Shown here piece after piece: positions 1-64,000 of a DNA stretch of 64,000 nucleotides. Where the stretch lies: contig NC_081354.1 in assembly GCF_030684315.1 (NCBI RefSeq), positions 133,153,314-133,217,313 of the forward strand, in the 5' to 3' direction. Below the pieces are notes generated by a model. The model did not search any database and was not told where the DNA came from. It saw only the letters and a program-made list of their open reading frames with translations. The DNA comes from Stegostoma tigrinum (lineage: Eukaryota). The position numbers and the translations under genes are program-made. Position 1 is the first letter of the stretch. Each line of letters starts with the position of its first letter.

Positions 1-600
1 TCACTGCTCACAATGTGGTCTCTTCTACATTGGGGAAATGAAGGTAGGCTTTGCAGAACATCTGTATTCTGCTTGCAAAAAAGACCCTCAATTGCCTGTT
101 GCCTGCCACTTCAATGCAACGCCTTGCTCCCTGGCCAACATCTCTGCTCTGGCTTGCAACAGTGTTCCAGTGAAGCCCAGTGCAAGCTGGAGGAGCAACA
201 CCTCGTTTTCTGCTTGGGGACCCTTCAGCCCTCCAGACTCAATATTGCGTTCAATAATTTTAGGGCCTCCACCCCACACACCAGGCCTTGTTACCACATA
301 GCCTGCCACTACACACCCGCTGTTGTTAGTCACTAACAGCCCCCATTAACAACTGCTCACCTTCCCAGCCTGATTGTTAGCAACTCCTTTGTCTGTCCAA
401 CTGTCTTTCTCTCTCTTTGGGCTCTATCTATCGTTTACTCCTTACCCCACCCACCTCCCTAATTTCTGCATATAAACTGACGTTTTCTCAGCTGCCATCA
501 GTTCTGAGGAAGGCTCACCGGATCCAAAATGTTGACTCTGTTTTCTGCTTTACAGATGCTGCCAGACTTGCTATGCCTTTCCAGCAGCTTTGTTTTTGTT
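1..600 (+). mobile_element. Penelope-like element 3' fragment (GIY-YIG endonuclease remnant + 3' tail with degenerate hammerhead)
   Basis: Translates as HCSQCGLFYIGE..GFAEHL..DPQLPVACHFN (frameshifted), homologous to the GIY-YIG ORF at 12981-13478. Tail at 500-540 reads AGTT-CTGAGGA-AGGCTCACCGGATCC-AAAATGTT-GACT. Confidence 0.8.
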
Positions 601-603
601 CGT

Positions 604-1230
604 GAAGAAGGCATTTGGTGCACTTTCCTTTATCGGCCAGTGTAATAAGTGTAGGAGTTGGCATATCGTGTGCATCTGTACAGCACGTTGGTTAGGCCAG
701 TTTTGGAATACTGTGTTCAATTCTGGTCTCCGTGCAATAGGAAGGATGTTGTGAATCCTGAAAAGGTTCAGAAAGGATTTACAAGGATGTTGTCAAGGTT
801 CGCGGGTTTGACCTATAGGGAGAGGCTGAATCGGCTGGGGCTATTTTCCTTGGAGTATTAGAACCTGAGTGTTGACCTTAGAGAGGTTTATAAAATAGGG
901 TGAATAGCCAAGATCTTTTTCCCAGGATAGTCCCAAAACTAGAGGGCATACGTTTAAGGTGAGGGGTCAAGTTTTAGAAGCAACCCAAGGGACAATCTTT
1001 TCCATGCACAGGGTGGTGCATGTATGGGATGAACTGCTGGAGGAAATGGTGGAGGCTGGTACAATTTCAGCATTTAAAAGGCTCCTGAGTGGGTATTTGA
1101 ACAGGAAGTGTTTAGAGGGATATTGGCCAAACGTTGACAAATGGGACAAGACTAATTAGGATATCTGGTCGGCATGGACAAGTTGGACCAAAAAAAATGT
1201 TTCCATGCTGTACGTCTCTATGAATCTAAT
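604..1230 (+). mobile_element. CR1-type LINE 3' fragment
   Basis: ORF2 C-terminal motif LYSTLVRPVLEYCVQFWSP...LNRLGLFSLE, followed by a CR1-like 3' UTR; frameshifted. Confidence 0.85.
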
Positions 1231-2048
1231 TTGCCCTCACCAATAACTCTATTCCAGCTTTGTTTCTGAAACAAGGATGTGTAATGGGAAAAAAAAATCA
1301 TTCTTGTATTTGCTTCAGCTGTATCATGGTATTTGTTCTAATGTGAATAACTAGTGTTTCTTAGGACAGTGCTTTCAAGTAGAATTGTGATATTAGTCAA
1401 ACTTGTGGTGATCAGATCACCATTTTCACCACATAGAAAATATTTGCAATAGTAATAAAACAAATGCACAGTCTTTTGAAATTTAGGTTTAAGGTTTTCA
1501 ACTGTCAGCAAGACCAATACACAGCCAAAGTTAAGAGAACAGCTTTGAAATAACTTTACTGTCCAGTTAGAGTCACAGTCGTACAGTATGGAAACTGACC
1601 CTTGGCCAAATTTGTCCATGTTAACCAAGTTTCCTATCCGAACTTGTACCATTGGTCTGCGTTTGGCCCATATCCCTCACAACCTTTCCTATACAGAGAC
1701 CTATCCATGTTATTCAGCAAAACAGGTCTTTTCTACACACTGAAAGAATGAGAATCTGTTAACTGAAATTTTCAGTTACTGACTGCATATTTCAGTTGAA
1801 AAATAATGAACTGTCTGTATTTTATCAAAATTGGTTTATTAGACTTGGTGGGAGAAGAACAAACAGATCTCTATCTGTTGATTTTTTTTTAAGCTTTGAT
1901 ATACTTATTGTCACTTGCCATTCCCAAACACTGGGTCTGATTTATTAAATAAACCTTTAGTTCATTGCTGCCGCCCTCCTGGTCGTGCTGATTTGTATCA
2001 GTAAGCATCCTTGTCCTTTCACTTGTTCCATAAAACAGATACGCTGAG

Positions 2049-2141
2049 ATTTAAGGGTCTAGGTTTGAAACGTCAGCCTTGTTGCTCCTCTGATGCTGCT
2101 TGGCCTGCTGTGTTCATCCAGCTCTACAGCTTGTTATCTTG
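2049..2141 (+). mobile_element. Short PLE-tail insertion with TSD
   Basis: AAGGGTCTAGGTTTGAAACGTCAGCC...GATGCTGCTTGGCCTGCTGTGTTCATCCAGC is the same tail as at 12755-12850. Flanks are GATACGCTGAG (2038-2048) and GATACACTGAG (2142-2152). Confidence 0.75.
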
Positions 2142-4765
2142 GATACACTGAGTTGATGGCTGAAAGTCTTTGGCAGTGTTTGCACTTTACCAGCCTCCCA
2201 AAATTGTGCATTTCAAATCTCATTGATCACTGTACAGCACTGCTCATTGCTCGGTACCTGAACTGTTTTGGGTAAACCTCCAATTATCTGCTGAACAAAG
2301 TTGAGTTGTTTATTTGTCATCTCCATGTCTCGAGATGGTCTCAAAGTTTGCTTGGGGGCATGAGACCTCTGTCCTTCTAAAGGCCACCATGCTTCTATAA
2401 TGAAGTGCTGCAGATCTAAATGAATCACTAATTGCAGATGCTACTGTAAATTATCAATTTACATATGAATGTAGTAACCCCAACATGCTTCTTCCCATTA
2501 TGGTTTGCTTAACTATACTTGAGAGTTTCAATTTCCAACTGCAAGACATTAATATACTTTGTAATTTGGTGTTCTTTATCTGTGCATTTTGATTTTTGCC
2601 TTATTTGCATTTCCCTTTTTCCACTTGCTGTTTGGCCATTTCATCTTCCCCAACTGATGTTGTGCATCATGACCTTTGCAACAAATAACACTCCTATTTC
2701 CATGTATTTTTCACTTTGTTTGACTAGCATGTATAGATTCGTTATGCAACTAGAACAGCAGTTCTTTTGTCACTAACATAAGGAAAAGGTGTTGCACAAA
2801 ATATCTATTTTGTTAAATGATAGAAGATCCCTTAAATTATTTGGAAACATTTAAATATTTTCTAGATTTGCTTCAAGTTCTCTTTCAGTGACACTGCGTT
2901 TGAATGAAAAGCTGCTAGAGAAAGCATAGTGTGAAATGTTTTTATCCTTCTGAGTGATACTGGCAATTATACACAACTGTCTCTCTTACTCCCAAATACA
3001 TAAAATATTTTACGTGAAGTCCTGAATTTATTGTAAAAGTGTCAAATATTTCAAATTTTTTTCAATGAACCTGTTAAATATCTAGAAGAAGTAAGTGTTA
3101 CATATAATTAAACTCATTATCTTCCAAGTTATTATTGAAAGAATGTTCACTAAATTTTTTTGAAAGCTGTTGAGAAATTGTGCTGAAGCTATGATGTTTA
3201 GATGAAAACAAATTTAGATTATAAAGTAAGTTCGCATGTTTGAAGTTTTTTGATCTGGATTTGCAATATTGACATCTGGTCACATGATTTGCCTGACATG
3301 CTTGTCTGTATGCCCTTTCACATGAATATCAAATTTTATTTTCTTAAAAATTATAACTGAAGCGATGAGACTTTTTCTGCAGGTTGGAAATGTATGAAGC
3401 AGGAATGCCAATTCTCAATCACTCTATGGATGAGTGGCTTCAGTCATGGGGTTAGATTTGGGAAATCAAGGTTGTCTTCCTTAGAAGAATGAGGAGAAAT
3501 TTGACAGAGGTGTTCAATGTCCTGAGGGATCAGGACAGAGAACATGGGGAGAAATTTCTACATTTGTGAAAAGGTTAAAAACAAAGGACATCAATTTATA
3601 GTGAAGAACTGAAGACAACCAGTTAGGTCATGGAATGGACTGCTTGACACCATGGTTATAGAACAAACAGGACAATTCTCTGAGGAGGAAAATATTGTAG
3701 GGCTACAGTGAGAGGTGGAGAGTAGAACTGGCTGAGTTGCTTTTGCAGAGAGCTGGCAGGCCAAATGGCTGGCTTTGGTTTTTTTTTCTGTTCTATGAAG
3801 TTTGAAAAAATAATTATTCAGAACTGCAAGTCACCAGCTGATACAAATAATGCATCAATTATGCCACACACAGTTTGAAAATCATTTGACCCATTTCTTG
3901 AATTATTTACTGAAGACTCCTGACTTAACAAGATTTGTAACAACTTTCAAACAATTAAAAACACCATTTTGCATCAGTAGCATTGTTTCTGCATTTGAAC
4001 TGCCTTTAATATTTACAGTTGGAATTTTATGCTTGCCAGAGAGACCCAAGACACAGTTAATGGAGGTGTTATCTATTAAATTGATTCTTTTCAACTATCA
4101 GCTATTAAATTTATCATGAAATCACAACACAATCATGTGTTTGATCCAGTCAGTCTTTAGGGTGGTTATCCTCCATGTAAGCCACACTTTTTGTTTAGAG
4201 CTCAGACAAGGTACATTTTTATGCTTGATAGTGAAATTGATTGTTCATCTTGTGGGATTTGCCGTTTGTCATTTGGGCAGTTCTTGCATGTCGTTCAAAA
4301 CAATTATAGAAACTAGTGTTTAAAATGATGTTGCAAAAAGTTGTACTGCACCTCTTGCTATAAAAGGTCAGCTTCTAGAGTATTCCAGTTTGTAAGATTA
4401 AACCAAAATCCAAAATTTGTTTCATGAAAGCATTCTGCTAGATATGCTATGCTGCAAACAAGTTGATTTGACAAATCAAAGCAAAGTGTCAATTTCATAT
4501 GTCAGCCTCCGTTATCACTAGACACACATTAAGTAGGTAAGCCTTGAAGAATGGATTTTCCCAATTCTTCTGTTTTTTTTAAAAGAAGCAAAGTCTAAAA
4601 CAACTTTACAGGCACTGTTTTTAAAGAAATTTTTGTGGGGGTGAGAGTTCTTGCAAAATTCTGCAAAACCTTGCTTTCCATTTTGACCTTGCAGCACAAT
4701 TCAAGTGCAACAGGATCACCTTTTATTCACCTTGAACAATGCATAGATATCTGGTAAGTTGTTAA

Positions 4766-4993
<228 letters not shown>

Positions 4994-5339
4994 TAAACGT
5001 TTTTTTTTGAAAAGAACAAATTCGACCAGAAATAAAATTTCTCAACTTGGGAAAATATAATTTTGCAAAGTTGAAATGCCGTTCAGCTGAAGTGAACTGA
5101 AAATAACTACTTGAAGGTGAATCGATGTTCGGTTAATGGGAGGCATGCAAAGAAGAAAGTCAGAGTTCAGTATGGTATGTTCACTTCATTTTTAGAAAAG
5201 GACAGTACCAACAAATCTACCAGTCCCTTGATTCTCTTAGTTATAAAGGAAGTGAAATAATAAGAAGGAAGCTCATTACATATTGAGGAATACTTACTAC
5301 TGAAAACCTGGGAGAAGCATAAAAAGTGAAATTATAAAG

Positions 5340-6900
5340 GAAATTAGAAAAGCAAAGAATGCATATTAGCATATGTTGCTCAAAAAATTGAGAAAGAAAC
5401 AATTTTTCCCCCAATATATAGAAAATATAAAGAAAGCAAGGTGATAACTAAAGCGGATCTTGGGTGCAATCTATGCACAGCAGGTATGCATATAGTTCTA
5501 TTTTGCTTACATAAAAGGAAGGAATAACGTAGACATTTCAGTCAGGACTTGTGTGGAATATCAGGTTAATTTCATGTAGTGAAGCTAAGTATTAAAAGGT
5601 TTAACATCTTCTGGAAGTGAATAAATCCTGTGTGTAGATGAAATGTATCGTTGGCTGTTGAGGAATGCCAGTGGCTCCAAACAACAACATCCAATCTCTG
5701 GCTGCAGGTGTGGTCAAAGTGGTCTGCAGGACTGTTGTCTTAAAAAGAAAGAGTCAGCATAGGTTTGGTTGGAATATTCTTAAAAATATTTGGGACAGGA
5801 TAAACCATCGTGTAGATGAAAACTTTAATCAAAGACAGTCAGCATTGATTTGTTAAGAAAGTGGTGTCTGATTAACATTGTTTTGAAAAGGCAGCAAGAA
5901 AGATAGATGGAAGTAGCGCATTTGAGATTTTATGTAAAATTTAGCCTTGATGACATAGGTCTTGAAAGTAAAAACCAATGCTACCAAAGTGACAAGATGT
6001 AAGTTTACTCCATGGGAAGAAAGTCAAGGGCAATGATCAACAAGCCTGGAAACCTGTTTCCATTGGTGTTCTACTGCACTCAGTACTAGTTCCTTTGGCC
6101 TTTTATGATATATATTAGTAATTTGGGACTTGAATGTAGAGGGTATGGTTTAAGAAATTTGGAGATAGTACTAATGTTGACTGTGGTGAAAGAAGGTGAC
6201 AGATGTAGATTGCAGGAAGGTAGCACTGGAGACTGGTCAGATTATCGGAGCAGTGGAAAATTCAGTCTAAAACATGTAAGGTAATGCACCTGGGGAACGC
6301 TAACAGCGCATTGGGATACCTAATAAATCATGGCATATGTTTTATTCTTCTCAATGTATATCACATGCACAGATCCCTGAAAGTGGATCAGAAGGCATAT
6401 TGGGATGCTTTAGAGGAACAGGAAAGCTGAAATTTTCGTAAGGGTCTCGACCTGAAACGTCAGCTTTCCTGCTGTTCTGATGCTGCCCAGTCTGCTGTGT
6501 TCCTCCAGCTCCACACTGTCATACCTCTGATTCTGGTGTCAGCAGTTCTTACTATCTCATGTGGGATGCTTTGCTTGATTAGCCAAAACACAGAATATGT
6601 GTGCAACAAAGTTATGCTGAATTGAATAAAACTGTAGTTAGAGCACAGCCTGGTATCACATGCCATTCTTGTTACTTGTAATGAAGATTCAGAGGAGATG
6701 TACGATAATGTTGACTAGATCACTTTAATTTTGGGTATATTAAATAGGTTTGAAGGAAGAAAGCCGAAGGGGTGACCTGGGGGTATTGGGCCTTATGGAA
6801 GATTTTCATAAAATGGATTTAAAGATAATGTTTGCTGTGGTATGGAAGAGTACATCTAAAGGCTTTCGCTTATAATACTGTCATCCTGAAATCCCATTAC
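5340..6900 (+). mobile_element. Heavily decayed CR1-type LINE ORF2 remnant
   Basis: Scattered CR1 RT/C-terminal nucleotide motifs (e.g. aagaaatttggagatagtacta, gtaatgcacctggg, agatccctgaaagtg, gaaggcatattgggatgcttt); no open frame. Confidence 0.55.
6412..6558 (+). mobile_element. Short PLE-tail insertion with 5' inversion and TSD
   Basis: Inverted AGGAAAGCTGA...TCAGCTTTCCT, then the PLE tail ending CAGTTCTTACTATCTC. TGGGATGCTTT occurs at both 6401-6411 and 6562-6572. Confidence 0.8.
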
Positions 6901-7127
6901 ATATTCAGGAAAAGGTTCTGGACATAGTGTGTTATGAATGTAGAGCTAACTACCATGGAGAAAAGTGAATAGCTTGGATGGTTTAAGGGAATAGGTGGTG
7001 GTGAAAGGAAGAAGTACAAATGGAGCATAAACTCTGACATGCACTGATTGAACTGAATAGCCTGTATCTTTGCAGTAAACTGTATGTCATCCTGTGTAAG
7101 ATAAAGGTTATTCGCTGTGAAAGATGA

Positions 7128-7337
<210 letters not shown>

Positions 7338-7399
7338 TGACCTTAAGTATCTTTGAAACTTTTAATTTTCTGAGTAATTTGTCTTGCCTGTTGTATTAA

Positions 7400-7702
<303 letters not shown>

Positions 7703-7759
7703 TAGGGTGTTCAGGCTTTTGAATCTGCTCCGTTATTGTCAAGGTGATGACTGGTTATG

Positions 7760-10100
7760 GAAAAATGTTTTTAAAAAATGGGATTTTTGTGGTGGGTGAT
7801 TTTTAATTTCCCCAAGAGCTTGGATTGGGGGAGATATGTTAGGTGTGTCCAAGATGATTTGTTGAAACAATATGTAAATAATTCAACTAGGAGGGTGCCT
7901 TAGGACACCTGGTATTGAAGAATGTGCCTGGCCAGATGATTAAAGTATAAATGACAGAGCATTTCCAGAACAGTAACCATAATTTTGCTTAAGGATAAGA
8001 GTGGTCCTTGGGGAAGGCTAACCACAATATTAGGCAGGAATTGGGGAGTGTAGATTGAAGATGGCAGTATGAGGGTAAAACATCTGGTCTGTTGAAATCT
8101 TTTAAAGGCCACTTGATTTAGAGTTCGAGATCGGCATGTTGCTTGAAAATGAAAGATCAGGATGGGAAAATTCAGGGAACTTGGGATGACAAAAATTGAG
8201 ACCTTAATCAAAAAGAAAATAAACAGGCATTCGTAAGGTTGAGAAGACTGAAGACAGAGCTCTTGAAGAATACAAAGATAGCGGAAAAGAACTCAAACAA
8301 GGAATTAGGGAGACTTAAAGGGGCCATGAAATGTCTTTGGCAAATAGAAGTAGGGAAAATCCCAAGAGGCTTCTTACATACATATATGAGGAGTAAGAAG
8401 GTAGCTAGGGAAAGGGAAGGTCCGCTCAAGGACAATAGGGGCTTTTACACATGAAGCCAAAGGAAGTGGGTCAGGTCTGTAATAAATACTTTGCATCAGT
8501 ATTCATGTAAGAGAAGGGCGTGGTGGATGGTGAGTCTCAGGAGGGATGTCTTGATATTCTAGGGCCCACAAATATAAAAAAGGGAGGATGTATTGGCTGT
8601 TTTGAAAAGCATTAAGGTAGATAAGTTCCCTGGATCTGATGGAATTTGTCTCAGAATGCTGACAGAGGCAAGTGAGGAAATTGCTGATGACTTGTACAAA
8701 ATCTTTGTATTCCCTTCAGTCTCAGAAGAGGCCCCAAAGAACTTGAGAATAGCCAGTGTTGTTCCTTTGCTTAAGAAAAGCAACAGGCATAATTAGAGAA
8801 ATTACAGTCTGGTGAGCCTCACATCAGTGGTAGGGAAGTTAATGAAGAAGGTTCTTCAGAATGGCATTTGCTCACATTGTGGGGGGGTGGGGAAATCAAA
8901 AAGCAGGTGGACTGCAGCAGTTCAAGAAGGCACCTCACCCCCTCAAAGACATCCAGGGATTGGCAATAAGTGCTGCCCAGCCAGCAATGCCCACTTCTCA
9001 CAAATTAATAAAGTAAATACAGTTATCAGCAATAGCTAGCATGTTTATGTGGAGAAGGTTGTATCTCTCAAATGTGATTGTGTCTTTTTGAGCAAGTGAC
9101 AAAGGTGATGGTAGCTGTTGTCTACATGGACTTTATCAAGACCTTTTACATTTATGTCAGGCTGATACTAAAGGTGAAGTAACATGGAATCCATGGTAAG
9201 ATGGATACAGAACTGGCTTAATCATAGAAGATACAGTAATGGTGGAATGGTGTTTTTGACTGGAGGTCTGTGACCAGTGGTGTTCTGTGGTGATCTGTGC
9301 TAGGCCCCTGTTGTTTGTATAATTTATAAATGATTTGGAGGAGAGTATAGGTGGCCTGATTAGTAAGTATGTGGATGACATGCAGATTGGGGAAGCTGTG
9401 GATAGTGAGGAGGATGGCCAGTGGATAGAGCAGGATATAGATAGGTGTAGACACAGGTGGAGAAATGGCAGATGGCGTGTAATCCAGACAGATGTGAGGT
9501 GATGCATGTTGGAAGATCTAATTCTTGAGGGATGCATACACTAAATGTCAGAACCCTTAGTAGAGGGAACTAGGCGTAGAGCTCCACAGTTCTCTGCAAG
9601 TGGCAATACAAGTGGATAAGTTGGTTAAGAAGCCATTTAGCATACTTCATCAGTCAGGGCATAGAGTGCAAAAATTGCCAAGTCATGTTGCAACTGTACT
9701 GTTTAGTTCAACCTGATTTGGAATATTGTGTATGGTTCTGGTTGGCACACTAGCGGAAGGAAGTGGAAGCTATGGAGAGGTACAGAAATGGTTTACAAAA
9801 TTGAGACACATGGATAGTTGGAGTCTTTTCTTTTCCCCCAGTCAAAATGTAGACGTATCCTTTAAGGTAAAAGGGGATACGTTTAAAGGAAATGAGAGGC
9901 AAGTTTTGTTTTTACACAGTGGTTAGTGCCTTGAATGCAGAAGAGGTGGCAGATACAATATGCCCTGTTTGAGGCATTTTGACAGATATGAATACGCAGG
10001 GAATAGGATACAGACTGCGTAGAGGCAAAAGATTTTGAGTTTGGAGAGGCATCATGTGTCAGTCAAAAGGCCTGTTCCTGCCCTGCACTAACCTTTGTCT
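7760..10100 (+). mobile_element. Decayed CR1-type LINE ORF2 (~2.3 kb) interrupted by a short LINE/SINE tail near 8880-9010
   Basis: Fragments GDFNF-like, KVDKFPGSDGIC, ASVVPLLKK, SLTSVVGKLM, YVDD, followed by a CR1 3' UTR; many stops and frameshifts. Confidence 0.8.
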
Positions 10101-10929
10101 TGACTGCAGTATTTTGGCCTCGACCTCTTGTCTCTGGTGGTCGAGACAAAAAGGAGTCCTGGTTAATCAGAAGCCTATCTTAGCTGAACCTTGAATAAAT
10201 TTAATGACCCAACATCCAGTGCTTCCTGGGGAGGAGCATTCCATACATGAACAACCCTCGGATTTAAAAAAAAATTCTTCTTGCTTTGTTTGTGAAACCT
10301 TTTACTCTTCGATTGTATCCCCTACTTGTACTCTCCACCACAAGAGGAAACATCCTCATGGTATTTCTCCCTATCGTTGGTCAGCGTGGGCAACAGTTCT
10401 TATACAAGAATATAAAATATCTTAAGTAATTATTGATAAAGCAAAATTTTTGGTGAGCTGATGTCTAAATTCAGAACGCAAGAAGGTGTTCTAAAATCTC
10501 TTCACTCCTGTGAAAACAAGCCCAGGCTGACCATCTTTCCTCATTAAAAGGTATGGAGATGAATCCATTGATAGGTTTTAATTTAAACTTAGGGATTTTT
10601 TTTCCCTTCATGTTTTAAATGAGAATCAAAGGAAGGTTGGAAGGAAAGAAGTGAATTATTTAATATATTACAGACAATATATATTTTCCATCTGGCTATC
10701 TGATCTTTTGGTATTTCAGCCGAAGACTGCATAGCACAGCAGTGATTATGCATATTTTTCATTGTTAATGTTCTGAAATAGTCAAAAATGCTTTGTTTTA
10801 TTTCAGATTGCTGTAATTATGTAGTAAGACTTAGAAATATCACATAGCTTCAAAATTATTTCAGGGCATGCAAAATTATTCCTTTGTACTCTAAAGGATT
10901 TGCAGGTTTTTTTGTGTCTCTTTTAATTT

Positions 10930-11245
10930 GTTCAAATTGCTGGCTGATCATTTATTGCCCATCTCTAATTGACCAGAGATGGAGTTAAGAGTCAGCCACA
11001 TTTCTGTGGGCCTGGAGTCACATCTAGGCCAGACCAGGTAAGATCACCAAATTTCCTTGCTTAAAGGTGCTTGGGGAGCCAGATAGCTTTTCACAAAATG
11101 GTTATGTGATTGCCATTTGACTCTGGATTTTTATTGAAGTCAGATTTTACCATCTGCAATGGTGAGATTCATACCCATCACCCCAGAACGTCAGCTTGGA
11201 ATCTGGCTTTCTAGTCCGGGGGATGTCCACTATTCCACCACCTCC
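10930..11245 (-). mobile_element. SINE family B (tRNA-like head, 3' tail shared with LINE family B)
   Basis: Reverse complement contains ggactagaaagccaga...tgtgactccaggcccacagaaatgtggctgactcttaac...gggcaataaatga, as in the copies at 26880, 32700 and 51760. Confidence 0.65.
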
Positions 11246-11268
11246 CCTGATGATTAAAGGCTATTTAA

Positions 11269-11442
<174 letters not shown>

Positions 11443-12754
11443 TAGTTCTTCTTTAATTCTCTTTATTTGATGGACATTCTAAAACTGCCTTAAAAGAAAT
11501 TTTCAAAATTTTATACTTTATTTAATGTATTGAGTTCATTATTATTGAAAAGACAGGCTTATTTTCAAAACTGTGTCTGCTTGTCTGTCTCTGTCATGTG
11601 GACAAATGCAAGAATGCCATATTTCCACATGGCGATATGCATTTGAGATTGAAGCAGAAGGTGGCTATTTAGCCCCACCAAGTCTGCTCTGCCGTTCAGT
11701 TAGATCATGGCTGATCTTTTTGTGTTATGAATTTCATATCCACTGACAAAAATCATTGATTCCCTATGGCCAAAAGGAATCTTGTATACCTTTTTCCCCA
11801 TAGAATTATTAAATTATCCTGTGTCCTTCGCCGTCTCAAGCAGAGCTCCAAAATTTTTCAACTATGAAAAGAAATTCCTGTTAATCTGTCCTAAAAGAGC
11901 AACCCTTAATTTTACTGAACTCTCCAGAACTGTAAACATGCTTTTCTCATTTACTTTGTGAAGACCGTTTGGGGTCATCTTACACTTCAAGCAAGCCATC
12001 TTTTTATCTTCTAAACACCAATGAAATCAAGCCTGGACTGACTGTCTTTCCCCAAAACAGTCTCCTCTGACCCCCTGTTTGGAGGGTTGGTGCAGACTTG
12101 ATTGATTGGATGGCCTCTATCTGCACTGTAGGGAGTCTTTTTCAATGAAGTAATCACTGGCGTTCAGTGTTTTTTTTCCCCCTGTTCCTTGCCTTACATT
12201 TGAAGATCTATTACGTTCCGTAGACTTGAATAGAAGTTTCTCGGTGATTCGTTCCTCCCAATTGCAGTACAATTTAGATAATGTTTCCAAAGCTCACTGT
12301 CCTGCGCTGTTTGCTGTGACTCCCACTGGGCTCCAATCCTGAAGAACAGGCAAGGTTGCTTTTGCTTTCCTGCATGATTCATGAAATACTTGAAGTCTCT
12401 TTTAGTAATATGTTGTCTTAGCGAGAAAATTAAATTTATCTATAGTGGATTTACCATTAAATAACAAGCAAAAGCAAATAAACAAATGTGGCTGTTATTG
12501 GGGAATATAATGTCAAGAAATGGAATTATAGATTGATGTACACACCATTTCTCACCATGACACATCATAACTCCTGAGGAGCTATTCATCGATCAGTCAT
12601 TGTCAGTCAGTCTCAAATATTCCCAGATACAATTTGATTTGAACCTCCAATTACTTGAAAGATGTCATCTTCAGAATCCTCCTTTTAGATTTATTCTTAA
12701 ATAGGCACTGTTGGGAAGTCCAACATTCGTTGCACATCCATAATTACCTAAATC

Positions 12755-14272
12755 AGAGATAATAAAGTGTGAAGCTGGATGAACACAGCAAGCCAAGCAG
12801 CATCTCAGGAGCACAAAAGCTGACGTTTCGGGCCTAGGCCCTTCATCAGAGAGGGGGAAGGGGTGAGGGTTCTGGAATAAATAGGGAGAGAGGGGGAGAC
12901 GGACCAAAGATGGAGAGAAAAGAAGATAGGTGGGGAGGGAGGGAGGGAGCGGATAGGTCAGTCCAGGGAAGACTGACAGGTCAAGGAAGCGGGATGAGGT
13001 TAGTAGGTAGGAAATGAAGGTGCGGCTTGGGGTGAGAGGAAGAACAGGTTAGGGAGGCAGAGACAGGCTGGGCTGGTTTTGGGATGCAGTGGGGGGAAGG
13101 GATGAGCTGGGCTGGTTTTGCAATGCGGTGGGGGAAGGGGAGATTTTGAAGCTGGTGAAGTCCACATTGATACCATTGGGCTGCAGGGTTCCCAAGGAAT
13201 ATGAATTGCTGTTCCTGCAACCTTCGGGTGGCATCATTGTGGCACTGCAGGAGGCCCATGATGGACATGTCATCTAAAGAATGGGAGGGGGAGTTGAAAT
13301 GGTTCGCATCTGGGAGGTGCAGTTGTTTATTGCGAACCGAGCGGAGGTGTTCTGCAAAGCGGTCCCCAAGCCTCCGCTTGGTTTCCCCAATGTAGAGGAA
13401 GCCACACCGGGTACAGTGGATACAGTATACCACATTGGCAGATGTGCAGGTGAACCTCTGCTTAATATGAAAAGTCATCTTGGGGCCTGGGATAGGGGTG
13501 AAGGAGAAGGTGTGGGGGCAAGTGTAGCACTTCCTGCGGTTGCAGGGGAAGGTGCCCGGTGTGGTGGGGTTGGAGGGCAGTGTGGAGCAAACAAGGGAGT
13601 CACGGAGAGAGTGGTCTCTCCGGAAAGCAGACCAGGGTGGGGAAGGAAAAATCTCTTGGGTGGTGGGGTCGGAACAGTCCCTCTTCCGTACCTACACAGG
13701 CCCCAAACCCCACCTCTTCCTCCATTACATTGACTGTATCGGCGCCGCCTCTTGCTCCCCAGAGGAGCTCGAACAGTTCATCCACTTCACCAACACCTTC
13801 CACCCCAACCTTAAGTTCACCTGGGCCATCTCCAACACATCCCTCACCTTCCTGGACCTCTCAGTCTCCATCTCAGGCAACCAGCTTGTAACTGATGTCC
13901 ATTTCAAGCCCACCGACTCCCACAGCTACCTAGAATACACCTCCTCCCACCCACTGTCCTGCCAAAATTCCAATTCCTCTGCCTCCGTTGCATCTGCTCC
14001 CACGATGAGGCAATCAACTCCCGCACATCCCAGATGTCTAAGTTCTTCAAGGACCGCAACTTTCCCCCCCACAGTGGTCGAGAACACCCTTGACCGCCTC
14101 TCCCGCATTTCCCACAACACATCCCTCACACCCCGCCCCCTCCACAACCGCCCAAAGAGGATCCCCCTCGTTCTCTCACACCACCCCACCAACCTCCGGA
14201 TACAACGCATCATGCTCTGACACTTCCGCCATCTACAATCCGACCCCACCACCCAAGACATTTTTCCATCCC
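12755..14272 (-). mobile_element. Penelope-like retroelement, 5'-truncated, with inverted RT segment
   Basis: Minus strand 13673->12755: GIY-YIG (NVVYCIHCTRCGFLYIGETKRRLGDRFAEHLR...NHFN) plus a tail with a hammerhead. Plus strand 13674-14272: PLE RT/thumb (LFLHYID.IG...FTNTFHPNLKFT...FLDL...KPTDSHSYLEYTSSHP). Confidence 0.92.
12818..12853 (-). ncRNA. Minimal type-I hammerhead ribozyme motif in PLE tail
   Basis: Minus strand reads CT-CTGATGA-A-GGGC-CTAG-GCCC-GAAAC-GTC-AG: intact core, 4-bp helix II, ACGT palindrome at helix III, GUC cleavage triplet; helix I only ~2 bp. Confidence 0.75.
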
Positions 14273-15770
14273 ATTTACCAACATTTGTCCAATATCTCTT
14301 TAAAATCCTTCCTATTCAGAGACCCTTCCAGATGCCTTTTAAATAATGTAATTTAACTCACCTTGTCCACCTCTGGCATCTTGTTCGAGACACACACCAT
14401 CTTCTGTGTACATAGATAAGCTGCAGAGCTGGGCTGAGAAGTGGCAAATGGAGTTTAATGCAGACAAGTTTGAGGTGATGCATTTTAGTAGGAGTAACCG
14501 GAAGGCAAAGTACTGGGCTAATGGTAAGATTCTTAGTAGTGTAGATGAGCAGAGACATCTCGGTGTCCACGTACACAGATCCTTGAAAGTTGCCACCCAG
14601 GTTGACAGGGCTGTTAAGCAGGCATACAGTGTTTTAGCTTTTATTAATAGAGGGATCGAGTTCCGGAACCAAGAGGTTATGGTGAAGCTGTACAAAACTC
14701 TGGTGCGGCCGCACTTGGAGTATTGTGTACAGTTCTGGTCACCGCATTATAAGAAGGATGTGGAAGCTTGGAAAGGGTGCAGAGGAGATTTACTAGGATG
14801 TTGCCTGGTATGGAGGGAAGGTCTGACGAGGAAAGGCTGAGGGACTTGAGGCTGTTTTCATTAGAGAGAAGAAGGTTGAGAGGTGACTTAATTGAAACAT
14901 ATGAAGTAATCAGAGGGTTAGATAGGGTGGATAGGGAGAGCCTTTCTCCTAGGATGGTGACGGCAAGCACGAGGGGGCATAGCTTTAAATTGAGGGGGAA
15001 AGATATAGGACAGATGTCAGAGGTAGTTTCTTTACTCAGAGTAGGAAGGGAATGGAACGCTTTGCCTGCAACGATAGTAGATTCGCCAACTTTCGGAACA
15101 TTTAAGTCGTCATTGGATAAGCATATGGGCGTACATGGAATAGTGTAGGTTAGATGGGCTTGAGATCGGTATGACAGGTCGGCACAACATCGAGGGCCGA
15201 AGGGCCTGTATTGTGCTGTAATGTTCTATGTTCTATTGCCCCTTGGGTCCATTTTAAACACTTCCCTCTCACCTGAAACCTTTGCCCTCTGGTTTTGGAC
15301 TCCACTGTGCTAGGAGAAAGGTCTTGGTTATTCACTTTATCCATGCCCCTCATGAGTTTATAAACCTCTAAAGTCTTCCCTCAGCATCTGCTCCAGGGGA
15401 AAAAGGCCTCATTGTATTCAGTCTCCTCCTATAGGTCAAACCCTCCAATCCTGGCGACGCCCTTCTAAATCTTTTGTGCCCCCCTTCAAGTTTAACGGCA
15501 TCTTCCCCAATGTGAGGAGACCAGAACTGAGCGCAGTATTTTAAAAGTGGCCTGTACAGTCGAAACCTAACGCCCCAACTACAGTACTCAGTGCAACGAC
15601 CAGTAAAGGCAAGTGTGCCAAATGCCGCCTTCACCACCCTGTCTACCTGCAACTCCACTTTCAAGGAACTTTGCATCTGCACCCGCACCCCTCTTTGTTT
15701 AGCATTACTCCCCAGAGCCCGACTATTACCTGTTTCAGTCCTGTCCTGATTTGCCTTCCAAAAATGAGTT
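14273..15770 (-). mobile_element. Older CR1-type LINE 3' fragment (host of nested CR1)
   Basis: Minus-strand VVKAAFGTLAF...LKYCAQFWSP and 3' UTR pieces on both sides of the 14410-15235 insert. Confidence 0.75.
14410..15235 (+). mobile_element. Young CR1/HER1-like LINE 3' fragment
   Basis: Nearly open ORF2 end: WAEKWQMEFNADK...LYKTLVRPHLEYCVQFWSPHYKKDV/ERVQRRFTRMLPG...LRGDLIETY; (TTCTATG)n-type tail. Same subfamily as 63388-64000. Confidence 0.9.
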
Positions 15771-15817
15771 TTTGGATGTTTTCATCTGCTCCATGTGTGT
15801 CATAACAATTATATCAA

Positions 15818-15952
15818 AGATACAAAAACAGTGGACGTTAGAAATCTGAAATAAAAGCAGAAAAATGCCGGAGAAGTGTTTAAATCTGTTTCTCTCTCCT
15901 CAGATGCTGTAAGATCTGTTGAGTTTCTCCAGCATTTCCTAATTTTATATCT
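15818..15952. mobile_element. PLE-tail fragments joined in inverted orientation
   Basis: gaaatctgaaataaaagcagaaaaatgccggagaa (tail, minus) is followed by cagatgctgtaagatctgttgagtttctccagcattt (tail, plus). Confidence 0.6.
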
Positions 15953-16149
15953 GTATTGATTCAATACTGAAGCATTTTTCATACTATTAATCCTAACATA
16001 GGAGCAAGACAAATCACTTAAGTCTGTACTAGATTCAATGAAATAATTGCTAATCTGTAATCTATTTCCACCTTTTCCCCATATCCCCATACCTCTCTCT
16101 GGTGAGCAGGTATCTGTCCATATCAGATTAAGAACTGGCACCCCACCTG

Positions 16150-16385
16150 GACCAATCCCCTATAACCCACCTAAACTACAAATCCTTGAACATTACGGGT
16201 AATTTTAGTATGGCCAATCCACCTAGCCTGCACATCTTTGGATTGTGGGAGAAAACTGGAGCACCCGGAAGAAACGCACGCAGACATGGGGAGAACGTGC
16301 AAACTCTACACAGACATTTGCCCAAGGGTGGAATCGAATCCTGGTCCCTGGCACTGTGAGGCAGCAGTGCTAGCCACGGTGCCTA
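16150..16385 (-). mobile_element. HE1-like tRNA-derived V-SINE
   Basis: Reverse complement shows tagcactgctgcctcacagtgccagggaccaggattcgattcc (B box) and the V-domain tgtgtagagtttgcacgttctccccatgtctgcgtg. Confidence 0.85.
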
Positions 16386-17034
16386 TCCCCACCCTGTATA
16401 GAACTAACAGCTTCATGACTTGCACTGTTCTTTTTCAGATACTCGTAGAAACTCTTGCTATTTGTTTTTAAATTTCTGGCTAGTTTTCTCTTGCGTTCTA
16501 ATTTATTTATCTTCATTTAGCATTTGGTGATCCTCAACAGCCGTCTGATGTGCTTTCACCTTTGTGTAATTATATGCTGTGTTTAAACCCTGATATCTGA
16601 TAAACTGGTGGCATCAATGTTTCATCTGTTCCACTTTTGTATAGAAGCCCTGCGTCCATCTGTAAGCCACAAGTCAGTAGTTTTATGAAACGCTGTTGTT
16701 TTCTTGGATGGGTACAGGTGCAGGAATATTTTAAAAGCTCGTTAGTATCAATGATATTGCAGAGTGTGCTGTTTGCAAATTGTACTGCAGCAACTCGTGA
16801 TGGCTTCTTTGATAGCACTTCCCAAAACCATGATCCCACCACCTGCAAGGGCAAGGATAATACATGCAAGACAACAGCAACACTCCCATTTCCAAATTCT
16901 CCTCGATATTCTTTCATTATCGTCAAGTCAAAATCTGTTCCCCTTCCCACATAATATTAGAGAATTTCGGTCATGCTAAGGTGAATTGAGTGGGCAGTGA
17001 GAGGTGAGCATTACTTTTTAATTTTTAAAAATTC

Positions 17035-17690
17035 ACTACTGGGATGTGGGCATTGCTGGCAAGGCCTGCATTTATTGCTTGTCCCTAGTTCATCTTGAGA
17101 ATGTGGCGATGAGCTGCCTTTTTTGAACCACTGCAGGGCATTTTGTGTGAAAACTTGACAGTGCAGTTAGGAAGGTACTACCAGAATTTTGACCCAATGA
17201 CACTGAAAGAGCAGTGATATGATCCCAAGTCAAGGTGTTAAGTGGCTTTCAGGGAAACCGGCAGACATTAGTGTTCCTGTGTTGTTACTCCCCTTTTCAA
17301 CGTAGATGGTAGTGATTGCTCATTTGGAAGGTACTATCTGAGGAATTTTGGTGAATTCCTGAAGTGTACCGTGTCAAAGGTATGCGCTGCTGCTACTCAT
17401 TGTTAGTAACAGAGGGATTAAATGTGGATATGATGCAGTCAAATGGGCTCCTTTGTCCTGGATGGTATGAAAATACTTAAGTGTTGTTGGAGTTGCATAT
17501 ATTGAGGCATGTGGTGACTATTCCAACACCCCTCTGATTTGTGCCCTGTGGTTATGCACAGGTTTTTTTTGTGGGAGGTTAGGAGGTGAGTTGGCTGTGG
17601 GATTCTTGGCCTCTGACCTGCCCTTGTAATCACGGTATTTATATGGCTGGTATAGTTCAGTTTCTGGTCATTGTAAGCCTAGAATTTGTT
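17035..17690 (-). mobile_element. LINE family B 3' fragment
   Basis: Starts with the reverse complement of the tail gcaataaatgcaggccttgccagcaatgcccacatccc; homologous to 28170-28800. Confidence 0.7.
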
Positions 17691-17846
17691 AGCCTTATCC
17701 ATTGCCTAACAATAGGCAAAAGAGGCAGCATTTTTTCTCTTGGGTTTTAGTAATTATTTTAATCAAGGATGGACACTTCGCATTCATTTGTAAAGAATTA
17801 ATGCTAGGCTTCTCTTGTTTCTGTCTTTCCCCCTCTCCTAACATAG

Positions 17847-18002
<156 letters not shown>

Positions 18003-18057
18003 TGAAAGGATAAAATGCTATGTCCTTGGACTCAAAATGGTGCCTTTATGCTGGATG

Positions 18058-20950
18058 ATAGAACATAGAACAGTACAGCACAGTACAGGCCCTTCGGCCC
18101 ACGTATGTTGTGCCAACCTATTATCCTACTAAGATCAATCTACCCCTGTATATCCTACATTTTACTATCCTCCATGTACGTACCCAATAGTTGCTTAAAG
18201 GTCTCTAAAATACCTGACTCCACTACCACTGCTGGCAGTACATTCCACATGCCCACACTCTGTGTAAAGAACCTACCTCTGACATCTCCCCTATACTTTC
18301 CTCCAATCACCTTAAAATTATGCCCGCTCGTAATAGTCATTTCTGCCCTGAGAAAAATGCCTCTCGTCATCTTGTACACCTCTATCAAGTCACCTCTCAT
18401 CCTTCTTTGCGCCGATGAAAGAAGCCCTAGCTCCCTCAACCTTTCCTCATAAGACCTGCCCTCCAGTCCAGGCAGCATCCTGGTAGATATCCTCTGCCCT
18501 CTCGAAAGCTTCCACATCTTTCCTATAATGAGTTGACCAGAACTCAACACAATATCCCAAGTGTGGTCTAATTAGAGTTTTATAGAGCTGCAGCATAACC
18601 TCACGGCTCTTAAACTCAATTCCCCTGCCAATGAAAGCCAACACACCATACGTCTTCTTTACTACCCTATCAACTTGAGTCGCAACTTTTTGAGGGATCT
18701 ATGGACATAGCCCCCAGATCCCTGTGTTCCTGTGCACTGCTGAGAATCCTGCTATTAACCCTGTATTCTACACTCCAATTCAACCTTCCAAAATGAATCA
18801 CTTCACACTTTTCTGGGTTGAATTCCATCTGCCACTTCTTTGCCCAGTTCTGCATCCTGTTAATGTCCCGTTGCAACCTGCAGCAGACTTCCACACTGTC
18901 CACAACTCCTTCAACCTTCATGTCGTGGACAAACTTACTAACCCACCCTTTACCTTCCTCATCCAAATTATTTATAAAGATCACAAAGAGTAGAGGTCCC
19001 AGAACTGATCCCTGTGGAACACCACTGGTTCACCGAGCTCCAGGCTGAATACTTTCCATCTACTACCACCCCCTGTTTTCTGCTGGACAGCCAGTTTTGT
19101 ATCCAAACAGCCATATTTCTTTGAATCCCATGTCTCCTTACTTTCTGAATGAGCCTACCATGTGGAACCGTATTGAATGCCTTGCTAAAATCCAGATACA
19201 CCACAGCCACTGCTCTACCTTCATTGATGTGTTTTGTCACATCCTCAAAGAATTCACTAAGGCTTCTGAGCCATGACCTGCCCCCCTCAAAGCCATGCTT
19301 ACTATTTCTAATCAAACTCCGCTTTTCCAAATAATCATAAGTACTATCTCTTAGAATCCTCTCCAATAATTTGCCCACCACAGAAGTAAGACTGACAGGC
19401 CTGTAATTTCCAGGATTATCCCTATTCCCTTTCTTGAACAAGGAAATGACATTTGCCACCCTCCAATTTTCTGGCACTACTCCAGCAGATATTGAGGACG
19501 CAAATATCCTTGCCAAAGGGGCAGCAATCTCTTCCCTCATGTCCCATAGTAACCTTGGATATATCCTTCCTGGCCCAGGGGACTTATCGGTCCTCGTGTT
19601 TTTCAAAATTTCTAGCACATCCTCCTTCCTAATATCAACCAGTTCGAGCATATCTACCTGTTTCATGCTGCCCTCACAAACGTCAAGGTCCCTCTCGCAG
19701 ATGTATACTGAAACAAAGTATTCATTAAGGACCTCCCCTCCTTCCTCTGACTCCATACACCAGTTTTCTCCACTATTCCTGATTGGGCCTACCCTCACTC
19801 TGGCCTTCCTCTTGTTCCTCACATACGTAAAGAAAGCCTTGGGGTTTTCCTCGATCCTACCTGCCAAGTTGTTCTCATATACCTTTCTAGCTCTCCTAAG
19901 TCCATTCTTCAGTTCCTTCCTGGTTACCTTTTGCCGACTTCTACAGTCCTGTCCGATCCTTGCTTCCTCAACCTTAAGTAAGCTTCCTTCTCCCTCTTGA
20001 CTAGGTGTTTAACATGTCTTGTCATCCAAGGTCCCTTCACCTTACCATCCTTTCCTTGCCTCAGTGGGAGAAACCTATCCAGTATATGTAGCAACTGCTC
20101 CCTAAACAACCTCCACATTTCTTTCATACATTTCTCTGAGAACATCTGATTCCAATTGGTGCTTCATAGTTCTTGCCTAATGGCGTTTTAATTCCCCCTT
20201 CCCCAGTTAAATACTTTCCCATACTGTCAGCTCCTATCCCTCTCCATAACTATCGTAAATGTCAGGGAGTTGTGATCATTATCACCGAAATGCTCTCCTA
20301 CCGAGAGATCTGATACCTGACCTGGTTCGTTGCCAAGCACCAAATCCAGTATGGCCTCCCCTCTAGCTGGCCTATCCACATAGGGTTAGAAATCTTTCCT
20401 GGACATATCTGACAAAATCTGCTCCATCCAAACTATTTGCACTTAGAAGGTTCCAGCCTGTATTGGGGAAGTTGAAGTCGCCCATGATAACAACCCTATT
20501 ACTTCTGCACCTTTCCAAAATCTGTCTCCCAATCTGTTCTCAGTGTTTCTGTTGTTATTTGGGGGGTCTATAGAAAACTCCCAATAAAGGATCCCTTCCT
20601 GTTTCTGACTTACACCCATACTGACTCAGTAGAGAAACTGTCGTCCATGACCTCCCTTTCTGCAGCTGTGATCACATCCCTGATTAGCAATGCCACTTCC
20701 CTGCCTCTCTTACTTCCCTCCCTGTTTCAGTTGAAACATCTATACCCTGGAGCATCCAACGACCATTTCTGCCCTAGTGTTATCCAAGTCTCCGTTATGG
20801 CCACAACATTGTAGTTCCAAGTACGGATCTATGCTCTAAGTTCGTCACCCTTATTCCTGACACTTGCATTGAAGTAGACACATCTCAACTCATCACACTG
20901 ACTGCCACTTTGCCCTATCAACTGGTTACCCTTCCTCATAGATTCTCTGC
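18058..20950 (-). mobile_element. Near-complete CR1-type LINE ORF2 (APE endonuclease + RT), inactivated
   Basis: N-terminal LRCVYFNA.SVRNKGDELRA; 299-aa open stretch 18968-19867 (ANVISLFKKG...NYRPVSLTSVVGKLLE...VVYLDFSKAFNTVPH); C-terminus; TAGAACATAGAAC tail at 18058. Confidence 0.92.
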
Positions 20951-22049
20951 TTGCTCTAACTGTCTGTATACTGGCAGAATTAATTTTGTCTTCCTGTTTT
21001 TCATTCTGCATTGTATTGATCCTCCTCTTTATCTCAGCCTATCAGTCAACTTCCTATTGGTATTCTCATTTCTATGTCAAATTGCTATGTTGTCTTGTTA
21101 TTTTTTACTTCAAAGCCTATTCTGCTTGCCTTTGTGTAGAGTGATTAGGTATTTGATACCAATGCCAGAATTTTCCTGCATTGGTGAGATTGTCACCAGG
21201 TATTGTAAATTTAGACTCACCAATTTCTGTCCGAAATTTCCTTCATTTTTTCTTACATTGTTTAATGATGTTCTAAAGAAGTATATGGTAGCAGCCTGGC
21301 CACTTTAATCTAATGATTTAATAATTCCTTTAATTAGTTTGTTCAACTGCACCTACTTGGTAAAATAGTTTGACATAATTCATGGAGCTTCAATGGTCTA
21401 ATAATACCTTACTCCGCATTGGTAGAATCTGTATGGACTTCACAGTAGTTGTGCCAGCTGCCACCAGAGTTCTAATCTCAACCTTTTGCATAACAAGATT
21501 TTATCTCGTGTTCATGCTCAGCATGAATTCTTTCAGGTTTTGTGAGTAGTATCTTGTGCAGTTGTTTCACTTACAAAACTTATAATCAGCAGAGTAATGT
21601 GTTGGACACAGGAGAACTTTGAGGGAGCCAATGTTGAAGACAGATCTTGAATTCTCTCTGATTCAGATGCTGACTAAATTATTGACCACATTTCAAATTA
21701 TGGCACTGGGATAAAACCTGAGTGCTGTAACTCTAATGCTCTACAAAATCGGAATGGATCAGTTCAATTTCTAGTCTGTGTTGCAAGTTTTGTGGGAAAG
21801 CGGATGTGAAGCTTGAGATCATTTGGCTAAGATGCTTCTGTCATCCAGTAGCCTGCTTGCATTTACTATCCAACTCTGAAGACAAGTGTTAATTTCGAGT
21901 TAAATGTTTGAAGGCAATCATCAGTCACTTATACATGATACTGTGGATGCCACTTTCAGAAGAAAAGTTTGGGGAAACTTGAAGCACAGGTTTGAATGGG
22001 TGGAAGATGATGTTCATCATGCAGGCTTGGTGGAAGTACTGAGAGTGAC

Positions 22050-24160
22050 AAGGGTGCAGAATGTATGCTGAGTGGGGGATTTCAGTATCCATCACTAAGA
22101 GTGGCTTGGCAACGCAACTACTGTCTGAACTGGATAAGTCTTAAAGGCATAGCTGTTAGACTGTGTCTGCAGCAGGTTGTGAAGGAACTAATAAGAGGGG
22201 AAAACATACTTTACCTCATCCTCACCAATCTACCAGTTGCAGATACATCTATCCACAACAGTATTGGTAAAAGTGAACACCGCAACTTCTTGCAGAGTCT
22301 AAGTTCCATCTTCATATTGAATATGCACCCTATCATGATGTGTAACACTAATGTTGTGCTAAATGGAAAAGACTTTTTGCTCTTACTGAGCAACTCAAGT
22401 CTGGCATACATGATGTAGTACAACACAATCTGCTGCCTAATGGCCTGGCGTATCCCAGAAAATGTCATGACCGTCAAGCCAGGGGATCAGCACTACATCA
22501 GTGAAGAGTATAGGAGGGAATGTCGGCAGCAGCATCAGGTATACTTGAAAATGAGTTGTCAACCTGGTTAAGCTACAAAACAGGGTTCACTGTGTGCCAA
22601 ACAACACAATTTGCAAACGGTAGACATGGTAAAATGCTTCCACAACCAACAGATCTATGCTGTGCAGCCTTGCCACACTCAATTGTGAAATGAGATGGGC
22701 ATTCAAACAACTTGCTCAGAGGAGGCTGCACAAATGTCCCCATCCTGTATGCTCAGTCTTTGTTCTGCCAGACTCACTCAGCTCCTGATGTCATTTTCCA
22801 TGTTTGGATCAAGGTTGGACAAAAAGAGCTGAATTTCAGAGGCAGGAGTGACTGTCTTTGACATCAAGGCCACATTTGACTAAGGAGCCCTAGCGAAACT
22901 GGAGCCATTGGGGAACGGAGGTGATGGGGGAAGGTTGTGGTCATATCTCTCTGAAAGGTACATAGTTGTGGTTGTTGGACGTCAGCCATGTCAGCTGGAG
23001 GAAATCTCTGCAGACATTGCTCAGACTGTATATTTTCTCGTCAAGCTGTTTAGACATGTTCTTACACATTTCCGTAGTGGGTGGGACTTGAACCTGGGTC
23101 TGCTCGTTTAAAGGTAAGGACACTGTCACTGCATCACAAGAGCCACTCATTCCTTGGTGCCCTAAGGTCATCTTCGCCTGCATTAGTGACCTTCTTTTCA
23201 GCACAATATCAGAAATGGGATTTTTGCTGCTGATTGCACAATGGTCAGCACCATTTGTGACTCTTCAAATACTGAAGTAGTCCAAGTCCAAATATAGCAA
23301 GACCTGGATCGTTACCAGACATGAGTTGAGAAATGTCTCCAGTGTCAGGCAATGTCACATCATAAAAAGTGATTTTAACCTATACTGACATTCGTGGACA
23401 TTGCTGTCACTGCTCCACCATCAGTATTCTGGAGTTTACCATTGAACTGAAACAGAACAGGACAACTATATAACTATTGTGGCTGGAAGAGCATTTCAGT
23501 GGCTAGGAATCCTGAAGTGAGTAACTCACCACCTGGACCATCACTGAAAGCCTCCCCACCATCCACAAGGCACAAGTCAAGGATGTAGTGGAATACTCCC
23601 CCACTTGCCTAGTTGAGTACAACTCCAGCAAAAACTGAGAACACAGTGTGGAGCTGGAGGAACACAGCAGGTCAGGTAGCATCAGAGGAGCAGGAAAGTT
23701 GACGTTTTGGGTCGGGAGCCCTCTGGTAATCCAGCATTGGCAGTTCTTACTATCTCCAACAAAGCTGAAGCGTGACACCACCTAAAACAAAACAAAACCT
23801 GCTGATGGACACCACATGCGCAAACACTCTCAATCTCACTACGATGCTCAGTAGCAGCAGTGTGTACCATCTACAAGGGTCATTGTAGAAATTCACTCAG
23901 GCTGTCTGACCACCATTTCCAAAGCCATGACCGCTACCATCTATGTTGACAAAGACAGAAAATACATGGGAACATCACTTCCTACCAATATCTTTTACAA
24001 GGCACTCTTATCTTGATTTGGAGCCGTACCACACTTCCTCCTTTGGTACATCAAAGCTCCGGAACTTAGTGTGCTGATGCAAATTGCAGTATTGACGTTA
24101 AATATCAGAAGTCTCCAACATGTGCAGATCAAGGGCTGCTCATATCCCCATGAATGCTTT
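22050..24160 (+). mobile_element. LINE family B (APE-type, CR1/L2-group) decayed ORF2 with nested SINE (~23030-23140) and PLE tail (23637-23756)
   Basis: RGENILYLILTNLPVADTSIH (APE motif); homologous in opposite orientation to 28170-32690. Confidence 0.7.
23637..23756 (+). mobile_element. Short PLE-tail insertion with 5' inversion
   Basis: 23637-23722 is the antisense internal tail including gacgttttgggtc; 23723-23756 is the sense extreme 3' end CAGTTCTTACTATCTC. Imperfect TSD ctccagcaaaaactga / ctccaacaaagctga. Confidence 0.7.
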
Positions 24161-25040
24161 CAAAATAAAATACCTGACTGACATTTTGTCCTTTTGATCA
24201 TGTCTTTCCTTTTAATGCAGAATATTATTTGACTTAGCACTTGGTAACGATAGCACTCCCAGGAAATTTTGTCTTAATTGTTAATTTGTTCCAGAGTTTA
24301 ACTTTTAATACATTATGAAACATTGTGGAAGAATTAGAGTCCAACCAAGTTCTTGCTTTCACCTGTAAGGAAAGATACTTCAGCTTGAGAGGCCCGATAT
24401 TTTTAGAGCACTTTTCAAGATATTGTTCAGCCAAATAAGATGCCATTGCAAAGAAATTTTTGTTTCTCTCTTCTTTGGTTCGTTCGTTGTTTCGTTCTTT
24501 TGTTCTTCTGTTCTTCCTCCTACCAACACTCCCCTTGCCAGTAAAGCTCAATTTATGTGGAAAGGCAATGCAATCTTCATAGAAAGTCGCTAGAAATTTT
24601 CCAATGACATAATGCACAATTTAGAGTCCACAGGAGGTTTTCTCTTTGACTGGAGTTTTGATTTCAGCATTTGATTGCAAAATAGCAAAGATGTGATTTG
24701 GATTTGTTGTTGGTTTTAAAGGGGTGTTTGGGATAATGATTAGCAATGGATCATAATATTACTCACTTGTGATCTGGTTTAAAAATGTACTTGTGAAGAT
24801 AGCAATGGTGTTCAGTTATTTATTTGCGTGAATAGATTGTTGAAATTTGGTATTGTGTATTTAATCCTTTGGTAGTGAGAGTATAAGCTTTATTTGAAAG
24901 TTAGTGTTTGTTTGCAGCACAAAAGGAACCTCTAACAGTAATAGTGCAGAATACCATTTAAGTAGCTAGCCATCATTGCACAATTTCATTGTTTATGATG
25001 AAAAAATGCTAAATAATTGTTAATAGTTTATTTAAAATAA

Positions 25041-25262
<222 letters not shown>

Positions 25263-25353
25263 TGAGTTTTTGCAAACTTGAGTAACAACTGCATCTCTTA
25301 AATATTTCACCATTGGCTTCAGTTTGAATGTCATCTGAAAATTTGAAATCGTA

Positions 25354-26017
25354 CATTGAACAGCACAACACCGTACAGGCCCTTTGGCCCACGATGTTAA
25401 GCCGACCTATTATCCTACTCTAAGATCAGGCTAACCTGCATGTCCTTCATTTTTCTATCTTCCATGTGCCTTTCCAAGAGTTGCTTAAATGTTACTAATG
25501 TATCTGACTCCACTACCTCTGCTGGCAGTGACTTACACACACCCACCACTCTCTGTGTGAAGAACCTACCTCTGACATCTCCCCAATACCTTCCTCCAAT
25601 CACCTTAAAATTATGCCCCCTCATAATAGTCATTTCCATCCTGGAAAAAAGTCTCCTGTATGGGTTGATTCGAAAAAATAGGTATAATAATCCCCTAAAT
25701 GCCTAGCACAGGAATTTCCCTCTTTTTATTTTTTTCCCAGGGCGGAAATGACTATTATGCTGGGACATAATTTTAGGGTGATTGGAGGAAGGTATAGGGG
25801 AGATGTCAGAGGTAGGTTCTTTCTACGCGCCCACCACTGTGTAATGTGCTGCCGTCAGTGGTGGGTGGAGTCAGATACGTTAGAGACATTTAAGCAACTT
25901 GTGGATAGGCACATGGATGATAGTATAATGTAGGGTATGCAGTGTAGTTTAGTCTTAGTACGATAATAGGTCAGCACAACATCTAGGGGCGAAGGGCCTG
26001 TACTGTACTGTTCTATG
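25354..26017. mobile_element. Divergent inverted pair of CR1 3' ends
   Basis: 25354-25654 (minus) and 25731-26017 (plus) both encode EMTIM.GHNF.VIGGRY.GDVRGRFF and end in CR1 tails pointing outward. Confidence 0.85.
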
Positions 26018-26388
26018 TCCAAGTCCATTGGTAGCTTGCTGCTTTCACTGCATGAAGCTTATTACTGTCTGCAATTTTGAATCATTTCCTGTATCTTCCC
26101 ACCCAAGTTACAGATAAAAGCTAGTGATCTTCGAAGGCACAGTCCATTACTGCCCATCGATTGATATCTTATCATTCTAATATTGTTTCCTACCTTGCAG
26201 TATTTTGTTAAATCTGAACTGTAAAGCCTTCTTGCAATTACATTACTTCAGTTTTAGCTAGGCTATTTATGCTGTCGCCAAAAGTTTCATTAAATGAGCT
26301 TTTAAATCACCTTTCCCCACTGTTTACTATGTACAATTGCTTACAAACTGAAAATTGGATAATTTTTGTAAATTCTTTACCTTTGTAG

Positions 26389-26547
<159 letters not shown>

Positions 26548-26600
26548 TGAATGAAGCGCAAGCATGTGTACTCATGCATTGTAATAACTTAATCATTTGA

Positions 26601-26768
<168 letters not shown>

Positions 26769-26879
26769 TAGTAACAGCTTTAATTGTTCAATTTTCTACA
26801 ACGTAGCATAATGAGAAACGAGAAGTAGTTGAATATTTAGATTCTGTTTCTGCAGTCACAGCAAAGTTTGGTTCCTTGT

Positions 26880-27155
26880 GAATGGCAATAGCCTGGTAGT
26901 ATTATTGCTAGACAATAAATCCAGTAATCCCTGTAATGTTCTGGGGTTCAAAACCTGCCATAGCAGATGGAATTTGAATTCAGTTTGAATCTGGAATTAG
27001 GGGTCTGATGATGACCACAAAACCATTTGTTGATTGTTGGGAAAACCCATCTGCTTTACTGATGCCCTTTTAGAGAAAGAAACTGTTGTCCTTACCTGTA
27101 GCTTGTGTGTGACGTCAAATCCACAGCAATGTGGTTGATTCTAAACTGCTCTGTT
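26880..27155 (+). mobile_element. SINE family B
   Basis: ggggttcaaaacc (B-box-like), gaatttgaattc, gaaaacccatctg, ccacagcaatgtggttgattct. Confidence 0.65.
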
Positions 27156-29635
27156 GTTTTGGTTTTCTTATTGTACTCATTAACCACTTTCTGCCTATGT
27201 CTATCTGGTTTTACTTCTTTCACTTTTTTAAAAAAATTAAACTCTTCATTCCCTTAGTTCCCATGAAAGTAACCCCAGTTTTTAAAATTCTTTTATGATT
27301 AAAACATCTCTTGTGCAGTAACTATATACTGTTCTTCATAACTTCAAAATTTATTTGTAACGTATATGTTACAAAGGTAAGATATGCTTTTTTTCGTTGG
27401 ATGACCCAGATTGAGATTTGAATATTCAAGGATAATTGTCACCTGGGAAGCATAAGAAAAAATAAAAATGGTGTAACACTCTTGATCAGAGATGCCATTG
27501 ATGTTAGTTTTGTGTGAAGTTAAACAGCAAGCGACAGCCAATATTGCTGGTAAATGTTTACAGGCTGCCAAACGATAGTGGTAATGTGGACATGATATAA
27601 ATTGAAATTAGACATGTGTGTAGATGTATGTAGCATAAGTCATATAATAATGGCTGGTGACTTCTATTTAGTCTGGGTAAACCTAATTAACACTGCTCAT
27701 GCTGTGGAGAATGAATTCTTGAACTGTGTACAAGATGTGTTTCTGGAGCAGTGTTTTGAAGAATTAACTAGGGAATTGTGCTATTTTAGATTTAATGAAG
27801 TATAATTCGCAAAGGATGATTAATAACCTTGCTGTAAAAGGAGTCTTTGGGAAATGGTGACCAACAATAATGATTGTAAGTAATCGTATAAAGATGGAGG
27901 TTCACCAGACTTGACCCTGGGATTGAGGAAAATGGGCACATTCTTCTAACTCAATTTTATTGAGTTATTGGTGATTTCATTGAAACTTGGTGTGACGAGG
28001 TGAACGTACCTTCCCTGGCTGGTGAGTCCAGAACTGGGTGATCTCGAGAAAGAGTCTTAGAAAAAGAGGCAGGCTATTTGACAATTGGCTGAAGAGGAAT
28101 TTCTTCACTCTCAAGGTACTGAACCTTTGGAATTCTCTGCTGTAGAGGGCTATGGGAGGTCAGTAATTTATTTTTAATTCATTTATGGGATATGGACGTT
28201 GCTGGTTGACCAGCATTTATTGCCCATCCCTAACTGCTGTTGAGAAGGTGGTGGTGAGCTGCCGCCTTGAATTGCTGCACTCTACCTGCTGTAGATCGAC
28301 CAACAATGCTGTGAGGGAGAGATTTCCAGGACTTTGATCCAGTGACCATGAAAGAACGATGATATTTTTCTAAGTCAGCATGGTGAGTGGCTTGGAAGGT
28401 GGTGGTGTTTCCATGTATGTGCTGCACTCATCCTTCTAGATGGAAGTGGTTATGGGTTTTGATGGTGCTGTCTGAGGATCATTGGTGAATTTCTGCCATG
28501 CATCTTATCAGTAGTACCCTTCTAATAGTACACCTGGTGGAGCGAGTGGATGCTTGTGGATGTGGCCCCAGTCAAGTGACTTACTTTGTCCTGGATGGTG
28601 TTAAGCTGCTTGAGCGTTGTTGAGGCTGCACTCATCGAGGCATGTGGGGAGTATTCCATCACACTCCTGACTTGTGCCTTGTAGATGGTGGACAGGCATT
28701 GGGGAGTCAGAAGGTGAGTTACTCACCACGGTATTCCTAGCCGTTGTTTGTGTGGTGAGTTCATTTGAGTTTCTGGTCAATCCCCAGGATGTTGATCGTG
28801 AGGGATTCAGTGATGGTAACTCCATTGACTGTCAAGGAGTGGTGGTGGTCATAGCCTGGCATTTGTGTGGCATGAATATGACTTGCCACTTGTCAGCCCA
28901 AGCCTGAATATTGTTGCATTTGAACAACTGCAGCAGTATCTGAGGAGTCACAAATGTCGCTGAACATTGTGCAGTCAGTAGTGAACATCTGTACTTCTGA
29001 CTTATGGAGGGAAGGTCATTAATGAAGCAGCTGAAGATAGTTGGACCTAGGCCCATACCTTTTAGGAGCTCCTGCAGAGTTGTTCTGGAGCTGGCTTGAC
29101 CATGAGTAACCATGACCATCTTCCTATGTGTCAGGTATGACTCCAACTGCCTAATGGTTTGCCCCCGATACCCTTCTCTAGGGTCCTTGATGCCACACTC
29201 TGGTCGAGTGCAGTCTTGATGTCAAGGACTGCTGCTCACTTCATCTCTGAAATTCAGCTCTTTTGCCCATGTTTGAACCAAGGCTGTAGTGAGGTCAGGA
29301 GCTCAGTTGCCCGGGCAGTGCTGAGCAGGTGCTATTTGATAGCATGATCGACACCTTCCATCATTTTACTGATCATCTACAGTAGACTAATGGGGCGTTA
29401 GTTGGATTTGTCTTGATTTTTATATACAGGATTTATGTGGGCAATTTTCCATGTTGGAAGATGCCAGCGTTGTAACCGTACTGTGACAGATTGGTTAGGG
29501 GAGCAGCAAGTTCTGGAGTGCAAGTCTTCAGTACTCTTGCCAGAATGTTTTTGGGATCTGTAGCCTTCGTAGTATTCAGTGTCTCCAGCTGTTTCTGAAT
29601 GTCACATGGAATGAATCAAATTGATGAAAGACTGG

Positions 29636-29765
29636 AGACATTAAGGACTGCAGATGTTGAAAGCCAGAGTCTTTTAGGTTGTGAGGCTGGAAAAGCACAG
29701 CAGGTCATACAGTATCCAAGGAGCAGGGAAATCATTGTTACATGCTGAAACCCTTTGTCAGGACT
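29636..29765 (-). mobile_element. Short PLE-tail insertion (degenerate hammerhead) inside LINE B
   Basis: ggactgcagatgttg...ctggaaaagcacagcaggtca...gagcaggg...ccctttgtcagg is the antisense PLE tail. Confidence 0.65.
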
Positions 29766-29829
29766 GAGACGGGTGTCTGTAATGCTGGGGACCACTGGAG
29801 GATGACGAGATGGATCACCCACTTGGTAC

Positions 29830-31125
29830 TTAGAATCGTAGAGTCCTGTAGCATGGAGACGGGTCCTATGGCCCAAACTGGTCTGTGCTAACCAAAATGT
29901 CCATCCACGTGAAGCCCATCTCCTTGCACATGGCCCTTATCCTTCTAAACCTTTCCTATCTATGTATTTGTCCAAATGCCTTTTAAATGGTGTTAATGTA
30001 CCAGCCTCGACGACTTCGGCTGGCAGCTCATTCCATATGCGTACCACCTTCTGGGTTTAAAAAAAAAAGTTGCCCCTCAGGTTTCCATGTATTCTTTCCC
30101 CTCTTAACTGATGCCCTGTAGTACTCGATTCCTCATTCTTGGGGGGGAAAGACTGAGTGCATTCACCCTATCCATGCATCACATGACCTTATACGCTTCT
30201 ATAAGATCTCCTGCCAATTTCCTACATTCTTAAAATAAAAAGTCCTAGCTTGTCCACCCTCTCCCTTTAATTCAGTCCCTTGAGTCCTGACAACATCCTC
30301 GTAAATTTCTTCTGCACTCTTTCCAATCTAATATCATCTTTCCTATAGCAAGGTGACCAAGACTGAACTCAGTACTCCAAGTGCAGCCTCACCAACATGT
30401 ACAATTGCATCATAACTTCCCAACTTCTATAATCTATATCCCGACTGATGAAGGCCATTGGGTCAAGAACTGCCTTCATTGCCCTGCCTACCTGTGACCC
30501 TGCTTTCAGAGAACCGTGCACCTGAACTCCAAGGTCCCTCTGTTCCACTATACTCAAGACCCTATCATTCACCATGAAACTTCTACCTTTTGATTTGACT
30601 TTCCAAAATGCAACACTTATCCACATTAAACACCACTTGCCATTTCTTGGGCCACCTCCCCAACTGCTCAAGATACTGCTGCAATTCCTGATGATATTCC
30701 TTACTGTCCACAATACCGTGTATTTCATTATTGTCATCCAGATCATTGGTATAGATAAACTGCAATGGGCCTAGCACCGACCTCTGAGACACACTACTGG
30801 TCACAGGCCTCCAGTTAGACAAGCATCCTTCCGTTATTACCCTCTGCTTCCTACTGTTGAGCCAATTGTGTGTCCAATTTGCTAGCTCTCCCTGGATTCC
30901 ACGTGGACCCTTATAAAAGGTCTTACTGAAATCCATATGGACTACGTCTACTACCCTGCCCTCATCAACCTTCCTGGTCACTTCATCAAAGACCTCTTTT
31001 TAAGGCCTAATTTGTAAGGCATGATCTCTCGTGCACAAAGGATTGCTGACTACTCCTGATCAAACCCTGTCTTTCCAAATGCCTGTATATCTTATCCCTC
31101 AGAATCTTCTCAATTAACTTATCTA
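29830..31125 (-). mobile_element. CR1-type LINE 3' portion nested in LINE B
   Basis: VDVVHMDFSKTF...WRPVTSSVSQRSVLGP...LVRLHLEY and a CR1 3' tail at 29830. Confidence 0.85.
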
Positions 31126-31715
31126 CCACGAGTGTTAAGCATGCTGAAGATTGCTGCAAAAGCTTCAGCCTTATCTTTTTGCACTGTGTTGAGTTCTTCC
31201 ATCATTGAGGATGGGGGTATTTGTAGAGCCGCTTCCTCCAGTGGGTTGTTTAATTGTCCACCATTATTCATGTCTGGATGTGGCAGGACTGCAGAGCTTA
31301 GATCTGATCAATTGGTTGTGGGATTGTTTAGCTCTGCCTGTCACTTGCTGCTTGTGCTGTTTGGCATTCAAGGGTTCCTGTTCGGTGGTTTCACTAGGGT
31401 GATACCTCATTTCAAGTATGTTTGCTGCTCGTGGCATGCTCTCCTGCACTCTCCGTTGAACCAAGGTTGATCCCCTGGTCAAGTGGGGATATGCCGGGCC
31501 GTGAGGTTACAGATTGAGCTGGAGTGCGGTTCTGCTGTTGATGGCCCACAGTGCCTCATGGATGCCCAGTCTTTAGTTGCTGGGTCTGTTCGAAGTCAGA
31601 CCATTTAGCACGGTGATAGTGCCCACCCAACGCCATAGATAGTATTCTCCATGTGAAGGAGGGACTTCGTCTCCACAAGGACTGTACGGTGGTTGCTCTC
31701 ACCGATGCGACGATG

Positions 31716-32070
31716 GGGCGGCACGGGGCTCAGTGGTTAGCACTGCAGCCTCACAGCGCCAGGGACCCAGGTTCGATNNNNNNNNNNNNNNNNNNNNNNN
31801 NNNNNNNNNNNNNNNNNNNNNNNNNNNNNNNNNNNNNNNNNNNNNNNNNNNNNNNNNNNNNNNNNNNNNNNNNNNNNNNNNNNNNNNNNNNNNNNNNNNN
31901 NNNNNNNNNNNNNNNNNNNNNNNNNNTAGGTGGATTGGCCATGCTACATTGCCCGTAGTGTTCAGGGGTGAGTGGGTTATAGGTGTATGCGTCTGGGTGC
32001 GATTCTTCAAGGGGCGGTGTGGACTTGTTGGGCTGAAGGGCCTGTTTCCACACTGTAGGGAGTCTAATCT
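31716..32070 (+). mobile_element. HE1-like V-SINE containing an assembly gap (N at 31778-31926)
   Basis: ggcacggggctcagtggttagcactgcagcctcacagcgccagggacccaggttcgat (A/B boxes); the 3' half matches 58429-58577. Confidence 0.85.
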
Positions 32071-32699
32071 TTAAAAAAGAAAGGTGCATCTGTAACTGGC
32101 AGACTGGTAAGGATACGATCAAGTATGTTTTTCCTTCTCGTTTGTTCCCTCACTACCTTAAACAGACCCGGTCTAGCAGCTGTGTCCTTTTGGACCTGAC
32201 CAGCTTGATCAGTAGTACTGTCGCAGTACCACTCTTGGTGGTTGACATTTAAATCCCCCACCCAGAGTACATTTTGTGCCCTTGTCTCCAACATGGAGGA
32301 GGACTACTTCTTCGTCAGCTGAGGGAGGGCAGTAATGTGCATGAGGTTTCCTCGTCAATGTTTAATGTGAAGCCACAACACTTCCTAGGCACTGGAGCCT
32401 ATGCTGAGGACTCCCAGGGCAATTCCCTCCTGATTTGTATACCACCACCTCTGCTCGGTCTGTTCTGCTGGTGGGACAGGACATATCCAAGGATGATGGT
32501 GGTGGTGTCATCTAGTATGTTGTCTAAGGTAGGATTTTGTGTGGCTATGTGAGGCTGTTGCTTGACTAGCCTGTGAGACAGCTCTCCCAATTTTGGCAGT
32601 ACCCCCCATATGTTACTAAGGAGCAGGGTCAACAGGACTTTTGCTGCTGTTGTCTTTTCCGATGCCAGGTGATTCATCTGGTTTCATTTCTTAGAGACT

Positions 32700-33035
32700 T
32701 TGCAGCACTTGACATAACTTAATGACTTACTTGGCTATTTTAGAGGGCAATTGAGAGTCGTATACATTGCTGTAGGTCTGGATTCACATGTAGGCCAGAC
32801 CATGGCAGATTTTCTTCTCTGAATGACATCAGTGAACTAGGTGGGTTTTTCTGATAATCGACAATGATTTCGTGGTCATCAGTAGATTCTTAATTCCAGA
32901 TTTTAAAAAAAAAATTACTGAATTCAAATGCCACTGCCTGCTGTGGCAGGATTCAAACTAGGTCCCAGCACATTAGCTGAGTTTCTGGATTAAAAGTTTA
33001 GCGATAATATTAGTTAGGCAATTGCCTTCCCTTGG
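32700..33035 (-). mobile_element. SINE family B
   Basis: Antisense of the 26880-27155 motifs (ttaattccaga, gaattcaaat, ggattcaaac, ctggatt). Confidence 0.65.
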
Positions 33036-33252
33036 TTGAACATGTTCAAGACAGAAATTAATGGACTTCTGGATACTACTGACCTCATGGGTTACATAGG
33101 AAGTGTGGGTGAGGTGATGTTGCTTAGATAAGCAATCATGATCTAATTGAGTGCTAGAACTGGCTCAATGAGCTAAATAGGCAGCTCGTTTTCTTAAGTT
33201 CTCTTCAGGTGGAAGGATATTAAAACTTTGAAGTGTAAGCTGAAGTGCATAG

Positions 33253-33462
<210 letters not shown>

Positions 33463-33545
33463 TAATGAAGTTGGATAGCCATTTTTGTAATTGAGCTAAC
33501 TCAAAATATTTATACAATGCAAGTTGATACATTGTTTATTTATAG

Positions 33546-33674
<129 letters not shown>

Positions 33675-34340
33675 TGACTTCAGGTCTTTGAAATGTGTGC
33701 TAAATTTACTAGTCTGCAATAGAGATGACATAATTTTGTAACTCTCAAATCATATTCTACCAAATCAGTAATTTATTATATTGAAAGTTCAGACTAGACT
33801 TCATTAATATTGGTGATGCAAATTGATTATTTTTACCTTCCTTTTGTCTACACCTCTAACAATACACAATCTTGCTGGAATCTAGATTCATAAGGACCCA
33901 ATGTCCTTCTGCTAATTAGTCCAACAGACTTTCCTAGTATTAAGTTCAGGCACTCATTGTATTTTGGATATTTGTTGCCCATACTTGTGGACACATCTTT
34001 CAGCATAAATCATTGGACTGCAATTTGGAGCAGGAATCCAGGTGGTATTTTTTTTCTTCCCCTTTCCTGCTGTGTCAAGTTGTAGTGACACAACTGAAAT
34101 GAATTAATTTAGCTTAAACTAGCAATGACCCTGGAACTACCTAATCTTTTTGGTTTACTGTCATGCTAGTTAGTATCTTTCTCATGTGTTGAGTCTTACT
34201 GAATTATCAAATTCATTTCCAATTGAGCTTGTGTACTAAATTATTTTCTCAAGGGCCATTGCTGCTTTTATACTTTACCCGATATTGCCTATTTCATGAA
34301 CGACTATTTGAAACATAATGTAATGCAAATTTGTTTTTAA

Positions 34341-34667
<327 letters not shown>

Positions 34668-36304
34668 TAAGTAAAATGCATTGAAATTTTGCATGTTGAT
34701 GACTTTAAAATTTGTCACTTTTCAGTTTCTGGCCTTTCCAGCATGACTATCTTTTGTATTTGTACTCTCGCTTGATTGTTCTTAAAAGTAAATCAATAGA
34801 TTGTTTCTTAGTGTATAATGGACAACTTAAGAAGGCTCCCTCAAATTAAGGAAGCACTACTCATCAGGTTAAGGACAATAGTTAAACCAAAATGGCATGT
34901 GGTTTGGCTATTATTGAAGTCCCTTAAAATTGTTGAGTGTCATGACTTAGTACAGTACTCTACCATTAGATATGTTAGGTGCAGTTCAGAGAATGTTCAC
35001 TCCAGTAGTGCCTGGGATGGGAAGTTTTAGTTTGAGGTATGTTTGAACATGTTAAACTTATATTCCACTGGAATTTAGAAGAACGAGATGTGATCTTTTT
35101 GAAATATATAAGATCCTGCAGGGATTAAACAAGTGAGCATCATGGAATATTTATCCTTTTATGGGAGGGACTGCAACTAAGACACACAGCTTTAAAAATA
35201 AGGGGTTGCCCATTTTAAGAAGAAAATGAGAATTTGTTCCAAAGAGCACTGGAGGCACAGCCATTGAATATATTTTTAAGGTAGAAATATCCTTGACTAG
35301 CAAGGACTCCAGATTATCTGAGGTAGGTTGGAATTGGAGTTGAGGCAACAATTGGATCAGCCACAAATGTTATTAAATGGAGGAACAGGCTTGAAGGGCC
35401 AAATGGCCTACTCCTATTCCTAATTTACGTGCTTGCCTCTACCCCTGTGTAGGAGGAGAAGTCTCTGCTGCATGGTGCTGAGTAATAGCATTCTGGACCC
35501 AGACAGGACACCAGGGAGAGGAAGCAGTGATAAGTGGGAATTGCCTGTCTAGAAAATCCTCCTAAGCAGAGTGTTATTGAACTAATACTTAGCAAAAGAC
35601 GGATCATTCTGAGGCAGAGGCTCCCTGAGGATGTTTGATCTGAGCCTCCTCCAAATCAGATGAGAAAGGTGGTATGTGCTTAAGTTGCATCAAAGCAGTA
35701 GAAGTAGTCATGGCTACGTGTGACTTGGCTCTTGTTTTAATAATTTTAGTAATTTTTGATAATGTAGGTATCCATGCTTTTTTGCTTGTGATTTAAGTTC
35801 TTCAGTTGTTTTTAAAAACATCAAATCTCTCTCTCAGCTGCCCAGTTGTCTAACCACAGAGTTAAGGATGCCTTCAGACTCTTCTGAAGCACAGAATTAA
35901 TAGCTAGCAGCAGCTGCCTAAAGCATGACCAGTAATACAAAAAGAAAGAGACGTGGTCTATGCAACCTTGTGGAGTTAGCAAGGATCCCAGGAACACAGG
36001 ACCTCAAAGTTTGTGTTAGAGCAGTTTAGTTAATGGCTCGAGATGATGCAAGGGGGAGGGCTTTTGAACTGGTCCTGGATCAGTTAAGTTCTGTGGATCT
36101 TGTGGGGTGATTGGTGTTATTCAGGAGAGTTGAAACTTGCTGAGCAGGATGCGAAATAGGATGTAACACTGGAAAGAAAAAAGTAAGGTGCGGAAAGGAT
36201 TAGGAGAGATAAATAGCAGTAGACTTTAAAAAAGGAGTAAGACATTAAGTGGAACCAGACTAAGAGAGAGTGCAATTAAATCTCATATTTGTTTGGCAAT
36301 AAAG

Positions 36305-36560
36305 AAATAGTGTTTTTGATAAAAGACACATTTTGTCAAAGCTTTTCATCTAGCGCTCATCAGGACAATTTGCAAGATATATCAAAGTAAAGAGAAAGCA
36401 ACATTTTTACTGTACAAGAGAGTCCAGATTGATTGGCAAGTGGTCTGTGATAGAGGTGTTGCTACAGAGAATGCACAGATTGATGATGGATGGTTAACTA
36501 CAAAGCTTTGTTTAAATTTTTAAACAAGGAAGTTTGACTCAGTCAGAGTATTTCTGGAAT
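36305..36560 (-). mobile_element. ~250-bp non-coding repeat (family C) ending in a minimal hammerhead motif
   Basis: Minus strand 36368->36333: TTGTC-CTGATGA-GCGCTAGAT-GAAA-AGCTTT-GACAA. Homologous to 37620-37850 in opposite orientation. Confidence 0.65.
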
Positions 36561-36629
36561 GGTAGTACCACGTAGTCAGGAGGTAAAAAGGTGTGTGTGT
36601 GAGGGTAGGGGAGAAAATGAAATAATTAC

Positions 36630-37615
36630 TAGACAAAATGAAAGGAAACTAATGAGGCTAAAGGCAATAAGTCCCCTGATTGCAAGCATGCTCAATTATT
36701 AAAGTAAGTATCTACATAGATGGTGGATTTACTGTAAATAACCTTACAAGAATAGTTTGATTCTGGAAACCTGCCAATATAATGATTCAAAAAGAAAAGG
36801 GGACAAAAGAGCAGATAACTGTAGGCTAATTGGCTTAACAACTAGTATTGAAAAAAATTATAGATAATTATATTATAAAAGATTAATAGCAGAGCATTTA
36901 GAAACAAACAGTATAATCGTGCATAGCCCATATGATTTCATGAAGATCAAATCATGCTTGATAAATTTATTAAAATTGTTTAGGAAGTTATTCAGCAGGA
37001 TAGATAAAGAAGAACCAATAAATTTGTTATATTTGGATTTCTTAAGAACTTTTGATAAGGTACCACATACAAGGCTGCTTAATGAAGTAAGATCCTGTGC
37101 TACTGTGCATGGTATTTTGGAATGGGCGTGGACTGGCTAACAAACAGAAGTTTGGGATAAAGAGGGGGCATTTCAGTTGAAAACCTGTGACTAGTGAGGT
37201 GCCATAGGGATCAGTGCAAGGGCTACAAAGTTTACAATATATAAATTAATACCTTGAATGAATGAATGAAGGAAATAAATATGCATTTACCAAGTTTGTG
37301 GATAAGGTCAGGGGAGCCAAGTGGTGAAGCTGACAGTGCACAGAGGCATGTAGGCCAGTTAAGTGAGTTAGAAAAAACTTGACAGACGAAATATAATGTG
37401 GTGAATTGTGATGTTATGCATTTAGTCAGGAAGAATAGAGGACCTGAACATTACTTAAATGGAGAAAGACTGCAGAAAACTGAAGTACAGAGGAATTTGG
37501 TGTCATCTGGCATAAATCATGAAAGATCTCTCATCTGAGCTTGATGCGAAGTCAAATGGAATAACTTAGGTGGAGCAGACACAGTGGGTTCAATGGCCTA
37601 CTACTGCTGCTATGT
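36630..37615 (+). mobile_element. Decayed CR1-type LINE RT fragment
   Basis: KSCLINLL...LLYLDFLRTFDKVPH, followed by WQ/GERL-like remnants. Confidence 0.75.
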
Positions 37616-37619
37616 CAAG

Positions 37620-37850
37620 GACTCCATTATTTTGGGCAATGCCCTGACCAATCGGAGTCACCTTACCTTGATAGCAAACTTTCAGTTATCGCTAATTTGT
37701 GTATTCTCTCTGGTAATGATCTACCAATCAGACCCCACTTGCCAACAAGTTGGCACTGTGCTTCCGTATACTATGAGTTGTTTTCCTTTTACTTTAGTAA
37801 TTTTTATGAATTGTCCTGATGAATGTGAAATGTGTATTCTTCTCAACAGT
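37620..37850 (+). mobile_element. Family C repeat, second copy (hammerhead 3' half deleted)
   Basis: Shares tgtg(c/t)attctct, ccacttgccaa, tttacttt and aattgtcctgatga with the reverse complement of 36305-36560. Confidence 0.65.
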
Positions 37851-39319
37851 AAAATGTAAATTAAATCAACTCTGTACATATATGTATGTGAGTTCATGGG
37901 GTGTGGTAAAAGTGTTGGTGGGCTGTAGGTACAAGCAATCTTGTTTTAAAAAAAAATGATGTGTTGGCAGTAAATCGAGACCTAATCCAAGAATGGATAG
38001 GACTGGGTTTTAAGGGCTCTTGAGTACATGTTGCTTAGGAAAGGTAAGGAAAGGAGGACTGATAATGCTGATTAAAGAAAATACTATGGTGTTGGAGCAT
38101 GAAACATAGAAAATTGGAGCAGACCATTCATCCCTTCGAGCTTGTGCAGCCATTCAATAAGATTATATCTAATCATCCAAGCTACTATCCTGTTCCTGCT
38201 TTCTCCCTGTACCCTATGATCCCCTTAGCCCCGAGAACTATATCTATCTTGTTCTTGAAAGCTTTCAATGTTCTGGCCTTCACCACTTTCAGTGGTAGAG
38301 AATTCCACAGGCTCATCATTCTGAAGAAATTTCTCCTCTTGGTCCTGACATTCCAATCAAGAAACTGGTTTCCTTCGTAACTGATGTATTAAGCATGGCA
38401 TGTGGCTCAAGTGCAGACTATGCATTTTGCAAAAATGGCTCTGATTTTCCTCTCTTTTACCAATAGCTACTAAATCCACTAGTAAACATTACCTGTTGCA
38501 GTTATGGATTCTCATGTAATGAAGGTTATTGTTAATGTTGTATTGTTGTAATGTTGATTTGAGTAAAAACCTTTTGTGCACCACCTTAAAAGGTTAATCA
38601 AACTTGGTACTCCCTACTGTGAATTATGCTGAGGTAGGATGGTTACGTTGAAGGAATATCCTGTAAAGTTTTTATACCCTGAAATTGTCATTTTCCTTAA
38701 ATCGAGGAATTGGCAAGCTATCAGACAGCACATGGTTGCTCGACTTTGTCACTGCAGAAGGAACCCAAAACCAAGCTAAACAGTGAAGTGTTGGGAATGA
38801 GCAGAGACTTCACGCATTTGATCAGCATTGTGAATGCATTCAAATTGAAATTGGGCCTGAAATTGCCCAATTATAAACTAAAATGCCGCAACTCTTCCCA
38901 AGTCTGGAAAGAATGTTGAGAAAACAAAAATCAAGAGTAAAGATAAGTGTTTCTACATAGAAAACTCTGTTTACCCGAGGAGGTTAGTGGAGGAATTGAA
39001 CAGGCAGTTGCAGGAATTAGGTGTGACGATACAGATTGTCATGTTCATCTGAAATCTGTTAGTTCAAGGAAGTATTGGTGGGTTGGCTACCAAATTCCAT
39101 CAGGTATTGATTTGGAACACAATGGAATTTATATCATGATAATGCAAAATGATATTGAGCTGTAATGATATTGAAAGTCCAATCGTAGCGCAACAATTTT
39201 TGGGGACTTGTCAGCAGAGAACAGTATCCACTACTTTTTATGCATGTGCTTTTAAAGTGAAAGCTTACTTTGACTTGCATACCTCAGTAACATGGTGTTC
39301 TTCCAAGTAAAGATCATGG

Positions 39320-41657
39320 AAATATAGAAAATAGGAGCAGGTATAGTGCATTTGGCTCCGTGACCCTGTTGCACCATTCAAAATTATTGTGGCTGATCTT
39401 CCAATTCAGTATACTGCTCCCACCTTCACCCTGTACCCTTTGATTCTTTTAGCCCAAGGCACAATATCTATTTCTTTTTGGCCTTCACCACTTTCTGTGG
39501 CAAAGAATTCTCCAGGCTCACTACTCTGGGTGAAGCAGTTTCTCATTTCAGTTCTAAATGGTTCTCAGTTCTTCATTTTCTGTATCCTTAGACACTTGGT
39601 TCTGGACTTCTCAGCCATCAAAACATCCTTCTTGTGTTTACATTGTATAGTCTGTTAGATATTGTAGATTTCCTGAGATCCCCTCCTCACTGCCAAACTC
39701 AGCAGCTCTGGAATTACACTGAAGAAAGTGGGTTAATGTTTCAAGTCTGGTATGACTTTTATGCAGAACTACTCTTAACTGATTCATATTCTGTTCATGA
39801 GTCAGTCTTGCTGTTCCCAGGAATCGGTCTGGAAAATCTTCATTTCACTTCCTCCACAATCAGAACATTCATCCTTTGATGAGGGGACCAAAACCACACG
39901 ATACATTGAGTGATTTAACCAAGTCACTGTACAATTGCTGCAAGCTATTTCTGCTCTTGTACTTGATCCTTATCACTGTGCAGGCCAACATATCCATTGC
40001 TGTCTTCACTGCAAGCTGCATCTGCATGCTTTTTTTTGTGCAAGGACGCCCAAGTCCTGTTGCACCCTCCCCCTTTCTGATCTGATTTTGCTGTAAGGTA
40101 GATAACCTTCCCTTTATCCATGTTGTACTGTGTCTACCATGCATTTGCTCACTTGCTCAATTTGTCTAAATCTCACTGAAGCATCCTTCTCACAGTTCAC
40201 TCTTCCACCAAGCTTTCTATGGTCTGAAAACTTGATATTACATTTCGTTCCCTCATCTGAATCGTTAATATTTATTGTAAATTGTTAGACCTCAAGCACA
40301 GAGCCTTCTGGTAACCCACTAGTCACTGACTGCCACTTGGAAAATGACCTGTTTATTCCTACTCTGTTTCCTGTCTGCTAGCGAGTTCTCTACCCATGTT
40401 AGTACACTACCCCCAGTCCCATGGACTTTATTCTTAAATGCTAATCTCTTACATTGGAAAGCCTTCTGTAAGTCCAGGTAAACCACATGCACTGGCTCCA
40501 CCTTAACAATGTTAGTTTCATTCTCAAAATATTCCAGTAGGTTTGTCAAAATTACTTTCCCTTTAGTAAATCCACGCTGACTGCCCAATCCTGTCACTGC
40601 TTTCCAAACACCGTCCGATTAAATCTTTTATAATGGACTCTTGCATTTTCATCACTACTAGTGTAAGCAATCTACAATTTGCCTGTTTCCTCTTTATCTC
40701 CGTTTTAAATAATAGTGATTGATTAGCTACCCTCTAATCCATTGGAACTGTTCCAGAACCTGTAGAATCTTGAAAGATGACCACAGCACACTATTGCAGC
40801 TATAATGAAGTAAAAGTATTGCATCTGCTTCACAGTCGTTTGATATTCTATTTGTAGGCCCTCTTAAATACTCTGGGATATAGATTATCATACCTTGGGG
40901 ATTTGGTGATTATAATCCCATGAAGTTTTTGTTCTTGTCTCTCTTACCTGTGTTCCCCACTGTATTTGGCATACTTTGTGTCCTCTTTTGTGAAGACCGA
41001 ATCAAATTTGTATTTAGTTGGTTTGCCATCTTTGTTTTCCAGTGTACCTGTTTTTGACTGTAAAGGATCTACGTTTGTCTTCAGTACTTTTTTTTTCTCT
41101 CCACATACTTAGAAGTTTTTTCTAGCAGTTTGTACGTTCCCTGCCAATAGAGCACACTTGTACTGAAGTCTAAACTGCTCCCAGTCCTCAGCTCTGCGGG
41201 GTTTTTGACCAGTTTGTATGTAGTTTCCTTGGGTATAATAGTAACCTTGTTAGCATAGTTCGGCTGGCTTTACTAATTTTGTACGAGACAGGAATGAACA
41301 ATTGTTGCAGATCATCTCAACTGTTTGCCATTGCCTATTCACCATCATACTTTTAAGTACATTCCTCAATATATCATAGCCAACTCATGACTCATACCTT
41401 TTGTAGTTTTCTTATTTAGATTCAGGACTGTTGTCTCAGAACTACCTATATGACTCTCGCTCTTAATGAAGAGTTCCATCATGTTATGGTCACCATTTCA
41501 CTAGGGGCCTTGTATAGTTAGGTTGATTCCTTAATGTACAAATCAGGAAAGCCATTTTGTACACGTTCCGGGAATTCCTCCTCTATGGTTATGGTTATGG
41601 TATTGCTATTGATTTGACTTGCCTAATTTATATGCGGATTAAAGTCACCCATAATTG
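39320..41657 (-). mobile_element. Decayed CR1-type LINE ORF2
   Basis: GSQRGFTKGKVILTNLLEYFE...VHVVYLDLQKAF on the minus strand, plus a 3' tail near 39320. Confidence 0.75.
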
Positions 41658-42009
41658 AAGCTATAAACAAGCCCAAGTATTGCACCTGCTTCACAGTCAT
41701 TTGACATTCTGTATATGGCTAACAGTCTCAAACTAGAACCCAGACTGAAAGGCACTGGCAGATAATGTGCAGTCATAAGAGTCATGCTAAGAGTTGTTGA
41801 ATAGTGGCTAGTTAAATAAACTTGAATAAATTCAGCTATTTATTCCATTTCTTTGGGCTAGCTTCTGGGTTGCTCTTAAATTCAAAGAGTGATCTTGTCT
41901 TTTAAGCCCTGGTTTCCAACGTGGAACGAAGAATCATACAGTACAGAAGAGGCCCTTTGACCCATTGAGTCTACACTATCAGTAAACTATTCTAAATCTA
42001 AAATAATAT

Positions 42010-42235
42010 AAAGAACAGATTCTGAAGATCTGAAATAAAAACAGAAATTGCTGCAGAAATTCAGTAAGCCTGACAACATCTGTAGGGAGAAAGCAAAGTT
42101 AATATTTTGAGTCCAGTGACCCTTTTTTAGAGCTGATAATAGCTAGGAAAAGTTGGTATTTCTGATGACAAGGAGTGAACGAGTTTAGTGGATGGTGGAA
42201 GGAGTGTACAGGTAGGTGGAGACAAAGTCTGTTAA
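42010..42235 (-). mobile_element. PLE tail (family B) with degenerate hammerhead
   Basis: aaagttaatattttgagtccagtgacccttttttagagctg is the antisense of the 500-540 type motif. Confidence 0.6.
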
Positions 42236-42535
42236 GCATTTATGAAAACATTTTTTCACAAATCCCCTCTAAACATCTTGTCTTTCACCTTTAAAATAAT
42301 CACCCCTTTGTTTTTAACCCTATCCACCTTGTTCTTGTTCCTCATATTTTTATACACGCAAAACTAATTAGAGATTAGAAACATAGAAGAGCTCCTAAGA
42401 CAACACTAGGTGTAGATGTAGAAAAACAAATATGCAGTGAAATTCAGCGTGCATAAATTTATAGGCATTTTGGGAGCCTTCCTGATTTATATTAGGATAT
42501 TAAATAGTGAGAAGTGCAGTAAGGGAGAAGAATTG

Positions 42536-42679
42536 CAAGCAAACAAAAACAGAAATTGCTGGAAAGGCTGAAGTCTAGCAACATGTGACCCTTCCTCAGA
42601 ACAGATGCTGCCAGAGCTGCTGAGCTTTTCCAGTAATTTCTCTTCTTATTTTTGATGTACAGCAGTTCTTTCCCTTTTT
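42536..42679 (+). mobile_element. Short PLE-tail insertion with 5' inversion and TSD
   Basis: Antisense tail including gtgacccttcctcagaac, then sense acagatgctgccagagctgctgagcttttccag. AAGAATTG occurs at 42528-42535 and 42680-42687. Confidence 0.7.
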
Positions 42680-44623
42680 AAGAATTGTGTGTGTATGTCG
42701 GGGGACTGCAGCTGTATGTTTCTGGTAAACAAAGAGACATTGTTGAATCTAATTCTTGAGATGGGGATCGTTATTCACAATTGAAACATGATCATTGAAT
42801 CAAAAGATTAAAGTTCCTTTGTAGAAAAGGAGCAGTACAAAGTGAAGATAATCGGGGAGAGAAATGGCCTAAGAATGGATCTGATTCTGGTCAATTGATT
42901 GAAGAATGGAAGATGAAATTGATATAGAATTATAAAATTTTACAGCACAGAAAGAGGTCATTTGACTCATCAAGTCTGGCTCCTGAAAGAGCAAAGAATG
43001 GTCCACCACCATTCACAACCTATGGATCAGTATGCTGCTTTTGGGAGAAATTGGATTGGATGTAGTTGAGAAATGTTCTCGTGAGAAAAAGGTAGGACAA
43101 ACAACACCAGAACTCCTGGATAACAAGACAGGTGATATGAAAAGAGGTACATAGACAAATGCCAGGTTGACCCGAAAATTGGGTTGAAACTTGAAAGAAG
43201 TAGTTTTGCAAAAAAAAAGTCATGAAGCAAGAGTACGAGAAGGGACTAGCAGCTAACGTGAAAGGAATTAGAATCCCTTACCAACTGAAAAAGAACAAGT
43301 AAGACTGATTTAATGACTGGAAAGGGAGATTGAAGGTTGTCCACCTTGACATAGAAAGTAGCAAAGCAGAATATTATTTAAATGGAGAGAGAGTTCAGAA
43401 TGCTCTAGTATACATGCATCTTAGTGCCACATACATGTGTCACAACAAGTTAGGTACAGCATATAGGCACTGCAAGTGACAGGGAGGACAAATCGAATGG
43501 GGGTGTGAAGTAGAAAGGTATGGAAATTATGCTACAGCTATTCAGGGTATTGGTGAGACTTCACTTAAATATTTTATATCATTCTGATTATTATTCAAGG
43601 AGCAATGCATATACATTGGAAGCATTCGGAGAAAGTTTACTGGGTTGATTCCTGTGAATGATTCCTGTAATGCAGTCGTCTTCTCAAGGAAGAATAATGA
43701 GAAAATCTTACTGAAACAATGGATTCTAAGGGGACTTGAGTGGGTGGCTGCTGGAAGGATGTTTCCTCCTGTCGGAGATACTAGAGTTAGTTGATACAAT
43801 TTGAAAACAAGGGGTCTTTCACTTAATATAAAGATGAGGAGGAATTCCTTTTTGGGGGTCTTTAGTCTTTCGGATTCTCTTTCACAGTAATGAAGATTGG
43901 GTCATTGAATATATTCAAGCTGGGTTTGATTTTTGATTAATGAGGACATCTAGGTTTAGCTGCATGCATGAGCTGGTGTTAAAGTTGCAGTTTGATTTGG
44001 GCATGACCTATTGTAGGTCAAATTGCATACCTTGCCTGTTTCTCATGACTGCTGTAGGAATTCCTTGGGATCGAGTTGGAAGTTCAAATGTTGGTGTTTC
44101 ACAATGGCCTTGCCTCCATAAGATCAGAAGTGGGGATGTTTGCTGAGGATGGATAGTAGTATTCAGTACAATTTTTTTCAGATATTAAAGTGGCACTTGG
44201 GTGCATGCAACAATATTTGGGCAGTGTTCAAAAATGGACTATGTGGCATAAATGTAGAGTCCCAGCCAATGACCATAGCTGACAGGAGAGAATCTATTCC
44301 TCTTTCGCTTATATCACCATGCTGAATTCTTGCAGCCCCCCCAAAAGTTGCACATAGCTGTGACTTAGAAGTATATTACAGGCACTGCAGTGTTGCTGAA
44401 TTAAAATCCTTCCTTTGTTGCAACACTTATGAGCCACCTGGGCTGCAGTAATTCATAAAGGAAATTCTTCACTGTTTTGAAGTTAGCTCGGGATGGGCAA
44501 TAAATGAATATTTAAAAACCTATAACTTTGTGATGAAGAGCATTATTCTTTATTTGTAAATAATTGTCTCTGTAAATGTTTGTTAAATTTCAGAACTAGT
44601 GGTGTGTCTCTAAACCCAAATGA

Positions 44624-45043
<420 letters not shown>

Positions 45044-45719
45044 TAACATCAAAAAATAAAATGATCAATTTTCATGCTAATGGTTAGGTTTTGTGTGCAA
45101 AGAATGTCTTAGTGGTTTTGGTAATAAAGCACCTGAATATTGCTCAACAAAGATGTGTTTCATTGAAATCTTTTGTCCTTCTTTCATCAGGATAGTTCAT
45201 CAGGATAATTTGGTATTTCTTGTAAATTGTCCAGGCAAGATTGAGACAAAAATCTTCGACAAAATGTCTTTTTGCAGCAATACTTAAATATTTGTGAATT
45301 AGATGACACGAGGTTATAGCGCAACAGGTTTATATGAAGTGACAAGCTTTCAGAGCATTGCCCGTTCATCGGGTGAATGAATCAGTAAGATGAAGGCTGG
45401 TCTGGTTGTCGTCTGAACTCCAATTTCTAGCACACGTTTCATGACATGTGATTTCCTTGCCTATCAAAAATCTAAATCCACCTTGAATAGATTCACCTAC
45501 CTACCTTCACTGTTTTCTCAATGTCATAATCTAATGATCCTTTGAGAGGAAAGAACACTTCTTGAAATTGAGACCTTTTGTTCTAATCTTCGTCTACAAG
45601 GGGCAACATTCTCTCAATATACACCTTTGCTAGCAGTCTTCAGGGTCTTGTATGGATCAATTTAACATTCTTTTAAACTTCATTAGGTAAATGCCAAGCT
45701 GTTCAACCTCATAGTCGGG

Positions 45720-47322
45720 ATAAGAACATAGTAACAGGAGTGGACCATTCAGCCCCTCGAGCCTGCTCCACCATTCAATAAGATCATGACTGAACTGTGG
45801 CCTAACTCCATATCTTTGGCCCAAACCTATTAATACCTTTTGTTTATCAAAAACTTACCTCAGAATTAAAATGAGCAATTGATCCAGTTGACATTGTCAT
45901 TTGGGAAGAATGTTCCAAACATCTGCCACCTTCTGTGTATGGAAGTGTTTCCTGACATCCCTCGTGAATGGTCTGGTCATAATTCTCAGACGATGTCCCC
46001 TAGTTGTAGAATCCCCATCCTATCTACCTGTTTTTATTACTAATGTTTTGAAGACTTTGATCAGATCAGCCCCTATCATAAAAACATCGAAAATAGGTAC
46101 AAGAGTATGCTATTTGGCCCTTCAAGTTTGCACTACCATTCAATATGATCATGGCTGATAATGCAATTTGAGTATCCCACTCCTCTTACTCTCCATACCC
46201 AACTATTCCTTTAGCTGCAAGGACCTCATCCAGCTCCCTCTTGAATATGTCTTAACGAACTGGCCCCAACAGCTTTCCATAGGCTCACAAACCTTGAAGA
46301 AATTCTTCCTCATCTCAGTCCTGAATGGCTGATCTCTTATTCGTAGACTGTGGCCCCAGTTTTAGACTTCCCCCAATATTGGGAACATTTTTCCTGCATC
46401 TAGCCTGTACAGTCCCATCGGGATTTTGATTGTATGAGATATACACAAGTTCGCGCTCGCACTCACACTCTCACACCACACATCACACACTCTCACACTC
46501 ACACACACGCTCACCACACTCTCGCTCATGCTTGCTCCCCATGTACATGCGCTCACCACACTTCATCTTGATATGACTGCCAGCATGCCAGTGGCTTTCC
46601 TCACTGCCTGCTGCACCTGCATGCCAACTTTCAGTGACTGTTCCACAATGACACCCAGGCCTCATTGCCCCTCACTTTCTCCTAAACTACCACCATTCGG
46701 AGAACAGTCTCCTTTCCGTTTTTGTCACCAAAGTGGATAAGCTTGCATTTATACACGTATTGCATTTGCAAAATATTTGTCCCCTCAGCCAGCCTGTCCA
46801 AGTCACCCAACAGCCTCCTAGGATCCTTCTCACAGCACACACTGCTACCCAGCTTAGTAACGCGTAGATTTGGAGATACTGCTTTCAGTTCCTTTTGTCC
46901 AAATTGTTAATGTATTGTAAACAGCTGGGCCCCAGCGCTGAACCCACTGGCACCCCACTCATCACTGTCTGCTATTTTCAAAACTATCTATTTATTCCAA
47001 CTCTCTGCTTCTTGTCTGCCAACCAGTTCTTTATACATGTTAATACGTTACCTGGGATACCATGAGCTTTAATTTTGCTTATGAATCTCTTTTTTGTGGA
47101 ACTTTGTCAAAAGCCCTTTGAAAGTCCAGTAGACAGCATCTATTGATTTACCCTTAAGCACTCTGCTGGTCAAAAAAAAATTTCCAGAAGATTTGTCATA
47201 CATGAGTTCTCTTTAGTGAATCCATGCTGACTTGGACAAATCCTGTCAGACTTTCCGAATGCTGAGCTATTACATCCTTAATTTTTCCACCACCAGTATC
47301 AGGCTAACCAGTCTATAATTCC
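45720..47322 (-). mobile_element. Stacked decayed CR1-type LINE 3' fragments with a CA-rich simple repeat (~46440-46560)
   Basis: Two CR1 tails (taagaacatag.., aaaataggtacaagag..) and antisense RT remnants. Confidence 0.65.
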
Positions 47323-47332
47323 AAATGGATTT

Positions 47333-47364
47333 CTGAAGAAGGGTCAGGCTCCGAAACGTCAGCC
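47333..47364 (+). ncRNA. Minimal hammerhead motif in a short PLE tail (47325-47423), sense to VCP
   Basis: CTGAAGA-A-GGG-TCAGGC-TCC-GAAAC-GTC-AGCC: all core nucleotides present; helices I and II weak. Confidence 0.6.
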
Positions 47365-49274
47365 TTCCTGCTCCTCTGCTGCTTCGCCTGCTGTGCTCAT
47401 CCAGCTCTACACCTTGTTATCTCTTGTTCTAGAAACTCTCCATTTACTCATTATTTAGGTCACCTTTTCCAATGTAGTTCATGCAGTCTGCACGTGGAAT
47501 AAAGTCACTCATGATTCTTGCAGTTCGTTTTCTTTCTTACCCAATTTATTCCTGTCTGAGGACCTATGGACTAATCTCAAGTGACTTTTTACTTTTCTAT
47601 TTCTTATTTCTTCTCCCCCATCCGATTCTATGTATTGCATTTTGAACTAAGGTCATTTCTCACCACTGTACTAATGATAATGTTAATTGATAAGCTGTCT
47701 CACCTATCCTAGCTTCCTCTCTTTTTGAAATATCAAATCTCCCTCAGTATTAAGGACCAACTTGTGCTATCAGGTTATATCAGTGTTTATTTTAACTGCC
47801 CTAAAAATTCACCTGTTTTGTTATGAATGCTGCATTTCTGAGATGCAGAACCTTGAATTCTGTTGTTATTATCACTTTTGCTAGCTCTGACCTTATCTGC
47901 TGTTGCACTGTTAAATTTGTGTTATCTGTCTCATCCTTTCCTGTATCATTGCCTAAATTACAATGCAATTCTTTCATCTTGTTTCTCTTTGATGTATCAC
48001 ACTTTCTTTTATAAGATCAGTGTCTCTAACTTGTAGTTCTTAAAGCACTTCCTACTACCCTAGTTGAAGAGTTCACAAGTTCACTGGCCCCAACACCGAT
48101 AAAGACTTATCCAATCGTAGAGAGCTTCTGTTTTCCCAGTACTGATGTCAATGCTTTGACTTGAAATACATTTCTCTGTTTTTCTGGTCGTGCATTTATC
48201 TCTCTGAGCTTACTTATCCTATGCCCAATTGCTCGTGGCACAGGTGACTATCCAGAACAATTGCCTTTTTAAGATGTTGCTTTCTAAGTTACCCATAGCT
48301 GCTTAGATTACTTTAGCAGAATTTCTTCCTTAATCGTTGTACAATTGCAGTTTTCTAGTTGAGATATAAGAAATACTCAGCAGCCCAATAAGCTTTACTG
48401 CTATTAGTCAACCTTCTATCAACAAGTTACATTTACTAAGATTACCCAAGTTTCAAAACATAAATGAGAAAAACACTCACCAATGAATCAGCTACCTGTT
48501 TTCCTGTATGATGTCAGAGAGTGATCAGTCCTCTTTGAAACCAGACTGACTGGTTTGGGATGCCCCTCTTGCCTGCTTCTCTAGGTACTATTGACCATTT
48601 TTTTTGTCTCCTGCTCCCTTCACTAACTGTTTGGCCAACCAATATATGAGCAGTTTGGCATAACTTCTCTCCTTTTCAGTTCAGTCCTTCTACAAATAAG
48701 CCTGAGTACTTGGTTTGCACATTTTTCTAATCTCCTAACCAACTTCCTTGCCAATGATTTGATTTTGTCCTCCCAGACTCCGGACTTCTGAACTAAAATG
48801 TAAGACCTCCTGTGTATTTCAGTAGATATTTATGAACCTGGATTTCATTTTTTTTTAAAAGCAGCTGTTATGTGATTTTTGACACTTGCCCTTGCCAACC
48901 AGCAATCCTATTTGTAGCACATGGAATTCAACCTTTTAATAGTTCATCTGCTTTCAGGCTATCCTCAGATAGTTGAATCAGATGTGAGGAAGCTATGAGC
49001 TTATGATAGTCATCTTTAGGATAGGTTTATTCACATTTCGTTATTCTGAAGTGCATTCTGTTGAACCTTTAGCTTATTAACTTGCAAGTGTTAACTTAAA
49101 ACTGAACTGTAAGGATTATTTTTCAAGATGCTCGCTGATTTGTAAGAGGTTCGTCTTTATTTGGGGATCTAAGTTGTGTGTTCAGTCACCTAACTGTATC
49201 ATTATCATTGAATATTGTTTGTATTCATGAGAATTTTGTTCATGATGTAATGTTCCATGAATGTCACTTTGTAG

Positions 49275-49472
<198 letters not shown>

Positions 49473-49551
49473 TAAATGTCTGTTTTTGTTTATTCTAAAC
49501 CTATTAAGATTTGTCTTTAATGAGGCTTATTAAAATACATGATGGCTTTAA

Positions 49552-49824
<273 letters not shown>

Positions 49825-50109
49825 TGACGGTCATGACAGAAATAGTCTTGTATACTGATTTGCTTCTGACGAACAAATAACTTCAGTTTCCTTTGTCTCT
49901 TTGTGAAACTTCTTGGATCTAAATTTCGTGTTTCTTCCTTGCATTCAATGTTTGTGACTCTGTTTACACTGTACTTTAGAGATTCCTTCATGCAGATTGT
50001 GAGCCAATCAACTGCATAATAAATAGGTCCCAGCTGCTGCTTGAATCTCAGCCACGAGCTTAGTAAAAGACAGGACAGACTCGAAAGGCATAGTGACAAA
50101 CAAATTAGA

Positions 50110-50425
50110 ATCTTTGGTTGTTTGGCTCACTGAGCTGGTTCGTCGGTTTTCTGCAGATGTTTCATTCATCTGGTAGGTAACATAGTCAATGCAGCCTCCG
50201 ATGAAGCACCAATGTGTTTTTCTGCCTGTTATTTAAACTTTGGAGGCCATTAAGCTGGATTACCTCACCTCTGGTTTTCCTTTGCGGTGAAGTGTATATG
50301 GGATCGAGTTCTGTGTTTGTTGATGGCTTTCTTCATGGAGTAACAGGCTTCTAGGAATTCCTGTGCTTGTCTGTGCTTTGCTTGTCCCAGGATCTTGGTG
50401 TTGTCCCAGTCGAGTTGGTGGTTTA
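50110..50425 (-). mobile_element. Penelope-like element 3' fragment of a different lineage
   Basis: Minus-strand translation NHQLDWDNTKILGQAKHRQAQEFLEACYSMKKAINKH/ELDPIY (end of a GIY-YIG domain), followed by a decayed hammerhead at 50151-50194. Confidence 0.75.
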
Positions 50426-52853
50426 AACAGTACGAATCGCAAGTGGATTGCCTTACGTGGAAAGGCTGTACTGTTTAGTCTTGAATTTTCTGGACTTCAG
50501 AACTATCGGAGGTGACTTAATTAAAATATGCCAGGGATCCCTGATTTATGAACATTGAACATATGAACTCAGTCTCATACGTGGTTGTAATTTTAAAGAT
50601 CTGACATAAGAACATTTCCTGTAAAGGAGCTGGTCCTAAGTACGTTATCCTGCATTCCAACTTGCATACAAATTGATTTGTGAACTGACTACAGAACGGA
50701 ACATTCGCAGCCCAGAGACTGCCTGCCTGTATAAGATCCTGAAAGGACTGATCGAATAGAAGTTGAAAGGATGTTTCCTTTTGTGGGAGAACCTAGGACT
50801 AGGAGTTATAAATTTTAAAAATAACAGGGAGTCCATTTAAAACAGATGAGGGCACTGTTTTTTGAGTGTTGTGTGTTAGGAATTCCCTTCCTGAAAAGAT
50901 GCTGGAAGTAGAATCTTTAGATAACTTTAAGATAACATAGACTTTTGATGGCCAAGGCAATGAAAGATTATCAGGGGTTTACAGATTGTAGAGTTAAGAT
51001 TAGAATCGGTTTAGTTTAGCCACCATCTTATTGAATGGCAGAGCAGGCTTGATGGGCCACGTGGTCTGCACTTACTTGTATCTCCTTGAAACGTTTCTTT
51101 CAAAAAAAACTAAATCCATTTGATCTCAGTTATAGAAGCTTAGTTGTAGTGTGATCCAGGTTAGGAACTAAATATCGAGAATTATTTACTTTTGAATGGG
51201 GAAAAGGAAGAAGTTATAATATTAAGGGGTGGTCTAAAAACAGCACCCAGTGATCTTGGTTTGGAAAATTAGGATGCAGTTTGGCTGGAGATCAGATCAC
51301 AAATCTGTGCTGTATTATTTTGAAAAATGGAGACAAAATGTAGATTTAGAAGAACATGAAGCTGCCTCTTGCAGTTAGTTTGTTGTGATCCACCTTTCAT
51401 GACATGATGTGGTAGGATTTGAATGCCTTTACCTGATTTTATTAGTTGTGGGATTGCTTGTCTTAGTCTGTTGCAAGATTAACATGGTTGATTTTTATAG
51501 CTGCTTCATTTTTGGGTATCTCTTGACACTTCCTGGCATATTTCAATGCACTCCTCATCAAACTCCTGGCTTGATCATGATCAATTTGAGTGTTACGAGG
51601 TCACTGGTGATAAAGCAGAATGATGCTGTTGATGACCGCCCTAAATTATGAATTCCCAGTTTTGATTTATTTGATCTGTTCCGAATCATTGTGATGCCAA
51701 AACTTTTGACTTAATGCATTGGGACTTGGTGTCCACCTTCATGGTTGGGGTGAGTTTAGAGGTAGTGGGCTAGTAGTAATGTCACTGCACTAGCAATCCA
51801 GTCACAGATGGGGATGTGAATTTGATGTTCACCATGACAGATGGTAAATTTGTTGACCCTATGTCAAAACATTAAGTCTGGATTCAGTTCACAACTGGTG
51901 AAGTTTTCCAGCAGTTTGCTTTTTTATTTGTTGCATGATCACAGTTAGCTTTTAAATCTGGATTTTTACAGAAGTCAAATTTCACAACCTGTCATAATGG
52001 GATTCCAATGCACATCGTAGAACCATTGGTCTGAGACAGAATTTCCAGAAGTAGGGTCATCGACCTGTTGATTTTTCCAGCAATTTCTGCCGTTGCTTCA
52101 GATTTCTAACATCTGCAGTTCTTTGTTTTATTTTTGTGATAATGTCATCATTATCCATTGGTGAACGAGAGGTATTTACAAAAATGCTCTTTATGGAACA
52201 TAATTTGTAATCCTTATCTGGAGTGGCCTATGTGTGACTCCAGACTGCAGGAATGCCCTTAGCTGTCCTCTGAATTAGCCTTCGCAGGCCATTCAGGAAA
52301 TGGCTATTGAAGATGGGCAGCAAATGCTAGTCTTGCCAGTGATACAATCCCCAAAAATGAATTACAGATGATTTTGCTATAATGCATGTTTCGTTAACAC
52401 AAATTGACTGTAGTGCAACTGATGAACAGTGGATGCTGTTTGAAATGCAACTTTCTGCTGTTCAGTATAGCAATTTCCCTGTGATGTGATTTCCTGTGAC
52501 ACAAGGTCACACAAGAAAACAACTAGCACTGTTATAGGAGATCTACCTGTAAGTAAAATGCTAAGTAAATGAAATGAAGTGCATTTAGTAAGAACGTTTA
52601 CCACTGCATCATCAGATCTAATGAATCTGTCCTGCTGTTGGGATCTTTTGGGGATTGCAGTGTAATCAGAAGAGGGACTTGACAGGATTGTTGCTGAGAG
52701 GAGTTTTTCCGACTGGGTGGCTGAGATGTCGGGGTTCCGATAACAAATCAGTGAAATGTGCTGGGTGCCAATGCATAAGTTGAGCCAAAGGTGCCAGGAA
52801 TATCTTCAACATCGAATGGTTACAGTACAGAAAGGAGAGCAACTTGTCTACTG

Positions 52854-52854
<1 letters not shown>

Positions 52855-52888
<34 letters not shown>
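52855..52888. repeat. (CA)17 microsatellite
   Basis: 34 nt perfect CA run. Confidence 0.95.
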
Positions 52889-52889
<1 letters not shown>

Positions 52890-53039
52890 TTCCAGGCTCT
52901 GTTCCTCTACAGCCCTTCAAATTTTTGTTGTCTTGACCTTTTTCAGTTCAGTTATTTATCTAATTCCCAGATGCCAGAATTGAATCTGCCTAAACCGCAC
53001 ACATCTTGAAGCTGTGCATTTCATATCTTAACCCACTTA

Positions 53040-54380
53040 AGACGATAAGACAAAAGAGCAGAAAGAGGTCGTTCAGCCCATCGAGTCTACTCTGATCTCT
53101 AAGGTCATGGCTGATCTGATAATCCTCAATAGCATTTTCCTGCCATTTCTCCATAACCCTCGACACCTCTTACTGACTAAATATCTACCTATTTCAGCCT
53201 TGAAAATACTTAAAGACTCAGCCTCAACAACTCTCTGAAGCATTTCACACATCACTACTGTCTGAGAAAAGGCATTCCTCCACATCTTCCCATCCCACTA
53301 TATACAGAGGTCATGCCATCTATTCCTAGACAGTCATATAAGGGGAAACAATCTCTTTCCTCCTGTACCGTGTCAAGTTTAAGAATCTTGTATGTTTCAG
53401 TAAGGTCACCTCATTCTTTTATTTCAACAAGTACAGGCCCAAACTACTCCATCTGTTCTCCATAAGACAATCCTTCCGTACCTGGTATCAACTTAGTGTG
53501 CCTTCTTTGGACTGTCTTCAATACTGGTGCATCTTTTCTTGGGTAACAGACTCAAAACTGTTCACAATATTCCAGGTCAGACTAAAGCCTTGTATAGTTT
53601 TAGCAAAACTTTCCTACTTTTATACTTCATTCCCTTTTAAATAAAGCCCAGGATTCCATTTTCCTTCTGTGTTACCCACTGAACTTGGATGCTAGCTTTT
53701 TGTGATTCATTGGCAAGGGTTCCCAAAATCCATCTGTTCCATAGCTTTCTATGGTCTTTCTCCATTTTAAGTAATAATCAGCTCCTATATTCTTCCTGGC
53801 AAAGTGCATAATCTCAATGTATTCCACCTACCACAATTTTTTTAACTCACTCTATCTGTATATGTCCTGCAGACTGAGTCATTCTCATCACTTGCCGTCC
53901 CATTTATTTGTGTCATCCACAAACTTGACCATAATACATTTGCTTTGCTCATACAAGTCATTTATGCATACATTAATAACTGTGACCTCAACACTGATTC
54001 CTGTGGAGTTACAGTTTGCTTGAGTGAAAATTCCAACTGTCATCTCTGTTAGTCAGTCTTCTATCTGTGCTAATATATTAACTCCCAACACCATGTGCTC
54101 TTACATTAAGCAGTCTTACTGTATGGTACCTTACCAAATGCCTTTTGAAAATCCAAGGATATTGCATGCACTGCTTTCCTTTTCTCTATTAGCTTGTTAC
54201 CACCTCAAAGAATTGTAGTACATTTGTCAGGCATGATTGTTCTTCATGAAGCACTTGATCATGTTATGCATTTCTTAATGCTCTGCTAGACTCTTTAACA
54301 CTCTCCCGATTACTGATGTTAAGCTAACTAACACTCTCCTGATTACTAATGTTAAGATAACTGACCTGTAGTTACTATTT
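53040..54380 (-). mobile_element. Decayed CR1-type LINE 3' portion, including a 33-bp tandem duplication at 54296-54361
   Basis: CR1 tail at 53040, minus-strand VVEAESLSIFKAEI and RT remnants; unit taacactctccYgattactRatgttaagMtaac twice. Confidence 0.7.
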
Positions 54381-55131
54381 TTTTTGTCTCCTACGCTTTT
54401 ATTAATGGAAAAAAATTATTTCAAGCTTTTCTACATGTTGTCTTTGGTTCTTTTGCCTTTCACCTTAAATTTGTGTCCTCTAATTGTTGATCCTGCCCTC
54501 AGTCTGAACAGTTTTCCTCTCTTTACTCTATTCAAACCCCTCATGATTTTGAATACCTCCATCAAATCTTCCAACCTTTTCACATCTAAGAGTAGCTTTG
54601 GTCACTCTAATCTGTTCAGTTAACTGAAATTGTTTTATTGTAAATCTTTTCTGCACTTGCTGTATATGTTTTCTAAAACGTAGTACCTTAAATTGGCTGT
54701 AATTCAGGCTAAGCAAGTGTCCTATAAAGAAATGGCTCATATTACCTGATCTGTTGGGTGATAGCTCAATTTGCATCAAAAAAAAAGCCCATCTGACCAT
54801 TACTGAGGGACCCTGAACGGGACTGAGATAGACTTCATTGACATGAGGTATTATAGCACACCAGGATATGGTCTGCTTTCAAATGAACAGTAGAAATTTA
54901 GCTCAAATGGCATCCACTGCCATTTGTCTGAGTCACTACATTCAGAAGGTAAGGGCACAGCTGGCTGAGAGAAATCAACGCAAGCATAACCTCAACCGTT
55001 CTTTGTTTACTAATATAATAAAATGCGCCATCTGTATGTAGTGTTTAGTTTAAATTCAGCAACGTTTGTTTTGGTTTAAGTAAAATCACACCACATCCTA
55101 TCTTAGCCCTAATTTTATCAAATAGATCTGA

Positions 55132-55317
<186 letters not shown>

Positions 55318-55739
55318 ACATACATTTTGTGGACCAAATTTTACCAGGCCAAGTTGTACAATTTCCATTTCTTGGACTGTTGCTTTTCCCTTCCCTCCCC
55401 TCCCCTCCCCTCCCCAAATGACCCCACCCCACCCCTTCAGTCCAGTCAGAGAAGCATGTGCAGCTTTCAATAATCTGGTTCCAGGGGTTTCTTCTAATGA
55501 ACCTATTCTTGATGTTGGATGTGAAGTTAACTGTTAAATCACTGCAGAGTAGTCAATGACTACCTTCTGGGAAACTTCTGTTCAAATTGATGAAGCAGAT
55601 TCAGCAGCTTTTGCAGTGAGTATAACTGTAGCCTGAAAAAAATACAAAATGCTTATGGAACTTCATTTTTTTATTTCAGTAGGTGACATGATAAATGTAT
55701 AAGTTTGAAAAGATGTTAAGGAACTTAATATGATCTGAT

Positions 55740-55800
55740 AATAAAATTGAATTGTTGCACCTCTAATAAAGAATTGTGTGTTGCCTGAATTTCATGTTTC
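55740..55800 (+). terminator. Candidate VCP polyadenylation signals
   Basis: AATAAA at 55740-55745 and 55765-55770, followed by GT/T-rich ttgtgtgttg...tgtttctt, ~430 nt after the stop. Confidence 0.65.
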
Positions 55801-57722
55801 TTCAGGGTAAAAATTTAATTGGTCTGTAGAAACATTTTGTGCTGTGGTTGCAATTTTTGATCTTGTGCAGAGTAGTATTTTCAATTTGTTGCATTACTGT
55901 CTCTTTTAATCTCTTAAGGGACAGTAACCATCAACTGAAAAAGAATTGGGTGTGATTTTGTGCAATAGTAAAAATGCTTCTAATACTCCATTACACATTT
56001 AACATTTTAGGCAGAACTGATGTGAATATTACGAACAAAATCCATTTTTAAACCATTGTGATTATTTGCAATATTTAATTTAATTAGATAAATTCTGCCA
56101 ACTTGCGTGTTTATCTGCCAATAAAACAACTTCTGATAACAGGGATGCGGTAACCTGGTAAGCTCCATTGGAACAATTGCCAGTGTCTGAATTTTCATTT
56201 CACAACATTGAATAATTTTTTAGGTTCGATTAATGGATTTATTGTATGTAAATGTAAAATCTCAATCTGGATTAATTGTTTCTCGGGGATAATTTAGTTT
56301 GCACCATAGATTAGCCTTTTAGCTAGTTTTGTTAATGTTGATGCTTGACTGAAATGTTCTCCATCAGTCTCCAGAACTCCTCCCTGTGAATTCTCTGTTC
56401 AAAATTCTATCAGTATTCTGTTCCTTCTGCTTCTTGCCTCTGACCATGGAGATGTCCACTGGCTGTCACCTCTCAACGTTTGAATTCAAAATCTTTACAT
56501 ATCTTTTTTTTATTGTTTGTGTTTGTAAGCAGGATTTCTACCAGGTGAGTAGTAAATTTATAGCAATGGAGATGGGGTAGCTTTTCCTTGCCTTTCATTT
56601 CAGGAAATGTGTTTATTTTCTTGATTTGGTACATGTGCAGCCATAGGGTCTGTGTTTGTTAGTGACTGCAATATGTACTAGCTGCAAAGTGTAAGGCAGC
56701 AAGTTGTGTGGTTCTGACAGCAGTTCACAAGTCTGCAACTTCCACTGCTAAGAAGGACAAGGACACCAAGAACGTGACGAGAATCACTTCCCAAGTTCTT
56801 ACTGAGTTGTGTCAGTGCCCAGTTGGACAAGGCTAATAGTTCCTCCATCTCTGAATAGAAGGAATTACTGCACTTCAAGAAGGTGATCACATTCTCAAGG
56901 GAGGCTGTTTACATACTGGGTTGCTTAACTCGTAACTTTGAATGCTAGATTAAATTCTGACGGTTAGTTATAAGCCTAGTAGTGTGTGTGTGTGTGTGCG
57001 CGCCATCAAGGGTGTTTATAGTCGATATGGCACACATGGGATCAGTTCCTTCATCATTCTTCCTATTCTGAAGCTAGAACTGTATACTGCAGTAAAATGC
57101 CAGAGTCCTAAATGCTTTTTTGAATTATGATGCAATACAATACAGTAATTTGTATTGAATTACATTAATTCAGCATTTCCTCTGTTCAGATTCGGATGTT
57201 GGACGCAAAATTTGGCAGTTATCAAAATAAGCAAGGCTCAGATATTATGATAAATCTTAACTGAAGTTGAAACTGAAAATTAAACTAAACTTTAATTTTG
57301 TTTAAGCTTCATATTCAGCTGAAGTTCCCCCACCCCCCCATCCCACTTTGCTCCATTTGTGGGGTACAAGCCAATGTCAGTGTTGGGGATATAAATGGAA
57401 AGAATTACTTATACCTCAAGATATCAGAATTGAGAACTCCTAAATTGACAGTATGGCCAGTTGTAGTTTTCAAGAAACAGGAGATGGGTCTAGATGAGAT
57501 GTAAATGGAACCCGTGCTTACAGATGTTAGAAGTAATGGGGAGGTAAGAGTGGAAATTAGATTCAAGTTGATTAGATTTTCTAGTTCATCCAAAATCAGA
57601 AAGTGGAACAGATGTAGTTATTAATGTACCAGGAAAAGAACAATGAGGGGCAACAGCAAAGTGGGATTGGATTAAAGGTTGTTCTGCATTTTCTATGACA
57701 AGGCAGGTACATTTAGGATTTA

Positions 57723-57861
57723 GAGATAATGGGAACTGCAGATGCTGGAGATTCCAAGATAATAAAATGTGAGGCTGGATGAACACAGCAGGCCAAGCAG
57801 CATCTCAGGAGCTCCTGAGATGCTGCTTGGCCTGCTGTGTTCATCCAGCCTCACATTTTAT
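57723..57861 (-). mobile_element. Young PLE-tail insertion forming a perfect palindrome, 15-bp TSD
   Basis: TACATTTAGGATTTA at 57708-57722 and 57862-57876; 57760-57863 is self-complementary with no mismatch. Confidence 0.92.
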
Positions 57862-58262
57862 TACATTTAGGATTTAAATGAGTTCCCATAGCAAGCCTTT
57901 TATTTGGGGGCAGGATGTGGCTTTTATAAAGTTGAGAGTATAGGTTCATTCATGTAGAGAAGGGTATTGAGAATGGTTGGGCCTTAGTTGGACCTTTTAT
58001 TGAATAAAGCTACAGCCTGATTCAGGATTAGAGTCTGAAGATTGGACATGCACAAAGAGAGGGCACTAGGACAAAGTTTCCACTTAGCACAGTAGCCATA
58101 ACCGTTTGGAGAGTTTGTACTTGCTGATTGGCATGTGAACTATTGATGCCTGGTTTCAGAAGTTGCAGTGGCAGGTGAAAATAGAGGGATCATAGGTTGT
58201 TGTTGTAGCTGAGTAAAGACTGGACAAGGATGACAATAACTTGAGAAAAAAATCAGTTTTGA

Positions 58263-58577
58263 GTGGCACGGTGGCTCAGTGGTTAGCACTGCAGCCTCAC
58301 AGCACTGGGGACCTGGGCTTAATTCCAGCCTCGGGCGACTGTGTGGAGTTTGCACGTTCTCTCCCCGTGTCTGCGTGGGCTTCCTCCGGATGCGCCGGTT
58401 TCCTCCCACAGTCCAAAGATGTGCACGCTAGGTGAATCGGCCATGCTAAGTTGCCCGTAGTGTTCAGGGGTGTGTGGGTTATAGGGGGATGGGTCTGGGT
58501 AGGATGCTTCAAGCGGCGGTGTGGACGTGTTGGGCTGAAGGACCTGTTTCTACACTGTAGGGAATCTAATCTAATCT
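58263..58577 (+). mobile_element. Full-length HE1-like V-SINE
   Basis: tRNA-like head ggcacggtggctcagtggttagcac, V domain tgtgtggagtttgcacgttctctccccgtgtctgcgtggg, CR1-like tail ending (aatct)n. Confidence 0.9.
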
Positions 58578-58919
58578 ATGAAGCCTGGATAGGCTTGAAT
58601 TTAGGATTCCACTCATGCAATGTTGTTAGTGGATCATGGGAAGGAAATGGAAGTAGTCTGAGGTTGGTGACTATAAAGTTGGAATCCATCAACTGGGAAG
58701 GTCACTAAGGCAGTAAGATCAGTGACTATAATGGTGGCTTGATGTTTGGTTGGTGGGGTTGAGGTCTGGGAGTGGTGAAAGGAGTGTTTAAAAAATTGGC
58801 ATATATCCTGAGTGGGATACAGGTTAATTGGAGGAAGGAACCAAATGTAACAGGGAAATTTGCAAGCAATACAAATAGATGGAAATGCATGTTGTTTCCC
58901 TTTCACAATCAGTTTATAG

Positions 58920-59600
58920 AGATGTTTAAGTTAAATAAGTAGGCAAATGGAGTATGATGTGGGAAAATGTGAAGTTATTCATTTTGGAAGGGAGAACGGA
59001 AATAAAAATGTACTCTAATTGGAGAGAAACAGCTGAAACCTGCAACACAAAGGGACCTGGGGTATTTGTATATGAAACATAGAAAGCTACCACACAGATG
59101 TGACAAGGCTAATGGCATGTTGGCCCCATTTCATGGGGTTTGGAGTTTGAGTAGGGAAATAGTACTGCAACCATGCAAGGTGATATCTGGAGTACTGTGA
59201 GCAATTTTGGCCTCTTACTTAAGGACACATTGTTGCATTGGAGGTAGTTCAGAGAAGGTTCACAGTTTGGAACCCTGCTCATAGGAGCTCAGAAAAATGA
59301 GAAGTGACCTCACTGAAACAAAAGATTCTTAAGGGGCTGAGGGGAGAGTTTAGGACCATACAGCATAGCCTCAGAATTAAGGGGTGCCAATTTAAGACAG
59401 CTGAGGAATTTCTTCTGAGAGTTGAGAGTCTTTGGAACTCCTTGCCACAAAACTGTTTGAGCAGAGTTCTTGAGCTGAGATTCTTGATTATTGGAATCAA
59501 GGATTATGGGGAAGGTGGACGTATAGAATGTTGGATCCGTTGTGATCCTGTTGAATGGAGGAGCAAGCATGAAGGGTTGAATAGTCTTTTCCTGTGGTCT
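58920..59600 (+). mobile_element. Decayed CR1-type LINE 3' fragment
   Basis: ggcaaatggagtatgatgtgggaaaatgtgaagttattcattttgg, ctggagtactgtgagcaattttgg and a 3' UTR. Confidence 0.7.
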
Positions 59601-60594
59601 AACTTACTGAAAAACAGTGCTCGTCTTGTAGGCAAATTTACTGACAACTTGGTCTCTATAATGGAGAAAATAAACATAGATTAGGTAATGGTGGAGAAAC
59701 TGGCCTGGTGGTATTGTCATTGGATTTGAAAAGCGGCAAATGTTCTGGGCATGTGGTTTCAAACCCTACTTTGGTAGCTGGAGGAATTTTGAATTCAGTT
59801 GATGAAAGATTTGCAGTTGCAAGCTAATATTGGTAAAGGGGCCATTGAAACGGATTTTCAGAGAAAGTCAGTTCCACAAATTTCTTTTTCCTCATTTAAA
59901 ATTAAGTTCTTTCGTCTTTATCCCTTAGTCATTTTAGAGCCGTATATACAGCAAGATACAATCTGAAGAGATCTGCTTTGGTTTCACACACTCTGGAAGG
60001 GCAATACAGGGTTTGACTTAATTGTAGATTCTGTCAAAATAAATTTGAAAGGTGCATTGCCAGGGGAATTCTGTTTTTGAATGAGCTGAAACTGGCTCTT
60101 AATCAGTTCTTTTGTTTTATGTTTGCAGTGGAACTGCTTCAGGCCTATTTTCTATAACTGATATCACCCACCTGGTCTTATGGAGCATTTTGAAAATATA
60201 ATGTTGAAGGTGATATGAATGAACAAACATCCATTATATGTTGCTTTTCACAGCCAATAAATATTACTTTTGAAGACTAAAGAAAATGCAATTAACATTT
60301 GTAAACAATGCCACAAATGACAGTATGATAATTAGTAATGTGTTATTGGAATTAGTTTTGGCTTAAATATTTTTAACAATGCAAATAAAGGACTATAGAT
60401 GCATAATAATTGGATGAATGATTACATATGGTGATATATGCACACAGAGTATAACTAAGTGTAATGTGCCAATTGCGAAGTTTGATTTATATTTATATAT
60501 AAATATATTTATATTTAATAACTTGCAATTATCAAAAGTAAAATTATAGAAACAGCTGAATTTATTACTTAGGCATTGTAAATAGAAATTTCAG

Positions 60595-61060
60595 GTTCAT
60601 AGTTCCTTGAAAGTGGTTACAAGGATGTTGCAGGATTGGGGGGTTTGAACTACGCGGAGAGGCTTAATAGTCGGGCTATTTTCCCTGAAATGTCAGATGC
60701 TGACGGTTGACTTTACAGAGGTTTATAAAATCATGAGGGACATCGATAGGCTAAATAGACAAGGTCTTTTTCTCGGGGTGCAGAGTCAAAACTAGAGGGC
60801 ATAGGTTTAAGATGAGAGGAGAAAAGTTTAAAAGGGACCTAAGGGCTAATGTTTTCATGCAGAGCGTGGTGCACAAATGGAATGAACTGCCAGAGGAAGC
60901 GGCGGAAGCTGGTACAATTACAACATATAAAAGGCATCTAGGTGGGTATATGAATAGGAAGAGTTGAAAGGGATATGGGCCAAATGCTGGCAAATAGGAC
61001 GAGATTTATTTAGGTTATCTGATCAGCATGGATGAGTTGGACCTTGCTGTGTATCTCTAA
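60595..61060 (+). mobile_element. CR1-type LINE 3' fragment
   Basis: Same subfamily motifs as 604-1230 (aaaactagagggcataggtttaag, gggatatgggccaaatgctggcaaa). Confidence 0.8.
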
Positions 61061-61399
61061 TTCTAAATGTTGGGGGAAAGTGCAAGTCTTTGTCTATGGT
61101 TCCTCCTACAAAACTCTCACCAACTACGCTATCCATTCTTTCGGTGCAATCTAATAGTGAACCAGAATATTTGACTAATTTGAGCTTTCAACCCAATTTT
61201 TCTGGGTTTTTTTGTTCACACATGGAATATGGATTCGCTAACTGCCACATTTACTGCCCATTCTTAAATGCCACTCAGAAGGTCATAGTGAACCACCTCC
61301 TTGATCTGCTGCAGTCTATTTGTTTTGGTACACCCGCATTGCTGTTTGTGAGGGAGCTGCAGGATTTTGACTCAGTGACAATGAAGGACTAATGGTATA

Positions 61400-63385
61400 G
61401 ATAACGGAACACCGGAAAATAGAAACTAGAACTGGCCATTTGGCCCGCGAGCCTGTTAAACCATTCAATGTGATCATATCTGATCATCCAACTTGGTACT
61501 TTGTTCCTGCTTTCTCCCCATATCCTTTGATCCTTTTAGCCCTAAGAACTATATCTTGTTCCTGAAAGCATTGTGTTTTGGCCTCAACCACTTTCCGTGG
61601 CAGAGAATTTCACAGACTTGTTACTCGCTGGGTAAAAAAAGTCTCTCCTCAATGCTAAATGGCCTTTTGTGTCCTCAGATTGTGACCCTGGTTCTAGACT
61701 TCCCAGTTATTGAAAAGATCTTGCATTTGCCCTATATAGACCTGTGAGATATTGCAGGTTTCTCTGATATTCCCCTTGTTATAATAAATTCCATCTGATC
61801 TTCGTACATCAGTCCAGCTATCCCAGGAATCAATCTGATAAACCTTTGTTGCATCCATCCATAGCCAGAACATCCATCACCAGATAGAGAGACCAGGACT
61901 ACATACAACACTCCAGGTGTGGTCTCACGTGTACAATTGTAGCAAGATATCTCTGCTGTTGTACTCTCGTCCTCTCAATGAAGGCCAACATACCATTTGC
62001 TGTCTTCACTGCCTATTACATCTGCCTGCTTAATGTCATTGGTGTTCAAGGACACATACATTTTGTTGCACCTCCCCTTCTCCCAATCTAATCATGATTT
62101 AGATAATCTGACTTCCTGTTTTTGCTAACAACGTGGATAACTTCATATTTATCCACTTTGTTACTTTGCCATGCAATTATCCACCTACTCAACTTGTCCA
62201 AATCACAGTGAAGCATCTTTGCATCCTTCTTACAGTTCATTCTCCACCCAGCTTTGTGCTACATGCAAACTTGGAAATATTACATTTATTTCACTCATCT
62301 AAGTCATTAATACAAATTTTGAATAGATGGGTCAAGGCACTGATCCCGGATGTACCTCATTAGTCTGTGGCTGCTGCTCAGAAAATGACCTGTTTACTCC
62401 TACTGTTTGTTTCCTATCTGCCAACTAGTTCTCTATCTGCATCAGTACACTACACCGAATCCCACGCACTTTAATTTTACATGTTAATCTCTTATATGGG
62501 ATTTCATTGGCTTCTGAAAGTCCGGGTAAACCTTAGTTCTCCCTTATCTATCCCACTTGTTAAATCACCTCAAAGTTGTTACAGGTTTGTTGTGTGATTT
62601 CCTGTTTGCAAATCCATGCAGACTCCGCCACTCCTGTCCCTGTTTTCCATGTACTCTGCTGTTGAATCTTTATAATGCTCTGTAGCATTTTATATACTAC
62701 TGATTTCAGGTTAAATGGTCTCTAATTCCGTGTTTTTCTCTCTACCTAATTTTTCCTACAGTGAAATTGTTCAGAATGATTAACTTTAAATTGCGAAAAA
62801 ACAATTTTGCTGTTTTGAGGAATGGGTTAGGGATTGACTGCTTCAGCATTTGTATTAAACTATTGTTGTGAATTTTAACCATATCGTGGCTGAAATCAAG
62901 AATGTTTGCAAAAATGTTGGATTACATTGGATCTATAAGCTGGTGGTCCACTTTTTTGAATGCAGCTCACCAACTACAGGTGCGGACCACACAAATATTA
63001 AGGTTATATTAACTCTCCTCCTAATCCACATGAAGGAACTGTCGAACCATGCGAGATGACCACTTATGCTCCACTGTTTCTCGGACCACTTTGTTAAATA
63101 CTCTGGCTTGTAGGTTGTTGGGTTCTGGGAATTTGTTGGCCTTTAATGTCGAGAATTTCCAACATTGTTTACTTAGTAACTGATTCCCCTCAGTCCCTCT
63201 TTCTCAATAGACCATGTATGTGTTCTCCAAGATTTTTGGGATTTTTAAAAAATTCTCCTTTTGTGAAGACAACCAAAGTATGAATTTAATTTGTTTGCCA
63301 TCTTTTTGTTTCTGTTATAACTTGCCCTGTTTCTACTTTTAAGGGACCTTCATTTGTCTTCACTAATCTTTTTCTCTTCACATAT
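61400..63385 (-). mobile_element. Decayed CR1-type LINE (same subfamily as 39320-41657), interrupted
   Basis: Tail ggaaaatagaaac..ccatttggccc; antisense RT remnants (ccagctttgtgctacatgcaaacttgg, gaaaatgacctgttta). Confidence 0.65.
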
Positions 63386-63387
63386 CT

Positions 63388-64000
63388 TAGAACATAGAAC
63401 ACTACAGCGCAGTACAGGCCCTTCGACCCTCGATGTTACGCCAACTTGTGAAACCAAATTGAAGCCCATCTAACCTACACTATCCATTATTATCCATATG
63501 TTTATCCAATGACCATTTAAATGCCCTTAAACTTGGTGAGTCTACTACTGTTGCAGGCAGGGCATTCCATGCCCTTACTACTCTCTGAGTAAGGAACCTA
63601 CCTCTGACATTTGTCCTATATTTATCACCCCTCAATGTAGAGCCATGTCCCCTTGTGCTAGCCATCTCCAGCTGAGGAAAAAGGCTCTCACTGTCCACCC
63701 TATCTAATCCTCTGATCATCTTGTATGTCTCTATTAGGTCACCTCTTAACCACTTTCTAACAAAAACAGCCTCAAGTCTCTCAGCCTTTCCTCAGAAGAC
63801 CTTCCCTCCATACCAGGCAACATCCTGGTAAATCTCCTCTGCACCCTTTCCAATGCTTCCACATCCTTCCTATAATGTGGCAATCGGAACTGTGAGTTTT
63901 GTACAGCTGCAACATGACCTCATGGCTCCAAAACTCAATCCCTCTACCAATAAAACCTAGCACACTGTACGCCTTCTTAACAAACCTATCAACCTGGATG
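63388..64000 (-). mobile_element. Young CR1/HER1-like LINE 3' end, runs off the window
   Basis: TAGAACATAGAACACTACAGC tail; MIRGLDRVDSESLFP...RVVRAWNALPATVV; close match to 14410-15235. Confidence 0.9.

Follow-up and report, generated by a model that had tools for sequence, protein, structure and literature searches.

The closest described systems are the complex insertions of EN+ Penelope-like elements (PLEs), in which, according to passages of PMC3846280 and PMC8557442, an inverted 5′-truncated copy is arranged head-to-head and a tail is found at one end. Passages of PMC8557442 and PMC8969392 give an inverted 5′-truncated copy with a tail of 30–40 bp at one end as typical of PLEs; a section of the former ascribes the tail to nuclease resolution and still calls the formation of the inverted structures undefined. 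Part of PMC3846280, by Arkhipova et al., interprets PLE junction palindromes as self-priming. Excerpts of Frangieh et al. 2024 (PMC11167929) report that the protein of an anole PLE, PAc (Poseidon, Anolis carolinensis), cuts and extends both target strands in vitro, using two internal start sites of reverse transcription between which the tail falls; the start sites are equal on both strands and a dimer is predicted. The portion of the 2026 retrozyme preprint 10.64898/2026.07.22.740005 that we consulted holds no passage on shark PLE palindromes. Additionally, a literature search with most subscription papers outside its coverage found no paper on palindromes of shark PLEs and none that combines Penelope, palindrome, cruciform and retrotransposon. 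In twin priming of L1, as Ostertag and Kazazian are said to have described it in 2001, the two pieces reportedly come from adjacent parts of one RNA and overlap little.

The window, which is the whole 64,000-nt stretch of Stegostoma tigrinum DNA analyzed here, contains a perfect palindrome at 57760–57863 whose 52+52 nt arms are 100% complementary and are separated by a spacer of 0 nt. Matches of N runs aside, this is the sole perfect palindrome in the window with arms longer than 10 nt. When folded as DNA, the segment 57700–57885 reaches −73.8 kcal/mol (z −18), a value equaled by 0 of 200 shuffles. The arms meet head-to-head at GGAG/CTCC (57808–57815), and the GC at 57811–57812 can be read from either arm, a microhomology of 2 nt at the junction. 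Around the palindrome, the target site duplication (TSD) TACATTTAGGATTTA occurs at 57708–57722 and 57862–57876; it is exactly 15 bp, perfect and not extendable. The insert between the two copies is 57723–57861, or 139 bp, and the right palindrome arm ends in TA (57862–57863), bases common to the right TSD. A sequence-only reading of this DNA had claimed both an exact 104-bp self-complementarity with 52-bp arms and no loop and a 139-bp insert bounded by a perfect 15-bp TSD, and both were reproduced. We also agree with it that the arm is the tail of the PLE near 12755–12815, since 52 of 55 bases (94.5%) are identical between the palindrome arm and 12757–12811.

The insert is asymmetric, with 89 nt of the element on the left and 50–52 nt on the right. 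The long arm (57723–57811, minus strand) consists of the final 89 nt at the 3′ terminus of the PLE and runs to the outer 3′ terminus of the family. The short arm (57812–57863, plus strand) carries the PLE segment in sense and stops at arm position 50–52, which is 2–3 nt before the inner 3′ terminus at arm positions 54–55. The 37 nt at 57723–57759 (minus strand) are unpaired and cover the Penelope 'tail', which lies between the two 3′ termini of the family (57722 and 57757/57758).

A copy of the parent family is found at 12757–13675 on the minus strand, with a GIY-YIG region, a 3′ UTR, a minimal hammerhead and a 3′ end at the inner terminus. An inverted segment of the RT region of the same copy follows at 13676–14272 (plus strand) and overlaps the direct part by 34 nt. 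The GIY-YIG match of this copy (E 5.6e-4, 20.6 bits) is under the cut-off of 22.6, and over 159 residues the copy shares 89% identity with a whale-shark protein that has RT and GIY-YIG domains, which points to a shark host. None of the 14 protein hits is a named reference element. It matches the protein P0001 at 89% and 69%, and P0001 contains RVT_1 (below cut-off) and GIY-YIG (above cut-off); a relative of 889 aa, P0012, has RVT_1 above cut-off followed by GIY-YIG below cut-off. By homology to these proteins, the parent is predicted to encode an RT with a C-terminal GIY-YIG nuclease, the arrangement of an EN+ PLE. The putative minimal hammerhead motif CTGANGA...GAAACGTC occurs at 12849–12822 and 47333–47360, and this count of 2 in the window compares with 0.14 expected (50 shuffles, maximum 2). 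Rfam, searched over the whole window with E up to 1, gave 0 matches, hammerhead included. Minimal hammerheads of such kind are described for PLEs in a part of PMC4209133. An ATG lies within this motif, and the predicted cut of the parent would fall at +25 relative to it; the insert lacks the ribozyme because the palindrome centre lies ∼10 nt 3′ of that cut. We consider it very probable that the insert derives from a hammerhead-bearing RT+GIY-YIG Penelope-like element, whose truncated 3′ end it carries twice, head-to-head.

Contigs from four runs were aligned to 57100–58250 at 80% likeness; two of the runs, X1 and X2, are from the window's species and belong to one study, possibly the assembly's own source. 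The PLE family is abundant and young in this species, with 68,681 contigs matched in X1 (11,867 of them at ≥99%) and 76,957 in X2. When an 18-nt motif of the tail was compared with metagenomes, 32 loci were returned, 0 of 32 extended beyond 26 aligned bases, and all were chance matches.

The locus shares with EN+ PLE complex insertions a truncated copy placed head-to-head, a palindrome at the junction, one side that is ∼37 nt longer and a TSD around the whole unit. Unlike them, it is only 139 bp long and has no coding part, and its arms overlap fully with neither loop nor mismatch. Its TSD of 15 bp compares with 8–10 bp in the rotifer PLE examples given in sections of PMC3846280 and PMC8557442. 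A hammerhead, a 30–40 bp tail at one end, 5′ truncation with head-to-head inversion, a TSD and an empty site were all found. On the features tested, the insert is a Penelope-like complex insertion; its layout is published and is nothing new to sharks. As a single locus it is of little weight, being a clean minimal case of a PLE pattern described since at least 2013.

Several features are also held in common with PAc. In both, an ATG lies in the hammerhead, with the cut at +26 in PAc and predicted at +25 here, two 3′ termini delimit the tail, and the target is AT-rich (excerpts of PMC11167929). The termini here are at ∼+89 and ∼+125, compared with a main PAc start at +111–118, and the same excerpts do not describe head-to-head products for PAc. 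Compared with L1 twin priming, the locus is alike in that both target ends would prime, the 5′ part is inverted, the TSD is kept and the junction has microhomology. In L1, however, the inverted piece is upstream RNA, whereas here 52 of the same 89 nt are repeated; there is no poly(A), and the ends would be set by PLE start sites. The proposal that the palindrome is an extreme product of twin priming thus failed the L1-type test, as the arms overlap completely (52 of 89 nt). The copy at 23637, discussed below, fits L1-type twin priming better than the palindrome insert does. Like MITEs, the insert is short, non-coding, flanked by a TSD and able to form a hairpin, but it differs from them in its retrotransposon origin and in lacking terminal inverted repeats, as its left end has 37 unpaired nt.

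The PLE family has two preferred 3′ termini, 35–36 nt apart. Among the positions listed (24 of 812) at which contigs run as loose ends into unrelated DNA, 57722 is represented by 674 contigs in X1 and 645 in X2, and 57757/57758 by 932+438 in X1 and 941+438 in X2. Each of the family copies in the window (n = 7) ends at one of the two termini: copies 2053, 12757, 23637 and 47332 have ends at arm positions 54–59, and copies 6412, 23637, 29640 and 57723 at arm positions 89–90. The asymmetry of the insert is the known Penelope tail, present on the left arm only. The heptamer AGATAAT (plus strand) occurs at both termini (57722–57730 and 57757–57763) and is a possible start or cut signal. The commonest joint listed connects the outer terminus 57722 to the inner terminus 57758 on the opposite strand (58 contigs in X1, 53 in X2), and four neighboring variants of it (57719–57725, 57754–57759) are represented by 5–21 contigs each. 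We take these joints to be tail-to-tail pairs, which may reflect insertion of an element into its own end. The joints listed for species B and species C included none of them.

In two related species the site is empty, bearing out the claim of a single PLE-tail insertion with a TSD. In a contig of species B, 57710 is joined to 57865, so that 154 bases are skipped (139+15) and a single copy of the target stands in place of the left TSD and its duplicate; in a contig of species C, 22 letters stand against 175 in the window. Differences in the flanks number 34 of 503 sites for species B and 48 of 571 for species C. In the window's species, contigs at single-copy depth cover 57100–57743 with 2 substitutions and 1 indel, and 57841–58250, right TSD included, with 0 differences. 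Both junctions of the insert, and the opposite orientation of its two ends, are confirmed by these same-species contigs. Among the matches listed, no contig of the locus crosses the centre, so that support for 57744–57840 comes from the window's assembly. Of the joints listed (15 of at least 89), none shows an empty site in the window's species.

The absence of mismatches had been taken as a sign of a recent event. The 0 mismatches among 100 arm sites (130 when the TSD is counted) set a 95% bound of 2.3–3.0% substitutions per site, which places the insertion in the last 68–89% of the branch that follows the separation from species B. This is a lineage-specific, fairly young insertion, and to this extent the claim stands; a very recent age does not follow from so loose a dating. 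The locus can be used as a presence/absence marker for the lineage of the window.

Other copies in the window are also rearranged. Inversion is present in 4 of the 7 family copies, with differing junctions (6412, 12757/13676, 23637 and 57723), and in 3 of these 4 the arms overlap. The older copy at 6412–6561 has the outer terminus, an inverted arm with 27 nt of overlap and an 11-bp TSD; its inverted arm starts at neither terminus of the family. In another older copy, 23637–23756, an inverted arm runs from the inner terminus into the hammerhead and is accompanied by the tail alone (arm 53–89), within a degenerate TSD. A related tail family has left a head-to-head stub at 42536–42679 with an 8-bp TSD, and the self-complementarity of this stub exceeds that of 200 of 200 shuffles. 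At 15818, as a hairpin, 112 of 200 shuffles were as good, which is not significant. The suggestion that shark PLEs routinely generate hairpins is right in that inversions are common (4 of 7 family copies, plus the hairpin of the related family at 42536), but 15818 does not bear it out. Hairpins at 23637, 2053, 47332 and 29640 were likewise not significant (93, 159, 22 and 80 of 200 shuffles as good, respectively), and the TSD candidates at 12738/14271, 15809, 47312 and 29631 are too weak to be counted.

The 5′ limits of the short copies were compared with the predicted hammerhead cut. Older short copies at 2053, 6440, 23722 and 47332 have their 5′ limit at arm −30 to −38, which is 5′ of hammerhead stem II; a pause could account for these limits, or they may simply show where alignment gives out. 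For the copies in the window, we rejected the idea that the 5′ limit is usually set by hammerhead cleavage, as the other five short copies extend past the cut (−30 to −50, compared with −10).

For the origin of the palindrome, we give about even chances to an explanation in which cDNA synthesis was primed from each of the two nicked strands of the target, at two start sites, and the cDNAs were joined via the 2-base GC overlap. The GIY-YIG nuclease would cut the two target strands 15 bp apart. One target 3′ end would then prime at the outer start site, with 89 nt copied, and the other would prime at or beside the inner start site via the TA match, with 50–52 nt copied. The second cDNA would probably be templated by another RNA of a dimeric complex, because an identical stretch of 52 nt is present in the two cDNAs. 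Each would halt ∼10 nt short of the hammerhead cut, anneal by GC and be filled in, and the palindrome would be a by-product of integration. Each arm reads as antisense cDNA primed by a 3′ end of the target. The end of the long arm coincides with the outer terminus and that of the short arm lies 2–3 nt from the inner one; by arithmetic, a stop placed at random over 89 positions would fall within 3 nt in ∼8% of cases. Dual priming is also favored by the in vitro behavior of the PAc protein described above (excerpts of PMC11167929) and by the RT and GIY-YIG homology and hammerhead of the parent. The copy at 23637 is as a non-overlapping form of the same dual-priming event would give, with two primers on one RNA. 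Against dual priming, the short arm misses the inner terminus by 2–3 nt, the second arm lies at neither terminus in 2 of the 4 inverted copies (6412 and 12757/13676), and full overlap of the arms needs two RNAs or strand displacement.

Alternatively, the cDNA begun at the outer site could have folded, copied its own last 50 nt and been joined to the second target nick, or cut there, close to the tail boundary. We regard such self-priming as possible, with the balance somewhat against it. If the cDNA stopped at the hammerhead cut, it could fold into an AGC/GCT stem of 3 bp closing a loop of 6 nt beside this centre, and an 8-nt loss between two AGC microrepeats would leave a loopless centre. The AGC/GCT stem is present in the parent sequence, one RNA suffices, and perfect arms follow directly. 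Overlapping arms with internal ends, as at 6412 and at 13640–13673/14239–14272, also favor a fold-back, as does a passage of PMC3846280 for PLE junction palindromes. Inverted duplications of L1 with 2-bp junction homology are ascribed to self-annealing of small hairpins in parts of bioRxiv 2024.12.14.628481 and PMC10191854, and those duplications involve genomic flank DNA. However, a zero-loop centre would not be hairpin-primed directly and would need an extra deletion step. The end of the short arm beside the inner terminus is unexpected unless a nuclease cuts there. A fold-back trimmed afterwards at the tail boundary would have identical ends, which weakens the case for dual priming. A fold-back from the cut site sits poorly with the five short copies that extend past it and with the dispensability of hammerhead cleavage in vitro noted in PMC11167929 (excerpts). 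The value of the locus lies in the population of its family, as arm ends and junctions collected genome-wide could separate dual priming from self-priming. We think it improbable that each target strand uses its own start site (two RNAs, two primers) and that, in addition, hammerhead cleavage determines where the centres of fold-backs cluster; if true, the shark stubs, which number in the thousands, would form the first in vivo record tying the ribozyme cut and the tail to PLE inversions.

Contigs of the family bear on whether the palindrome instead moves as a unit with this centre, as a fixed non-autonomous, MITE-like element. Contigs from a few other loci also run through this centre (3 ungapped contigs with 10–16 other letters, plus 2 gapped ones), but these were selected from a table of longest matches, from which enrichment cannot be read, and they are 10–16% diverged. 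Far more contigs part from the reference there and read on into the hammerhead (loose ends: 457+772 in X1, 555+836 in X2), and at least 8 different head-to-head skips occur among the 15 joints listed, such as 57760>57826, 57773>57822, 57787>57830 and 57804>57841. Together with the absence of a second copy from the window and with termini that are not inverted repeats of each other, this largely refutes a fixed element, which we consider very unlikely. The differing joints and the contigs continuing into the hammerhead also bear out the earlier expectation of de novo palindromes with varying centres. We give as little credence to an assembly artefact at the interior or centre, in which the true allele of a repeat-rich, gapped assembly would have longer arms or a spacer. 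The interior is unspanned by locus contigs among the matches listed and the window holds an N gap of 149 bases, yet both TSD junctions and the opposite orientations are matched at single-copy depth, short-word assembly would be expected to break within a repeat, and the insert is just 139 bp. It is just as hard to credit two separate insertions at one site, or older arms that became identical through later gene conversion. Ends of the family do adjoin one another in tail-to-tail joints, and homogenisation of palindrome arms is known, but one perfect TSD pair encloses both arms with no second duplication, and the two arms share their 3 differences from the 12757 copy.

The palindrome lies ∼2.4 kb past the stop codon (55315–55317) of a gene with a Pfam AAA match, which we take to be VCP/p97 from its C-terminal DDDLYG. 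Exons of this AAA ATPase are at 44624–45046 and 55210–55317, and several PLE stubs lie near or within the gene region. AATAAA signals at 55740, 55765 and 56120 all fall between the stop codon and the palindrome, which is probably outside the VCP mRNA because it lies behind these three signals. The insert itself brings an AATAAA hexamer (57761–57766, plus strand) downstream of VCP, plus its mirror on the minus strand. Like any repeat of this type, a perfect 52-bp stem could form a cruciform in the DNA or, if it were transcribed, a folded RNA. The suggested roles as a cruciform, a Dicer/ADAR substrate or a seed of MITEs are without support, given a site behind three AATAAA signals after VCP and termini that are not inverted repeats.

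Another inverted repeat in the window, at 25362–26014, is imperfect, with three arm pairs of 58–94 nt that are 79–91% complementary and a centre of 80 nt. It is made up of two 3′ ends from a LINE-like repeat, presumably CR1/L2-like, that stand head-to-head, and no TSD was found around it. The scaffold gap of 149 N is at 31778–31926. A second, more distant PLE occupies 2–600, with a GIY-YIG region (2–282) that is 44–50% identical to shark PLE proteins. Its tail, at ∼496–600, is akin to the stubs at 15818, 42022–42093, 42536, 51890 and 52084–52123.
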